Assembly: GCA_965223505.1 (NCBI GenBank)
Contig: CBDCWP010000021.1
Location: forward strand, 96,001 to 160,000
From: Planctomycetota bacterium
Lineage (GTDB): Bacteria > Planctomycetota > PLA2 > JAEUHO01
DNA length: 64,000 nucleotides
Direction: 5' to 3'
This document shows positions 1 to 64,000 of this stretch, in pieces (positions within the stretch are counted from its first letter, which is position 1; each line of letters starts with the position of its first letter). A program made the position numbers and the translations under genes. The notes under the pieces are model-generated. The model did no database searches, had not been told where the DNA came from, and worked only from the letters and a program-made list of their open reading frames with translations.

Positions 1-1857
1 TGCGCGGCGGCAGGCGTGCGAGCGGTGGTCGTCATCACGGCGGGGTTCGCGGAGACCGGTGACGAGGGTCGCGCGCGTCAAGAGGCGCTGCTTCAGCGGG
101 TGCGCGGACACGGCATGCGCATGGTCGGTCCGAACTGCATGGGGCTGATCAACGCCGATCCCGCCGTACGGCTGTGCGCCTCGTTCGCGCCCGTGTTCCC
201 GCCGTCCGGCAACGTCGCCATGTCGTCCCAGAGCGGTGCGCTCGGGTTGGCGCTGTTGGCGGCGGCCGAAGAGCTCGGCCTCGGACTGTCGAGCTTCGTG
301 AGCGTGGGCAACAAGGCCGACGTCTCCGGCAACGATCTCTTGCAGTACTGGGAAGACGACCCACAGACCGACGTGATCCTGCTCTACGTCGAGTCGTTCG
401 GAAACCCCCGCCGCTTCGCGCGCATCGCTCGGCGCATCGGACGCCACAAGCCCATCATCGCGGTGAAGAGCGGCCGCACCGGGGCGGGGCAGCGAGCCGC
501 GGGCTCACACACGGCCGCGCTGGCGGGGAGCGACACGCCTGTGCAGGCACTGTTCCGTCAGACGGGCGTCATCCGCGCGAACACGTTGGAAGAGATGTTC
601 GACCTCGCCCTGCTGTTGAGCAGCCAGCCGCTGCCCAACGGCCGCCGCGTCGGGATCCTGACCAACGCGGGCGGCCCCGGGATCCTCTGCGCGGATGCGT
701 GCGCATCCGAAGGCATGACGGTGCCGGAACTGTCCGAGGGCACGCGCTCGAAGTTGAGTGCGTTGCTGCCCGAGGAAGCGAGCGTCACGAACCCGGTCGA
801 CATGATCGCCTCGGCGGGACCGATCCAGTACGCCGAGGCCACGCGCATCCTGCTGGAGAGCGACGAGGTCGACGCGCTGATGATCATCTACGCGCCCATC
901 GAGGCCTCGGACGTCGAGCCGGTCGAGCGCGCCCTCGACGCGGTGCTCGAGTCGACCGGCCGAACCAAGCCCGTCGTCGAGTGCGTCATGGGCGAAGGCG
1001 GTCGCGGACCGTCGCGGAGTCTTCGCAAAGGCGTGCCGTCGTACGTGTTCCCCGAAGCCGCGGCGCGCGTGCTCACCAAGGTCGCCGACTATGCGGCGTG
1101 GCAGCGGGCGCCGGTCGGCGTGGTGCCGCCCCACGACGACTTCGACGCCAAGGCGGCGCGCGCGGTGTGCCGAAAGGCGCTCGAGCGGGACGGCGCGGGC
1201 TGGCTCACGTTCGATGACGCCCAGGCCGTCCTGCGTGCCGCGGGACTTCCCGTGGCCGACGGCGGGTCGGCGAAGAGCACGGATGAGGCCGTCGAGCTGG
1301 CGGAGCGACTCGGCTACCCGGTCGCCATGAAGCTCGCGTCGCGAACGATCGTGCACAAGACCGACGTCGGCGGCGTCGAGCTCGACGTGGCGAACGCCGA
1401 CGCGGTGCGTGCCGCCTTCACGCGCATCCGCGAGCGCGTTCACGAGGCCGGCGAGGCCGACGCCTTCGAAGGCGTCTCGCTGCAGGTCATGATCGACCGC
1501 GGCACGGAGGTCATGGTGGGCATGACCCAGGCCCCGGTGTTCGGTCCGGTGGTCGCGTTCGGCCTCGGCGGCGTGCACGTGGAGGTGCTCAAGGACGTCG
1601 TGTTCCGCGTGACGCCGCTCACGGACCGCGACGCGCACGAGATGGTGCGGGACATTCGGGGGCGGCGGCTGCTGGAAGGCTACCGCGGCCATCCGAAGGC
1701 CGACCTCGCGGCGCTCGAGGACGTGCTGTTGCGCATCGGCAAGCTGGCGGATCAGATCGAGGAGATCGACGACCTGGATCTGAACCCGATCTTCGCGCTC
1801 GAGCCGGGCGAAGGCTGCCGCATCGCGGATGCGCGAATTCACGTCCGACAGGCCTGA
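1..1857 (+). CDS. ADP-forming acyl-CoA synthetase / acetate-CoA ligase family (CoA-binding, ligase and ATP-grasp domains), 5'-truncated by the window edge
   Basis: Motifs GPNCMG, SQSGALG, SVGNKAD, AGSHTAALAG, NAGGPG, NPVD, HKTDVGGV, DLNP; frame is open from the window start. Confidence 0.9.
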   Translation, partial: CAAAGVRAVVVITAGFAETGDEGRARQEALLQRVRGHGMRMVGPNCMGLINADPAVRLCASFAPVFPPSGNVAMSSQSGALGLALLAAAEELGLGLSSFVSVGNKADVSGNDLLQYWEDDPQTDVILLYVESFGNPRRFARIARRIGRHKPIIAVKSGRTGAGQRAAGSHTAALAGSDTPVQALFRQTGVIRANTLEEMFDLALLLSSQPLPNGRRVGILTNAGGPGILCADACASEGMTVPELSEGTRSKLSALLPEEASVTNPVDMIASAGPIQYAEATRILLESDEVDALMIIYAPIEASDVEPVERALDAVLESTGRTKPVVECVMGEGGRGPSRSLRKGVPSYVFPEAAARVLTKVADYAAWQRAPVGVVPPHDDFDAKAARAVCRKALERDGAGWLTFDDAQAVLRAAGLPVADGGSAKSTDEAVELAERLGYPVAMKLASRTIVHKTDVGGVELDVANADAVRAAFTRIRERVHEAGEADAFEGVSLQVMIDRGTEVMVGMTQAPVFGPVVAFGLGGVHVEVLKDVVFRVTPLTDRDAHEMVRDIRGRRLLEGYRGHPKADLAALEDVLLRIGKLADQIEEIDDLDLNPIFALEPGEGCRIADARIHVRQA

Positions 1858-1888
1858 ACCAAGGCGGTAGGCTGACGTTCCCATCGAG

Positions 1889-3517
1889 ATGCGACGCCGC
1901 TTCATCCTCCCCGCCGCCCTGCTGATCGGCCTTGCCGCGGCGGTGGTGTTCTGGCAACCGCGCGCCGACGACGTCGCCGGCTCGAGCACGGACGCGGCGC
2001 AGGACGACGAGGTCGAGCGCGCGATGCTGGAGGCGGGACCACGCGCTGACGACGAACGCGAACCGCCCGGTCCGACCCCCGAGCCGTCGGGGGCACACTT
2101 GGAGGGCAGGGGCACGCAGCCGCGCTCGGGCCCCGTGACCGTGACGGTCGTAACGGACCGGGGTCTCCCGGTCGGCAACGTCCTGGTCACGATTCCGAGT
2201 CGACCGGATTGGACGCTGCGCGAGAAGACGGGCGTCGACGGCATGGCGCACTTCGACGAGGACCTGCCGTGGGACGGTACGCGGACCGCAACCGTTCACT
2301 TCCATACCGCGGAGAAGCACCCCATCGTCGGGCCGACGCTGCGGGTGGTGCGCGCCACGCTCGTACCGCTCGTCCTGCGCACGGTCGACGCGGAGACCGG
2401 CGAACCCGTGCCCGTGGAAGGCATGACTGCCAACTTCGACAAGCGACCGGGAACCCAGCGACCGGAGGACGGCGTGTACGAGTACATGGTGCGCGCGGGC
2501 CGCGAGGCGCTGTTCGGCGGGCGCATCGACTTCAAGCCGATGCGCGGCCGGGTCGCGTGGGATCTCGTTTCGTGGAGCGTGCCGAGGAGCGCATACGCCG
2601 AGCGCCTCGAGGTCGTCGCCCCCTTGCGTCGCGAGGTGCCGGTCAGCGTGATGGTGCTCGACCACACCGGCGCGCCGTGCGCCGACGCGCTGCTCACGAG
2701 CTTCCAGATCGCCGGCAAGACGGTCTTCAAGGTCGTCGCCGAGAGTGATGCGTACGGCAATCGCCATGTGGAGGGGGTCCCGTACTTCCGCGGAGAACGT
2801 CTGACCGTCTCGGCGGGCATCCCCGACACGACGGCCGCTGCGTCCGCTTCGGTCGTGCTGGGCCCGTACGCCGACCAGGCGGTAGCGCTCGAGATCCGAC
2901 TCCCGAAACCGAGTCCGACGATCGGCAACGGCGCGATCGGCCTCGGCGGCGGGTCGGGCTACTCGAGCCGCGGCCGCAACGGGCAGCGCAAGAAGATCGT
3001 GCCGAGCGGCACGGTGATCGCGCGCGTGTACCGCTACGACGGGACGCCGGCCGTCAACGCGTTGGTGGGCGCGGCCGGACGGACCGGGCGCACGAACGAG
3101 AGCGGTCGCGTCGTGCTGAAGGAGTGCTTGCCGGGATCGCACGGCATCTGGGTCAAGCAGAAGGGGCTCTTCCGCATCGACGGAAAGGTCGAGGTCCTTG
3201 CGGAGCGCACGGTCGAGGTCGAGCTTCGCGAGAAGAGGGGCAGGGCGCGCGACATCGAGGTCGTGGACGAGAACGGCGATCCGCTACCGTTCGCGCTTCT
3301 TCGGCTCCAGGGCGGAGCGTCGAGCGAACGCTGGATCGACGAGGTCGGCGGTGTGCAGCGTCTCGACGGCTTCACGGACCACGAGGGCCGGCGCACGTTC
3401 GCGCGCATCGATCCGCGCGTGACGAAGATCACCGCGCAGTGGGGCTCGCGCAAGACGACAGTGGACATCGGCGCGGACGAGACCGGCAGGCTTCGGATCG
3501 TCTTGTCGCGTCCGTGA
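1889..3517 (+). CDS. Membrane-anchored or secreted protein with carboxypeptidase-regulatory-like beta-sandwich repeats (paralogue family member 1)
   Basis: N-terminal hydrophobic helix; repeated V.V....G.P...A motifs; shares LPWDG and W.D..G..QR.D.F.D..G.RT with the genes at 36727 and 38362. Confidence 0.7.
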   Translation: MRRRFILPAALLIGLAAAVVFWQPRADDVAGSSTDAAQDDEVERAMLEAGPRADDEREPPGPTPEPSGAHLEGRGTQPRSGPVTVTVVTDRGLPVGNVLVTIPSRPDWTLREKTGVDGMAHFDEDLPWDGTRTATVHFHTAEKHPIVGPTLRVVRATLVPLVLRTVDAETGEPVPVEGMTANFDKRPGTQRPEDGVYEYMVRAGREALFGGRIDFKPMRGRVAWDLVSWSVPRSAYAERLEVVAPLRREVPVSVMVLDHTGAPCADALLTSFQIAGKTVFKVVAESDAYGNRHVEGVPYFRGERLTVSAGIPDTTAAASASVVLGPYADQAVALEIRLPKPSPTIGNGAIGLGGGSGYSSRGRNGQRKKIVPSGTVIARVYRYDGTPAVNALVGAAGRTGRTNESGRVVLKECLPGSHGIWVKQKGLFRIDGKVEVLAERTVEVELREKRGRARDIEVVDENGDPLPFALLRLQGGASSERWIDEVGGVQRLDGFTDHEGRRTFARIDPRVTKITAQWGSRKTTVDIGADETGRLRIVLSRP

Positions 3518-3671
3518 TCCGATCGTCGCGACTCCCATGGGTCGACCTGCTGTACCGCCCCCGTAGATCCATGGGTCCGGCCCCAGTTTGGCCCGATTCA
3601 CGGTTCGCTGTGGCCAACAGCGCCCCACCGGCGTTTGATGAAGGGGAGAACTCGTCACTTTTGGAGGTGCG

Positions 3672-5525
3672 ATGCGGCGATCCGGCACCCTGTGGACACG
3701 ACGCCTGGTTCTCGGAGCCCTGATTCTCGGGGCCTGCGGCCTGATCCCGGCCCTGCGGGCCGACGCGGGCGGCGACGACGGCGAGGTCTCGAACCTGCGC
3801 GGCGAGCGCAAGCTGGCTCTCATCGAGATCGGACGGCGGCTCTTCTTCGATCCCGTCGTCAGCCGCTCGGGCGACCGCTCGTGCGCCTCGTGCCACGATC
3901 CCGAGCACGGCTTCTCCGACCCCGCGCAACGGAGCGAGGACGACGCCGGCATCACCATCCGTCACGCTCAGACCCTGCTCGACAGCGCGCTCAACCCGTC
4001 CGCCCACTGGGACGGCGAGTTCATCTCCATCGAGCGCCTCGTCACCGCGCGAATCGGACTGCCCGGCGCCGGCGGTAGCGGCGGCGGCTACGGCGGACGC
4101 AACCTCGCGCCGCTTCGCGCCGGCCACTCCGCGATCCCGTTCGACCAGGACCTCGACGCCCCCATCGATCCCGGCGGCAAGCTGGCCGCCGAGCTCGGCA
4201 AGCTCCCGCGCGCGCAAGACGTGCTCGAGGACAACGGGCGCTACGCCGCGGCGGCGAAGGCCGTCTGGGGCGACATGAAGATCACGCGGCCGCGCATCGC
4301 GCAGGCCATCGGCGCGTACTGCCGCACGATCGAGAGCACCGAAGCGCCGTACGACGAGTACGTCGCCGGCAACACCCGCGCTCTCACGCCCGCCGCCATT
4401 CGCGGCAAGGAGCTCTTCGAAGGACGCGCCGGCTGCGCCCAGTGCCATCTCACGACGACCAAGTTCGAAAAGCGCCACGCGACGACGCGTCTCACGAAAC
4501 CCGTCATGCGCAAGGTGAAGCGCGCGACCTTCACCGACTTCGACTTCCACAACACGGGCATCGCCTGGGACGACGTGCACGCGTCGCGCATCCGCCGGCA
4601 GGTCGCCGAGGAGCTTGCGCCGAAGCAGCGCAAGGGCAAGCGGCTCGAAGAAGCGACGGCCGCGGCCAAGGACAAGCTCGGGGACCCGGGCAACCACCGC
4701 ATCAGCACCAACCCGAAGCTTCGCCGCGCCTTCAAGACGCCGACGCTGCGCGATCTCACACGCCGCGGGCCGTACATGCACAACGGCGCGTTCACGAACC
4801 TGCACGACGTCGTGCGACACTACGTGAAGGGTGGGAGCGACGATCCGCTGCAGGACGAGCGCATCGTCCCGCTCGCGCTGAGCGAAGGCGAGATCGACGA
4901 CCTGGTCACCTTCCTCGAGTCCCTCACCGGTCACGAGCGTCCCGGCCTGGCACAGCATCCGTGCAAGTGGCGTCCGGATACGACGAAGCTGCGGTTCCTC
5001 GACGGCACGGGCAAACCCATGGCGGGGCTGAGCGTGAAGCTCAACCCGGCCGGCGACCGGCTTCCGAACGAGAAGGCCGGCAAGACGGCCGTCGAGCTCG
5101 TCACGGACGACAAGGGGCGCATCGAGTTCGCCCCGCTCGCGTTCACGCACGTACAGATCCAGCTGCCGAACGAGATCGAGCCCGCCCGAGGACCGCTCGT
5201 CCCGGACCTGTGCAAGAAGGCCGACATCATCGTGCCCGTCAGCGGGCGCATCCAACTGATCGCGGTCTACCCCGAAGGGCAGGAGCCGCCGAAGCGCCTG
5301 GTCGCCGAACACAAGGGCACCTTCGTGCTGCCGGGGCACACGCCCCCGCGGACGCGACTGGTGCTCAAGCACGTCCTGGGCGCGGGCAAGAGCCGAATGG
5401 CCACGTACGAGGGGTGGAAGCGCACCGACGTCACGTCGGACGTCCGGATCCTGCTCCCCGGGGCCAAGAAGCCGGTCGACGTCGATCTCGCGGCGAAGGG
5501 CGGAGCCCGCATCGACGTCAGGTGA
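3672..5525 (+). CDS. Di-haem cytochrome c peroxidase / MauG-family protein with C-terminal extension
   Basis: Signal peptide; GRRLFFDP, CASCH, HWDG, CAQCH, FHNTG, FKTPTLR, GPYMHNG; GGAGG RBS. Confidence 0.88.
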   Translation: MRRSGTLWTRRLVLGALILGACGLIPALRADAGGDDGEVSNLRGERKLALIEIGRRLFFDPVVSRSGDRSCASCHDPEHGFSDPAQRSEDDAGITIRHAQTLLDSALNPSAHWDGEFISIERLVTARIGLPGAGGSGGGYGGRNLAPLRAGHSAIPFDQDLDAPIDPGGKLAAELGKLPRAQDVLEDNGRYAAAAKAVWGDMKITRPRIAQAIGAYCRTIESTEAPYDEYVAGNTRALTPAAIRGKELFEGRAGCAQCHLTTTKFEKRHATTRLTKPVMRKVKRATFTDFDFHNTGIAWDDVHASRIRRQVAEELAPKQRKGKRLEEATAAAKDKLGDPGNHRISTNPKLRRAFKTPTLRDLTRRGPYMHNGAFTNLHDVVRHYVKGGSDDPLQDERIVPLALSEGEIDDLVTFLESLTGHERPGLAQHPCKWRPDTTKLRFLDGTGKPMAGLSVKLNPAGDRLPNEKAGKTAVELVTDDKGRIEFAPLAFTHVQIQLPNEIEPARGPLVPDLCKKADIIVPVSGRIQLIAVYPEGQEPPKRLVAEHKGTFVLPGHTPPRTRLVLKHVLGAGKSRMATYEGWKRTDVTSDVRILLPGAKKPVDVDLAAKGGARIDVR

Positions 5526-5575
5526 CGGCCCCGACCGCGCTTTCGAGAAACCCCGGGCACCGTCTCCCCGTCTAG

Positions 5576-6346
5576 GTGGTGACACTCGAACGGGAACCCC
5601 GGGGGACAGGCGTGCGGCGCGCGACACGGCTCTTGACCTTCGTCATCGTGATCGCGGGCCTGAGCATGGCCTTCGCCTGCTTCCCCGTGAACGACTGGCT
5701 GAAGGCGTTCATCGACTGGACGGCCTCGATCGGCATCTGGGGTCCCGTCGTCATGGCCGCGGCGTACATTCCTGCGACCGTCCTGATGATCCCCGGCTCG
5801 ATCCCGACGCTGGGCGCCGGATTCGCCTTCGGCGTCGCCTGGGGCACGGTCGCCGTGTCCGTGGGCAGCGTGCTCGGCTCGTCGCTGGCGTTCATCATCG
5901 GCCGCACGGTGGCGCGCGACTGGGTGCGGGCCCGCATGCAGGGCAGCCCCAAGCTACAGGCGATCGATCGCGCGGTCGGTGAGAACGGTTTCAAGATCGC
6001 GTTGCTGATCCGGCTCTCGCCGGCGTTCCCCTACAACCTCATGGGCTACGTGTTCGGCATCACGAACATCCGCTTCCGCGACCACTTCTTCGCCAGCTGG
6101 ATCGGCATGTTCCCCGGCACGATCATGTACGTGTACATCGGCGCGACGGCGCGCAACCTCAGCGAGGTCGCCGCGGGCGGCATGGCGCAACGCAGCGATC
6201 TGCAGTATCTGCTCTTCGGCGTCGGCCTGTTGGCGACGATCGTCGTGACCGTTCTCGTCACGCGCATCGCGCGCCGAGCGATCCGCGAGTACATCCCCGA
6301 AGCGGAGGAGGGCGACTCGCAACCCGAGGCCGCTTCTGCAAGTTGA
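5576..6346 (+). CDS. TVP38/TMEM64 (DedA/VTT superfamily) membrane protein
   Basis: Several TM helices; PGSIPTLGAGFAFG, RLSPAFPYN, GMFPGT motifs. Confidence 0.9.
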   Translation: MVTLEREPRGTGVRRATRLLTFVIVIAGLSMAFACFPVNDWLKAFIDWTASIGIWGPVVMAAAYIPATVLMIPGSIPTLGAGFAFGVAWGTVAVSVGSVLGSSLAFIIGRTVARDWVRARMQGSPKLQAIDRAVGENGFKIALLIRLSPAFPYNLMGYVFGITNIRFRDHFFASWIGMFPGTIMYVYIGATARNLSEVAAGGMAQRSDLQYLLFGVGLLATIVVTVLVTRIARRAIREYIPEAEEGDSQPEAASAS

Positions 6347-6378
6347 TTGCGCTTCAGGCGCGGACGACAATCGGAGCC

Positions 6379-7050
6379 GTGTCGTCGCACTCGACCCGCT
6401 GGACGCTGATTCGCGATGCCGCGCACGGAGATCTCGCCGCGCGCGACGCGTTCGCACAGCGCTACGGACCCGTAGCGCGCGCGTATCTGACGGCCCGCTG
6501 GGGCCGGCACGTGCTCGGGTCCGAGATCGACGACGCGCTACAGGACGTCTTCGTCGACTGCTTCAAGGAGCAGGGGGCGCTCGAACGGGCCGATCCGGCG
6601 CGCGGGGGCTTTCGCGCGTTTCTGTACGGCGTGGTGCGCAATGTCGCGCTGCGTCTCGAGACGCGTCGACTGAAGTCGCTCGCGCGCGCCGAGGACGCGC
6701 ACCTCGAAGCCGTCGAAGCCGACGACGAGTCGCTCGCACTCGTCTTCGACCGCGCGTGGGCCCGGTCGATCGTGAAGCTGGCTGCGGCCCGGCACGCGCG
6801 GGTGGCGGCCCGCAAGGACGCCGACGCCGTGCGGCGCGTCGAGCTACTGCGCATGCGCTTCGAGGACGACCTGCCGATTCGGGAGATCGCGATCCGGTGG
6901 AAGGCCGACGCCACGCGGCTTCACCGCGAGTACGCGCGGGCGCGCGCCGAGTACCGCGACGCGCTGAAACACGTCGTCCGCGAGCACCACGGCGGCGAGC
7001 CCAAGGCCGTAGACGCCGAGTGCGCGCGGATTCTGGGCCTTCTCGCGTAG
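6379..7050 (+). CDS. ECF sigma-70 factor, kinase-associated type
   Basis: STRWTLI N-terminus, DDALQDVF region 2, FRAFLYGVVRN, C-terminal HTH; GTG start after GGAG (alternative TTG at 6343). Confidence 0.85.
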   Translation: MSSHSTRWTLIRDAAHGDLAARDAFAQRYGPVARAYLTARWGRHVLGSEIDDALQDVFVDCFKEQGALERADPARGGFRAFLYGVVRNVALRLETRRLKSLARAEDAHLEAVEADDESLALVFDRAWARSIVKLAAARHARVAARKDADAVRRVELLRMRFEDDLPIREIAIRWKADATRLHREYARARAEYRDALKHVVREHHGGEPKAVDAECARILGLLA

Positions 7051-7129
7051 ATCCCGGCGATTTCTCGGTTTCTGCCCGTGAAACGCGCCCTTCCGTCGGA
7101 TAGAGGATTGGACCCCCCGCGAGAGGCCC

Positions 7130-10100
7130 ATGGCGGACGACGACAGCACACCTCCCGAGGAAGAGCGCGACACCGTGCTCGACGCCGGACTGCGCGCCGC
7201 GTACCCCAAGCGGGCGCGGGAGCAGCCGAGCATCATCGAACGCATCGAGCGGGTCAGCGGCGCCTCGTCACGCGTCCTGCTGCGGGACATCCCGGACGAG
7301 CACTCGCCCGTGTTGAAGATGCACAAGAAAGGCGATCCCGAGGGGGCCGAGGACGACACCCGTTATCAGGTGCTCGGCGAGATCGGACGCGGGGGCGTCG
7401 GCCTGATCTTCAAGAGCCGCGACCGCGACCTCGGCCGCGACGTCGCGCTCAAGGTGCTGCGCTCGGAGCACTTGGAGAAGGACGGCGTCGTCGATCGTTT
7501 CATCGAGGAGGCCCAGGTCGCCGGCCAGCTCCAACACCCGGGCATCGTCCCGGTGTACGGCATGGGCCTGCAGCCGGACGGGCGCCCCTTCTTCGTCATG
7601 AAGCTCGTCAAGGGGAAGACGCTGTCGGCGTTGCTCTCGGAACGGCGCAACGCACAGACCGACCGGCAGAAGTACCTCGCGATCTTCGAGCAGATCTGTC
7701 AGACGATGGCCTACTCGCACGCGAAGGGCGTAATCCACCGCGATCTGAAGCCCGCGAACATCATGGTCGGCGCGTTCGGCGAGCTGCAGATCATGGACTG
7801 GGGCTTTGCGAAGGTCCTCGGCCGCGACGAGCCGGAACAAGTGGCGCTGGACGACGCGGAGAGCCTCATCGCCACGGTGCGCACGGAAGCCGAGGGTTCG
7901 CAGTCGATCGCCGGCTCCATCATGGGCACGCCAGCCTACATGCCGCCGGAACAGGCCATGGGGCGCGTGGCGGACGTCGACGAGCGCGCGGACGTATTCG
8001 CAATGGGCTCGATCCTGTGTCAGATCTTGACCGGCGAGCCCGCGTACGTCGGCGAGGGCAGTGACCGGCTGATTCAGGCGGTGCGCGCGGACATCGACGA
8101 CGCGATGCAGCGCCTCGACGCGTGCGACGTCGACGACGATCTTCGAAAGCTGGCCAAGGCGTGCTTGTCCCCGACCCGCGGTGACCGGCCGCGCAACGCG
8201 GGTATCGTGGCGGACGCGTTCAGCGCGTACCTCGCGGGGATCGACGAACGTGCCCGCGCCGCCGAGCTCGAGGTCGTGAACGCGCGTGCCGAGGCGGAAC
8301 AACAGCGTGAGGCGGCGGTTCGCCAGCGCGCCAAGGCGGAGCAGGAACGCGAACGCGAGGCGCAGGCGCAATCGCGGATCGCGTTCGAGCGCAAGCGCAG
8401 ACGACGCACGTTCGCGCTGACGGGACTGGTGCTGGCGGCGCTGCTCGTCGGCGGTGGCGCGTTCTTCTTCGTCGCGCAGGAGCGCGCGGAGCAGGAGCGC
8501 GAGACGGAGCAGCGCGTCTATCGTGCGCTCGACGAAGCCGGACGGCTGCGCAGCGCGGGCAAGTACAGCGAAGCGACCGCCGTCGTCGAAGCCGCCATGG
8601 AAGCCGAGTGGGAAGACGACGAGCTTCGGCGCGAGGCCGGCGCGGTGATCTCCGCCATCATGAAGGAGGCGGGCGAGGCCCGGGACCGGGAGCTGCGCGC
8701 GCAGGCGGACGCAGCCTTGCTCGCCGAGCTGTCGGAGATCAGCGAGTGGGTCATGACCCAGTCGATCTACGTGCCGATGGGGCTCGATACCGACAAGACG
8801 GAAGAGCGCTACGCGAGAGCCTTCCTCGACTACGGCATCGATGTCGCGGATCGCGACGGACAGGAGCCGACGACCGCACAGATGATGGCGGGCGCGCAGC
8901 ACGTCGTGCCCGGTTCGCCGTTCGCCGTCGAGCTCGCCGCGGCGCTCGACGACTGGATCTACCTGCGCCGCGTGGCGCTCAGGCAGGATCGGTTCCAGTG
9001 GAATCGTCTGCGCAACCTCGCCAACCACCTCGATCCCGATCGTCGCCGCGCAAGACTCCGGGCCGCGGCACACGGATCGGATCTCGTCAAGCTGCGCGCA
9101 CTGGCGGAAGAGGCCGTTCGCAGCGGGGGGGAGATGCCGGCACGAACGCGCGCCGCGATCGGCCGGGCGCTGACCGACGCGTGGGACCCCAAGGGCGCAC
9201 TCGACTTCCTGCGCGATGCGCAACGCAAGCATCCGGGCGACCTTTGGATCCACCACTACGTCGCACACGCATGCGTTTACTCGAACCCCCCGTTGTGGGA
9301 AGAGGCAATCCGCGCGCGCATGGCGATCGTCGCCCTGCGACCGGAGTCGGCGCACGCCTGGTCGCAGCTCGCATACGTATACGTCGCGTCGGAGCAACAT
9401 GCCGACGCGATCGACGCCTACGCGCGTTCGCTGACGCTCGACTCGACGTCGTTCGTCCCGCACATGCAGTTCGGCATGGCGCAGGTCGCCGTCGGTGACG
9501 AAGCCCGTGCCCGCGCCGCGTACGAGGCCATCGAGCTGGACGAGCCCAACCTGCCCATGTTCCTGATGGGCGTCGGCATCGGTCTCGCCTCGAAGACGAA
9601 GCTGATCGACGCCAACCGCGTTTTGAAGGAAGCCGAGGGCCTCGATCCGTCGAACCCGCTGCTGCCGGGTGCGCGCGCGCAGCTCGCACTGGCTTCCAAC
9701 GATCCGGAAGGGGCGGTCGCGGCCGCAAAACGCTCCGTCGAGCTCGACGGCGGAACCGGCCCGAGCTACATGACCCTCGGGAGAATCCAGTCGCAGCTCG
9801 GCAACATCGACGCGGCGATCGAGGCCTACCGCGGCGCGGTCAAGGCCCAGCCCGGCTTCATGACCTACGGCTTCTTCATCGACATGCTCGAGCACACGGG
9901 CCGCACCGACACGTGGGTCGAGGTGCTGCGGGAAGCGGCGGCGGCGCACCCGAACAAGTACTGGTTCCAGTCCGCGCTTGCGCGTGGGCTCATCTCGCAG
10001 GGGAAGATCGAGGAAGGCTTGACGTACCTCGACCGCGCGACCGAGCTGCGGCCCGACGAGAAGGTCATCCGTGTCGAGGTCGTGCTGAAGCTGATGGCGC

Positions 10101-10444
10101 GCCTCGAGGACCCGAGTCCGGCGATCCTGAAGGCGGCCCGCGAGCTGGCGACGTACGCCACGCAGCTCGATGAGCCGCACGACGCGGCGTGGGACGCGAT
10201 GGCAGCGGTACACATTCGCGCCGGCGAGCTCGACGCAGCAGAAGCCGCGCTGTCGAAGACCCCCGCGACCGAGACGAGCCGCCATGCTTCCCTGCGCGCG
10301 CTGTTGGCGCTGGAGCGCGGCGACAAGGCGGGCGCCCGGGCGCTGCTTCCGAAGATCTACGGGTTCATGCGCGCCACACGCTGGGACCCATTCTGGTTGG
10401 ACATCACGGGCGAGCTGCGAGCGCGCCTGCAAGAGGGCGACTGA
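7130..10444 (+). CDS. Ser/Thr protein kinase with TM helix and C-terminal TPR repeats
   Basis: [30 protein letters not shown], then coiled coil, TM and TPR-like helices. Confidence 0.92.
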
Positions 10445-10445
10445 G

Positions 10446-13250
10446 TTGACCGAGGACCCGAGTCAAGACCCCACCGAGTTCAGCATCCTCGCGAATCTGC
10501 AACGGCAGGGCCGCCGTGCGCCGCGCGTCCACCTGCGCAAGTTGGACGCGGACGAAGGCGAGCGCACGGGCGGCATCGGACGCTACGAGGTGCGCGGGGA
10601 GATCGCGCGCGGCGGCGTCGGCATCGTGCTCAAGGGCCGTGACGTCGACCTGGGTCGCGACGTCGCGATGAAGGTGCTGCGCGAAGAGCACGCCGGCAAG
10701 CCGGATCTCGTACAGCGATTCGTCGAAGAAGCGCAGATCGGCGGCCAGCTGCAACACCCCGGCATCGTGCCGATCTACGAGCTCGGCCTGCGCGACGATC
10801 GCCAACCGTACTTCTCGATGAAGCTCGTCAAAGGCGAGACGCTCGCGGCGTTGCTCGGCAAGCGCGAGAGCCCGGCCCACGACGTACGGCGGCTCGTCGG
10901 GATCTTCGAGCAGGTCTGCCAGACCATGGCGTACGCACACTCGCGAGGCGTGATTCACCGCGACCTGAAGCCGTCGAACATCATGGTCGGCGCGTTCGGC
11001 GAGGTGCAGGTCGTCGACTGGGGCTTCGCGAAGGTGTTGCAGCAAGGCGGCATCGCCGATGAGCGCAAGGCGAAGCGCGCCCGCGACGACTCGACCGTCA
11101 TCACGACCGCGCGCACCGCATCACAGGACGAGTCGGAGATCGGCTCGGTGATGGGCACGCCGGCATACATGCCGCCCGAGCAGGCGCTCGGCCGCGTCGA
11201 GGAGCTCGACGAACGCTCCGACGTCTTCGCGCTCGGAGCGATCCTCTGCGAGATCCTGACCGGCAAGCCGGCGTACCACGGCGATGCGAAGAGCTCGCTT
11301 CGCGCCGCGTCGCAAGCGCGACTGGAGGCGGCGGAGGAAGCACTGCGAACGTGCGGTGCCGACGAGGACCTCGTCCGCATCGCGCGCGACGCCTTGCAGC
11401 CGACCCGCCGCAAGCGTCCGGCGAACGCGGGCATCCTGGCGCAGCGCGTCGCGGCGTATACGGCGTCGCTCGAAGAGCGTGCGCACCGCGCAGCGCTCGA
11501 AGCGGCACAAGCACGGGAGGCCGCCGCGCGCGAACGACGCGCGGCCGCCGAGGGACAAGCGGCAGCGGAAGAAGCGCGCGCCGCGGCGGAGCGCGCCGAC
11601 GCCGACGTGGAACAGCAGCAGCGCGCGCGGCGACAGGCGTTTCTCCTCGGTTCCGCCGCCGTCGTCCTCGTCGTGATCGCCGTCGGGACGTTCTTCTGGG
11701 TGCGCAAGGTCGGACGCGACGAACGGCGCGAGACGGCACGTCGGGTCGAAGCGAGCATGCAGGAAGCCCGCGAACATCGCGCCGCGGGGGATCTCGGCGC
11801 CGCCGCGGCCGCGGCGCGCCACGCCGTCGAGCTGTCGTACGGCAAGTCCGTGGCGCGGGTGTTGGCGGACACGGGCGCGCAGCCGGGGCACGACGTCCGG
11901 CGCCCGCTCTTGCTGCTGCAGGACATCAACGGCGAGCAGGCCGCGAACGTCGCGGAATCCGAGCGCAGGCGCCGCAACGACGAGTTCGTTCGGAGGCTCT
12001 CGGAGATCCGGCTGAGCCGAACCGACGTGATGGCCGACATCGACACCGAAGAGGTCTACGGCGACGCGTTCCGCGAGTTCGGTGTCGACGTGGCGACCCT
12101 TCCGGTCGCGGAGACCGCCGACTACCTGCGCAAGAACGCGCCGGAGATCATGAGCGACGTGGCCGGCTACCTCGACGACTGGGCGCTCGACCTGCATTCC
12201 GACCGGGGCCTCGATGGGAAGAACGAGAAGGGCGAGCTGGTGGCGCGGCTGTTCGACGTCGCCACAGCGATCGATCCCGATCCCTGGCGGCGCAAGCTGC
12301 GCGCCGCGATCGTCGCCGATGACAAGGCGACGCTGAAGGCGCTGGCGTCGGAGAGCGACGTGGAGGCGCTCACGCCGAAGTCCATGGTGCTCCTCGGCGT
12401 GGCGCTGGGGTTCTCGACGATCATGGAGGACGCCGATGCGGGCGAAGCGGTGACCGGGTTCCTGCGCCGCGCGGTCCTCGTCCACCCGGACGACCTGTGG
12501 CTGCGGTTGGCCATGGTCGCGACGTCCATGTTCGCCATCATCGGGCAGGTCGGCGACGAGGACTTCGAGGCGAAGCAGAACGCAGCGGCGCGCGAAGGTG
12601 TGCGCCACCTCACGGCGGCGGCCGCGCTACGACCCGGCAGCGCCGCCATCTTGGGATTCCGGGCGATGCTGCGCATGCACCTGAAGGACTACGAGAGCGC
12701 GGCCGCCGACTTCGAGGATGCGATGCCGCTTCTGGAAGGCGAGGAACGGGCGGCGATCGCCGCCGCGTGGGTCAACATGCTCTGGCTCCAAAAGGAGTAC
12801 GAGCGAGCCTTGAAGGCGGCGGAGACCTCGCTCACGGCCAACCCGGAGAGCGCGGTGCTGCGCAGCCAGGTGGCCGACATGCTCATGCGCGGTCCGGTGC
12901 GCGACGTGAAACGCGCTCTGACGTTGGCCGTCGAGGCGCGGGATCTCTTCCCGGAACAACACGCGTCGTACGACTGGATCGTCGCGAAGGCCCAGTACGA
13001 GAACGGCCTCTACCGAGACGTCCTCGCGACGTGCGGGCCCTTGATCACCGAAGACGGCGAGCGGCAGGCATTCGAGACGCATGCAGTGATTCTCTCGGGA
13101 CTCGCACACGCGGCGTTGAACGAGACGGACAAGGCACAGGCGTTCTATGACGAGGCCGCGGCCGTCATCCAAGGCCGGCCCGTGTTGGAAGACATCGCTC
13201 CGTACTGGGTGAAGCTGAAAGCGCTCTTCGAGGAGTCCGGCGACAAGTAG
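10446..13250 (+). CDS. Second Ser/Thr protein kinase with TM helix and TPR-like region
   Basis: [26 protein letters not shown]; start probably the TTG at 10446, 1 nt after the upstream stop (track start 10170 overlaps the previous gene). Confidence 0.9.
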
Positions 13251-13306
13251 CGCTCCCCGGCCCGGCTCTGCTAGGGTGCGCGGCCCGTCCCCAGGGAGTC
13301 GCAGTC

Positions 13307-14872
13307 GTGCAGCTCGGTTTCGTCATCGATCACTCGCGCTGCATCGGCTGCCACGCGTGCACCGTCGCCTGCAAGAGCGAGAACGACGTTCCGCTCGGCA
13401 ACTTCCGCACGTGGGTCAAGTACACCGAGACAGGTTCCTTCCCGTCGGTGAAGCGCTCGTTCGCGGTGCTTCGCTGCAACCAGTGCACGAACGCCCCGTG
13501 CGTGACGATCTGTCCGGTGCACGCGCTGGACAAGGGCTCGAACGGCATCGTCGACGTCGATCCCGACCGCTGCATCGGCTGCAAGAGCTGCATGCAGGCG
13601 TGTCCGTACGACGCGCTCTACATCAACGATGCCAGCGGCACCGCACAGAAGTGCCACTTCTGCGCCCATCGCGTCGAGCAGGACCTGGCGCCCGCTTGCG
13701 CGGTCGTCTGCCCCACGGAAGCGATCATCCCGGGCGACTTCGACGACCCCAAGAGCCGCGTCTCGAAGATGCGCGCGTCGGGCGAGTTGAAGGCGCGCAA
13801 GACCGAGGCGGGCACCGGCCCCAACGTCTTCTACCGCGAGGTCGCCGACGCCGGCATCGACCCGCTGCAGACCAACGCGGCCGGCGGCTACCTGTGGGCG
13901 AACCAGATCCCGAACGTGCAGGTCGCGTCGGAGCAATGGGAGGCGATGGAGGCGCGCGCGTCGGGCTTCGGGGCCGCATCGCGCACGGTCTACGACATCC
14001 AGAACCCGCCGCTCTGGGGCTGGAAGGTCTCTGCCTACCTGTTCACGAAGGCGATTGCCGCCGGCGTCGTGGTCGCCGCGACGCCGCTCGTCCTGAGCAC
14101 CATGTTCCACGACGTCCCGTACGGCGAGACGCCGATCGCGTGGGCGGCCGGGATCGGGCTGGCGTTCCTCGCGATCACGGCGGTCCTGCTCGTTGCGGAC
14201 CTCAAGCGCCCCGCTCGCTTCCTCTTCATCCTGCGTTACCCCAACTGGTCCTCGTGGCTCACCCGCGGCGCCGTGATCCTCGGTCTCTACGGGCTCCTGC
14301 TCGTCGTGCTGCTGTTGCTCTTCGCGCTGGGGATCGACCCCGGCTTCACGGCGGCGGCGGTGCTGATGGGACTGACGGCGATCGTCGGCGGACTGACGGC
14401 CGTCTACACCGCCTGGTTGTTCGCCCAGGCCAAGGGTCGCGTGTGGTGGATGCGGCGTCAGCTCGCGCGACATCTCTTCTTCAAGTCGTGGCTCGCGGGG
14501 TGCGCCGTGCTGATCTTGATCTTCTCGGCCGCCCCGTTCGAGTCGTCGGACTGGGCGATCCTGCAGCAGATGTTCGGCCTCGGTCTGATGGCGCATGCCT
14601 TGTTCATCGGCATGGAGTCGACGTTGTTCCCTGCCGGGCGCCGTGCCGAGTTCGAACGCACCGCGCGACTCGTGAAGAAGGGGCCGTTCGCCGTGCAGCA
14701 CAAGCTCGTCGGCGTCGGTGTCGGCGTCGTGGTGCCGCTGCTGTGCCTCGGCGTCGCGTTTGGATCGGAGCCGAGCTGGGTACTGCCGATCGGCGCCGTC
14801 GCCGCTCTGATCGGACTGGCGAGCGAAGAGGACCTGTTGGTGAGGGCCGGGCAGGCGTTGCCCATCCACTAG
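13307..14872 (+). CDS. Fused tetra-[4Fe-4S] ferredoxin (NrfC/DmsB-like) and NrfD/PsrC-type membrane anchor
   Basis: CIGCHACTVAC, CNQCTNAPCVTICP, CIGCKSCMQACP, KCHFC...PAC...CP; then about 8 TM helices with DLKRPARF and SSWLTRG. Confidence 0.9.
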   Translation: MQLGFVIDHSRCIGCHACTVACKSENDVPLGNFRTWVKYTETGSFPSVKRSFAVLRCNQCTNAPCVTICPVHALDKGSNGIVDVDPDRCIGCKSCMQACPYDALYINDASGTAQKCHFCAHRVEQDLAPACAVVCPTEAIIPGDFDDPKSRVSKMRASGELKARKTEAGTGPNVFYREVADAGIDPLQTNAAGGYLWANQIPNVQVASEQWEAMEARASGFGAASRTVYDIQNPPLWGWKVSAYLFTKAIAAGVVVAATPLVLSTMFHDVPYGETPIAWAAGIGLAFLAITAVLLVADLKRPARFLFILRYPNWSSWLTRGAVILGLYGLLLVVLLLLFALGIDPGFTAAAVLMGLTAIVGGLTAVYTAWLFAQAKGRVWWMRRQLARHLFFKSWLAGCAVLILIFSAAPFESSDWAILQQMFGLGLMAHALFIGMESTLFPAGRRAEFERTARLVKKGPFAVQHKLVGVGVGVVVPLLCLGVAFGSEPSWVLPIGAVAALIGLASEEDLLVRAGQALPIH

Positions 14873-14879
14873 GAGTCAC

Positions 14880-17540
14880 GTGACCACGCCCTATCGCACA
14901 TCCCCGTGGGAGCTTCAGGTCGGCCCGGCGCCCGACCAGTGGGACGATTGGGTCGAGCTCGATCCGGCCGCGTGGCCGCAGCGCAAGGAACTCCACTATC
15001 GCTGCGTGCCCACGATCTGCTTCAACTGCGAGTCGGCGTGCGGGCTGCTCGCGTTCGTCGACAAGGCGACGGGCGAGATCAAGAAGTTCGAAGGCAACCC
15101 GGTCCACCCCGGCAGCCGCGGCCGCACGTGCGCGAAGGGCCCGGCGACGATCAACCAGGTCCACGACACCGAGCGCATCCTCCAGCCGCTCAAGCGATCC
15201 GGGCCGCGCGGCTCCGGCAGGTTCGAGTCGGTGTCCTGGGAGGAGGCGCTCGAGGACATCGGCGGCCGCATCCGCAAGGCCCTCGACGAAGACCGCCACG
15301 ACGAGGTCATGTACCACGTGGGCCGCCCCGGCGACGACCACTTCATCCCGCGCATGCTGACGGCCTGGGGCGTGGACGGGCACAACAGCCACACCAACGT
15401 CTGCAGCGCGTCGGCGCGCACGGGCATGGCGCTTTGGTGCGGCGCCGACCGGCCTTCGCCCGACTACACGGACACCAAGTTCATCTTGCTCATCTCCGCA
15501 CACCTGGAGACGGGGCACTACTTCAACCCGCACGCGCAGCGGATCATGGACGCGAAAACGAACGGCGCGCGCATCGCCGTCGTCGACACGCGCCTGAGCA
15601 ACACCGCGACCCACGCCGATCACTGGATCTCCACCTGGCCGGGCAGCGAGGCCGCGCTCCTGCTGGGCGTCGCGCACCAGCTGCTTGCGACGAACCGCAT
15701 CGACCGCGACTACGTGGAGAAGTGGACCAACTGGGCGCAGTACCTCGAGGCCAAGGACGCGGGTGGGCCGGGTACGTTCGATCGCTTCCTCGAGCTGCTG
15801 ACCGCCGAATACGCCGCGTTCACGCCCGCGTACGTCGCGGAAGAGTGCCGTGTGCCGGAAGACACGGTCACCACGCTGGCGGACGAGATCGCCGCGGCCG
15901 AAGGCAAGTTCGCGAGCCACCTCTGGCGCAACGCCGCGAGCGGCAACCTCGGCGGCTGGCAGATCATGCGCTCTCTCATGCTGCTGCACGTGCTGACCGG
16001 CAGCTTCGGCACGCAGGGCGGGCTCAACCCGAACAGCTGGGACAAGTTCGTGCCCAAGCCGAGCGAGTCGCCGCCGCCGATCACGCGCTGGAACGAGCTG
16101 ATCTGGCCCAAGGAGTGGCCGCTCGCGCACTACGAGATGAGCTTCCTACTGCCCCACCTCCTGCGTGAACAAGAGAAGCGCATCGAGGTGTACTTCACGA
16201 GGGTCTACAACCCCGTCTGGACCAATCCCGACGGATGCTCGTGGATCGAGATGCTCGAAGACGAGAGCAAGGTCGGTTGCCACGTCGCGCTCACGCCGAT
16301 CTGGTCGGAGTCGGCGCAGTGGGCGGACTACGTGCTGCCGATGGGGCTGGGGCCCGAGCGCCACGACGTCATGAGCCAGGAGACGCACGCCGGAACGTGG
16401 ATCGGGTTCCGCCAACCGGTGAACCTGGAATACCGGCGCCGCGAGGGCGAAGAGCTCTCGCAGACCCTGGGTACGAACCCGGGCGAGGTGTGGGAAGAGG
16501 CCGAATTCTGGGTGGCGTTGACCCACCGCATCGATCCCGACGGCTCGCGCGGCATTCGCAAGTACTACGAGTCGAAGCAACACCCGGGCGAGCCGATCTC
16601 GCTCGACGAGTACTACGCCGACATCTTCGAGCACTCGGTGCCGGGCCTGCCGGAGGCGGCGAAGGCCGAGGGCCTGGACCCGCTCGCGTACATGCGCAAG
16701 TACGCGGCGTTCGACGTGCCCTACGAAGGACAGCGACGCTACGAGAAGGACGGGTTCAAGACGCCGAGCAAGAAGCTCGAGATCTTCTCGTCGACGCTGG
16801 CGGACTGGGGCCACGCCGACGCCGCGACGCCGGGCTACGTGCGCTCGCACGTGCACTGGCGCAACCTCGCCGACGGCGAGATGACGCTGTTGCCGACCTT
16901 CCGGCTGCCGACGCTCATCCACACGCGCTCGGGCAATGCGAAGTGGCTCCAGGAGATCTCGCACACCAACCCGCTGTGGATCCATCCACAGGACGCGGCG
17001 CGGCTCGGCATCGAGAACGGCGGCTTGGCGCGCGTGAGCACGCGCATCGGCTACTTCGTCCTGCGCGCGTGGGTGACCGAGGGGATCCACCCCGGCATCG
17101 TCGCGTGCTCGCACCACGTCGGGCGCTGGCGCACGCAGCGGGAGATCGGCGGGCAGCGACAGGCGTCGGCGCTCGTGGACATCGAGCGCGGCGACGGCAC
17201 GTTCCGGTTCCGCCAGAAGCAGAAGGTCGAGCCGTACGCGAGCGCCGATCCCGATTCCGAGCGGCTCTGGTGGCACGAGGTCGGCGTCAACCAGAACCTC
17301 ACGTTTCCCGTGCAGCCGGATCCGGTGAGCGGCATGCACTGTTGGCACCAGGTCGTCACGGTCGAGACGGCGAAGGACGACGACCGCTACGGCGATATCT
17401 TCGTGGACACCAAGCTCGCGCGGACGCACTACGAAGCGTGGCTGGAGAAGGCCGTGCCGGCGCCGGGCCCCGGCGGGCTGCGACGGCCGCTGTGGCTCAA
17501 TCGGCCCCTGCATCCCACCGAGGATGCCTACCGGATGTAG
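14880..17540 (+). CDS. Molybdopterin (bis-MGD, DMSO reductase superfamily) oxidoreductase catalytic subunit
   Basis: N-terminal CFNCESAC...CAKG Fe-S motif, SWEEAL, HTNVC (probable Mo-ligating Cys), ESAQWADYVLP, C-terminal dinucleotide-binding domain (HTRS, WIHPQDA). Confidence 0.92.
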   Translation: MTTPYRTSPWELQVGPAPDQWDDWVELDPAAWPQRKELHYRCVPTICFNCESACGLLAFVDKATGEIKKFEGNPVHPGSRGRTCAKGPATINQVHDTERILQPLKRSGPRGSGRFESVSWEEALEDIGGRIRKALDEDRHDEVMYHVGRPGDDHFIPRMLTAWGVDGHNSHTNVCSASARTGMALWCGADRPSPDYTDTKFILLISAHLETGHYFNPHAQRIMDAKTNGARIAVVDTRLSNTATHADHWISTWPGSEAALLLGVAHQLLATNRIDRDYVEKWTNWAQYLEAKDAGGPGTFDRFLELLTAEYAAFTPAYVAEECRVPEDTVTTLADEIAAAEGKFASHLWRNAASGNLGGWQIMRSLMLLHVLTGSFGTQGGLNPNSWDKFVPKPSESPPPITRWNELIWPKEWPLAHYEMSFLLPHLLREQEKRIEVYFTRVYNPVWTNPDGCSWIEMLEDESKVGCHVALTPIWSESAQWADYVLPMGLGPERHDVMSQETHAGTWIGFRQPVNLEYRRREGEELSQTLGTNPGEVWEEAEFWVALTHRIDPDGSRGIRKYYESKQHPGEPISLDEYYADIFEHSVPGLPEAAKAEGLDPLAYMRKYAAFDVPYEGQRRYEKDGFKTPSKKLEIFSSTLADWGHADAATPGYVRSHVHWRNLADGEMTLLPTFRLPTLIHTRSGNAKWLQEISHTNPLWIHPQDAARLGIENGGLARVSTRIGYFVLRAWVTEGIHPGIVACSHHVGRWRTQREIGGQRQASALVDIERGDGTFRFRQKQKVEPYASADPDSERLWWHEVGVNQNLTFPVQPDPVSGMHCWHQVVTVETAKDDDRYGDIFVDTKLARTHYEAWLEKAVPAPGPGGLRRPLWLNRPLHPTEDAYRM

Positions 17541-17751
17541 GGGGGCGCTTGGGCAGCCACAAGGGCAGCCCCTACGGGGAATCGTCACGTGCACGTGAAC
17601 GTGCACGACACCCCGGACCGCGACGCGGTGAACGCGGATACGGATGTAGGGGCGACCCTCGTGGTCGCCCAATTAAACGTCTCTTGGCGTCCCGGGTTGG
17701 GCAGCCACAAGGGCTGCCCCTACACGCGTTCAATGCATGGGCTGCCCCTAC
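17537..17751. repeat. Cluster of GTAG-family REP-like palindromes (REPIN/BIME-like)
   Basis: GTAGGGGCGACCCTCGTGGTCGCCC at 17646-17670 (+); reverse copies GGGCAGCCACAAGGGC(A/T)GCCCCTAC at 17551-17575 and 17699-17723; partial copies starting at 17537 and at 17739-17751. Confidence 0.85.
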
Positions 17752-20045
17752 CGGGACATGTGCAACAACATGAGCGCGCTGGCGGTGCCGAAGTTCTTTC
17801 CGGCGCCGTCCCAGTCCAACCACGTTCCGTCCACCTCGACGACCTGCAACACGTCCTTCCGCAGCTGCTTCATGATCTGCTTGCGTTCCGATTGCGGCAG
17901 CAGCTGCGCCGCGCGCGCCGCGTGGTAGTACGCGAAGAAGTAGAAGTACGCCGAGACGCCGCGGGGCGCAGTCCAGCTCCCCGTCACCTTCGCGACGGTG
18001 CGAAGGTCCGCGCGGTACTGCATGAACGTGTCGAGTGCCGTGCGCACGTCTTCGATCTTCGTCGCCTGCAGCAAGAAGAGCGCGTGCTCGCAACCCGGCG
18101 CCCGCCCGATCGACGACTCGAGCTTGTTGAAGTTCCGCGGCTCGGGATAGGTGTAGGTGAACACGCCGGGCGCGTCGCGCATCTTCATCAGCACGTCCTT
18201 GCCCTTCTCGAGCACCTTGTCCTCGACGACCAGTCCGAGCTTCTTGGCGCGAACCAACGGGATCAGTGACGGCGCGGTGTTCATGCTGTGCACGCGTCCC
18301 TTGTCGGTCTCCGGCCAGCCGCCGAATCCGCCCTTCCAGCGCTTTGCGAAGGCGGCGTTGTAGGACCAGGCCCCGTTCTCGACCTGTCCTCCGACGTGGA
18401 ACGCCACGGCCTTCTGCGCTTCGTGCTTGAAGGACTCGTCCTTCTCGAAGCGGTCGAGAAAGAGGTCGAGCGCGTAGGCGGTTCCGAACGAATCCGCGTT
18501 GGCCACATCTCCTTGCATCCAGTGCTTCAACCAGTCGATCGCCTTCTGCACGGCTGCCGCGGCGCGCGTCTTCTGTTCGCCCTTCAGGGTGTCGGCGCGG
18601 ATGTCGAGCGCGCGCGCGACGAGCGCGGTGACCGGCGGCACCCACTGCATGTGGCGTGCGCCGAGCAGCCACGAACCGTTCGGCTGCTGCTGAGCCAGCA
18701 GGTAGTCGATCGCGTGCTTTTCGAGCTCCTTGACCTTGCCCTCGGCGAACGGAAGCTCGGTCGAGGTGCCCTTGCGGGTGTACTTCGGCTTCTCGAGAAC
18801 CTCGTACATCGCCATGCGCTCGGGCCAGGCGTGCCACGCGCGGACCTTGAGCTGATACGGACTGTCCTTCGGGAGCTTGTTCCACGATTCGACGGCGCCG
18901 TTTCGGTCCGTGGCCTTGTGCTTGCGCGCGCCTTCGATGTAGTCGGCGGGCGGCGGCACGAACTTCGGCTTCTTGCCGATCTTGACCTTCGCCTTCGCGA
19001 GCGCGCCCAGGAGGAACTCGTGGACGAGCTCCGGGTCGAACGTGCCGATCCCCTCGATGCTGTCGACGGGTTTCCCGTCGTCGCCGGTCACGAGCAACGC
19101 AAACGGCTTCACCTCCTTGGCCGAGCTCCCGAGCGGCGCCAGCGGGTCGGGGCCGCGCAGGAACTTCGCCGTCCATGCGTTGCCTCCGTAGTGTGCGCGC
19201 GTCGGGACGAAGTGCGCGCGGACGAGATCGCGGACGTTGGGATCGGCGAGCACCGTCGCGAGGAAGATCTCCTCGACGTCGCTCTTCCCGTTGTCGCCGT
19301 ACGCGCAACGAACGAAGCAGAGCACCGGCTTCTTCTCCGCCTTCGCCTTGGCCATGCCCTGCGCGGGCGTTCCCGCCCACTCGACGAGCTTCATGAACTC
19401 GGGGAGGACGGTCGGCTGCGGCGGCCCGGACATCGGTTGGGGCGCGACGAACTTCAGCGGCTTCTCGGCCTTGATCACCCACCCATGGAACGTCGCGGCT
19501 TGCGCCGCGGCGTCGCGTACGACGTTCGTGACGTCGACGCGGATCTCCGAGATGCCCGGGGCGATCTCGAACGTGACCTCGGGCTCCGGCGCGATCTTCG
19601 GCTGCACGTTCCACGTCGTCTTGTGTTCTTCCCACGGTTCCTGGATCGGATAGATCCCGGCCGCGAGGTTCTCCGTCAGCGGGATGGAGCCCGGCGCCAC
19701 CCGCATGACGAGCTCGGCTGCATGCGCCTTCTCGAGTCCCGTGAGATCGAAGTGCAGGAGCGCTCGATTGCGATCGGTCTGGTCGATCGACATGTTCGTC
19801 ATGCGGCCGAAGTTGCCCTGAGCGAGGTACGAGATCACCATGCCGTCGGCCTTGGCCTTGCGCTCGATCTGCTCGCCGTTCTGACGAACGCAGACGAGCC
19901 TGGGGCCGTCGCCGTGCTCCTTGGTCATGAACTTGACCCACTCGGGGCGCGACGTCGAGCGAGGCTCGGGCTCGTCCTCCTTGCCGCGGGCCGCTCCGGC
20001 CGAGAAACACACCACCAACAACGCCGCTGCGACCACTCGCACCAT
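17748..20045 (-). CDS. Secreted multidomain protein: DNRLRE-like beta domain, thioredoxin-like domain and prenyltransferase/squalene-cyclase-like alpha/alpha toroid
   Basis: Signal peptide; RALLHFDL...W.E...TWN.QP (DNRLRE-like); W...AKAKAEKKPVLCF...VLADPNV...HFVP (Trx-like); LLAQQQPNGSW, QVENGAWSY, DGTW (QW-like repeats). Confidence 0.7.
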   Translation of the reverse strand: MVRVVAAALLVVCFSAGAARGKEDEPEPRSTSRPEWVKFMTKEHGDGPRLVCVRQNGEQIERKAKADGMVISYLAQGNFGRMTNMSIDQTDRNRALLHFDLTGLEKAHAAELVMRVAPGSIPLTENLAAGIYPIQEPWEEHKTTWNVQPKIAPEPEVTFEIAPGISEIRVDVTNVVRDAAAQAATFHGWVIKAEKPLKFVAPQPMSGPPQPTVLPEFMKLVEWAGTPAQGMAKAKAEKKPVLCFVRCAYGDNGKSDVEEIFLATVLADPNVRDLVRAHFVPTRAHYGGNAWTAKFLRGPDPLAPLGSSAKEVKPFALLVTGDDGKPVDSIEGIGTFDPELVHEFLLGALAKAKVKIGKKPKFVPPPADYIEGARKHKATDRNGAVESWNKLPKDSPYQLKVRAWHAWPERMAMYEVLEKPKYTRKGTSTELPFAEGKVKELEKHAIDYLLAQQQPNGSWLLGARHMQWVPPVTALVARALDIRADTLKGEQKTRAAAAVQKAIDWLKHWMQGDVANADSFGTAYALDLFLDRFEKDESFKHEAQKAVAFHVGGQVENGAWSYNAAFAKRWKGGFGGWPETDKGRVHSMNTAPSLIPLVRAKKLGLVVEDKVLEKGKDVLMKMRDAPGVFTYTYPEPRNFNKLESSIGRAPGCEHALFLLQATKIEDVRTALDTFMQYRADLRTVAKVTGSWTAPRGVSAYFYFFAYYHAARAAQLLPQSERKQIMKQLRKDVLQVVEVDGTWLDWDGAGKNFGTASALMLLHMSR

Positions 20046-20144
20046 GAGTCCCTCCGATCAACGGACGACCAGGAGACCCAGCGTAGTCCCGCTCGTCGTC
20101 CGTGTTGTTAGACGGCTGCGAGGATCGGCGGTTCGGTCGGACGG

Positions 20145-21140
20145 CTACTCGCCGTCGGTCTCTTCCTCGAACGGCTCGTGACCGGCAGTGGTAAACGCGT
20201 TGCCGATCGCGGCGAAGTCGACGACGTTTTTGCGCCCGACGACCGCGATCGCGTCGTTGTCGAGGTCGGGGTGGACGGCCAGCACGCCCTTCATGGGCAT
20301 TGGAAGACGGAACAGGTTCAGCGCCGTCGCCCCCTTGGGCAGGTTGTGGAACTCGAACTTGTGGAGGACGAAGCCGCTCTCGTCCCAGGCGGCCTTGCCG
20401 AGGGTCTTCGGATGCAACAGCATGGCCGAGTGGAACGTCCGGTCCTTTGCGGTCGTCCCCACCGGTACGGGATCGACGAGCTCGGCGCCTTCCCAGCGGG
20501 TCAACGGAGCGAACGAACCCGGACGCGTCCGGAACTCGAGACGTTCGACACCCGCCTTGCGGGGCACGACGGAGACCTTGATCTCCCCGGCGAAAGAGAC
20601 CTTCGCACCTTCCTCGATCTCCTTTTTCAGCTTCGAGATCTGTTCCGGCGTGCCCTCGTACACGTAGCGCGTCGTCGCGTCCGCCGTCTTGGCGGCCTCG
20701 ATCGCCTTGGCAAGGTCCTTCGGATCGAGCGCGCCGTCGAGCGCCTTCTCGAGGCTGATGCTCGTGACGCGATTGCCGTCGCCGTCCATGACGAAGAGCG
20801 CCGGGCGCGACGTGTCCATCGGCTTGAGCAACAGATAGCCCTCGGGCACCTTGACCATGACGCGCACGAATCCGTCCGCCGCTTTGATGACGGGTTCGGT
20901 GTTCAGTACGTCTCCGAGCCGACCGCTCGAAAAATCAAGGCTGCTTCATCAGGTCGCGCCGCCGGACATGCCGACGAGCACGCGGCGCTTGGTCTCCTTG
21001 GCCTTGGCGGCCGCGTAGACCAGCGACGTGTAGCCCTCGTAGTTCCAGGTGAGCTTGGGTGTCTCCTTGGGCGCCTCTTCGGCGGGCGCGGGCACCGCGC
21101 AGACGGCGAGGCCGAAGACGAGGATGAGTACGGTGCGCAT
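20145..21140 (-). CDS. Candidate secreted thioredoxin-fold selenoprotein (331 aa) with tandem in-frame UGA-UGA at residues 64-65 and a C-terminal HMA-like domain
   Basis: The 63-aa ORF and the 240-aa ORF are in the same frame (starts 273 nt apart). The only stops between them are TGA at 20951-20949 and TGA at 20948-20946. Reads ...RRVLVGMSGGAT-U-U-SSLDFSSGRLGDVLNTEPVIKAADGFVRVMV...; SECIS-like hairpin follows. Confidence 0.72.
20911..20933 (-). promoter_or_regulatory. Putative bacterial SECIS element
   Basis: Minus strand UUUUCGAGC-GGUCG-GCUCGGAGA: 9-bp stem (two G-U pairs), apical loop starting GGUC, loop 21 nt after the second UGA. Confidence 0.68.
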
Positions 21141-21162
21141 GCGATCAGGCTAGCAGGGTCCG

Positions 21163-21236
21163 GTAGGGGCAGCCCTTGTGGCTGCCCAAGGACAGACGAA
21201 CATCCCTGGTCGGGCGACCCCAAGGGTCGCCCCTAC
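21163..21236. repeat. Inverted GTAG-REP doublet (REPIN-like)
   Basis: GTAGGGGCAGCCCTTGTGGCTGCCC at 21163-21187 and reverse copy GGGCGACCCCAAGGGTCGCCCCTAC at 21212-21236; same family as the 17.5-kb cluster. Confidence 0.85.
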
Positions 21237-22090
21237 CAGTCGTAGAACCCCTGCCCGGACTTCTTGCCCAGTTTCCCCTCGGCGACCATGTCGCGCAGCA
21301 GCTGCGGCGGGTCGAAGCGCCGGTCGTCGAGCGCGCCCGAGAGGTACTCGGCGATGCCGAGGCGCACGTCCAGGCCGACGAGATCGGTGAGCTTCAGCGG
21401 TCCCATCGGATGCCGGTAGCCGAGCTCGAGCGCGGTGTCGATGTCCTGTGCGCTCGCAACGCCCTCCTCGACCATGCGAATCGCCTCGAGACCGAGCACG
21501 AGACCGAGACGGCTTGTCGCGAAGCCCGGCGAGTCCTTCACGACGACGACGGTCTTGCCCATGCGCTCGCCCGCGGCCCTCGACACCTCGACGACCTCGT
21601 CACTCGTCGCGTCGGTCTTGACGAGCTCGAGCAGCTTCATGAGGTGCACCGGGTTGAAGAAGTGCATGCCGACGACCTTGTCGGGGCGGCCGCTGGCTTC
21701 GGCGATCGCACCGATCGGCAACGACGACGTGTTCGTCGCGAGGATCGCGTGCTCCGGAGCGGTCTCGCCGAGGTCGCGGAAGATCGACTGCTTGAGCTCG
21801 AGGTTTTCCGGCACCGCTTCGACGATCAGGTCGGCCTCGGCGGCGGCGACCTTCAGGTCGAACGGTGCCGCAGCGAGGTTGGCCAGCGCTGCGTCACGAG
21901 CTTCCTCGGTGACCTTGCCGCGATCGACGCCCTTTTGCAGGTTCGCGGCGACGGCGTCGAGGCCCTTCTGCACGACGGCCGCATCGACGTCGAAGAGCGC
22001 GGCTCTGTAGCCGGCTTGCGCGGCGACGTGGGCGATGCCGTGTCCCATCGTGCCGGCGCCGATGACGAGGACGCGTTCGAGCTGTTGCAT
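21233..22090 (-). CDS. 3-hydroxyacyl-CoA (3-hydroxybutyryl-CoA) dehydrogenase
   Basis: GAGTMGHGIA, EAVPE, ATNTSS, GMHFFNP, PGF, HPMGPL, GKKSGQGFY. Confidence 0.93.
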   Translation of the reverse strand: MQQLERVLVIGAGTMGHGIAHVAAQAGYRAALFDVDAAVVQKGLDAVAANLQKGVDRGKVTEEARDAALANLAAAPFDLKVAAAEADLIVEAVPENLELKQSIFRDLGETAPEHAILATNTSSLPIGAIAEASGRPDKVVGMHFFNPVHLMKLLELVKTDATSDEVVEVSRAAGERMGKTVVVVKDSPGFATSRLGLVLGLEAIRMVEEGVASAQDIDTALELGYRHPMGPLKLTDLVGLDVRLGIAEYLSGALDDRRFDPPQLLRDMVAEGKLGKKSGQGFYDW

Positions 22091-22140
22091 GCGTTCACCT
22101 CCGAGCGGCGAACGGTAGCACTATCCAGGCGCGTTGCCGC

Positions 22141-22548
22141 CTACGGGTAGCAGGGGTCGTAGTAGCGGACCGGGCCGCACGGATCGTCGTAGTAGACCTC
22201 TTCGTAGACGACGACGCGGCGCGGGCGGCGGCAAGGCCGGCGGCGCACGCGGCGGTTGCAGCGGTCGCACTCACACGGGTCGCAGCCGCCGCGGTGCGGA
22301 GGGCTGTTGTAGACCTCCTGGTCGTAGGCGATGGCGTTGCCGGCTTCGGTTCCCACGACGGCGCCGAGGATGCCGCCGATCAGCGCGCCTTCCGCCTTGT
22401 GGCCGCTCGAGGAGGCGGCCGCGCCGACGGCTGCACCCACGGCGGTGCCGCCGACGGTCCCGAGCGCTCGGGTGTGGCCGGGGCCCTGCGCGCAACCGGC
22501 GAAGATCAGGCAGGCGACGGCGACGGTGGCGATCAGCGTGATTCGCAT
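22141..22548 (-). CDS. Small lipoprotein with glycine zipper and Cys/Arg-rich tail
   Basis: Lipobox FAGC; GTAVGAAVGA...GALIGGILGAVVG; tail CDPCECDRC...YYDDPC...YYDPC. Confidence 0.7.
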   Translation of the reverse strand: MRITLIATVAVACLIFAGCAQGPGHTRALGTVGGTAVGAAVGAAASSSGHKAEGALIGGILGAVVGTEAGNAIAYDQEVYNSPPHRGGCDPCECDRCNRRVRRRPCRRPRRVVVYEEVYYDDPCGPVRYYDPCYP

Positions 22549-22636
22549 CGAACGACTCCTTCGTGGGGCGCGCGGCCGGCACCGCCCATCCCCTTGGATC
22601 GGCCAGGATACGGCCGTCTTGGACCTCTTGCCGCCG

Positions 22637-23401
22637 TCACTTCTTTCGGCGGGCCAGAAAGGCGTCCATCCGGGCGTACTTGTCGGGGTGCTCGAAGAGG
22701 TCGGCCTGCGTCTCGTTGTCGAGCCGCATCAGGTCCGCCTCGGAGGCGCCGTGCACCCAGGCTTGCAAAGCCGCCTTGGTCCGCTTCACGGCCTCGGGCG
22801 CCTGCTTCAGGATCGGGTCGAGCAGCTTCATCACGGTCGCCTCGACCTTCACGTCCTCGACGACGGCGTCCACGAGACCGATCTTGCGCGCCTCCACGGC
22901 GTCGATGATGCGTCCCGAGAACAGGAGCCGCCGAGCGTTCGCGAGGCCGACCAGCGCGGGTAGGCGGCGCGTTCCACCGGCGGCGGCCATGATGCCCAGC
23001 CCCACCTCGGGCTGTCCGAACTTCGACGACGCCCCGGCGATGCGGAAGTCGCACGCGAGCGCGAGCTCGCATCCGCCGCCGAGGCACCAACCGACGATCG
23101 CGGCGACGGTCGGGCGCGGGAAGCGCTCGATGCGCGAGAACAGGGTCGAGTTGATGCCCTCGAGCGCGTCTTCGCGCTTGCGGTCGCGCAGCTCGGCGAT
23201 GTCGGCGCCGGACATGAAGGCCTTGCCGCCGGCGGAGGTGATGACGAGCGCGCGTATGTCGTCGTTGTCCTCGAACGCGCCGAGCGCGTCGTGCAGGTCG
23301 TCGACCATCTGATGGTTGAGGGCGTTGCGCACCTTCGGACGGTTGAGCGTGATGGTGGCGACGCCGTCGTAGACGCGCGTGAGGATCGTCTCGTAGCTCA
23401 T
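22637..23401 (-). CDS. Enoyl-CoA hydratase/isomerase (crotonase family)
   Basis: ITLNRP..RNAL, AFMSGADI, GGGCELALACD, FGQPEV.LG. Confidence 0.93.
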   Translation of the reverse strand: MSYETILTRVYDGVATITLNRPKVRNALNHQMVDDLHDALGAFEDNDDIRALVITSAGGKAFMSGADIAELRDRKREDALEGINSTLFSRIERFPRPTVAAIVGWCLGGGCELALACDFRIAGASSKFGQPEVGLGIMAAAGGTRRLPALVGLANARRLLFSGRIIDAVEARKIGLVDAVVEDVKVEATVMKLLDPILKQAPEAVKRTKAALQAWVHGASEADLMRLDNETQADLFEHPDKYARMDAFLARRKK

Positions 23402-23402
23402 G

Positions 23403-24440
23403 TCAGTCTCCCGGCGTCAGCACGAGCTTGCCGAACACCTCGCGGTTCTCGATGCGGCGGTGCGCCTCCCCCACCTCGGACAGCGGCAACACGGAATCGA
23501 CGATGGGCTTCAGCTTGCCGGACTCGACGAGGTGCAGCAACCGGTGAACGTCGCCGAGGCTGCCCATCGTGCTGCCGAGGATCTCGAGGTTCTTGAAGAA
23601 GACGAGGTTGAGGTGCATCTCGACCTTGGGGCCGGTCGTGGCGCCGCAGAAGACGTAGCGACCGCCGCGGCGCAGCACGCGCAGCGAGCTTCCGAAGGTC
23701 GCCTGGCCGACGTGATCGACGACGACGTCGACCCCCCGTCCGCCGGTGAGCTTCTTGATGGCACGCGACCACTGCTCGTCCGAATAGTCGATGACGTCGT
23801 CGGCGCCGAGTGCGCGCGCGCGGTCGGCTTTCGCCTCGGACGAGGTGGTGGCGATGATCTTGGCGGCGCCGGCGAGCCTGGCGATCTGGATCGCGGCGGT
23901 CGAGACACCCGATCCGGCGGCGTGCACCAGCACGATGTCGCCGGGCGCGACCTTGGCGCGCCGAACGACCATGTTCCACGCGGTCAGGAAGACGAGGGGA
24001 AACGCCGCGGCGTCTTCGAACGACACGTGGTCGGCGAGCGGCAGCGCGTTGCGCGCGGGGATGACGACGTGTTCGGCGCAGGTGCCGTCGCGGGTCTCTC
24101 CGAAGATGCCGTAGCGAGGCGAGAGCTGATCGAGGCCGGCCGCGGTTTCGGCGTCGTCGCCTTCGACGACGCCGGGGGCGATGACGACGCGGCGGCCTTC
24201 CCGGAAGCCGTGGACGCCGGCGCCGAGGCCGCTGACGAGGCCGGCGCCGTCGCAGCCGGGGGTGAGCGGCAGCGGGAACTCGTGACCGGGGACACCGCGG
24301 CGAACCCAGGTATCGAGGTGGTTGATGCCGGCTGCCTTGACCTGGACGCGGACCTCGCCGGGCCCGGGCTCGGGGACGTCGCGGTCTTCGAACAGGAGCT
24401 TGTCGTAGTCGCCGTGCTCGCGGATGACGACGGCTTGCAT
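23403..24440 (-). CDS. MDR-family zinc-binding dehydrogenase / quinone oxidoreductase-like
   Basis: INHLD.W, PGCDGAG, AAGSGV, GSTMG, FGKLVL. Confidence 0.88.
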   Translation of the reverse strand: MQAVVIREHGDYDKLLFEDRDVPEPGPGEVRVQVKAAGINHLDTWVRRGVPGHEFPLPLTPGCDGAGLVSGLGAGVHGFREGRRVVIAPGVVEGDDAETAAGLDQLSPRYGIFGETRDGTCAEHVVIPARNALPLADHVSFEDAAAFPLVFLTAWNMVVRRAKVAPGDIVLVHAAGSGVSTAAIQIARLAGAAKIIATTSSEAKADRARALGADDVIDYSDEQWSRAIKKLTGGRGVDVVVDHVGQATFGSSLRVLRRGGRYVFCGATTGPKVEMHLNLVFFKNLEILGSTMGSLGDVHRLLHLVESGKLKPIVDSVLPLSEVGEAHRRIENREVFGKLVLTPGD

Positions 24441-24519
24441 GGTTGCCTCCGGGTCCTTGATGGCGGAAGCGACAACGATAAATCGCTAGAATCCCCGGAC
24501 GCTCAACTGCCCGAGGGAA

Positions 24520-25563
24520 GTGATGCCCGAGATCGGACGCTCTTGGTGGATCCTGTTGGGGACCCTAGCTGCTGTCTGTGTCGGAGCCTCGACGTTCGCG
24601 AATCCGAGCTCCAGGGACGATAAAAAGGGAGGCGACAGTGAGACGATCATCATCGTCCCTCCGTGGGCCTTGGTGGCCGACGTCCAGCTTGCAGCGGCAC
24701 AAGAGCTCGGGGTCCCGGTAGCGTTCGAGAATGACCTCGGAATGCGCTTCGTTCTGATTCCAAAGGGCGGCGGACGTCGCGAAGGCCCTCCGTTCTACAT
24801 GCAGGTGGCGGAGACGACGGTTACACAATTCGAACGCTGGGAAGGCCGCAGGCCGTATCCGAGGAACGTGTTTTCGCTGACCGTCAAGAAGCGCCCGGCA
24901 GAGTACGAGCTCGGCCCGGGGGGAAAGCCCGTCCTCGTCAAACCAGAGTTGAAGTCGCACGAGTGGGTTGCATCGAGGCGTGGACATTGGGTTCCAGCAC
25001 ACAACCCTGCCAAGCATGAAAAGGGGATGCTGATACGCAAGAAGCCCACGTGGACGTTGGTCGACGGCGAACAACTTCCATCCAAACACTACGACCGCGC
25101 GACGCATCCACTCGGGCTGACGAGCCCGTCCGAGGTGCGCCGATTTGTGGCATGGCTCAATGAGCGGGACCCGAGTCGCCGATATCGAATCCCCACCGAA
25201 GACGAGTGGGAGCACGCTTGTCGCGCCGGAACGCGGGGGAAGTGGTACTGGGGAAACGAGGAATCTAGTGCGGCTGTATTCGAGACATTCGGCCGCACGA
25301 CGCCCGGCTCGTACTCATTGCAACAGATGCCGTCGCCCGTTGCCGGACTACGTCCGAATCCGTGGGGTCTGTACGACATGCTGGGCAACGTCGCCGAGTA
25401 CTGCGTTCCCGTCCCTGCCCTGAGCAAGAACGCCATGGTCGTTCGCGGCAGCTCACACGCAGGTGGACTCGAACCGACCGAGAAACGCTTCATGCCCCCG
25501 GCCGAGCTTCGCGAGGACGAGGGTATTGAAGCGGTTGGTCTGCGCCTCGCCGCAGACCCGTAG
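24520..25563 (+). CDS. Secreted FGE-sulfatase (SUMF1-like) domain protein
   Basis: ENDLGMRFVLIP, YRIPTEDEWEHACRAG, PNPWGLYDMLGNVAE, VRG, GLRL. Confidence 0.82.
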   Translation: MMPEIGRSWWILLGTLAAVCVGASTFANPSSRDDKKGGDSETIIIVPPWALVADVQLAAAQELGVPVAFENDLGMRFVLIPKGGGRREGPPFYMQVAETTVTQFERWEGRRPYPRNVFSLTVKKRPAEYELGPGGKPVLVKPELKSHEWVASRRGHWVPAHNPAKHEKGMLIRKKPTWTLVDGEQLPSKHYDRATHPLGLTSPSEVRRFVAWLNERDPSRRYRIPTEDEWEHACRAGTRGKWYWGNEESSAAVFETFGRTTPGSYSLQQMPSPVAGLRPNPWGLYDMLGNVAEYCVPVPALSKNAMVVRGSSHAGGLEPTEKRFMPPAELREDEGIEAVGLRLAADP

Positions 25564-25571
25564 CGTGCGTT

Positions 25572-28500
25572 TCATCGCAGATCGTTCCAGAGCACACGGC
25601 GGACTTCCGTAGCGCCGGCGTCCAGAGTCAAGCGCGTCTCGGCCTCCAACCGGCCACGTCGCTCACCGGAGTCCTGAAGAAAGAGCCCAAGATCCCACTC
25701 GTGAACCCGCGGCGCGTGCCCACCGGTGAAAATCGTCACTCCATCAGGATCGGCGACGACGTCGCGGATCGCCCCGATACCTGCGTCAAGAATCGCAATC
25801 TCGGATCCGAGCTCCGCATTCCAGATGCGAACGGTTCCGTCACGGCTCCCCGAAAGGAGCATCGATCCGTCGCCTGAGACCACGAGTGCCTCGACGTAGC
25901 TCTCGTGTCCCTCCATGGTTCGGATCACGCGGCCGGACGCCCTGTCCCAGATCTTGATGAGCGTGTCGGTCGTTCGAAGGACTGGGCTCTTTTCGTCGGG
26001 CACACCTCTCCCACCACCTGCCGAGTAGATTCGTTTCCCGTCGATCGAGACTGCGATCGCGCCGATCCCACCGGTATGCGCGTTGGGCCATACAGTTGGC
26101 TGCGCGCTTGCGAGGTCCCATCGGACGATCGCGCCCCTTCGTGTTCCGGTAATGAGCTCGCGCTCATCTTCGCTCAATGTGAGGCAGGCGACGGGACCCC
26201 ACTCGCCCTCGAACGTTCGCTGTAGCTCGTCTCGCGAGAGGTTGAATTCGTAGGTGTTCCCGCCTCTCCCGCCGGCATACAGACGCGAACCGTCTCGCAG
26301 CGTCGCCAGATCCAGAACCACGTCCGAGTCCGCACCGACATCCAAATACAGTCCCGATGCAGCTCCCTTCTTGGCGAGATCGACGACGCCGACGAGAACC
26401 GGCCCCGCTGCGGGCGTATCCAGGCCCTCGACGGGAACCGGGTCGCAAGCACTTGCGGCGTCGGCGGCCCACGCCCCTTCGTAGAGTCGCCGACCATCGG
26501 AGGAGACTAGGATCGCTCGCCCATCCACCGCAGAACATGCTCCGGAGCTGACCTCCGACCCCTTCACTTCCTCCGCCGGCGCGCCGGAGCCCAAATCGAA
26601 TCGATACGTAGCCGTCCTTCCGAAGGACTCGTAGGCTCCAGCAAACACGCCGCCTACAGCGCCGGACGCGACATACAGATCCGATCCGTCGGGTGACAAA
26701 GCCAGGTTGAAAGTGGCACTTGGGGCTCCCATGCCGCCGCGCGCGGTGATCTCGCTGACGCGCGGCCTGCCTCGATCGAACGACCACTTGTAGACTGCCC
26801 GATCGACGCGGCCGGCGGAGAACAGAGTGCCATCCGCCGAGTAGGCGACGCCGGAAACCCATCCGTCATGGCCGTCGAGGGCGTGAATCAGCGCACCGGT
26901 TTCGACCTGCCAGACGCGAACGGAGGGGAGGCGGGATCCGCTGGCGAGTGGGGAGCTACAGCCGGAAACGAGGATCTCTGCGTCGGCTGAGAGCGCCAAG
27001 CATGAGACGGGGCCGGAGTGATCCTTCAAGACACGTAGCGTGGACGCTGTTTGGGTGTCCCAAATACGGACCTGTCGATCGGCAGCACCCGAGAAGAGTC
27101 GGTTGCCACTGCACACCAGGACGTTCGCCGGAGCAGTGTGCCCTTCCAAGCGTGCGACGAGTTCTCCACTCTCGGCGTCGAGTGCCAGGATGACGAAGGT
27201 GTCGCCTCCGACGCGTCGCTCGTGCGGCTCGATCGATGCGGAGTGCGTCCCCTCTGGGAACTTCCACTTCTGTGGCTTGGGCGGCTCTTTCGTGGGCTCG
27301 CCAACTGGAACCGGCGGATGCTGCTCAAAGTGCAAGACATGAAGTGGCATACCGGACCATCGGCCTGTACCGCTGAAGATCTGCCCCTTGCCGTTTAGCC
27401 CGAGTGCTGTTACCGGCCGATCCTGCGTGGCAACGAAGAACGGCTCCTTCGTTTCCTTTGTCAGCTCCCAGCCACGGATGACACCGAGGTCGTTGCCGGC
27501 ATAGAGCCGCTTCCCGTCCCCTGAAACGACGAGGGCCGTGATCGTATTGCTCATCTTCCCGACGGACCGCAGTTCGCTTCCGCTGTCGATGGACGCGATC
27601 CAGACTCGACCCGACGACGCGCAGACGTACTCGCCTCCGCGCCCTGGAATCAAGGTGATCAAGCGCGGGGTCTCCGAATGGGAGCGATGCGCTTCGCGCG
27701 CCGGCGTTCCCCTGCCTGCATCCCAAAAACGAACGACACCGAGCGCATCGAGCGACAGCACCCAGTCTCGTTCTCTACAATACGCGATGCGCATTACCGC
27801 GCCTTGGTGCCCCGCAGCAACGGCGGTCGCCTCGTCGAGTGTCTGGACGTCGAGCAAGCGAAGTGCATGATCCGGATGCGACGTCACGAGGCGCGATCGC
27901 GTTCTCGACACCGCCAACGGGACTGCTCCTTCAACGGGCTCCGGATTGGAACGCTTGGTGAGATCCCACCGGAGGACCAACGGATCTCTGTTCGATGCTG
28001 CGAAGAGGTACCTCCCATCGGGGGACGTGACAAGCGACCGAACCCCGCCCTCCCGGCCCTCCAACGTTCCTGCCAGCCGAGCGGACCGCCAGTCCCAGAC
28101 CTGTACAGGCGGCACCGCGTCGGCCTCGACGCGGAACCCCACGAAGAGCTCGTCGCCATCCGGTGAGAGCGCAACGCTCGATACGATGCCGGCGCCTACG
28201 TCGATCGTCTGAATCGGTCGTCTCTGTCTCGTAGACCAGATGGTCACGGCCCCGGTTGCACCGACGAACAAATGCTCGCCGTCATCGGAGATACAGATTG
28301 CCCGCGAGCGGAAGCTCTCTAGCAGCGGGTCACGGCTTCCCGAGAGTCCCTCGATTCGCCAAGCATGTTCGTGCTTCTCGAGGTCCCACACGTGGACGGT
28401 GCTTCCATACGGATCTTCGTAGGGGCTTCCCGATTCGCTGCCACCGGCGTCGAGCGCGTACAACAGGTGTCCCTTCAATTCGACATCGAGCACCAGACCA

Positions 28501-30281
28501 GTGAATCCCTCGATCGTATCCACGACCCGAAGGGTCTCGAGATTCCACACGCGAATCAGGGAGATTCCGCCCGAGTCTCCTCCGGTGTAGAGGTGTTTGC
28601 CATCGACCGCAATGGCTCGAATCTCTGACTCATGAGCTTGCATTTCCAACACATTGCGCCCCGTCGTCACGTCCCACGCTCGAATCTTGCCATCAGCGCA
28701 ACCCACGAACAGGGTCTCCTCGTCCTTGCTGAATGCGGCGCACAGTGCCAGAAATCCGGCGCCAAGCGGTTGAAACGTGGGGAACTGTCGTTGAGCGGCA
28801 ATGCTCAGCGCCGCCCAACCTTCCCGCGTCTTCCCAATGCTCAACGACTCCGCCGCAGCGAGGTGCGCCGCCGCGTGTCGCTGGCCGTGAAACAGCGCAT
28901 TCGAGAGTTCAGCGTAGGCATGGGCAAGACTCTCGCGAGCGCTGTTTCGTGCCTTCTGGGCGTCCTCTCTTTGCCGCTCGGCTTCTCGCTTCCCTGCAGC
29001 CAACACGTTTCCGATGATCACTGCGCCGACTGCGATTACGGCGAGCGCTGCGATGGAGACACGCTTTAGTAGCTGACGTCGTGTCGCGGCATCACGCTCG
29101 ACCAGGCCACGGTCACTCAGCTCCTCGATCCGCTTGAGACGAGCGATACTCCTGGAATTGCCCGGGTCTAGTTGAAGGATGCGGTGCGATGGCGCGCGGG
29201 CGCGCTCGAGCTGCCGCAGTAGCTCTCCACCTTGAAGCCCTTCAGCGCCATCCAACGCCGATCGCGCTTCACGGGACAGGGCGTCGATCTCCTTGCCTAG
29301 TCGATCTGCAGCCTGCCACGCACGTACTGCGTCGACGAACTCACCCGCGCTCGCCGGCCGCTCTCGCGGGTCACGCGAGAGGGCGGCGACGCAGACGCCG
29401 GAGAGCGCTTCGGGTACGGCGGGATCAACATGCGCCGGTGGGACTACGTCTTGCGTGGACACTCGACCGACGTACTCCGCAAACGTCCGGAACTCGAAGG
29501 GACGCTTGCCCGTGAGCACCTCGTACAGGACTACCCCCATGCTGTACACGTCGCTACGAGCATCGACCTCGTCGATGCGACCCTGCGCCGCCTCCGGCGA
29601 CATGTAGCCCGGCGTGCCGAGTATTCCGGTGGCAGTTTGCAAGTCGTCGGTGGATTGGTACTGCTCGATACGCTGCGCGAACAGAGTTTCGACGAGGTCT
29701 TCTCGCTGGCGCAGCTTCGCGAGGCCCCAGTCGAGCACCACGACCTCGCCGAAGTCGCCCAGCGCGATGTTCGCGGGCTTGAGATCTCTGTGAATCACAC
29801 CTTGCTCGTGAGCGTAGTGGAGCGTGTCGCCCACCTTGAGGAGAGTCTCGATGAGTGAGAGGCGCTCTCCCAATTCCTGCACTCTCGAAGCCTCGAGCTC
29901 CTTCTCGAGAGTCCGGTTGCCTCGGACGAAGCGCATCGTGTAGTAGGGCACACGATTCGGCGTCCGACCCAGCTCATACACCGGCACGATGCCCGGGTGC
30001 TCCATCAACCCAGTCACCCTTGCCTCTTGTAGGAAGCGCTGTTCATGCTCTGCGTAGCGGTCGGATCCGCTGCCCGTAGGTGGCTCGACCTCTACCGGGG
30101 TGGTCGGCGTGTAGCCGGCTTGGTCGCGACCGTGAGGGCGCATGATCTTGAATGCAACTTCGCGATTGAGCACTGTGTCGACCGCGAGATAGACGATTCC
30201 CATGCCACCTTGGCCGGTTGCCTTGAAATTGACGTACCGGTCGTCGCGAAGGTCCTTGAGAGGATCGCTATCACTCTGCAT
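25572..30281 (-). CDS. Ser/Thr kinase with TM helix and many WD40 repeats
   Basis: [29 protein letters not shown]; numerous GH...WD repeats. Confidence 0.92.
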   Translation of the reverse strand: MQSDSDPLKDLRDDRYVNFKATGQGGMGIVYLAVDTVLNREVAFKIMRPHGRDQAGYTPTTPVEVEPPTGSGSDRYAEHEQRFLQEARVTGLMEHPGIVPVYELGRTPNRVPYYTMRFVRGNRTLEKELEASRVQELGERLSLIETLLKVGDTLHYAHEQGVIHRDLKPANIALGDFGEVVVLDWGLAKLRQREDLVETLFAQRIEQYQSTDDLQTATGILGTPGYMSPEAAQGRIDEVDARSDVYSMGVVLYEVLTGKRPFEFRTFAEYVGRVSTQDVVPPAHVDPAVPEALSGVCVAALSRDPRERPASAGEFVDAVRAWQAADRLGKEIDALSREARSALDGAEGLQGGELLRQLERARAPSHRILQLDPGNSRSIARLKRIEELSDRGLVERDAATRRQLLKRVSIAALAVIAVGAVIIGNVLAAGKREAERQREDAQKARNSARESLAHAYAELSNALFHGQRHAAAHLAAAESLSIGKTREGWAALSIAAQRQFPTFQPLGAGFLALCAAFSKDEETLFVGCADGKIRAWDVTTGRNVLEMQAHESEIRAIAVDGKHLYTGGDSGGISLIRVWNLETLRVVDTIEGFTGLVLDVELKGHLLYALDAGGSESGSPYEDPYGSTVHVWDLEKHEHAWRIEGLSGSRDPLLESFRSRAICISDDGEHLFVGATGAVTIWSTRQRRPIQTIDVGAGIVSSVALSPDGDELFVGFRVEADAVPPVQVWDWRSARLAGTLEGREGGVRSLVTSPDGRYLFAASNRDPLVLRWDLTKRSNPEPVEGAVPLAVSRTRSRLVTSHPDHALRLLDVQTLDEATAVAAGHQGAVMRIAYCRERDWVLSLDALGVVRFWDAGRGTPAREAHRSHSETPRLITLIPGRGGEYVCASSGRVWIASIDSGSELRSVGKMSNTITALVVSGDGKRLYAGNDLGVIRGWELTKETKEPFFVATQDRPVTALGLNGKGQIFSGTGRWSGMPLHVLHFEQHPPVPVGEPTKEPPKPQKWKFPEGTHSASIEPHERRVGGDTFVILALDAESGELVARLEGHTAPANVLVCSGNRLFSGAADRQVRIWDTQTASTLRVLKDHSGPVSCLALSADAEILVSGCSSPLASGSRLPSVRVWQVETGALIHALDGHDGWVSGVAYSADGTLFSAGRVDRAVYKWSFDRGRPRVSEITARGGMGAPSATFNLALSPDGSDLYVASGAVGGVFAGAYESFGRTATYRFDLGSGAPAEEVKGSEVSSGACSAVDGRAILVSSDGRRLYEGAWAADAASACDPVPVEGLDTPAAGPVLVGVVDLAKKGAASGLYLDVGADSDVVLDLATLRDGSRLYAGGRGGNTYEFNLSRDELQRTFEGEWGPVACLTLSEDERELITGTRRGAIVRWDLASAQPTVWPNAHTGGIGAIAVSIDGKRIYSAGGGRGVPDEKSPVLRTTDTLIKIWDRASGRVIRTMEGHESYVEALVVSGDGSMLLSGSRDGTVRIWNAELGSEIAILDAGIGAIRDVVADPDGVTIFTGGHAPRVHEWDLGLFLQDSGERRGRLEAETRLTLDAGATEVRRVLWNDLR

Positions 30282-30435
30282 CGGCGTCCCCGGGAAGTCG
30301 AGTTCACTGGACTCGGCACCCTACCAATTGCATCTGAGTCCGGGAAGTGGGTTTGACTGCCAGCAGGAGCCTGCTGGCGAGCATGGTCCTCCACTCGTAG
30401 AATGCGCTTTCTAATTCGGTCGGGGGGCCTCGAGG

Positions 30436-31185
30436 ATGGCAGGCGGAACAAACAAGGCGACGTGGTGGAACACCGCCATGACTGCGTACGCGGCATCCGT
30501 AGCCCTTGGCGGGTTAGCCGGATACTGCTATCTGTCGGCACCGCCAACTGTCGCAACGCTCGCCACTTCCCTTCTCGCAGCCGTGGTCGGCGGGTTCGCA
30601 TACGCACTTCTCGAAGTTCGGACAGGTGGCCGTCGAATTCAGGCTCGTCCGGTTTGGATCGGTGCCGTCGCGACGTTCGCGTTGGCTTGTGGTGCGGTGG
30701 TTCACCTGCTGGGCGCCGATACTGCTCCGGACCAGCCAGAGCCTTCGTATCCACCCATGGTCGAAATGTTGGATCTGAAGCACGCATCGGCGGACGAGCT
30801 CGCGCTGCTCTACCAGATGCGCTGGCACATGCAGAATCAGCGTGTGCCCGAACAGGAGGCGATCTCCTTCTTCCGAGACGTAGTCGGCGGGCTACGGCAG
30901 GCACCCGCGGAACAGAGGCTCCTGGCGCTGAAGCACCTCCTCGCAAACCTGTCTCCCGATGCGGCGAAGCGTCTCGGCATCAAGGGCGAAGATGTCGGTC
31001 GCGCACAAGAAGGCAGTCCGTATCGAGGCTTTCTGCCTCCGCCTCCCGGCTCCTGCGGCGGCGTTTGCGGAAAGTCGCCAGCCGCCTCGACCTGTGGGTC
31101 GTGTGGCGGCAGTTGCGGCTCGTCATGCGGTGGAACCGGAGGGGCGGCCCCCGTCGCGTCCTGCGGTGGCAGCGGCGGGTCGTGA
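30436..31185 (+). CDS. Hypothetical membrane protein with Cys/Gly/Ser-rich C-terminal tail
   Basis: Three hydrophobic segments; tail SCGGVCG...TCGSCGGSCGSSCGG...SCGG; GAGG before the ATG. Confidence 0.6.
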   Translation: MAGGTNKATWWNTAMTAYAASVALGGLAGYCYLSAPPTVATLATSLLAAVVGGFAYALLEVRTGGRRIQARPVWIGAVATFALACGAVVHLLGADTAPDQPEPSYPPMVEMLDLKHASADELALLYQMRWHMQNQRVPEQEAISFFRDVVGGLRQAPAEQRLLALKHLLANLSPDAAKRLGIKGEDVGRAQEGSPYRGFLPPPPGSCGGVCGKSPAASTCGSCGGSCGSSCGGTGGAAPVASCGGSGGS

Positions 31186-31203
31186 GGTTGACGAGCGCAA
31201 CCC

Positions 31204-32406
31204 GTGAAGGTTGTCATCGAGGTGATCTCCGGCCCCGACGCAGGCGCGTCGTTTGAATTCGAAGGCGGCCAGTCATTCGTTCTGGGCCGGGCGACACAGG
31301 ATGGTCAGGGGCTCAAGCTGCCCAAGGATCCGTATTTTTCGCGCTACCACATGCTCTTCGAGTTCGCACGGGACGGGTGCGTCGTGCGTGATCTCAGGAG
31401 CCGAAACGGCGTCTTTGTCAACGGCGTGCGCGTCGCCGACGCCGTGCTCGCAGACGGTGACGAGATCGAGGCGGGCAGGACGAAGATGCAGATCACCATT
31501 CGCGGCACACTCGAGCTTGCGACGCAGAGACCGGAGCGCTACGACGTAGGATCTTCCGTCGGACAGTTCGAGATCGGAGAAGTCATCGGCGAAGGGGCAT
31601 TCGGGCGTGTCTATGACGCGCATACGGCGGGCGACCCAAAACCGATTGCACTGAAGATCCTGCGATCGGAAGGAGCTCTCGACGACGATCTCAAGGACTA
31701 CTTCGTCCGGGAAATCAAGGTGATGTCGGAGCTCGATCACCCGCATGTGGTCAAGGCGCTTGGAGCGGGGAGACACCGTGACGACCTGTGGCTGGCCATG
31801 GAGAAGATCGATGCGCCAAATCTCGAGACGATCGTCGAGTCGTCAGGAACACTCGCCGTCGCCGACGCCGTCGAGATCGGAACGCACCTGCTCGAAGCGG
31901 TTCTTTACGCCCACGCCAAGGGGATCGTCCATCGCGACGTGAAGCCGAGCAACGTTCTTGTTTCGGGCGAGCCCGGCTCGTATTGGGCCAAGATCGGTGA
32001 CTTCGGGTTGGCCAAGTCTTACCGCAATCTGGGCTATCACCCGCTGACAGGCTCGGGGGAAGCTCGCGGAACTCCCCACTTCATGCCGCCTGAACAGGTG
32101 CTCAACGCGAAGTACGCGGGCCCACCGGCCGACATCTACGGCTTCGGTGCGACGATGTATTGGGCGCTTGCGAACGCGTGGCACGTGGATGAATCCGCGG
32201 AAGACGGCAATGTCTGGCGGGCGATCCTCTTGGCACCGCACATCCCGATTACGCAACGCAGGCCAGATCTACCGGCGGAGCTCGGTCGTATCATCGATCG
32301 GTCGCTCGAGCGCGATGAGAGTGCACGCTTCGATTCCGCCGTCGATGTCCTTCGAGCTTGGAACGACGTAGATCGCTCCGGTGCTGCGGAGCGAACTCGG
32401 TGGTAG
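31204..32406 (+). CDS. FHA-domain Ser/Thr kinase (soluble)
   Basis: FHA motifs LGR, SRYH, DLRSRNGVFVNG; kinase motifs GEGAFG, HRDVKPSN, DFG, GTPHFMPPE. Confidence 0.92.
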   Translation: MKVVIEVISGPDAGASFEFEGGQSFVLGRATQDGQGLKLPKDPYFSRYHMLFEFARDGCVVRDLRSRNGVFVNGVRVADAVLADGDEIEAGRTKMQITIRGTLELATQRPERYDVGSSVGQFEIGEVIGEGAFGRVYDAHTAGDPKPIALKILRSEGALDDDLKDYFVREIKVMSELDHPHVVKALGAGRHRDDLWLAMEKIDAPNLETIVESSGTLAVADAVEIGTHLLEAVLYAHAKGIVHRDVKPSNVLVSGEPGSYWAKIGDFGLAKSYRNLGYHPLTGSGEARGTPHFMPPEQVLNAKYAGPPADIYGFGATMYWALANAWHVDESAEDGNVWRAILLAPHIPITQRRPDLPAELGRIIDRSLERDESARFDSAVDVLRAWNDVDRSGAAERTRW

Positions 32407-32408
32407 GC

Positions 32409-34649
32409 TCATCCGTCTGCGTAGATGGCCTTGAACTCGGGCATGTGCCGCAGGGCTTCAAGATCGGGATCCCCCTGAGTCGCGTGCGCGTGGTGCAACT
32501 TGATCCGGCTTCGAAGTTGCGTTGCTCGCTGAGACTCCTCATCGAGCCCGCTTAGTACCGCTCGCCGGAGCTTCCACTCCAGGCCGAGCCATTCCAGGGC
32601 TCGCTTCGTCCATTCGCGGCGGCCCTGCTCGTCGCGCTTCGCCAACGACAGCGAGGCTGCGCAGGCGCCGTTATAGAGTTCGAGAGGGTCACGTCCGATA
32701 GAGGCATCCTCGAACGCACGCGAGAAGTAGTCGGCCGATAGTCCATACTCTCGCATTTCATAGGCCACGTAAGCAAGCGCCAGTGCTTCCTCGGCACTTG
32801 CTTCGTCCGTCTTGCCAGCCCGCAACAAGTGCGAGCCGTCGCGAAGCCGTCCCAGGGTCGTCGGGCCGACCCATGTCTCATTCAAGCGATTCTCGTTCGA
32901 AGCCAAAGCGGCCAAGGAAGCATCGAGCGCTTCGACCGCTTCGTCGACTCTACGCTGTCTCAGGCACTTTCGCGCCGTGAATCCAAGCTCCACCGCAAGC
33001 TGCTCTGCGGCTCTCGAATCGCCGATCTCGACGAGGTACTTGTGCACGGTAACGCGCTCGCGCTCCTCGTCTGTGATTCGATCTGTGTCCCAGTCCCAGT
33101 CCAGTAGCCCGAGCACCCACCGGCAGGTACGCGCGAGGTCGCTCTTGTATTTGTCGCCGCCACTGCTCTTCGTGAGTTCGACACGCAGCTCAAGCGCCTT
33201 GCGATACCAGACTAGCGCTTCGTCGGGCTTCTTCGACCGTTCGGCCACGATTCCGAACTGCTGGTACGCATATGCGAGATTACTCTTCCATGTCGAATTT
33301 GCCGGAGACCTCGCATAGAGAGCCTCGCGGATCCGGAGGTTCTCCTCGAAGTGAGCAGACGCGGAGGTGAGGTCTTCCGCCCCCCGATCGAGGTCGACCA
33401 GACCCAAGCGCTCATGCGTTAGAGACTCTTCGGTCTGCCAGAGTTCGTTGGTCGGAGCACTCTTGGCCAGCGCCTGAATGACTGGAAGCGCCTCACTGTG
33501 CCGCTTCAGAGCGTCCTCCCACTTTCGATCTGCTCGATGGACCTCACCCAAGCCGTCGAGCGCCGCCCAAATTGCATGCTTCGGTTCGTCACCGGCATCC
33601 ACCTGTGCGCGGGCCGACCGAAGGGCCCGTTCGTAGTGGGTGATTGCCTTGTCCCAGTTTCTCGCCTTCTTCGCCGCCACTGCGAGTCGAAGCTGCTCAT
33701 TGAATGCACCTGGAAGTTCAGTGATCAGTGTGTCAATCGAACTCTGGAGTCGCGACTCGGCCTCCACCCACTCGCGTTCGGAGCGTGAGGCTAGCAAGCT
33801 CTGAACCAAAGCGTGGGCCGTTCGATAGAACTTCAAAGCGACGGCCAGACGACCCTGCCCGCGCTCAAGCTGACCCAACCATGCCAATGCAGTGGCCTCC
33901 TTCATTCGAAGTTCCGGCTCGACGTCACGAGACTCCTGGGCGGAGCGAAGAAGCGCCAAAGTCTCGAGCCAGGCATCGCGCTCCCGGACGGGATCTTCGA
34001 GCTTTCCGTAGAGCAACGCGGTGTGGGAGACCAAGTCGGCCAGAATGACACTCGCCTCACGAGGTCGCTGATACCCCTCCAAGGAGCGCTCGAATCGTTC
34101 GCGAGCCTCAAGGAGGCTCTGGAGCTGCTCGGGAGTCTGGCTGGGACCGTACTGCCCCACGACCCTCTCGAGGTCGGTTAGGGCCGTCTCGATCAGCTCG
34201 ACCTGCCACTGCCCAACGGCGTCCTCACCCAAGAGATGCAGAGCCCGAAGTGCGACTCTCCGTACACGTTCGTCGTCGTCGGTCAGCTGAAGACGAACCA
34301 GCGTTTCCGTAGCCGCAGCGTCTCGCTCACCCACTCCTCCAAGCGCAAGTGCGCACCAGAGCCGGACATCGGCATCGGGATCCCGAAGTGCTTCGACGAG
34401 AGCCTCAGTGGCATCCGCCGCGCCGGGGCCGGCGTCCGCCAACGACTGTGCTGCACGGCGTCGAACTTCCAGGTCCGAGGACCGCAGGCGATCAGCCGCG
34501 GCAACGGCGTCGAAGCCGGCCTTGGGGGATGCGATCCGGTCGCCGCACGCAGAAGCGCAGAGAAAGAACACACAGGCCAAGACTCTCAGGGCGCGCAATG
34601 GGCAACTCCCCCGTATGCAGTTCTGGAGTGGATACCATGTTCTCCCCAC
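32409..34649 (-). CDS. HEAT-repeat and TPR protein, possible lipoprotein (start uncertain)
   Basis: Lipobox-like LCASAC; HEAT repeats (VRRRAAQSL, LRDPDADVR); TPR-like helices; YNGACAASL...DPDLEALR. Confidence 0.7.
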   Translation of the reverse strand: MGRTWYPLQNCIRGSCPLRALRVLACVFFLCASACGDRIASPKAGFDAVAAADRLRSSDLEVRRRAAQSLADAGPGAADATEALVEALRDPDADVRLWCALALGGVGERDAAATETLVRLQLTDDDERVRRVALRALHLLGEDAVGQWQVELIETALTDLERVVGQYGPSQTPEQLQSLLEARERFERSLEGYQRPREASVILADLVSHTALLYGKLEDPVRERDAWLETLALLRSAQESRDVEPELRMKEATALAWLGQLERGQGRLAVALKFYRTAHALVQSLLASRSEREWVEAESRLQSSIDTLITELPGAFNEQLRLAVAAKKARNWDKAITHYERALRSARAQVDAGDEPKHAIWAALDGLGEVHRADRKWEDALKRHSEALPVIQALAKSAPTNELWQTEESLTHERLGLVDLDRGAEDLTSASAHFEENLRIREALYARSPANSTWKSNLAYAYQQFGIVAERSKKPDEALVWYRKALELRVELTKSSGGDKYKSDLARTCRWVLGLLDWDWDTDRITDEERERVTVHKYLVEIGDSRAAEQLAVELGFTARKCLRQRRVDEAVEALDASLAALASNENRLNETWVGPTTLGRLRDGSHLLRAGKTDEASAEEALALAYVAYEMREYGLSADYFSRAFEDASIGRDPLELYNGACAASLSLAKRDEQGRREWTKRALEWLGLEWKLRRAVLSGLDEESQRATQLRSRIKLHHAHATQGDPDLEALRHMPEFKAIYADG

Positions 34650-34676
34650 GCCGACCAGACGTAGGATTCGCCCACC

Positions 34677-35747
34677 GTGAGCGACACCCCCACCATGCGC
34701 GCCGCCGTCTACCGCGGACAGGACGACGTCCGGATCGAGTCCGTCCCGCGGCCCGAGATCGGCCCCGGCGAGGTCCTATTGCGCGTCGGCGCCTGCGGCG
34801 TCTGCGGCACCGACATCAAGAAGATCCAGCTCGGCCTCGTCGAGCCGCCGCGCATCTTCGGCCACGAAACCGCCGGCACCGTCGAAGCCGTCGGCCCCGG
34901 CGTCACCGACTGGAAGCCCGGCGACCGCGCCGCCGTCTACCATCACATCCCCGATCCCACGTCGTGGTACGGCAGCCGCGGCCTCTACGCCCAATGCGAG
35001 CAGTACCTCAAGACCGGCGCTACCGCCGGGTTCGAACCCGCGGGCGGCGGCTTCTCCGAGTACGTGCGCGTCATGCCCTGGATCGTCGAGCACGACGGAC
35101 TCGTCCGCATCCCGGACGGCGTCACGCTCGAGGAAGCCGCGTTCGTCGAACCCGTCAACACCTGCCTCAAGGCCGTGCGCCTTCTCGACTCCGACGAGGA
35201 CGAGGTCGTTCTCGTCACCGGCGCCGGCAGCATCGGACTCATCCTGATGCAGCTGCTCGTGCGCGAAGGCAATCGCGTCGTCGTCTCGGACCCGCTCCCG
35301 GGCAGGCGCGCGCTGGCATCGAAGCTCGGCGCCGAGCAGGTCGTCGATCCGATCGACGGCGACGCGGCCGCCGCGTGCCGCGAGCTCACTGAGGGGCGCG
35401 GCGCCGACCACGCCGTCATCGCCGCGACCGGACGCGATCCGATTCGCGACGCACTACGGGCAACACGCCCCGGCGCCGGCATCCTGCTCTTCGCGCAGAC
35501 GAAGCCCGGCGACGAAGTACCCATCGACGTCGGCGACCTGTGCGTGAACGAGAAACGACTCTTCGGTTCGTACTCCGCGTCCATCGACATCGCCGATGAA
35601 GCCGCGCAGGTCGTGTTCGATCGCGAGATCGAGCTACGCGAACTGATCTCGCACCGGTATGGTCTCGACCAGGCCGCGGAAGCGATTCGCGTGGCCGCCT
35701 CGCCCGATGATGCCGTGTGCAAGGTGATCGTGACCCCGGAAACGTAG
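34677..35747 (+). CDS. Zn-dependent MDR dehydrogenase (sorbitol/threonine dehydrogenase-like)
   Basis: CGVCGTD, GHE, GGGFSEY, EP, GAGSIG. Confidence 0.88.
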
Positions 35748-35750
35748 CGA

Positions 35751-36740
35751 ATGACACTGAGGACGATGCGCGCGGCCGTGCTTCGCGGTCCCGAAGACCT
35801 GCGCATCGACGACGTTCCCGTTCGCGAGCCCGGTAAGGGCGAGGTCCGTCTCCGCGTCGAGGCCGCCCTGACCGGCGGCACCACGAAGAAGGTCTGGCGC
35901 CGCGGCTATCACGCGCGCATGGGCGACTTGCCCTTGCGCCTCGGCCACGAGGGCGCGGGCGTCGTGGACGCCGTCGGCGAGGGCGTCGAAGGCGTCGAGG
36001 TGGGCCAACGCGTCGTGCCTGCGAACTCGGCCCCGTGCCGCGTCTGCTCGCGCTGCCGGCGCGGCATGACCGCCCAATGCATCGACATGACGTGGCTGCG
36101 CGGGATGTTCGCCCGGTACGTCATCGTGCCCGAGGCCATCGTCGCGTCGAACCTGCATCCGATCCCCGACACCCTCGATTTCGAGACCGCCGCCTTGGCG
36201 GAGAACCTCGCCTGCGTGCTCAAGGGGTTGGATCGCAGCCCCGCGCGGGCGGGCGAGCGCGCGCTCGTCATCGGCACCGGCGCGCTGGGGCTGCTCTGGG
36301 TGCGTGCGCTCTCGCTACGCGGCGTGCACGTAACCGCCGAGGGCCGGCGTCCCGAACGTGAGACCGTGGCGCGCGAGATGGGCGCGGCGGAGACCGAGAT
36401 CGAAGGCAAGTACGATCTGGTCGTCGAGGCGGTCGGCACGACCGAGGGCTGGGAGACGGCCATCGATGCCGTGAACGCGGGCGGGCGGATCAACTTTTTC
36501 GGCGGCCCGGAGCGTGGCAGCACCGTCCCAATCGACACGAACCGGCTGCACTACGACGAGCTACTGTTCACGGCATCGTTTCATCACACGCCGTATCACT
36601 TCGCGGAAGCGGTGAAGCTGCTCGCGCAAGGGTTCGTCGACGGGTCGCTGCTGATCCAGACCGAAGTCGTGCTCGACGGCCTGCAGGACTTCTTCGCGAC
36701 GGATGGCGGCGCGATCAAAGCCGGCGTCAACGTTCGGTAG
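35751..36740 (+). CDS. MDR dehydrogenase-like protein with degenerate catalytic Zn site
   Basis: GHE, structural-Zn CRVCSRC...C, GTGALG; ALTGGTT in place of CGTD. Confidence 0.85.
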   Translation: MTLRTMRAAVLRGPEDLRIDDVPVREPGKGEVRLRVEAALTGGTTKKVWRRGYHARMGDLPLRLGHEGAGVVDAVGEGVEGVEVGQRVVPANSAPCRVCSRCRRGMTAQCIDMTWLRGMFARYVIVPEAIVASNLHPIPDTLDFETAALAENLACVLKGLDRSPARAGERALVIGTGALGLLWVRALSLRGVHVTAEGRRPERETVAREMGAAETEIEGKYDLVVEAVGTTEGWETAIDAVNAGGRINFFGGPERGSTVPIDTNRLHYDELLFTASFHHTPYHFAEAVKLLAQGFVDGSLLIQTEVVLDGLQDFFATDGGAIKAGVNVR

Positions 36741-38322
36741 CGTCCGGCACCTCGATCTTCACGGAGGTGTGCCGGCCGTTCTGCACGATGACGTGTTTGG
36801 TAGCCGAACGCGATCCGAAGTAGATGCCGACGCGCACCTTGCCGGGCTCGACCATGTGACACGTGCGCTTGCCGAGGTGATCGACGAACGAATCGACGCG
36901 CTGCGTCGTGCCGTTCACGTCCATCCAGGCGAAGTTCGACGGCTGCAGGATCTCTACGCGGGCGAACGGCAAGGGGCGCCCCTGGGTATCGACGGCCTCG
37001 ACGCCCACCGTGCCGCCGCGGACGGCGCGAACGCTGACCACCTCGACACCGACCTTCACCTCGATCTTCGTGACCAGCGGCGCGCCCGCCCCCCAGACGA
37101 CGCAGTCGAGCTCGCCGAGCGGCTGCTTGCCGAGATCGAGCTCGCCGCGCTCGTCGGCGGTGCCCTCGGCGCTGATGATCGTTCCGCGCCCTACGCGAAC
37201 GATCGCGCCGCGCGCCGCCTTGCCGTCGAAGCGCAACACGCGCAGCAGGACGGGGTGGCTCTTCTCGGGCTCGACGGCGAGCGCCTCCTCTTCGATCGTC
37301 TCTTCGAAGTCCAGGTCCTCTTCGATCTCCACGTGGTCGTCGACCATGGATTCGTCCGGGTGGATGCGCTCCGCCCTGAGCTCGATGCGAAGCCACTCGC
37401 TCGGGTCGTAGGGAAGCGTCCCCGAGCCGCCGATGAGCCACCCCTCGTGCGCGCCGTACAGGTCCACGGGCTCACCCGGATAGTGGGCGACGCCTTCGAG
37501 CCGAGAGCGGCCGAACGCGTCGGTGGTCACCGACACGTAGCGGCCGCGGCGGGCGACGACGGCCTGGGGCTTCCAGCTCGCAGCGATGTCCGCCGGCACC
37601 TCGGCGGGGAACACGACCTGGATGTTCGCCGCGGGGCGCACGGGCAGCTCGCCGACGAGCTTCTCGCTCCACGGCGCGACCGGGCCGGGAAAGTACGCAG
37701 GCTCCCAGATCAGGCCCGCTTCGGTCTTGCCGGTCTCGAACGTGACCGTGCGGTACGTACCGGGCGTCATCGTGGCGATCGCGGTCGGCGTCGCGGCCTC
37801 GCCGCCGGTGAAGGCTTGCTTCAGCGTCCGTTCGAGGCCGACGTCCGCGCCGCGAACCGCGTGGCGCGGCCGAAGCTCGACCGGCACGCCGACGTCGCCG
37901 AGGGTGACCCGGCTGCCGGTCAGCTTCGTCCGGCTCAGCTCGTGCTCCGCCGTCGTGAGCCAGACCGCCTCGGAGCCGTCCCACGGCACGGTGGGCAACA
38001 CGACGCGGCCGGCCTCGTCGGTGCGCAGGCCGGTTGGCAAGACCGGCACACCGGCAAGCGGGGCACCGGCGAACCCGAGAACCGTCACCGTCACCGGCCC
38101 TTCGGTGCCGCCCTCCGTGTCGTCTGCGGCAGCGACGGCCCCTGGTGCGAGGCCTGCGTTGCCGCCCACGTCGGTTCGCATGAGGCCCGCAGGCACCGCG
38201 TCCTCGTTCGCCGCATCGTCGTCCGTTGCCGACGGCTCGCGGTCGAACGACTGCCACACGAGCAGCCCCACGAGTGCGAGCGCAATGAGGATCGCCGAGA
38301 GGGAGAGCGACCGACGTGTCAT
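36727..38322 (-). CDS. Membrane-anchored beta-sandwich-repeat protein (paralogue family member 2)
   Basis: N-terminal TM; VPWDGS, GVAHYPGE, GRPLPFA, WMDVNGTTQRVDSFVDHLGKRT. Confidence 0.7.
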   Translation of the reverse strand: MTRRSLSLSAILIALALVGLLVWQSFDREPSATDDDAANEDAVPAGLMRTDVGGNAGLAPGAVAAADDTEGGTEGPVTVTVLGFAGAPLAGVPVLPTGLRTDEAGRVVLPTVPWDGSEAVWLTTAEHELSRTKLTGSRVTLGDVGVPVELRPRHAVRGADVGLERTLKQAFTGGEAATPTAIATMTPGTYRTVTFETGKTEAGLIWEPAYFPGPVAPWSEKLVGELPVRPAANIQVVFPAEVPADIAASWKPQAVVARRGRYVSVTTDAFGRSRLEGVAHYPGEPVDLYGAHEGWLIGGSGTLPYDPSEWLRIELRAERIHPDESMVDDHVEIEEDLDFEETIEEEALAVEPEKSHPVLLRVLRFDGKAARGAIVRVGRGTIISAEGTADERGELDLGKQPLGELDCVVWGAGAPLVTKIEVKVGVEVVSVRAVRGGTVGVEAVDTQGRPLPFARVEILQPSNFAWMDVNGTTQRVDSFVDHLGKRTCHMVEPGKVRVGIYFGSRSATKHVIVQNGRHTSVKIEVPDATER

Positions 38323-38361
38323 CTGCTCAGTCCAACGTCGGAGGGACGGCGCGCGTTCGCT

Positions 38362-40161
38362 TCATTTCTCGGACTTCGGGGTATTCGGCGGCGGCGCCGC
38401 CTGGCCGAGCTTCACGCGAAGCCTCTCCGTGCGGCCCTCGCGAACGTCGACATACGCGGATCCGGTGCGCGATCCGAAGGAAGCGCTGACACTGACGGTG
38501 CCGACCAGCCTGTGCAGCGTGCGGCGCCCGCGTGCGTCGGTGAACGGATCGACGCGTTGTTCGTCGCCGACGACATCGACCCACGGGAGATCGGGCGTCT
38601 GCTTGACGGTCAGCGTCGCGAAGGGAACGGGCCGGTCGTTCTCGTCCACGACCTCGACCTCGACGTTGCCGCCGCGCGGCCCCGTCCAGTCATGCCTCGT
38701 CTTCCGACCGACATCGATGGAGACCTTGCGGGTGAACACCGCGCCAGCGCCCCAGACCAGGACCTCGTGCTCCCCGGGAGCGAGATCCTGGACGAGCACG
38801 GTCCCGTTGCGCGAGAGCTTCAGATTGCGGCCCGCGACGTGGACGCGGGCGTCCTTGGCCGGCCGCCCGCTCGGACGACGAACGGTCAGCTCGAGGGCGC
38901 CCGTCGTCGGCGCCTCGTCCTTCGTGATCTGGAGCCGGCCGAGCGCGTTGAGCGCGAGCCGAAACGAGCCGTCAGACACGTGAATCACCGCGCGCTGGTG
39001 CTGACCGAGCGCGTTGGCGAGCACGATCTGCCGCTGGCTGACGTGTTGGATGTCCACGTTCAGCTTGGTCGCGAAGTAGACGAGCTTCCCGGCCTTCGCG
39101 AGCGAGGCGCGGATCACCGCCGGATCACGCGATGTCGCGGACAGTCGCACACTGCCGCTCACGTTGGACTTCCCCATGGCCCCGCTGACGGAAACGGTCT
39201 CGCCCGGCAGGTGCGGAATGCCGTCCAGATGAATGCGCCGGAAGGAGTCCATGTGTTTCGGCGGTGTGAAGCTTCGGCCCACGATCGTCGCCTGTGCGCT
39301 CCACGCGTCGGCCGAACGCGGTTCGTTCTCGGCGGGGAACAACACGGTGACCTCGGCCACGCGCCGCAGCGGATAGAACGCCCGAAGCCGCTTGACGCCC
39401 GGGGCGATCGAAACGGTCCACTTGCGACCGTCCCACGCGAGACCGTCACGAAATTCGGGAAGCGTCAGCTCGAGGATGGTCGAGTCTCCGGCGCCGACGG
39501 CGGCGACCCGACTTCCCGCAGCCGTCACGACGCCGTCGAACGCCGGCTTCACGGTCCAATCGTCGCAGGCGATTCGATCGCCCGTCTCGGCGTCGAGGCA
39601 GTCGAGCTCGATCGGAATGCCGCGCGGAAGCTGCAGCAGCGCGGTCGGTCCCTCGACGACGACGCTCGCCGCGTCCTGCTTGCCCATCGTCACGCGCCCA
39701 CGATCATCGGCGAACGTCACGACCAAGGTCGGTCCATTCGACACGGGTCGAACGGTCTTCGAGCCGTCCCACGGAAGATCGCGCAGCAGCGCCTTGCCGT
39801 CGGCGCCGGTCGTCTGCAACGCCACGCTCCATCGGGCAAGCTCGTTCTTCGGGTTGCTCTCCGCGGTCGTGAGCTCTACGCCGCTGAGCGGGACGCCGGT
39901 GGGCCCGATCACCGTGACCAGGACGTCGCCGCGACGATCGTCGCGCGCGCGCCGGCTGCCTGAGAGCGTGGGCTTCGGCGCGCTCGCGTCGGCAGGCGCC
40001 TCGCCGAGCAGCATCGCGCGCTCTTCTTCGGACGGCTCTTGGATCGCAAGCTCGGCGCCGGAGAGGTCGGCGTCGATCGGATCGTCGAGCAGCAGATACG
40101 CCGCCCCGCCGATGAGCAACAAAGCGAGCAGCAACCAGCCGTGGCGGGCACTTCGGCGCAC
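38362..40161 (-). CDS. Membrane-anchored beta-sandwich-repeat protein (paralogue family member 3)
   Basis: N-terminal TM; LPWDGS, GIPHLPGE, RPVPFA, WVDVVGDEQRVDPFTDARGRRT. Confidence 0.7.
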   Translation of the reverse strand: MRRSARHGWLLLALLLIGGAAYLLLDDPIDADLSGAELAIQEPSEEERAMLLGEAPADASAPKPTLSGSRRARDDRRGDVLVTVIGPTGVPLSGVELTTAESNPKNELARWSVALQTTGADGKALLRDLPWDGSKTVRPVSNGPTLVVTFADDRGRVTMGKQDAASVVVEGPTALLQLPRGIPIELDCLDAETGDRIACDDWTVKPAFDGVVTAAGSRVAAVGAGDSTILELTLPEFRDGLAWDGRKWTVSIAPGVKRLRAFYPLRRVAEVTVLFPAENEPRSADAWSAQATIVGRSFTPPKHMDSFRRIHLDGIPHLPGETVSVSGAMGKSNVSGSVRLSATSRDPAVIRASLAKAGKLVYFATKLNVDIQHVSQRQIVLANALGQHQRAVIHVSDGSFRLALNALGRLQITKDEAPTTGALELTVRRPSGRPAKDARVHVAGRNLKLSRNGTVLVQDLAPGEHEVLVWGAGAVFTRKVSIDVGRKTRHDWTGPRGGNVEVEVVDENDRPVPFATLTVKQTPDLPWVDVVGDEQRVDPFTDARGRRTLHRLVGTVSVSASFGSRTGSAYVDVREGRTERLRVKLGQAAPPPNTPKSEK

Positions 40162-40214
40162 CGCGTCCTCCCGGGGAACGGTTCAATCGTACCCACGATT
40201 CGCGGGGGGCTCGC

Positions 40215-40418
40215 CTAGGCCTTCGTCTTGCCTTTGCGCAGGTACTTCAGGCCCCGGATGAGGATCTGGAACAGCAGGAACACCGCGCCGAAGGTGAGCA
40301 GCTCGAGCCCCAGGTCCTCGAAGAGCTTCTCGTCGTCGCTCCAGATCCAGCGCGCCGCGACGTAGGCAACGACGGCGCTCGCGATGTCGATGATCCAGCC
40401 CTTGAGCTTCTGCCACAT
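40215..40418 (-). CDS. Small two-TM membrane protein (67 aa)
   Basis: MWQKLKGWIIDIASAVVAYVAARWIW...LLTFGAVFLLFQILI; GC-rich third codon positions. Confidence 0.6.
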   Translation of the reverse strand: MWQKLKGWIIDIASAVVAYVAARWIWSDDEKLFEDLGLELLTFGAVFLLFQILIRGLKYLRKGKTKA

Positions 40419-40488
40419 GCACGCCAATGTACGCCATCGGTGCGGCCTGGACACGCCGCTTCGGGCCGGTTCCCGTACAACATCGGCC

Positions 40489-42156
<1,668 letters not shown>

Positions 42157-42160
42157 TGCG

Positions 42161-42769
42161 ATGAAGCGAACGGCCGTCCTCGTCCTGTCGCTCTGCTGCT
42201 TCGCGGGCTGCGGGGACGAGAAGAGCGTCGACGACGTCCCGGACGCGCGCGCGTCGCTCGTCGCGTTCGCGCAGGCGATGGACGCCGGCGACTGGAAGAC
42301 GGCGCAAGGCTACATCGACCAGACGTCGGCGAACGGGCGCGAGTACGCGTCGCTGTTGCAGCAGGTCGCGGGGATGCTCGCCATGCGGCAAGCGGTCCTG
42401 GGGGAGGTCGAAAGGAAGTTCGGACGTTCGGCGCGCGATGCCGCGGCGCGCACGTTCCTGCTGCCGCGGGTCGGGGGCGTCGAGGGACCGTATGCGCAGA
42501 TCGTCCCGCCGGACGGGGTGACGGTCGACGAGGAGACCGCGGTTCCCGTGCCCGGGTTCACCGGCTTCGCGCAGCTCGTGCAACGCGGCGACCGCTACGT
42601 GCTGGATGTGAACGAGGCGCTGCGGGACGCGGCGGTGCACGACGCGCGGATCAAGATGCCGGACTACGTGCAGTCGGCGGCGCTCTTCGAGTACCGGCTC
42701 GAGCGCGCCGAGACGGCGGAGGCATTCATCGAGTCGTTGGGCGGCGACGCGCACGAAGAACCGAAGTAG
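42161..42769 (+). CDS. Hypothetical lipoprotein
   Basis: MKR, hydrophobic stretch, lipobox FAGC. Confidence 0.65.
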   Translation: MKRTAVLVLSLCCFAGCGDEKSVDDVPDARASLVAFAQAMDAGDWKTAQGYIDQTSANGREYASLLQQVAGMLAMRQAVLGEVERKFGRSARDAAARTFLLPRVGGVEGPYAQIVPPDGVTVDEETAVPVPGFTGFAQLVQRGDRYVLDVNEALRDAAVHDARIKMPDYVQSAALFEYRLERAETAEAFIESLGGDAHEEPK

Positions 42770-42894
42770 CGCGTATCCCCGAGGCCCCCTCGCGCGTTGC
42801 CCCCCCGGGCTTGGGGGGGCGAAAAAAGGGCTGCCGGACCGTCCGCGTCGATTCCGCGGGACAATCGCGCCCGAGGTTCGTCTGGATGGGTGCG

Positions 42895-43416
42895 ATGGCA
42901 ATGCCCCCCACTACGGAAGCGCTGGTCACCCGGGCCCGAGCCGGTGACGCCGAGAGCCGCGAGGCCCTGGCCCACGCGTGGCTGCCTTCCGTCTACGGCG
43001 TCGCGCTTGCCTGCACCGGCCGCGCAGGCGAAGCCGAAGACCTCGCCCAAGAGGCCTTCTCCCGCGCCTTCGGCAAGCTCGACACCCTGCGCGACCCCGC
43101 GCGCTTCGGCCCCTGGATCTGCCAGATCGTGCGCAACGCCGCGCGCGATCTCCGACGCAGGCCCACGCCGCCGGCCGCCCTCGGCGAAGCACAGGAGATG
43201 CTTCCCGACGATCGGCGCCACACCGCCGATGCGAGCGACGCGGTACGCGCGTGGCGCGGCCTGCCCGAAGACCAACGACTGGTCTGCTGGCTCAAAGTGA
43301 TGCAGGGCATGCCGTTTCGAGAGATCGCGAACCTCACGGGCACGTCCAAGAGCGCCGTCTACCGGCTCTACGGAAAGGGACTCGCCCGCCTCCGAGAGGA
43401 GATGTCGACATGTTGA
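42895..43416 (+). CDS. ECF sigma-70 factor
   Basis: LVTRARAGD, EAEDLAQEAF, LRDPARFGPW, region 4 EIA..TGTSKSAV; start could be 42886, 42895 or 42901. Confidence 0.88.
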   Translation: MAMPPTTEALVTRARAGDAESREALAHAWLPSVYGVALACTGRAGEAEDLAQEAFSRAFGKLDTLRDPARFGPWICQIVRNAARDLRRRPTPPAALGEAQEMLPDDRRHTADASDAVRAWRGLPEDQRLVCWLKVMQGMPFREIANLTGTSKSAVYRLYGKGLARLREEMSTC

Positions 43417-45707
43417 CCTGCAACGACGTCCAAGGCGCGCTGCCCGGCATCGTCGCCGGCGAGCGCGACACCGAAGCGCTGCGCGAACACGTCGCCGCGT
43501 GCGACGACTGCCGCACGGAGCGCGACCGGCTCGCCACCGAGCTCGGGAGCCTGCGCGAAGAGCTCGCCGCGCTCACACCGTCCCCGTTTCTAGAGAACGC
43601 CGTTCTCCAGACCGCGCGTGAAACCGAGATCGAAACGCGGAGACCTCGGATCTCGCGGCGCACCTGGATGCAGGTCGGCATCGGCATCGCCGCCGCCGCG
43701 CTCCTGTTCGTTCTGCGACCGGGCGTGGACGACGAACCGACGACCGAGCCTGCGCCCGAGCGACACGCGATCGGAGACGGGTCGCCTCGCGTCTGGACAC
43801 CGCCTTCCGCACGTCAGGTGGCCGACGCGCGCGCCAAGAACGTCGTGGATCTGAGCGTCATCGACGCGTCGACCCACTTCCCCGGCATGCTGCACAAGCC
43901 GGACGCGCCCGGGAGCCGCGACAAGGTGATCAGCGAGACGTTCCTGCCGATCGACGAGCGGCTGCACCACAGGTGGGTGTACGGCGACGGCGCAGCCCTT
44001 CCCGGCCGCAGAAAGTTCCAGGTCTACAGCCAACCCCGGCCCGGCGTCATGCTCGTCGGCAACGGCTTGCTGCGGGAGATGGACGACGCCGTCGTGCACG
44101 GCGCCGTCGACGTCATCGTCAACGGAAAGCACTGGCGCAGCACGCCGGGGTCCGCCGAAGCCGAGCTCACCCTCGGCGCTCCGGACGAACACGGCGCGCG
44201 CGCGCAGGTGCGCGTCCTCGTCAGCACCGCCTACAGCGGGACGATCCTGATCGAGGACACGCTCGCTCGCGCGCTGGGGCTCCATCAGTTCGAGATCCCC
44301 GGTGGGTTCGAGACCTCGGGCACGGGCACGATCGAAGGCCAGCGCGCACGCGCACGCGTGCAGATCCCCGAGCTCGACTTCGACAAGGTCGTCGAGGTAC
44401 AGGTGCGCAAACCGATCGAGCGCGCAAGCAAGGCACCGGCGGCGTCGATCAGCGAGCTCCACTTCGAGCGCACCGTCCCGCAGTCGATCACCGTCGGCTC
44501 GGCGATGACGTTCGAGCAGAGCAAGCTGAAGGTCCACGGCAACGTGCGCGGCGCGCGCAGCGCCGACGCCGACCGCCGGTTCCAATTCCCGACGTCGTCG
44601 GGGCCGTTGGCCGTCGCGATGCACTTCGCGCCGGGCCGCAGCGACAAAGAATACGTCCCGATGGTCGCCGAGAAACCGCCGGCCACGGGGCAACAGGCCA
44701 CCGTGATCGCGGGCACGTACGACATCGGCGCGCCCGACGCTCTCGCCCGCAAGTTCTGGGTGAACTACGTCACGCTCGGCAGCAAGGACGAACCGCATGC
44801 CCGCGTGATCATCTCGCGCGTGTGGCGCGGCGCTACGGCGATCCCTTCACGCGAAGGCGTCGTGGTCACCAACGTCGCCGCCGACGGCACGATCACCTTT
44901 CCGCGCATGGCCGGCGAACGCGGCGCGAAGCTGCGCATGCTGGTCACGCGCAAGGACGGGGTCTCGACGTTCCACGACGTGATCGTCAACAAGCAGGAGC
45001 TGACGAACCCGCCGCAGGCCGTGCTCATCCAGGCCGACGGCACCGTGAGCTTCAAGGGGTTCCAGTTCCGCATCGACGACGAGCTGACGCCCCAGCAGAA
45101 CGCGCTCGCGCTCGAAGCGTTCCTGAAGGAGCTTCGAAAGGTCGCGGATACAGAGGGCGCGCGGGACGCCCAAGGGCTGTCGCGCTACGAGCTGCGGATC
45201 GTCGCGGAGCCCGGCGTGCGCTGGCGCGTCGTGCAGTACGTCATGCAGACCGCGGCGCACCCCTCGGTCAAGATCCACAAGATCCGGTTCGGCGACACGC
45301 CCTACGAGCTGCCGAAGGACAAGGGCCTCGCGGACGAACCCTTCAACAAGTCGATCAACAAGATCAAGGCCAAGGTGTTCTTGAAAGAGGATCAGTACGG
45401 GCAGCGCGTCCGGATCCAGATCGACGGCGGCATGGCGCTCGAGACGCCGGCCGTGAAGGACGGTCCGGCTCAGCTCGACGAGAAACACGCCGGCTATCTG
45501 AAGAACGGCATCGTCGTCCTGAAACGCGAGATCGACAGCAAGGGCGAGAGTCTTCCGCTGATCGGCGAGGTCTCCGCGCCGCCCCCGAACGGCGGCAAGA
45601 TCCCGTACGCCGTCATTCGACGGATCTACCAGGCGTTCCTCGACGCCGGCGTGACGCGCGTTCAGTTCGAGGGGGCGGCGTCACCGAGGAACGCGCCGCC
45701 GCGATAG
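43410..45707 (+). CDS. Zinc-finger (ZAS/zf-HC2) anti-sigma factor with long extracytoplasmic region containing ExbD-like domains
   Basis: ATG overlaps the sigma gene 3' end after GAGGAG; MLTC...HVAACDDC; TM helix; C-terminal ExbD-like segments. Confidence 0.75.
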   Translation: MLTCNDVQGALPGIVAGERDTEALREHVAACDDCRTERDRLATELGSLREELAALTPSPFLENAVLQTARETEIETRRPRISRRTWMQVGIGIAAAALLFVLRPGVDDEPTTEPAPERHAIGDGSPRVWTPPSARQVADARAKNVVDLSVIDASTHFPGMLHKPDAPGSRDKVISETFLPIDERLHHRWVYGDGAALPGRRKFQVYSQPRPGVMLVGNGLLREMDDAVVHGAVDVIVNGKHWRSTPGSAEAELTLGAPDEHGARAQVRVLVSTAYSGTILIEDTLARALGLHQFEIPGGFETSGTGTIEGQRARARVQIPELDFDKVVEVQVRKPIERASKAPAASISELHFERTVPQSITVGSAMTFEQSKLKVHGNVRGARSADADRRFQFPTSSGPLAVAMHFAPGRSDKEYVPMVAEKPPATGQQATVIAGTYDIGAPDALARKFWVNYVTLGSKDEPHARVIISRVWRGATAIPSREGVVVTNVAADGTITFPRMAGERGAKLRMLVTRKDGVSTFHDVIVNKQELTNPPQAVLIQADGTVSFKGFQFRIDDELTPQQNALALEAFLKELRKVADTEGARDAQGLSRYELRIVAEPGVRWRVVQYVMQTAAHPSVKIHKIRFGDTPYELPKDKGLADEPFNKSINKIKAKVFLKEDQYGQRVRIQIDGGMALETPAVKDGPAQLDEKHAGYLKNGIVVLKREIDSKGESLPLIGEVSAPPPNGGKIPYAVIRRIYQAFLDAGVTRVQFEGAASPRNAPPR

Positions 45708-45719
45708 TCGGGGGAGCGT

Positions 45720-47864
45720 CTACCGGACGTCCACCCGCACCGCGGCTTGCGGCCGCAGCTCGACGGCGAGCTTCGCCTTCGCCTTCGCGCCGGGTACGCG
45801 CAGCCGTACGTGCGGCGGAACGTCGGTGCGGAACCAACCCTCGTACCGAACGGCGATCCCACGCGCCATCTTCACGACGTGCGTGCGGTGCAAGATCGTT
45901 CGCGGCTTCTCGTGGCCGGGAAGCACGACCGTCCCGTCGTGCTCCGCGACGATCGACATCGGTGCGACGCGGCCCTTCGGCAGCACGACGACGACCTCGG
46001 TCTTGCCGTCCACCGGCACGACGATCTCCGCCTTGCGGCACGTATCGGGCACAAGGTCGCCGGAGGTCGTCACCAGGCCTTCCGACAGGATGATGCGCGA
46101 GTGCGTGCGGGTCCGCGAAGGGATGAACTCGATCACGCCCTCGTCGTCCGTCACGAGCTCTTGCGACACCGTGCGCGCGTGATCCGCGGGCAACAGGTCA
46201 CCGACCGGGACGAGCTTCACGCCCAGGTTCGGGAATGGGCGTCCGGCGCCGTCTACGAAGCGCAGCTCGGTCCAGGTCGAGCGATGCTTCCAGCTCGGAG
46301 GGGCAACGCCGGGGCGCTCGTCGCCGGTCAGTGACTTCAGGAATTCCGTCAGGTCCGCGATGTCGCGCGGCGAGACGAAGAAGGGCTTGATCCGCCGGTC
46401 CTGCAGCGGGTCCTCGCTGCCGCCGGTGGCGTAGTGGAAGATCACCTGCTCGAACGTCTCGAACGCGCCGTTGTGCATGTACGGACCGCGCCGCGTCAGG
46501 TCGCGCAACGTCGGCGTCTTGAACGCGCGACGGTGCTTCGCCTTGGTGCTGAACGGGTGCCGGCCGGGGTCGAGCGCCTCGATCTGCTCGGCGGTGAGCG
46601 CCTTCGCGCGCGCCGCGGTGCCGAGCTCCTTCCAGGCGACGCCGGTGTTGTGAAAGTCGAAGTCGGTGAACGCGGCGCGTTGCCGACGCGTTCCGGGCGT
46701 GTGGCATTGCGCGCAGCCGGCGCGGCCTTCGAAGAGCGCGAGTCCGCGCCGCGCCGCCGGCGAGAGCGCGGCCTTGTCACCCTTGACGAAGCGGTCGTAC
46801 GGCGACTCGGTGCTCTCGAGCGACAGGCAGTACGCCGCGATCGCGCGCGCGATGCGAGCCGACGACACGGACGTGCTGCCGAACACGGCGCGGAACGCCT
46901 CGCGATACCGGCCGCCGTCCTCGAGACGGTCGGATACGCGCGGCAACTTCAACAGATCCGCCAGCACCTTGGCGCGCAGCTGGTCCTCGTCGAGCTCACG
47001 GGAGTCCCCGTCGCTCGTATCCGGCGCCGGCGCGCTCGACGCCGTGGTCGGCGACGGCGAAGACGCCTCCGCCTCGCCGGAGGCCGTGCCGCCGTCCGAC
47101 GACGCCGTGGACGCCGTGGACGCCGAAGCATCGGCGCCGTCCGCGCTCGGACTCTCCGCGGGATCCGCGGCGGGCCGCGAGCCGGGCGAGACCGCGCCGA
47201 CGGGGTTGTCGAAGTAGCCGCTTCGACGCGAGTCGTCGTTGGCGCCTTCGCGCTCGGGGGTGTCGCCCTCGCCCGGCACGTCCTCGGGCGGTTCGTCGGT
47301 CGGATGCTCGTCGGTCGATGCCGGCGCGTCCGCGCCGTCTTCGACCGGCGCGGGAACGCGCTCGCCCGGCGCACCGGAATCCGCGCTCGCGGGCGCCCCC
47401 GGCGCGCGGCTGCCGGACGCGCCGCGCGGGCCTCCGCCGGGCACGGCGAAGTCCGTGATCACGGAGCCGTGGCCCTGCAGCCCCTTGCGTCCGGAGAGTT
47501 CGCCGATGCGAGCGTGCACGAGCTCCTCGATCGTCTCGAACTCGCCGTCCCAATGCGCCGACGGGTTCAGGTGACTGTCGATGATCGTCTGGCTGTGTCG
47601 GCGCGTGACGCCGACGTCGTCTTCGCTGCGAACCGCCGGATCGGAGAACCCGAACTCGGGGTCGTGGCACGAGGCACAGGAGCGCTCGCCTGAACGACTC
47701 ACGAGCGGGTCGAAGAAGAGCCGTCTTCCGAGCTCGACCAAGGCCTGCTCCTTTCCGTTGCGCTTCGACTTCGCGCCGCCGCCGGCTTCGACCGCCGGCA
47801 GCACGACGAACGCGAGCATGCAGATGAGGAAGAACGGAACGGCCATCAACCAACGTGAAGACAT
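45720..47864 (-). CDS. Second di-haem cytochrome c peroxidase / MauG-family protein, paralogue of 3672-5525
   Basis: GRRLFFDP, CASCH, HWDG, CAQCH, GPYMHNG; same C-terminal domain; long acidic Ala/Ser/Pro insert. Confidence 0.88.
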   Translation of the reverse strand: MSSRWLMAVPFFLICMLAFVVLPAVEAGGGAKSKRNGKEQALVELGRRLFFDPLVSRSGERSCASCHDPEFGFSDPAVRSEDDVGVTRRHSQTIIDSHLNPSAHWDGEFETIEELVHARIGELSGRKGLQGHGSVITDFAVPGGGPRGASGSRAPGAPASADSGAPGERVPAPVEDGADAPASTDEHPTDEPPEDVPGEGDTPEREGANDDSRRSGYFDNPVGAVSPGSRPAADPAESPSADGADASASTASTASSDGGTASGEAEASSPSPTTASSAPAPDTSDGDSRELDEDQLRAKVLADLLKLPRVSDRLEDGGRYREAFRAVFGSTSVSSARIARAIAAYCLSLESTESPYDRFVKGDKAALSPAARRGLALFEGRAGCAQCHTPGTRRQRAAFTDFDFHNTGVAWKELGTAARAKALTAEQIEALDPGRHPFSTKAKHRRAFKTPTLRDLTRRGPYMHNGAFETFEQVIFHYATGGSEDPLQDRRIKPFFVSPRDIADLTEFLKSLTGDERPGVAPPSWKHRSTWTELRFVDGAGRPFPNLGVKLVPVGDLLPADHARTVSQELVTDDEGVIEFIPSRTRTHSRIILSEGLVTTSGDLVPDTCRKAEIVVPVDGKTEVVVVLPKGRVAPMSIVAEHDGTVVLPGHEKPRTILHRTHVVKMARGIAVRYEGWFRTDVPPHVRLRVPGAKAKAKLAVELRPQAAVRVDVR

Positions 47865-48019
47865 CGGCGACTCCTACTCTCACGAAGCCAACGAAACGCC
47901 GCGAACGCGCGCGGCACAGCCACACATCGATCAGCAAACTCGATGCCGGTTCGATTTACCGACACATGCCCGAGTTTCGGTCCCTAGTGGGTCTCGAAAC
48001 GTAAAACGTAAAACGCTTC

Positions 48020-49120
48020 TTACGCGTTCGACGCGTCGAGCGACGTAGCGAGCATGCGATGAAAGTGATGCACGCCGCGTTCGTGCTTCGGCGCGTAGCG
48101 TCCACGTCGATAGAGGCGCGATTGCATTCCCGACTGACACGCTTCGACGATCGCTTCGTCTTCGAGCTCGACGCGATGCAGATCGGCGCCCGCACCGTCG
48201 TCGAGCTTCGACTCGTCGCGCACGAACGCAAGAAACGATACACGTGTGTGTCGCGCCGATAACGGTGCGACGACGTTCACGTTGACGCCCCAGGAATAGA
48301 CGTTCAGCATGAGATTCGGGAACAACCAGAAGTAATAGGCGGCGACGTGCTTGTCTCGCTCCGGTGCGTCGGCCGGTAGCTCGAGCGTCGCATCTGCCGA
48401 CGAAGCGATGCCGATCTGAACGCTGCCGTATCGTTCGAGCTTCACTTCGTACGATCCGAAGTCGAGCGCAGCATTCAACCCTGCATGCACGAACGGGATG
48501 TGCAGTCCCTCGAGGTAGTTGTCGACGTAGAGCGCCCAATTGGCGGCGACCTCGTAGGTGCGAGAACGCCCCTCGTCGAACGTCAGACCGTCGTCGAGCG
48601 CCCATCCGACGCGCGAGCGAACGCCTCCGATCCAGTCCTCGAACGAACACACGGGATCGAGCGCGGCGAAGAGGAGCGGACCGAGGGTGCCGTGGGCGAC
48701 GGCGGGCAGGTCGTCTTCCGGCCCTGGGAAGTCCTCGGCGCCGTCGAAGCCCGGCGCCGAACGCAGCCGGCCGTCCAGCTCGAACGTTCGCCCGTGGTAG
48801 TCGCAGCGCAGATGCCGCGCGCGGCAGGGCGCGCGCAAGACGCGATTGCCACGATGCGTGCAGACGTTCGACAGCACCCGAACACCGCCGTCGGCGCCGC
48901 GGGTCAGGACCAGCGGCTCGTCGAGGCATCCCGCGAGGAGGAAGAGCGGATGCGCGCTGTCCGACGCCGGAAGCAGGTCGTCACCGTGCCCCAGGACCTG
49001 CCAACTTCGAGCGAACACCCGCTCGCGCACCTGAGCGTGGAATGCCTCGTCGGTGTAGCACCAGGATGGAAGCGTGCGCGCGCGGTGGATGTCCGGGTCG
49101 ACGTCGAGCGGTTCCTTCAT
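48020..49120 (-). CDS. Rieske non-haem iron oxygenase alpha subunit (choline monooxygenase-like)
   Basis: NVCTHRG...CDYHG Rieske motif; DNYLEGLHIPFVH and EDEAIVE mononuclear-Fe motifs. Confidence 0.9.
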   Translation of the reverse strand: MKEPLDVDPDIHRARTLPSWCYTDEAFHAQVRERVFARSWQVLGHGDDLLPASDSAHPLFLLAGCLDEPLVLTRGADGGVRVLSNVCTHRGNRVLRAPCRARHLRCDYHGRTFELDGRLRSAPGFDGAEDFPGPEDDLPAVAHGTLGPLLFAALDPVCSFEDWIGGVRSRVGWALDDGLTFDEGRSRTYEVAANWALYVDNYLEGLHIPFVHAGLNAALDFGSYEVKLERYGSVQIGIASSADATLELPADAPERDKHVAAYYFWLFPNLMLNVYSWGVNVNVVAPLSARHTRVSFLAFVRDESKLDDGAGADLHRVELEDEAIVEACQSGMQSRLYRRGRYAPKHERGVHHFHRMLATSLDASNA

Positions 49121-49289
49121 CGAGGCCGGCCACTGTATGCGCTGCGGCGCGGCGGGAAATCCCTAGAAATGGAGGTTTCACGCGCCGGTCGGACAACGCG
49201 GCGGGCCGGGGCGCGCCAGGCCGCCCGAAATGGAGCCGACGGCCCGCTCCGGCCTGAATTCGGGCCCTGGGAATGGTCGAAAGGGTGGC

Positions 49290-51359
49290 ATGTCCTCTCA
49301 GCCGCTCGACGCCCTGCTCGCGGACCGCGCGACCGCCAAGACGGAGGGGACGCCGCTGGCGGGCGCGGACCGCGCCATGGTCGAGCGTTGGGCCGACTTC
49401 ACCAAGGCGCTGGCGATGTACCCGGAGACGAATAGCCGGGTTCAGGAGAGCCGGAATCAGTTCCTCGAGGCGCTGGCCGGCGCGCTTCGCGGGGACGACC
49501 GGTCGCGCCCGTCCGCGGCGATCAAGCTCGAGCGAGACGAGATCATCGTCGACGGCACGCGAGGCCCGATCACACACGGCACGAACCTGTACTGGATGTA
49601 CGAGCGGCTCGACAAGGCCGCCCTCGAGGGGGTTCGGATCCACGCGGACGTGCAACCCGACCAGCTCATCGCGTTCGCGAAGCGGCTGCTGAAGAACTTC
49701 GCTCGGAAGAACCTCCGCGTGACACCGCAGGATCTGTGGCCCGAGACGTACGAAGGACTGGAGCTCGTCCTGCGGAAGTTCGAGGGTGGTTTCCACGGTG
49801 GAGGAAGCGGTACGCCGACGGACATCTTCGCCCGCCGCGATGAAGCGCCGACCGAGAGCGAGGTCATCGGCGCGGACAGCGGCATGACCGGCAGTAGCGA
49901 AGAGCCCGAAGGCGGCGCCGAAGAGGCGGCGTTCGAGCGCGAGCTCTCGAAGCGACTCGCCGGTGAAGAGCGCGTCGTCAGCCGGATTCAGAGCCTTCGC
50001 GGCGCGGTCGAGATGTCCAGGAAGGACGAGGGCGACACCGTTCACGTCGACCTCGTCTCGGGCATCGTCCGCATGTTGCCCGTCGACGTGGCCGCGGACT
50101 TCAACAGAGTCGTGGATCTGACCGAATCCGTGCTCGAGGCGCTCAACGAGCACGTCGCACACGAAGGGCTCTCGATCGAACCGGGGCCCGACGGCGGCAT
50201 GGCGGACTTGAAGGCTCTGCTCTTCGCGGCGAGCCGCAAGTACTTTGGGCGCGCCAAGAGTGACGCCGGGAAGCAGATCTCTCGAGAGCAACGAGGTGAC
50301 GGCAGCGACCTGCACAAGACCGCCAAGCAGGGGCACAAGGGCGACGAGAAGATCGTGGATGACCTCGACGCCTTCTTGGCAGAGCTCGCGCACCTGCCGA
50401 TGCCCGGCAACAAGGCAATGACGGCCGAGCAGGCCGACCTGGGCGCCGAGCAGCTCGATGTCTACCTGACGTTCCTCACGGACGTGCAGTCCGTCGAGGT
50501 CGTGCGCAACCTTCATCCCCCGCTACGAGAGCTGCTGAAGCAGCCCAACGCGGGCGAGCTGAAAGTGCTCCAAACCCACCTCGAGAGAGAGTGGTTCCGC
50601 ACGGGCGCAGGCGACGGAAGAGTCGGCAAGACCCGGATCCTAGGTCTGCTGCAGCAAGCGCAGGCGACACGACTTCTACGCCGGTGCGGCTTCCTCTCGA
50701 AGGAACACGTCGTAGAGGCTTTCCCCCAGAACTTCGGGCACTACGTCGACGCGCTCGACTTCAGCAATCGCGAGGACATGGCCGAGTTCGAGTCCGTCTG
50801 CAGGACCGTTGGCGAGGCACGCATTCACGAATCAGCCGACGCCCTCATTCGCGATGCCGCGCTGCTCGACGGCGCTCGGGCCGAGAAGCTCTTGTCGCAT
50901 GCGTCGTTCCATCTCATGCCGTTCGCGAAGATCCTCATCGACAGGGGGGGAGACCGCTTTCGCGACCTCGTCATCAACTTCCTTCAGGCCGTCAAGCCGC
51001 GCAAGCGAGAAGCGTGCTTGCTCACGATCGTCGAGAACCCGATCTTCCTCTCGTCTCGGTACCTGTCGCTGATCACTTCTCCGGTTCTGTCGGAGGAGGA
51101 CGAACGCAAGCTCAAGCACGAGGTGGCAGAGGTCCTGTGCCGCTTCATTCGCGCGGCGGTCCACGTCTCGGGGCAATCCGAGAGGCGGCTCGAGGCCGTT
51201 CGCCACCTCGCGTTCTTCCCGACCTCGCAGACTGCCATCATGCTCCAAGAGCTTCAGAAGGCGCGACGCCTCTGGTTCTTCAAAGCCGAGTCCGCTGAGA
51301 TTCGCACCGCTGCACGCCTCGGCCTCCTGACGATCGAAACGGAGAAAGGCCGTGTGTGA
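49290..51359 (+). CDS. Hypothetical alpha-helical protein, coupled to the HD-GYP gene
   Basis: Long ORF overlapping the start of the HD-GYP gene; N-terminal region resembles the HD-GYP N-terminus; start 49230 or 49290. Confidence 0.65.
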   Translation: MSSQPLDALLADRATAKTEGTPLAGADRAMVERWADFTKALAMYPETNSRVQESRNQFLEALAGALRGDDRSRPSAAIKLERDEIIVDGTRGPITHGTNLYWMYERLDKAALEGVRIHADVQPDQLIAFAKRLLKNFARKNLRVTPQDLWPETYEGLELVLRKFEGGFHGGGSGTPTDIFARRDEAPTESEVIGADSGMTGSSEEPEGGAEEAAFERELSKRLAGEERVVSRIQSLRGAVEMSRKDEGDTVHVDLVSGIVRMLPVDVAADFNRVVDLTESVLEALNEHVAHEGLSIEPGPDGGMADLKALLFAASRKYFGRAKSDAGKQISREQRGDGSDLHKTAKQGHKGDEKIVDDLDAFLAELAHLPMPGNKAMTAEQADLGAEQLDVYLTFLTDVQSVEVVRNLHPPLRELLKQPNAGELKVLQTHLEREWFRTGAGDGRVGKTRILGLLQQAQATRLLRRCGFLSKEHVVEAFPQNFGHYVDALDFSNREDMAEFESVCRTVGEARIHESADALIRDAALLDGARAEKLLSHASFHLMPFAKILIDRGGDRFRDLVINFLQAVKPRKREACLLTIVENPIFLSSRYLSLITSPVLSEEDERKLKHEVAEVLCRFIRAAVHVSGQSERRLEAVRHLAFFPTSQTAIMLQELQKARRLWFFKAESAEIRTAARLGLLTIETEKGRV

Positions 51360-52794
51360 CCTGCATCATCCCGACGAGGGAATACCCCGGCGCACCGGCA
51401 TCACGGACCTGGTCGACGAGCTCGTCGTGTGTCTGACGAACAGTCGCATCTACTGGGCCAAGCACCCGAGGGTGCAGTCCTCGATCGAAAATCTCGAGGT
51501 GATTCTCCAGGCACGCTGCGACGCGTCGAGCACGGGCGTCGTTGACCTCGGCGCGGCGGACGGGTACCTGTTCCACGAGAAGCAACCGCTGTTGGGTGCG
51601 AGCCTCTCGGCGGCGCGGATCATCGAGCCGCTTTCTGCGCTCAGCTCCGGCGGGATCCGTTTCAAGCGCGGCGCCGACCAGGCCGCCTTGCTCGCCCTGG
51701 TGGAGCTGCTGGGCTCCAACAAGGACGTCCGACGGTTCGACGAGGCCAACGAGGTCCTGCGCGCGAAGGGCTGCCATGCCATCGAGCTGCTCCCTGAGTA
51801 CGGCGAAAGCGCGGGTGCCGGTCCTCATGTTGCGGCGCACGACTTCGGGCTCGTCGAGGGGGACGCCGACCAGGGCCTCGGCGAGCCCAGTCCGACGACC
51901 GTCGACATTCCCGTGGCGATGTACCAGAGCATCGTCGACTCGCTCCAGGACATCATGGTGCGCGCGTGCCGCGGGGAGACATTCGACATCGCGGGTATGC
52001 GCGGACACGTCGAGACGGTGCTCACGCAACTGCACGCCGACCCCGCCGCCCTGATGCGCGTCTGCCGGTACGAGCACTACGACGCGTTCACTTTCGGGCA
52101 CTCGATTCGTGTTTGCGCGATCGCGCTCCAATTCGCGCGCCAGTTGACGAACGACCCGGCGTTGCTCGAGCGCGTCGGTATGTCCGCGCTGCTGCACGAC
52201 GTCGGCAAGGCCTGGGTGCCGTTCGAGATCCTCTACTCACGCGGCCGCTTGAGCGACGAGGAACGTGAGGAGATGAACAAACACACGCAGTACGGCAGTG
52301 AGATCCTGCTCGGCCTGCCGGACAACGACCCCATGGCGGTTGCGACGGCGTACAACCATCACAAACGGACCGGCAAGTCGTCGAGTGACACGGTGCGACT
52401 CTCGACGGTGACCCGGATCGTGAAGATCGCCGACGTTTTCGAAGCGCTCACGGCGGTTCGCCCCTACAAGGACCGGATGTCGGCGCTTCGCGCATATCGC
52501 ATCATGATGTCGATGGGAGATCACTTCGACGGCGGTCTACTGCGTCGTTTCATTCAGCTACACGGCGTATATCCGGACGGCTGCCGCGTCTTGCTCGATA
52601 CGGGCGAAACAGCGCGCGTCGTGCGCCAGTCCTCGGCGCTGCAGTTCCCCGTCGTCGAGATCGAAGAGCCCATGGACTCGAAGCTCAGTGCGGGCGGAGA
52701 GCTGAAACACGACCTGAGCACGTTCCCCACCGGCGAGATGATCGGGATCACCGAGCAGATCGTGACGCCGGAAGACGACGCCGAAGCGGCGTAA
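51352..52794 (+). CDS. HD-GYP-like phosphohydrolase
   Basis: YDAFTFGHS, LLHDVGK, HH, IADVFEALT..RPYK; the GYP motif itself is absent. Confidence 0.85.
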   Translation: MCDLHHPDEGIPRRTGITDLVDELVVCLTNSRIYWAKHPRVQSSIENLEVILQARCDASSTGVVDLGAADGYLFHEKQPLLGASLSAARIIEPLSALSSGGIRFKRGADQAALLALVELLGSNKDVRRFDEANEVLRAKGCHAIELLPEYGESAGAGPHVAAHDFGLVEGDADQGLGEPSPTTVDIPVAMYQSIVDSLQDIMVRACRGETFDIAGMRGHVETVLTQLHADPAALMRVCRYEHYDAFTFGHSIRVCAIALQFARQLTNDPALLERVGMSALLHDVGKAWVPFEILYSRGRLSDEEREEMNKHTQYGSEILLGLPDNDPMAVATAYNHHKRTGKSSSDTVRLSTVTRIVKIADVFEALTAVRPYKDRMSALRAYRIMMSMGDHFDGGLLRRFIQLHGVYPDGCRVLLDTGETARVVRQSSALQFPVVEIEEPMDSKLSAGGELKHDLSTFPTGEMIGITEQIVTPEDDAEAA

Positions 52795-52797
52795 CGG

Positions 52798-53127
52798 CTA
52801 TCTGAAGACGAACCAGACGCCGAGCAGCGACCCCAGGATCGCCGTTCCGTAGCAGATCACGGCCATGCCCTTGCCGAGGCGGATGCCCATGTCCTGAACG
52901 GTGAAACGGAAGCGGTGGGCCCAGTGGAAGAGCGGCAGCGCGATGAGCACGAGGAGATACAGGCGCCCGAGCGGGTGCTTGACCAGACCCCACAGCCGCT
53001 CCTCGCTCAGCCACCCCGCCGGTACGGCGATGCCGGTCAAAACGATCGTGATCGGAAACAGCATCGCGGACGCCATGCCGCCGGCCGCGAACAAGGACCA
53101 CCAGAACGGTTCGTTCGACTTTGCCAT
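52798..53127 (-). CDS. frdD: Fumarate reductase subunit D
   Basis: SNEPFWWSLFAAGG, LPLFHWAHR, CYG; position in operon. Confidence 0.88.
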   Translation of the reverse strand: MAKSNEPFWWSLFAAGGMASAMLFPITIVLTGIAVPAGWLSEERLWGLVKHPLGRLYLLVLIALPLFHWAHRFRFTVQDMGIRLGKGMAVICYGTAILGSLLGVWFVFR

Positions 53128-53129
53128 GG

Positions 53130-53510
53130 CTACCCCAACACGATCCAGGCGACGACCAGCGATGCCACGATCCACGCGCCGTAGTGAGCGCCTCGGATCA
53201 TGTGGGCCGGCACCTTGTTCTCGCCCTGCCAAACGACGACCACCTTGTCGGTCAGGAACAACCACGTGAGCGTGTGGAAGAGAACCATGAGCAGAACCAC
53301 GATGTGGAGCACGATGCTGACCGGGCTCTGCAGAAAGGCGTAGAACTCGCTGAACGAGGCGCGTGTCGCGGCGTTGGCCGCGAGAAGGAGCAACACGAAC
53401 GAGTAAATGCCGACGAACACGCACGTCAGCTCCCTCAGCATGTAGATCCGAAAGGCGGGCTTCTTGAGCCACCAGTCGTTCTTCATGGGGCGAACGTAGT
53501 CCTTGGGCAT
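53130..53510 (-). CDS. frdC: Fumarate reductase subunit C
   Basis: YVRPM...WW...FRIYMLRELT, HTLTW; three TM helices. Confidence 0.88.
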   Translation of the reverse strand: MPKDYVRPMKNDWWLKKPAFRIYMLRELTCVFVGIYSFVLLLLAANAATRASFSEFYAFLQSPVSIVLHIVVLLMVLFHTLTWLFLTDKVVVVWQGENKVPAHMIRGAHYGAWIVASLVVAWIVLG

Positions 53511-54265
53511 CAGCTCTTTCCCCCCGGCATCAGCTTCGACTTGTACCAATCCAGCGTGTTCGACGCCTTGGCCTGCTGGATCGCGCCGGCGGGGTCGACG
53601 TCCTTGGGACACACCCGCGAGCACTCGCCGACGAACGTGCAGTCCCAGATCCCGTGGTCGCTCGACACCTCGTGCGCACGCTCGCCCACGCCGCCGTCAC
53701 GGGAGTCGAGGTTGTAGCGCTGCGCCAGCGCGAGCGCAGCCGGCCCCATGAACGTCGCATTGAGCCCGGCAACCGGGCACGCCGAGTAGCAGATCATGCA
53801 GTTGATGCACATGCTGTACTGCTTGAACTGTGCGAGCTCCGCCGGCGACTGCCGGTACTCGCCCTGCTCCAACGAACGCTCTTCCTTGGGAATCAGCCAC
53901 GTCTTGAGGTCGCTGAGGCTCTCGAGGAAGCGCTCCATGTTGATGACGAGATCGCGCACGACCGGAAAGTGCTCGAGCGGCTCGACGCGAATCGGGCTGG
54001 GGTAGTAGTCGCGGAGGAAGGTCGAACATGTGAGGCTCGGCTCGCCGTTCACGACCATCCCGCAGCTTCCGCACACGCCCATGCGGCAGGACCAGCGGTA
54101 CGAAAGCGTGCCGTCGATGTTGTCCTTGACGTAGTTGATCGCGTCCAGCACGACCCAGTCTTCCTTGTAGGGAATCTCGAATTGGTCGTACCGAGGCGCG
54201 TCGTCCTCGTCAGGGAGGTATCGGAACACCTCCATGACCATGGTGCGGGTGTCAGCGCTTGCCAT
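53510..54265 (-). CDS. frdB: Fumarate reductase iron-sulfur subunit
   Basis: [34 protein letters not shown]. Confidence 0.92.
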
Positions 54266-56012
54266 AGACGCGTTCTCCGGGAGGCCACCGCGTGATCACC
54301 ACATCCAGGTAGTCGATGCGCGGATCGCCGTCCGTTTGATAGGCCAGCGAGTGCTTCAAGTAGTCGTCGTCGTCGCGCTCGGGGAAGTCCGTTCGCTGAT
54401 GCGAGCCGCGCGACTCCTTGCGCGCGCTCGCGCTGAACGCCAACGCCTCGGCGGCATCCACCGTGAACTCGAGCTCGAGCGCGCTCACGAGCTCCGTGTT
54501 GAAGGTGCGACTGTGGTCCTGGACCTTCACGTTCGCCGCGCGCTCCTTCAGCTCTCGCACCTTCTCGCACGCCTCGTCGAGCGACTTCTGCGTCCGGTAG
54601 ATCCCGGCGCCGCCTTCGAGCGCGTCGTTGAGCTCCAGCCGGATCTTCGCGATCGAGTCCGAGCTTTCGCCGCCACGGCAGAAGCGCGAACGCACCTCCT
54701 CGTCGTAGTCCGCCGCCGCCTTCGAGATGACGTCGGTGTCTACACTGTCGTTCTCGCCGGCGTGTCGGGCCGCGGCCTGCGCCGCGCGACGTCCGAAGAC
54801 GAGCAGCTCGGTCAAGGAGTTCGAGCCGAGCCGGTTCGCGCCGTTGATGCTCACGCACGCGCACTCGCCTGCGGCGTACAGCCCCGGAAGCGGCGTCGCG
54901 CCGTTGATGTCGGTGTGCACGCCGCCCATCATGTAGTGCACGACCGGGCGAACCGGGATCGGCGCGTGGACGGGATCGACGCCGACGTAGTTCTTCGCGG
55001 TCGCGCGCACGAACGGGATCTTCTTGTCGATCTTCTTCTCGCCCAGATGCCGTACGTCCAGGTGCACGTAGTCACCGCGCTCGCCCTGGATGGTGTTGCC
55101 CTTCGCCTGCTCCTGCATGAACGCCTGTGAGAGTCGATCGCGCGGACCGAGCTCCATGCTGCGCTTCTGCGGGTGGTTGGGGTCGTTGACGTCGAGCGGC
55201 GTTCCGAGCTCGTAGTCCTGGAGGTAGCGGCGGCCGTCCTTGTTGAGCAGGATGCCGCCCTCGCCGCGCGCCGCTTCCGTGATCAGAATGCCCGTGCCCG
55301 GCAGACCCGTCGGGTGGTACTGCACGAACTCCATGTCCTTGAGCGGTACGCCGGCCTGGTAGGCGAGCGACATGCCGTCGCCGGTCTTGATCGCCGCGTT
55401 CGTCGTGAACGGGAAGATGCGTCCGGCGCCGCCGGTGCAGAGGATGACGGACTTGCCGCCGATGGCCCGCATCTCGCCCGAGCGCAGCTCGATGGCGGCC
55501 ACGCCCTGGCACCGGCCTTCGTGTACGACCAGCTTGCACACGAAGTGCTCGTCGTAGCGCGTGACCGGCTTGTACTTCTGCGCGGTCTGGAAGAGCGTGT
55601 GGAGCATGTGGAAGCCGGTCTTGTCGGCGGCGAACCACGTGCGCTCGATCTTCATGCCGCCGAACGGCCGCGTGGCGACGGATCCGTCGGGCTCGCGGCT
55701 CCACGGACAGCCCCAGTGCTCCAGCTGCAGCAGCTCCTTCGGCGCCTCGTTGACGAACGCCTCCACCGCGTCCTGATCGGCCATCCAGTCGGCGCCGGAG
55801 ATGGTGTCGTAGCAGTGGTCGTCGAGCGAGTCGTTGGGCTTGATGACCCCGGCCGAGCCGCCCTCGGCCGAGACCGTGTGACTGCGCATCGGGTAGACCT
55901 TGGAGACGACACCGACGCTGAGCTTGGGGAACTCCTCCGCGATGGTGATCGCTGCTCGCAGTCCGGCGCCACCGCCGCCGACAATGAGCACGTCGTGAAC
56001 GGGAATCGCCAT
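54252..56012 (-). CDS. frdA: Fumarate reductase flavoprotein subunit
   Basis: [16 protein letters not shown] (FAD-His; Glu as in FrdA), [27 protein letters not shown]. Confidence 0.92.
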
Positions 56013-56146
56013 GGAATCTCCGTTGGGCGTCCTTGGGAGCGGGATGATGGCACGCCCCCTGCCCTCAGTCCAGGCAGGCCAGGGCATCTTGGACGGTGGA
56101 ATTCAGCCGGCCGTGGACGCGGGTCGGCACGCATAGAATCGCTTGG

Positions 56147-56608
56147 ATGAGTGCGCCGAAGTCCGCAGCCGCCGCGTCCCTCGTCGCCCGTCTCGCGCTC
56201 GAGCCGCACCCGGAGGGCGGCTGGTATCGAGAGACGGTGCGCGCGGATCTGACGATCCCGGCAACGGCGCTCCCCGATCGATTCGGCGGTGATCGCAGCG
56301 CGTTGACGTCGATCCTGTACCTGCTCGAGAAGGGTGACCGCTCGCGCCGCCATCGCCTGAAGTCGGATGAGATCTGGCTACATCAGCTCGGTGACGGCGT
56401 TCGCCTGCGCACGTCCGCGCCCGACGGAACCGAGCGCCTCGATGTCGGCGTCGGCCCCGACCCGGATGCTCGACTTCAACACGTAGTGCCGGCCGGCTGG
56501 TGGCAGCAGGCGGATGTGTCGTCGGGACCGCACGGCTTCGCGCTGCTGGCGTGCGTCATGGCGCCCGGATTCGAGTTCGAGGACTTCGAGCTGGCCGGCG
56601 GCGCCTGA
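56147..56608 (+). CDS. Cupin_5 (DUF985) family protein
   Basis: LEPHPEGGWYRET, TSILYLL, HRLKSDEIW, VPAGWWQ, APGFEFEDF. Confidence 0.92.
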   Translation: MSAPKSAAAASLVARLALEPHPEGGWYRETVRADLTIPATALPDRFGGDRSALTSILYLLEKGDRSRRHRLKSDEIWLHQLGDGVRLRTSAPDGTERLDVGVGPDPDARLQHVVPAGWWQQADVSSGPHGFALLACVMAPGFEFEDFELAGGA

Positions 56609-56626
56609 GCGCCGCCGGCCTCGTCC

Positions 56627-59320
56627 CTACTGCAGGATCGTGATCGTGATCTGCGCCGTCGTGCTGCCCGACGCATTCGTCGCGGTCACCGTGTGATTGG
56701 TCTGATTGGTCTGGGTCGTCGGCGTGCCCGAGATGACGCCGGTCGTCGTGTTCAACGTCACGCCGGCCGGCAGGGCCGGAGTGATGCTGTACGACGCGAC
56801 GGTGCCGCCGGACACCGTCGGGTTCATCGTCGCGAAGATGCCGCCCGTCACGTAGCCCACATTGGGCGTGTTCGAGTACGAGAGGTTCTTCGGCGCCCCG
56901 AGCGGCGTGGTGATCGTCACGGTGGCCTGCGTACTGCCCGCGGCGTTGGTCGCCGTGACCGTGTAGTTGGTCTGCGAGGTCACCGACGTCGGCGTGCCGC
57001 TGATGACGCCGGTCGTCCCGTTCAGCGTCAGTCCGGCGGGCAAGGCCGGTGAGACCGCGTAGGTGTCGACGGCGCCGCCGCTGATGGTCGGCGAGTTGTC
57101 CGTGATCGCGCAGCCGGTCGGATAGCTCACTGGCGAGCTGTAGGACAGGTTGCTCGGCGGCTGCAGCGCGGACGTCACGGTGATGTTCACCGTCGCCATC
57201 GTGCTGCCGCCGGAGTTCGTGCCGGTCACCACGTGATTGGTCGCACTCTGTGTCACCGTCGGGGTCCCGGAGATGACGCCGGTGGTTGCGCTCAACGAAA
57301 GGCCCGTCGGCAGCGCGGGACTCACCGTGTAGTTGGTGATCGTTCCCCCGGTGTTCGTCGGGACGTTGTTGGTGATCGCCGAGTTCTGGACGTACGTGAC
57401 CGGTGTCGTGTACGCGAGATTCGCCGGCGCGGTCGCGTCGACCTTGATGTTGACCGTCGCCTGGGTGCTGCCCGCGTCGTTCGAGCCGGTCACGGTGTAG
57501 TCCGCCGCCGCGGTCGGCGCGGTCGGCGTACCGGAGATGACGCCCGAGACCGGGTTGAGCAAAAGCCCCGCCGGCAGCGTCGGGCTCACCGCGTAGTTCG
57601 TGATCGCGCCGCCCGTACTCGCCGGAACGTTGTTGTCGATCGCGACCGACTCCTGGTAGCAGACCGGGGTGTCGTAGGTCAGGCCGGCAGGCGGAATGTC
57701 GCCCTGCACCTTGGCGAACTGCCCGCGCACGTGACCGCCGGGATTCGCGGCCGTGTGCATGTTCGCGTAGAAGTCGCTCGCGTCCGCGAGCATGCGCGCG
57801 AACGTGCGCCCCGTGAGCGTCACGGTGCCGTCGGAGGTGTTGCCGGACGCGTTCGCGACGATCTGGGACGAGAAGTCGACCAGGACGGGGCCGTTGACAC
57901 CGGCCGGGCTGTCGTGAATGTGCCCTGCCGTGATGTCGGTCGCCGGCGGGGCGCCCATCGTCAGGTTGAACGAAGCCGTGAACACGCCGGTGAAGATCAC
58001 GGTGATCGTGCCGTTGTCGGGGCCGATGATCGGTGGGACCTCGTTCTCGTCGAGCATCGCCGCGAAGAAGGTCACGGGCGTTTGCGTCAGCTGACCGCGT
58101 ACCAGACCGGCAGGCGCCGTGGCGGTATGGAAGTTGGCGTAGAAGGCGCCGGGACAGGCCAACATGCGCGTCAGCAACGTCTGTTCGCAGGTGATCGAGC
58201 CGTCCGCGGATCCGGTCGGGACGCTCACGTTGTAGTCGGCGCCCGCCTGCAGATCGATCACGACCGGTCCCTCGGCGCCGGCAGGCGCCTCGTGCACGTG
58301 AGCCTGGTTGACGAGATCGATGCCCTGCGCATCGGGCACGGCGAGGTGCGCGATGCCCGCCGTGAACGAGGGGAACTGGAGCGTGCAGCCGCCGCGCGCG
58401 TTGGCGTCGACGATGGTCGTCTCCTGATCTCCTTCCATGCACGTCCAGAACTGCGGGTCGTCGTCGCAGAGCTGGCCGCGCGCGATGCCGATGGGCGCCG
58501 ACGCCGTGACGAGGTTCAGGTAGAAGCCCCTCACGTCGGCGCAGATCCTCGACAGCGTCGCGAGCGGCGGGGTCACGCTGCCCGACAGCGTCCCGAGACT
58601 GGCGTCGACGACGGCCGAGCCGACGTCGAGATCCTGCAGCGCGATGCCGTTCTGGCCCTCGTTGCCGATGTGTACGCCGGCCGCGGTGATGTCCGTGATG
58701 ACCGGCGACTTCGTCGCGATCACGAAGTCGACCCGGCCGCTCGGATCGACGGCGAACGTCCCGGCGCCGCGCGCGGCGGGATCGGAAGGCGCGGTCACGT
58801 TCGAACCCAAGGCGACGGCATGCACCTCCAGGCCGGCGAAGGGAGCAAGCTGCTCGCGAACGAGCCCCGGCAGCGCGAACGAGGTATGGATGTTCACGTA
58901 GAAGTCGTCCGGCGCGTTCGCGATCTCGTCTGCCAGTGCGGGCGCGATGGCCAGCGTATCCGAAGCCGTACGCGTCGTGCCGTCGAACGCCGCGCCGCCC
59001 GACAGTAGATCGACTTCGATGGGCCCGTCGACCCCCGCCGGGGCGCGATGGATGTGCATGCCCGTGATGTCGCCGACGTAGCCGGCCTGGGCGGTGGCGG
59101 CGAACCGCAGCTCGCCGTCGCTGCGAAGAACCACGATCACGGACGCGCGCGCGTCGGCGTCGACGACGGTCGTCTCGTTGCTCCCGAGGAGCGTCGCCTT
59201 CAGAACGGCCAGCTGCACGACGCCGGGGCCGCCGCCGCCGCTGCCGCCTCCGCCGCCGCAGGAGGCGATCGAGACCACGGCGAACGACAAGAACAAAGTG
59301 GTAAGGGAGAAACGTCGCAC
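56627..59320 (-). CDS. Lipoprotein with 4 CHRD domains and 4 putative Ig (He_PIG-like) repeats
   Basis: GGAGG RBS before GTG; lipobox IASC and Gly linker; four HIH...FY.N.HT...RGQ-type units; four LP.GL.L...TG.ISGTPT units. Confidence 0.85.
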   Translation of the reverse strand: MRRFSLTTLFLSFAVVSIASCGGGGGSGGGGPGVVQLAVLKATLLGSNETTVVDADARASVIVVLRSDGELRFAATAQAGYVGDITGMHIHRAPAGVDGPIEVDLLSGGAAFDGTTRTASDTLAIAPALADEIANAPDDFYVNIHTSFALPGLVREQLAPFAGLEVHAVALGSNVTAPSDPAARGAGTFAVDPSGRVDFVIATKSPVITDITAAGVHIGNEGQNGIALQDLDVGSAVVDASLGTLSGSVTPPLATLSRICADVRGFYLNLVTASAPIGIARGQLCDDDPQFWTCMEGDQETTIVDANARGGCTLQFPSFTAGIAHLAVPDAQGIDLVNQAHVHEAPAGAEGPVVIDLQAGADYNVSVPTGSADGSITCEQTLLTRMLACPGAFYANFHTATAPAGLVRGQLTQTPVTFFAAMLDENEVPPIIGPDNGTITVIFTGVFTASFNLTMGAPPATDITAGHIHDSPAGVNGPVLVDFSSQIVANASGNTSDGTVTLTGRTFARMLADASDFYANMHTAANPGGHVRGQFAKVQGDIPPAGLTYDTPVCYQESVAIDNNVPASTGGAITNYAVSPTLPAGLLLNPVSGVISGTPTAPTAAADYTVTGSNDAGSTQATVNIKVDATAPANLAYTTPVTYVQNSAITNNVPTNTGGTITNYTVSPALPTGLSLSATTGVISGTPTVTQSATNHVVTGTNSGGSTMATVNITVTSALQPPSNLSYSSPVSYPTGCAITDNSPTISGGAVDTYAVSPALPAGLTLNGTTGVISGTPTSVTSQTNYTVTATNAAGSTQATVTITTPLGAPKNLSYSNTPNVGYVTGGIFATMNPTVSGGTVASYSITPALPAGVTLNTTTGVISGTPTTQTNQTNHTVTATNASGSTTAQITITILQ

Positions 59321-59507
59321 GAGACACCTCCGGTCCATGGGACCGACTGCGCACCCGTGACCACCCGAACCGACGAACCCCTGCCTTGCGTATGCAAGGG
59401 CAGGCATCCTAGCGGGGCACGGTCGAAAGTGCCACGATGACCCGAACAAACCGGGCCAGGAGTCCCTCGGTCGTTGACTTCGCCCCGATCTCGCGTACGA
59501 CGGTCGT

Positions 59508-59954
59508 ATGCCTCTGTCGAAAAACGAATATGCAGACGCAGTGGACATCTGCGCCTGCTTCAACCTACGAAGTGCCGCGCGAAGCGTAACGCGCCTGTTC
59601 GATGACGTTCTGGAGCCGTCGGGGCTCCGATCGACCCAGTTCGTCACCCTCGTGTCGATTCACGTCGACGGACCGGTCGAGCTGCCCTCTCTCGCTCGGA
59701 ACCTGCACGTCGATCGCAGCACGCTGACGCGGAATCTCGCGCCGCTCGAGCGCGACGGATTCGTTGCGCGGAAGACGACGCCGAGCGGCGCCGTCGAGGT
59801 CAAGCTGACCGCCAAGGGCCGCCGAAAAGTGGAACGAGCCGCGCCGTACTGGGCCGAGGCGCAGGGCCGCTTCGAGAAACGCATGGGCAAGCGCCGATGG
59901 AAGTCTCTCGTGGGCGAGCTCGGCGACGCGCTCAGAGCGGCCGAGGACGCCTAG
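59508..59954 (+). CDS. MarR-family transcriptional regulator
   Basis: CACFNLRSAAR, GLRSTQF, DRSTLTRNL..LERDG, LTAKG. Confidence 0.9.
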   Translation: MPLSKNEYADAVDICACFNLRSAARSVTRLFDDVLEPSGLRSTQFVTLVSIHVDGPVELPSLARNLHVDRSTLTRNLAPLERDGFVARKTTPSGAVEVKLTAKGRRKVERAAPYWAEAQGRFEKRMGKRRWKSLVGELGDALRAAEDA

Positions 59955-61582
59955 CGCAGCGTCCGGTCGAGATCGACCACGATCGTCGCGCCGGGCATCA
60001 TGCGTTCGCCTGCGTCCGCTTCAACCTCGACCTTCGGTGTGCTCAACGCTTCGGTGTGCTCCTCCCACCACTTTCGAGCGTGCTCGGCGTCCCATCCCTT
60101 CGCGTCAGCACAGTCGGCGAGCATCTCGCGTAACGCCCACGCGGATGCCGGCCTGGCGGCGGGGTCCTTGGCGAGGCACGACATGATCACGGCCTCGAGG
60201 TCGACGGCGAGCGACTCGCTGATGCGCTCCGACGGCGGCACGGGGTCCTCGTTGAGATGCTTCGAGCAGATGTCGATCACCGAGTCGCCCTCGAAGACCG
60301 GCTCGCCGGATAGTAGGTAGTACCCGACGCACCCGAGCGAGTAGAGATCGCTGCGATGGTCGACGTCGTCCGCTCGCATCGACTCCGGCGACATGTAGAG
60401 CGGCGTGCCCGCGACGATGCCGGCCTGGGTGATGTTCGCGTCTTCATCGACGCCGAGATCCTTGACGAGGCCGAAGTCGAGGATCTTGGCCACGTCCTGC
60501 TCGCCGCCCTGCTCGCACAGGAAGATGTTGGCCGGCTTGATGTCGCGGTGAATGAGACCGGTGCCGTGCGCTTCCGACAGCGCGCCCGCGATGTGGTCCA
60601 GCACGTGAATCACACGCGCCGCCGGCAACCTGCCGTCGGACTCGACGATCTCCTCCAGCGTCGCGCCGTCGAGCAGCTCCATCGCGTAGTAGAAGACGCC
60701 TTCCGGTGTGCGGCCGTAGTCGTAGACCGTGACGGTGTTGGGGTGGCTGAGCTGCGCGGTCAGCTGTACCTCGCGCTCGAAACGGCCCAGCGCGACCTCG
60801 CCGATCCGGTCCGGATGGAGCAGCTTGACGGCCGTGGGGCGACGCAGCATCGCGTGCCGGGCCTTGAACACCATGCCCATGCCGCCCTCGCCCAACTTCT
60901 CTTCGAGCGTGTACTGCCCGAGCCGCTCGGCCTTCTGCACCTGGCGACGCAGACCGTAGATGACCCTCGAGGCGGACCACGTCACCAACGTCGTGATGGT
61001 CCACCACATCGTGGTCATCGTGGCCATGGCGAACGCGGCCTTGGGCCGGTCGAGCGACTCGGCGGAGATGATCGCCAGCTCGTCGAACTCGGGGCCGGCG
61101 TTGTAGTACGAGAGGTACTGGATGGCGACGAGCGGCATGCCGATCACGATGGCCAACCACGCGGTGCGCGTCGCGCTGCTGGGCACGTAGACGGCGCGCG
61201 CGATCAGGCCGAACGACAACGACATGATGACGATGTGGTCCGGCCGCACCATGAGCGGCAGCGAACGCCCCATCATCATGGCCGCGAGGGAAGCGGCGAA
61301 GATGCCCCCCGCCTCGACGTATCGCACGTAGCGCGCGCTGCACCCGGGCTTGCGGCAGAGGAGCCAGATGAGCAGGAAGCTCAGGATGCAGACGTAGTGC
61401 CAGACGAACGACGGGTGGAGCAGCTCGTTGTACATGCTGCCGATCGCCGCCAGCACGACACGGAAGAGCGCCGCGACGCCGAACAGACCGGCGGCGAAGA
61501 GCCCGAAGCGCGCGACCCGGCTGCGGAGGAACGCCCGCCCCTCCTCGGTGCTCGCGAAGCTGTCGGCGCCCGTGGACCACAT
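59951..61582 (-). CDS. Membrane-bound Ser/Thr kinase with N-terminal multi-TM sensor region
   Basis: About 6 TM helices, then LGQY, GEGGMG, HRDIKPAN, DFGLVK, GTPLYMSPE. Confidence 0.9.
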   Translation of the reverse strand: MWSTGADSFASTEEGRAFLRSRVARFGLFAAGLFGVAALFRVVLAAIGSMYNELLHPSFVWHYVCILSFLLIWLLCRKPGCSARYVRYVEAGGIFAASLAAMMMGRSLPLMVRPDHIVIMSLSFGLIARAVYVPSSATRTAWLAIVIGMPLVAIQYLSYYNAGPEFDELAIISAESLDRPKAAFAMATMTTMWWTITTLVTWSASRVIYGLRRQVQKAERLGQYTLEEKLGEGGMGMVFKARHAMLRRPTAVKLLHPDRIGEVALGRFEREVQLTAQLSHPNTVTVYDYGRTPEGVFYYAMELLDGATLEEIVESDGRLPAARVIHVLDHIAGALSEAHGTGLIHRDIKPANIFLCEQGGEQDVAKILDFGLVKDLGVDEDANITQAGIVAGTPLYMSPESMRADDVDHRSDLYSLGCVGYYLLSGEPVFEGDSVIDICSKHLNEDPVPPSERISESLAVDLEAVIMSCLAKDPAARPASAWALREMLADCADAKGWDAEHARKWWEEHTEALSTPKVEVEADAGERMMPGATIVVDLDRTLR

Positions 61583-61747
61583 GCGGCTCCAACGTATCCG
61601 GCCCCGGGGCCCCGACGGCCAGACCCCGTCGCTCCGGGCTAACACCGACGCGCCGCCCGCGTCTTGTGGAGTGCCATGGGAACCGCTGTTGACGTCCTGC
61701 TCCTGGCCGGTCACCGTCGGTTCGCGAGAACTCGCCGGGAGCGGGGC

Positions 61748-62260
61748 ATGGACGCAGAGGACCGGCTCATCGTCGCCGCCGCGCGCGCCGGCGATCGCAA
61801 GGCGTTCGAACGCCTGCACCGGCGGTATGCCCGCATGGTGCACGCGATCCTGCTCGCGAGGGTCCCGGCCGGCGAGGCCGAGGATCTGACCCAGGACGTC
61901 TTCGTCACGGTGCTGCGCAAGCTGCCGAAGCTTCGCGACGACGGAGCGTTCGGGGGCTGGGTGGCGCGCATCGCGCGCAATCGGGCGGTGGACTTCCATC
62001 GGCGCAGGAAGCGAACGGAGACGCTGCCGGAAGAGGTACGCATCGAGGCCTCCAGAGCCGTGGAGGCGCGCGAAGCGCTGGACGCGATTCGCGCCTTGCC
62101 CGACGCGTATCGCGAGACGTTGTTGATGAGGTTGGTGGAGGGAATGAAAGGACCGGAGATCGCGTCGCGCACCGGGATGACCCCCGGGTCGGTGCGGGTG
62201 AACCTGCACCGCGGCATGAAGATGCTGCGCGAGCGATTGGGTTGGAAGGACGCGTCATGA
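61748..62260 (+). CDS. ECF sigma-70 factor
   Basis: ARAGDRKAF, EAEDLTQDVF, IARNRAVD, LPDAYRE, SVRVNLHRG. Confidence 0.92.
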   Translation: MDAEDRLIVAAARAGDRKAFERLHRRYARMVHAILLARVPAGEAEDLTQDVFVTVLRKLPKLRDDGAFGGWVARIARNRAVDFHRRRKRTETLPEEVRIEASRAVEAREALDAIRALPDAYRETLLMRLVEGMKGPEIASRTGMTPGSVRVNLHRGMKMLRERLGWKDAS

Positions 62261-63180
62261 GTGACGACAAGGACTATCTGTGGGACGGAACGGGCTCCGA
62301 CGAGGACGTCGAGCGGCTCGAGGCCTCTCTAGGGGGACTGCGGTACGACCGCACCGCGCCCGTGGCGACCAAGGCCGCGTCGCGCCTCTGGGTCTACGTC
62401 GCGGCCGCCGTCCTGCTCGTGGGCGTCGCGTACGGCGCCTTCGCGCTGACGAGCCGGGTCTTCGAGCCGACCGGCCCTCCGTCGTACATCCTCGGCGAGG
62501 GCGCGTTCGACGCGGGCAGCTGGATCGAGACCGGGGCGTCCAAGGCGCGCGTTCAGGTTGCGGACATCGGCTACGTCGACGTCCATCCGAGATCGCGCAT
62601 CCAAGCCGTTCGCTCCGGCTCGACCGAACACCGGTTGCACCTCGAGCGCGGACGCATCCACGCGAAGATCAACGCGCCGCCCCGGCTGTTCATCGTGGAT
62701 ACGCCGTCGGCGACGGCCGTCGACCAGGGGTGCGAGTACACCCTCGAGGTGGACGAGGACGGCAACGGCCTGCTGCGGGTGACGCTGGGCTGGGTCAACC
62801 TCGAGCTCGAAGACGGACTGGCCGAGGTGCCCCGCGGCGCGGCGTGCGAGTCGCGCAAGGACGCGGGCCTGGGCATCCCCTACTTCGAGGACGCGACGAG
62901 CGCGTTCCGCCACGCGCTCTCGGACCTGACGTTCGGCGACGACCCGAAGCTGGATGCGAAGCACTTCCAGACGGTTCTCGACGAGTCGCGGGAAAAGGAC
63001 TCGCTCACGCTGTGGCACCTCCTGCGCGAGGCGAAGCAGCAGTTCGTCCGCAAGCTGCTCGTCGGCAAGCTCATGGAGCACGTCCCGTTGCCGACGGGTG
63101 TGACCTTCGTGGGCCTGTGGAACGGCGACGACTACATGCTCGGCATCTACGAAGACGAGATCAAGCAGACCTGGTGGTAG
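62257..63180 (+). CDS. FecR-like anti-sigma factor
   Basis: ATGA overlap with the sigma gene; DYLWD N-terminus, TM helix, LERGRI...FIVDTPSATAVDQGC FecR-like beta region. Confidence 0.78.
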   Translation: MSDDKDYLWDGTGSDEDVERLEASLGGLRYDRTAPVATKAASRLWVYVAAAVLLVGVAYGAFALTSRVFEPTGPPSYILGEGAFDAGSWIETGASKARVQVADIGYVDVHPRSRIQAVRSGSTEHRLHLERGRIHAKINAPPRLFIVDTPSATAVDQGCEYTLEVDEDGNGLLRVTLGWVNLELEDGLAEVPRGAACESRKDAGLGIPYFEDATSAFRHALSDLTFGDDPKLDAKHFQTVLDESREKDSLTLWHLLREAKQQFVRKLLVGKLMEHVPLPTGVTFVGLWNGDDYMLGIYEDEIKQTWW

Positions 63181-63183
63181 CGT

Positions 63184-63732
63184 TCAAGAACTAGGCGGCG
63201 CCCCGACGTACGCGTCGATCGGAATCTGCAGCGCGTTGGCAGCGTGGCCGAAGAGCTGCGTCAGCCCGATCAGCAGGGTGAGATTCACGATCTCGGCCGA
63301 CGAGAAGTGCGCCTCCAGCTGCACGAACACGTCGTCGGAGATGTCGAGCGAGTCCCGCGCGTACTTCTCGGCATAGGTGAGCGCCGCTCGCTCCGGCTCG
63401 CTGAAGGCGCCGAGGTCGCCGTCGCGTAACGCGTCGATCTCGTCCATGGTCGCGTCGTGCTCGAGCGCGAACGCCTTGTGAAGCGTCAAACAGTAGTGGC
63501 TCTGGAGCGTGAACGAGACCTGCACCATCACCAGTTCCGTCAGCCGGGGCGGGAACGAAGACTGCGCATAGATCGAGTCGAACATGCCGAGGAGCGGTGC
63601 CAGCGCCGGCGGGTAGTGCGCCATCGTTCGAAAGAGGTTCGGCACCTTCTCGAACCGTTCGTGGAGAGCGTCGAAGAACGCTTGGCCCGACGCGTCGGCG
63701 TCGTCTCGTTCCACGAGGCGAATGCGGGGCAT
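63184..63732 (-). CDS. AhpD/carboxymuconolactone decarboxylase family protein
   Basis: VPNLFRTMAH.P, EL...VS...SHYCLTLH, ERAAL.YA, HFS..EIV; GGAG RBS. Confidence 0.85.
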   Translation of the reverse strand: MPRIRLVERDDADASGQAFFDALHERFEKVPNLFRTMAHYPPALAPLLGMFDSIYAQSSFPPRLTELVMVQVSFTLQSHYCLTLHKAFALEHDATMDEIDALRDGDLGAFSEPERAALTYAEKYARDSLDISDDVFVQLEAHFSSAEIVNLTLLIGLTQLFGHAANALQIPIDAYVGAPPSS

Positions 63733-63809
63733 GGGGTTCTCCTGTTCGGCGTCCAATCCTACGCTCGAGCGCCGGGGGGTTGCCAACGCCTCCGGAATCC
63801 GCATCCTGG

Positions 63810-63835
63810 GGAACCGGAAGCGCTGCCGGCGCGTT
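63810..63835 (+). promoter_or_regulatory. Possible ECF-type promoter (GGAAC-N18-GTT)
   Basis: GGAAC at 63810-63814 and GTT at 63833-63835, upstream of the RBS and ATG at 63856. Confidence 0.35.
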
Positions 63836-63855
63836 GCAGGAGAAGGGAGGTCCTC

Positions 63856-64000
63856 ATGGGTCATCGATTCACGCTTCGCGCGGTGATCTGGATCGTGGTG
63901 TCGGTCCTGACGGCGGGCGCGGCCGGCGCGGACGACATCAAGGAGGTGAGCCCCGACGCCCAGGTCAAGGGCCGCAAGTCGCGCGGCAAGCTTTGTTCCT
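63856..64000 (+). CDS. Secreted protein, 3'-truncated by the window edge
   Basis: GGAGG RBS; MGHRFTLRAVIWIVVSVLTAGAAGA signal peptide; frame open to the window end. Confidence 0.6.
   Translation, partial: MGHRFTLRAVIWIVVSVLTAGAAGADDIKEVSPDAQVKGRKSRGKLCS

Follow-up and report, generated by a model that had tools for sequence, protein, structure and literature searches.

Bacterial selenocysteine (Sec) insertion depends on a SECIS hairpin that must sit at a set distance from its UGA, and in the textbook cases one hairpin serves one codon. In eukaryotes, the SECIS lies in the 3′UTR and acts at a distance. In the full-text literature searched, consecutive Sec residues were found only in the algal protein PDI_e, whose GUGUU motif is, according to its authors, the first consecutive Sec-Sec in any selenoprotein (Jiang et al. 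2020, BMC Genomics, [PMC7539508]); its authors report no bacterial homologue of PDI_e. As described there, PDI_e resembles the protein discussed below in combining a thioredoxin (Trx) fold with two consecutive Sec, and differs from it in being eukaryotic (haptophytes and the SAR group), in having three Sec and in using a eukaryotic SECIS. In the locus presented here the putative SECIS is internal to the coding sequence and its distance from the UGAs is fixed, which poses a different mechanistic problem from that of PDI_e.

Among bacteria, the most similar proteins are the Trx-fold selenoproteins with UxxC, CxxU or UxxU motifs, which in Table 1 of a May 2026 review [PMC13188914] include thioredoxins, Prx-like thiol:disulfide oxidoreductases, thiol:disulfide interchange proteins and DsbA/DsbG-like proteins. 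They share with the present family the fold, frequent export, the existence of Cys homologues, the replacement of a redox Cys by Sec at the loop-helix junction and a bacterial SECIS (bSECIS) just downstream; at least 18 genes of this kind are present in the genome analysed here. The difference is that the present motif is U-U (C-C in the Cys forms), with no two-residue spacer and with one SECIS for two codons. The UU motif is absent from the 119 families of the same Table 1 [PMC13188914], and the main texts describing BSepDB and deep-Sep make no mention, in the terms searched, of adjacent or multiple Sec; the BSepDB family table could list the family. In the catalogues searched, a Sec-Sec motif is not listed for bacteria.

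Three further comparisons are informative. The NCBIfam family NF041199 (Trx7/PDZ, CxxU, one Sec) has the same two kinds of domain as one subfamily of the present proteins, but in reversed order and with a CxxU motif; it gave no match for the protein of this locus (P0001) or for P0003, and PDZ-bearing CC homologues reached 23-40 bits through their PDZ part alone, against a cut-off of 300. The best structural matches are of the DsbD-gamma, DsbH and Thioredoxin_7 type (1vrs_D, 2ju5 and 3f9u_B; Z 11.2-12.8), which are periplasmic but use CxxC and share only 12-18% sequence identity with the protein studied here. A vicinal pair is known from the high-Mr thioredoxin reductases, whose C-terminal redox centre is Gly-Cys-Sec-Gly in mammals and Ser-Cys-Cys-Ser in Drosophila and cycles via an eight-membered ring. 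The present site, [T/S]-U-U-[S/A/P/G], is likewise a vicinal chalcogen pair between small or hydroxyl residues; however, the reductase pair contains one Sec and is located on a flexible C-terminal tail of a flavoenzyme, whereas the pair described here would lie inside a Trx fold, and no homology is implied.

The locus was found in a window (the whole stretch of DNA analysed) of 64,000 nucleotides from a Planctomycetota bacterium. In our view, with a probability of roughly 0.85, it is one exported Trx-fold gene in which both of two adjacent UGA codons are decoded as Sec via one hairpin, and for which we infer a redox function.

The interrupted frame and its homologues

The gene occupies positions 20145..21140 of the minus strand and comprises 331 codons and a TAG stop (20145-20147). 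Read from 21140 to 20145 it is a single frame whose sole interruption is TGA TGA at codons 64-65 (20946..20951, minus strand; first TGA 20951-20949, second TGA 20948-20946), and the minus-strand letters at the site are GGC ATG TCC GGC GGC GCG ACC TGA TGA AGC AGC CTT GAT TTT TCG AGC GGT CGG CTC. Under translation table 11 this appears as a 63-aa ORF (20949..21140) and a 240-aa ORF (20145..20867, minus strand), both in one frame. The latter begins with GTG inside the Trx domain, at residue 92, within strand 91-97 of an AlphaFold2 (AF2) model. Gene callers report this 240-aa ORF as the gene, and a 237-aa form (P0002) is present in the protein database. The preliminary description had joined the two ORFs into a 331-aa protein across TGATGA, and this was confirmed: reading through the TGA codons gives 331 residues with U64 and U65 up to the TAG stop, and every peptide string that it had cited is found in this translation. 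The possibility of an assembly error, which it had also raised, finds no sign in Logan contigs, as those from four runs span the TGATGA site with zero differences; these runs represent two samples of one study, probably the source of this assembly, and are therefore not independent support. All family sequences derive from MAGs or metagenomes, and no RNA runs containing the gene are listed.

The genome has a GC content of 67% and contains 2457 TGATGA hexamers (both strands counted). At least 40 open codons are found on either side of 296 of them, and in 17 cases the open stretch extends over at least 63 codons upstream and at least 240 downstream. An open frame through TGATGA is, on its own, no more than the chance expectation; since such frames are not rare at 67% GC, the case rests on comparison. 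Coding-type GC3/GC2 on both flanks was found at only one of the 296 sites, namely 20946..20951, where there is in addition a hairpin of 6 bp or more whose loop contains GU. Here GC3 is 0.95 upstream of the UGAs and 0.86 downstream, and the neighbouring genes have values of 0.89 and 0.91.

Among related genomes, 7 of 61 carry a homologue (33-44% identity), each with two in-frame TGAs that are adjacent in all seven. In a sample of the phylum, 28 of 401 genomes gave a match, and 27 of the 31 matches listed have at least two TGAs; in the other four the site is not covered or the match is marginal. Two marginal matches of the phylum sample, G017 and G250 (E about 6e-4 to 7e-4), are free of stops, and no motif was found in L062, which is one of these two. 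Taken together, the homologues in 27 other Planctomycetota genomes and in 27 metagenome loci provide 50 distinct contexts, and TGATGA is present, without variation, in all of them. The site could be located in 34 of 38 metagenome loci (the exceptions are L099, L101, L108 and L123): 27 are UU, all written TGATGA, and seven are CC, with Cys-Cys written as TGT/TGC pairs. CU or UC intermediates were found neither among these 34 metagenome sites nor among the 27 genome matches. At residues 64-65 the homologues read UU or CC, and they never occur as two separate complete genes. Twelve database proteins extend across the site: 10 carry CC, one a deletion and one HL. Two family members, P0036 and P0076, lack both residues of the pair, and therefore the fold can persist without it.

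An exhaustive profile search of the protein database yielded 167 matches, superseding a word-based homology search with the joined protein that had recovered only the window's own 237-aa fragment. About 48 of the 150 matches listed (counted by eye) are N-terminal fragments of ~50-130 aa ending at profile position 58-61; the eight that were inspected all end in ...G..T right before UU. Most of the rest of these 150 begin past the site. The alignment is conserved on both sides of UU. The family shows two features of bacterial selenoprotein genes, a conserved in-frame UGA in diverged orthologues and Cys homologues at the UGA position. It is Planctomycetota-wide and has two architectures, Trx(UU) followed by ferredoxin-like domains and PDZ followed by Trx(UU), and Cys-Cys versions of it occur elsewhere. 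The neighbouring genes vary between the family loci compared, with no conserved neighbourhood, which therefore gives no clue to function.

The SECIS-like hairpin and the Sec machinery

The strongest single element of the case, which was absent from the preliminary description, is a SECIS-like hairpin at 20911..20933 of the minus strand. It has 9 bp and a dG of -11.2 kcal/mol, and consists of the 5′ arm UUUUCGAGC (20933-20925), the loop GGUCG (20924-20920) and the 3′ arm GCUCGGAGA (20919-20911). The loop starts 21 nt past the second UGA and 24 nt past the first. Of the 21 reference selenoprotein genes of this genome, 17 possess a comparable hairpin; its distance from the UGA is 17-27 nt in all but one, where it is 34 nt, and the median is 22 nt. 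Both distances of the present hairpin fall inside this 17-27 nt range. The bSECIS model quoted in [PMC13188914] specifies an apical loop of 3-9 nt, an upper stem of 4-16 bp, a G within the first two loop positions, a UGA-to-loop distance of 16-37 nt and an MFE <= -7.5 kcal/mol. With its loop of 5 nt, stem of 9 bp, spacings of 21 and 24 nt and the above dG, the hairpin lies within these limits.

The hairpin is also supported by covariation. Across 25 sequences, pairing is found in 88.9% of cells, against 22-56% for slid partners, and at four pairs there are compensatory changes on both sides. Of 500 shuffles, none reached the observed values on four of five measures, and 15 did so on the remaining one, further pair types. 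The core pairs are kept in UU loci (6-7 of 7 in 27 of 27 metagenome loci) and degraded in the seven CC loci (2-6, mostly 2-4). The surrounding 81-nt region folds no better than its shuffles (z 0.53), so that weight can be given only to the local hairpin and to its conservation. A permissive Rfam scan of 20860-21000 found no SECIS family and gave two chance-level matches (E > 1), a result that says little because bacterial SECIS elements are short. On the other hand, the encoded peptide F-E-S-G/R-x-L-S could account for part of the sequence conservation of the hairpin, although the CC forms retain F-E and L-S without retaining the hairpin pairing.

The genome encodes tRNA-Sec, selA, selB and selD. 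The tRNA-Sec gene (69 bits; ARAGORN call SeC, anticodon tca) is the only one of 66 tRNA genes with the anticodon UCA. SelB, SelA and SelD score 336, 507 and 338 bits in profile searches, all four components exceed the curated cut-offs, and the SelD gene has an in-frame TGA of its own, making it a Sec-containing SelD. There are at least 18 other selenoprotein genes, and Pfam redox families were matched across U in 18 of 20 scanned reference selenoprotein genes of this genome. Elsewhere TGA works as a normal stop: the long coding ORFs end with TAG in 1242 cases, TGA in 934 and TAA in 136. In genes of the PDZ subfamily, another TGA ~95-100 codons past UU terminates the protein.

We propose that UGA 64 and UGA 65 are both read as Sec through SelB and Sec-tRNA(Sec), and that a single SECIS hairpin within the coding sequence (a 7-9 bp stem with an N-G-U-N-N loop) would direct the decoding of both. 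After the ribosome has advanced by one codon, the same hairpin would recruit a second SelB complex; since both spacings are within the organism's own range, one hairpin could serve this second complex as well. Inserting Sec twice in succession through SelB would carry a high cost if each insertion were as inefficient as reported for E. coli. That a single SECIS supports two back-to-back SelB-dependent insertions, producing a natural vicinal diselenide in a Trx fold and the first bacterial Sec-Sec motif, appears to us somewhat better than an even bet.

Predicted domains of the product

The product would be an exported protein of ~34 kDa consisting of a signal peptide, a Trx-fold domain and C-terminal ferredoxin-like domains. 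By inspection of the translation, residues 1-20 (MRTVLILVFGLAVCAVPAPA / EE; 21081..21140, minus strand) are a probable Sec-type signal peptide. A hydrophobic N-terminus is a conserved feature of the homologues, and this region has a pLDDT below 50 in the AF2 model, which was built with U changed to C and has a pLDDT of 80.7. The model, VIA-align, Foldseek and invariant columns all point to a Trx-fold domain at residues ~26-153 (20682..21065, minus strand). For residues 26-153, VIA-align gave Z 12.8 to 3f9u_B (rmsd 2.1 over 114 residues), Z 11.7 to DsbH 2ju5 and Z 11.2 to DsbD-gamma 1vrs_D, and the Foldseek probability to Trx and DsbD is 0.99-1.0. The pair is predicted to lie in the loop that follows strand 53-59, where the next helix begins, and within the domain confidence is lowest for the active-site loop (block 61-70, mean pLDDT 77). 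Downstream of UU, R112-P113, a candidate for the cis-Pro loop, is invariant in six of six sequences, ahead of strand 114-118.

The preliminary description had placed the UGAs where the redox Cys motif belongs and had held that neither half folds alone. Both statements agree with the model, in which the predicted Trx fold spans UU and requires both halves, and the two Sec would occupy the loop-helix junction where thioredoxins carry CxxC. Its reading of the site as T-U-U-S, with both UGAs as Sec, likewise gains support from the machinery, the UU/CC homologues, the hairpin and the predicted fold. The homologue alignments contain no CxxC or UxxC motif at the site, whose two residues ([T/S]-U-U or C-C) are directly adjacent. 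None of the Pfam or NCBIfam models reached its threshold; PF13899 (Thioredoxin_7) scored 12.4 bits, the cut-off being 27 (E 0.18).

Judging from the secondary structure of the model, the C-terminal region (residues ~155-325; 20166..20678, minus strand) is made of alpha/beta domains. Residues 256-325 are predicted to adopt an HMA-type ferredoxin-like fold lacking the Cys motif, which VIA-align matched over 69 residues to CsoZ 6ff1_A (Z 9.4) and ATP7B 6a71_A (Z 9.1). The Pfam HMA model (PF00403) gave no match for P0001 and only 16.4 bits for P0004, against 24.8, and in the alignment the loop after the first strand of this domain has no conserved Cys of a GMxCxxC metal site.

Alternative readings and implications

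Translation might simply end at TGATGA, leaving a broken gene, or a 63-aa exported peptide together with a separately started C-terminal protein. Gene callers annotate it so throughout the databases, a double stop is a strong terminator, and one homologue (G029) is an internally deleted form of 121 codons. However, TGATGA, the frame and the flanking protein sequence would not have been preserved in a pseudogene across 50 distinct contexts, down to 33% identity. Moreover, the earliest start of the downstream ORF is 27 codons past UU, within a beta-strand of the modelled Trx domain, the conserved residues between UU and this start would be untranslated, and both flanks have coding GC3; we regard a true stop as highly improbable. 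Read-through by a non-Sec tRNA (near-cognate Trp, Cys or Arg, or a suppressor) at one or both UGAs would give a full-length product that is not a double selenoprotein, and is in line with the fact that double SelB-dependent decoding at adjacent codons was not found for any bacterium in the literature searched. Nevertheless, tRNA-Sec is the only tRNA with the anticodon UCA, the hairpin fits the bSECIS model and is retained solely alongside TGA codons, and in the Cys homologues both positions are Cys, the classic Sec/Cys pattern, with no CU or UC intermediates; these observations make such read-through improbable. Some recoding sites, too, have a stable hairpin after their stop codon, and here it could stimulate a programmed frameshift or ribosome hop that bypasses the UGAs. 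Yet the frame is identical before and after TGATGA, so that a bypass would need two compensating shifts or a 6-nt hop. There is no conserved slippery sequence, the preceding codons varying among ACC, ACG, TCG, GGC, CAC, GCT and GGG, and the GU loop and the spacing agree with the genome's own SECIS elements. A bypass is thus hardly credible.

A different alternative competes only with the functional half of our explanation: the protein could be a genuine UU selenoprotein whose diselenol binds or passes on soft metals or metalloids (Hg, Cu, As, Se itself), with no thiol-disulfide exchange. The vicinal Cys pairs of MerA are known to bind Hg, and the last domain of the present protein has, in the model, a metallochaperone fold of the HMA type. 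Several of the bacterial multi-Sec families in Table 1 of [PMC13188914] bind metal, the table including a UxxU 'putative mercuric reductase' and MbdU with two CU motifs. On the other hand, the HMA-like domain has no conserved Cys motif and stays under the Pfam HMA threshold, a PDZ domain, usually a peptide binder, takes its place in the second architecture, and there are no metal-resistance genes nearby. We therefore consider a metal-binding role rather unlikely. Most likely, UU would be a vicinal diselenol/diselenide redox couple acting on periplasmic thiols or proteins.

Two adjacent UGAs sharing one hairpin constitute a natural test of the register tolerance of the SelB-SECIS-ribosome complex and of the speed with which a second SelB is recruited. 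If the double decoding is true, the SelB-SECIS complex must accommodate a register shift of 3 nt and be reloaded in the course of a single elongation cycle. A vicinal Sec-Sec in a Trx fold would be a redox or metal-binding centre without a described bacterial counterpart. Databases split the family into fragments of ~60 aa and ~250 aa (among the 150 matches listed); given this fragmentation, the absence of Pfam or NCBIfam matches at threshold and the absence of UU from Table 1 of [PMC13188914], counts of the Planctomycetota selenoproteome are too low. If our reading is correct, the exported proteins of Planctomycetota would include a diselenide catalyst, which might serve, for example, in DsbB-independent, O2-recyclable oxidative folding or in soft-metal capture.

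Reading frame and probable selenocysteine decoding

On the minus strand the sequence of the window reads ...GGC ATG TCC GGC GGC GCG ACC TGA TGA AGC AGC CTT GAT TTT TCG AGC GGT CGG CTC..., which translation table 11 divides into a 63-aa ORF (20949..21140, minus strand) and a 240-aa ORF (20145..20867, minus strand) in the same frame. Once TGA is read through, 20145..21140 translates into a single product of 331 residues with U64-U65 and a TAG end. The TGA TGA and the peptide strings quoted in the preliminary description are all present in this translation. As to the assembly error which that description had considered, no differences at the TGATGA site were found in the contigs of four runs, all from one study that is probably the source of the assembly itself.

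Taken alone, an open frame across TGATGA is not more than chance. The source genome (G000; 67.4% GC) contains 2457 TGATGA hexamers on both strands, 296 of them in a frame that stays open for at least 40 codons on each side and 17 with flanks as long as those found here. The TGATGA of the gene is set apart from chance by flank composition, by a composition filter together with a hairpin and, above all, by conservation. Its GC3 is 0.95 and 0.86 on the two flanks; the neighbouring genes have 0.89 and 0.91. Among the 296, it is the only one to pass the two-sided composition filter, and it also has a 9-bp hairpin whose loop contains GU.

The source genome decodes Sec, and TGA is otherwise a stop. 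All the Sec machinery on which the earlier proposal depended was found in the assembly (5.15 Mb, 44 contigs, 92% complete): tRNA-Sec (69 bits, cut-off 47; called SeC, anticodon tca, by ARAGORN), SelB (336 bits), SelA (507 bits) and SelD (338 bits). The SelD gene has an in-frame TGA of its own, in the context GAGGUAAK, which makes SelD a selenoprotein too. Only one of 66 tRNA genes, that of tRNA-Sec, has the anticodon UCA, and TAG (1242), TGA (934) and TAA (136) all serve as stops of long coding ORFs. In-frame TGAs at redox motifs were numerous in a crude scan. Twenty such genes outside the window (L066-L085), chosen by motif (UxxC, CxxU or TU), were scanned with Pfam, and redox families were matched across U in 18: AhpC-TSA/Redoxin (including TlpA), Thioredoxin_7, Thioredoxin_2, DUF3179, CMD (AhpD-like), T4_deiodinase, HMA and DsbH. 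The genome is therefore selenoprotein-rich, with at least 18 further selenoprotein genes.

Conservation of the adjacent TGA codons

Homologues with 33-44% identity are present in 7 of 61 related genomes (the source genome counted among the 61), each with two in-frame TGAs. In all seven the two are adjacent and directly follow a conserved ...LVGLxGxx[T/S]. When the phylum was sampled evenly, 28 of 401 genomes gave a match. At least two TGAs occur in 27 of the 31 matches listed, and an adjacent TGATGA was located in every such locus; the remaining four, without stops, either miss the site or are marginal (E 7e-4 to 3e-9). All sequences are MAGs or metagenomes, the analysis being computational throughout, and since kin are non-independent the genome counts exceed the number of independent events.

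Two architectures occur in the family, that of the gene and another of ~270-300 aa consisting of signal peptide, PDZ and Trx(UU). The PDZ subfamily has the motif ...SGAETUU[PGA]STRFES...IIIRRPHAY, and its proteins end at a further TGA ~95-100 codons past UU. Identities down to 33%, together with the two architectures, argue for retention over the long term. Two genomes, G258 (L065 and L047) and G329 (L045 and L064), have two PDZ-Trx(UU) paralogues each, ~1.5 kb apart on one contig; at L065 both paralogue copies have TGATGA and the hairpin. The homologue in G029 (L027 / L060) has 121 codons: the middle of the protein is deleted, whereas TGATGA, the C-terminal ...AGCEARAKP tail and the hairpin (with loop GUUCC) remain. 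Such a form could represent a copy in decay or a minimal variant.

Scanning metagenomes with Cys-form homologues as seeds gave 38 loci, and the site was located in 34: 27 have UU, always as TGATGA, and 7 have Cys-Cys (CC) encoded by TGT/TGC codons. All loci together provide 50 distinct 132-nt UU contexts, and no CU or UC form was seen at any locus with a located site. An exhaustive search of 1.84 billion protein representatives gave 167 matches to the family profile. About 48 of the 150 matches listed (counted by eye) are fragments of ~50-130 aa, most of 50-70, ending at profile position 58-61; all eight short fragments inspected end in ...G..T immediately before UU. Most other matches listed begin downstream of the site, the four inspected all at an alternative start a few residues past UU. 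Split fragments on either side of UU are the usual database footprint of a selenoprotein that has gone unrecognised. Twelve proteins among the matches listed span the site. They derive from ENA, JGI, Logan and NCBI gene calls, and in one cluster a member bears the name hypothetical protein, candidate division KSB1 bacterium. Ten of the twelve have C-C exactly at the U-U position, so that at residues 64-65, where the preliminary description had looked to homologues, these ten and the seven metagenome loci have CC and the TGATGA loci UU. The other two proteins (P0036 and P0076) are full length and lack the pair, one by a two-residue deletion and one having His-Leu; the scaffold can therefore persist without a redox or metal site.

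The neighbours of family genes vary between genomes, which suggests that the gene is probably autonomous. By domain and ORF calls, a 3-hydroxyacyl-CoA dehydrogenase gene lies on one side. At 17748-20045 (minus strand), 99 nt downstream of the stop, a presumably exported protein of 765 aa is encoded, a pairing that is not conserved; its N-terminus is hydrophobic and it has a CBM96 match (E 3.7e-14), besides weak matches to repeats of the squalene-hopene cyclase and pectate lyase types. The intergenic region upstream of the gene (21144-21217) contains two strong palindromes, GGGCGACCC-TTG-GGGTCGCCC and GGGCAGCC-ACAAG-GGCTGCCC. It is a REP-like dispersed repeat or terminator: contig depth is up to ~60-fold higher there, and its 32-nt core has 30 matches in the genome with at most 3 substitutions, both strands counted.

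One probable SECIS hairpin for two codons

A SECIS-like hairpin, UUUUCGAGC-GGUCG-GCUCGGAGA (20933-20911, minus strand; dG -11.2 kcal/mol), begins 12 nt past the second UGA. It satisfies every constraint of the published bSECIS model as quoted in PMC13188914: a loop of 3-9 nt with G in its first two positions, a stem of 4-16 bp, a spacing of 16-37 nt and an MFE of at most -7.5 kcal/mol. The register is common to all family members except L044, a locus with one extra codon and the hairpin shifted by 3 nt. The loop is N-G-U-N-N (GGUCC, GGUUC, CGUGA, CGUGC, GGUGC or AGUUU), with one GUUCC.

Over 7 and 25 sequences, 90.5% and 88.9% of cells are paired, versus 29-52% and 22-56% with slid partners, and 3 and 4 pairs have both sides changed. 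In the 7-sequence set the observed values were reached by 4/500 shuffles (24/500 and 112/500 on two pair-count measures), and in the 25-sequence set by 0/500 (15/500 on further pair types). The CC loci provide an internal control. Six or seven of the 7 core pairs are kept in all 27 UU loci, whereas the 7 CC loci keep 2, 3, 3, 4, 4, 4 and 6; the hairpin thus follows the UGA codons rather than the protein family.

For spacing, 21 genes of the same genome (the 20 scanned plus selD) served as a reference, and a simple hairpin (at least 5 bp, GU in the loop) was found in 17 of them. Their UGA-to-loop distance is 17-27 nt and their UGA-to-GU distance 18-27 nt (one at 34 and median 22 in each case). 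In the gene the loop starts 24 nt past the first UGA and 21 nt past the second, with GU at 25 and 22 nt, so both codons lie inside the interval that SelB of this genome evidently accepts. The 7-bp core begins 14 nt past the second UGA, a geometry that would allow a second SelB to bind the one hairpin. Presumably, the hairpin would stay folded as the ribosome steps one codon and would then bind the second SelB-GTP-Sec-tRNA. Elsewhere in the genome (G000:C30:182694-183719, plus strand), a ~340-codon ORF with WD40-like repeats has two in-frame TGAs, 9 nt apart, in the motif G-K-G-U-G-P-U, and a single hairpin with a GGUCC loop lies 27 and 18 nt past them. It is a possible UxxU selenoprotein, again with one SECIS for two codons.

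Overall, the gene model with double Sec decoding is held to be highly probable (about 0.85-0.9).

Fold and potential function

Modelled by AlphaFold2 on the 6-sequence family alignment with U written as C, the product (pLDDT 80.7, pTM 0.79) has a thioredoxin fold at residues 26-153. VIA-align matches this region to 3f9u_B (Z 12.8; rmsd 2.1, 114 aligned), DsbH 2ju5 (11.7) and DsbD-gamma 1vrs_D (11.2), and Foldseek agrees. UU falls in the loop between strand 53-59 and the next helix, the same loop-helix junction where thioredoxins have CxxC. Since the start of the downstream table-11 ORF would fall within strand 91-97, neither half makes up a domain alone; the predicted fold spans UU, consistent with the earlier claim that neither half folds by itself. 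R112-P113, invariant in the alignment, is probably the cis-Pro loop, and the N-terminus looks like a signal peptide by inspection. Residues 256-325 form an HMA-type ferredoxin-like fold (Z 9.4 to CsoZ 6ff1_A, 9.1 to ATP7B 6a71_A), with no Cys motif in the alignment and no Pfam match. Most members of this architecture have a conserved C-terminal Cys in ...AGC[K/P/E]..., where the product has AGH and that of the related genome G027 GGL. For the family, no Pfam or NCBIfam model matches at threshold.

A review of prokaryotic selenoproteomes from May 2026 (PMC13188914) tabulates 119 families and subfamilies in its Table 1; their motifs include UxxC, CxxU, UxxU, CU, UxxxxU and UGC. None of the 119 entries is UU, and the review contains no UU-containing motif strings. 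Within the freely readable literature, no bacterial consecutive Sec-Sec was found; the only published case found is the algal PDI_e (GUGUU), called by its authors the first consecutive Sec-Sec motif and described as without bacterial homologue (PMC7539508).

Given double Sec decoding, the main alternative to a redox role is that UU is a metal or metalloid site. The HMA-like fold of residues 256-325 is consistent with this, as are those multi-Sec families in PMC13188914 (Table 1) that bind metals; we regard a metal site as rather unlikely. A redox role, given the same decoding, has about an even chance of being correct. In an exported Trx fold, a vicinal Sec-Sec in place of the nucleophile would then most simply form a diselenol/diselenide couple, closing an eight-membered ring. 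Large thioredoxin reductases have a Cys-Sec or Cys-Cys pair at the C-terminus, to which the proposed Sec-Sec ring would be analogous. That the sister architecture has a PDZ domain suggests proteins or peptides as substrates.
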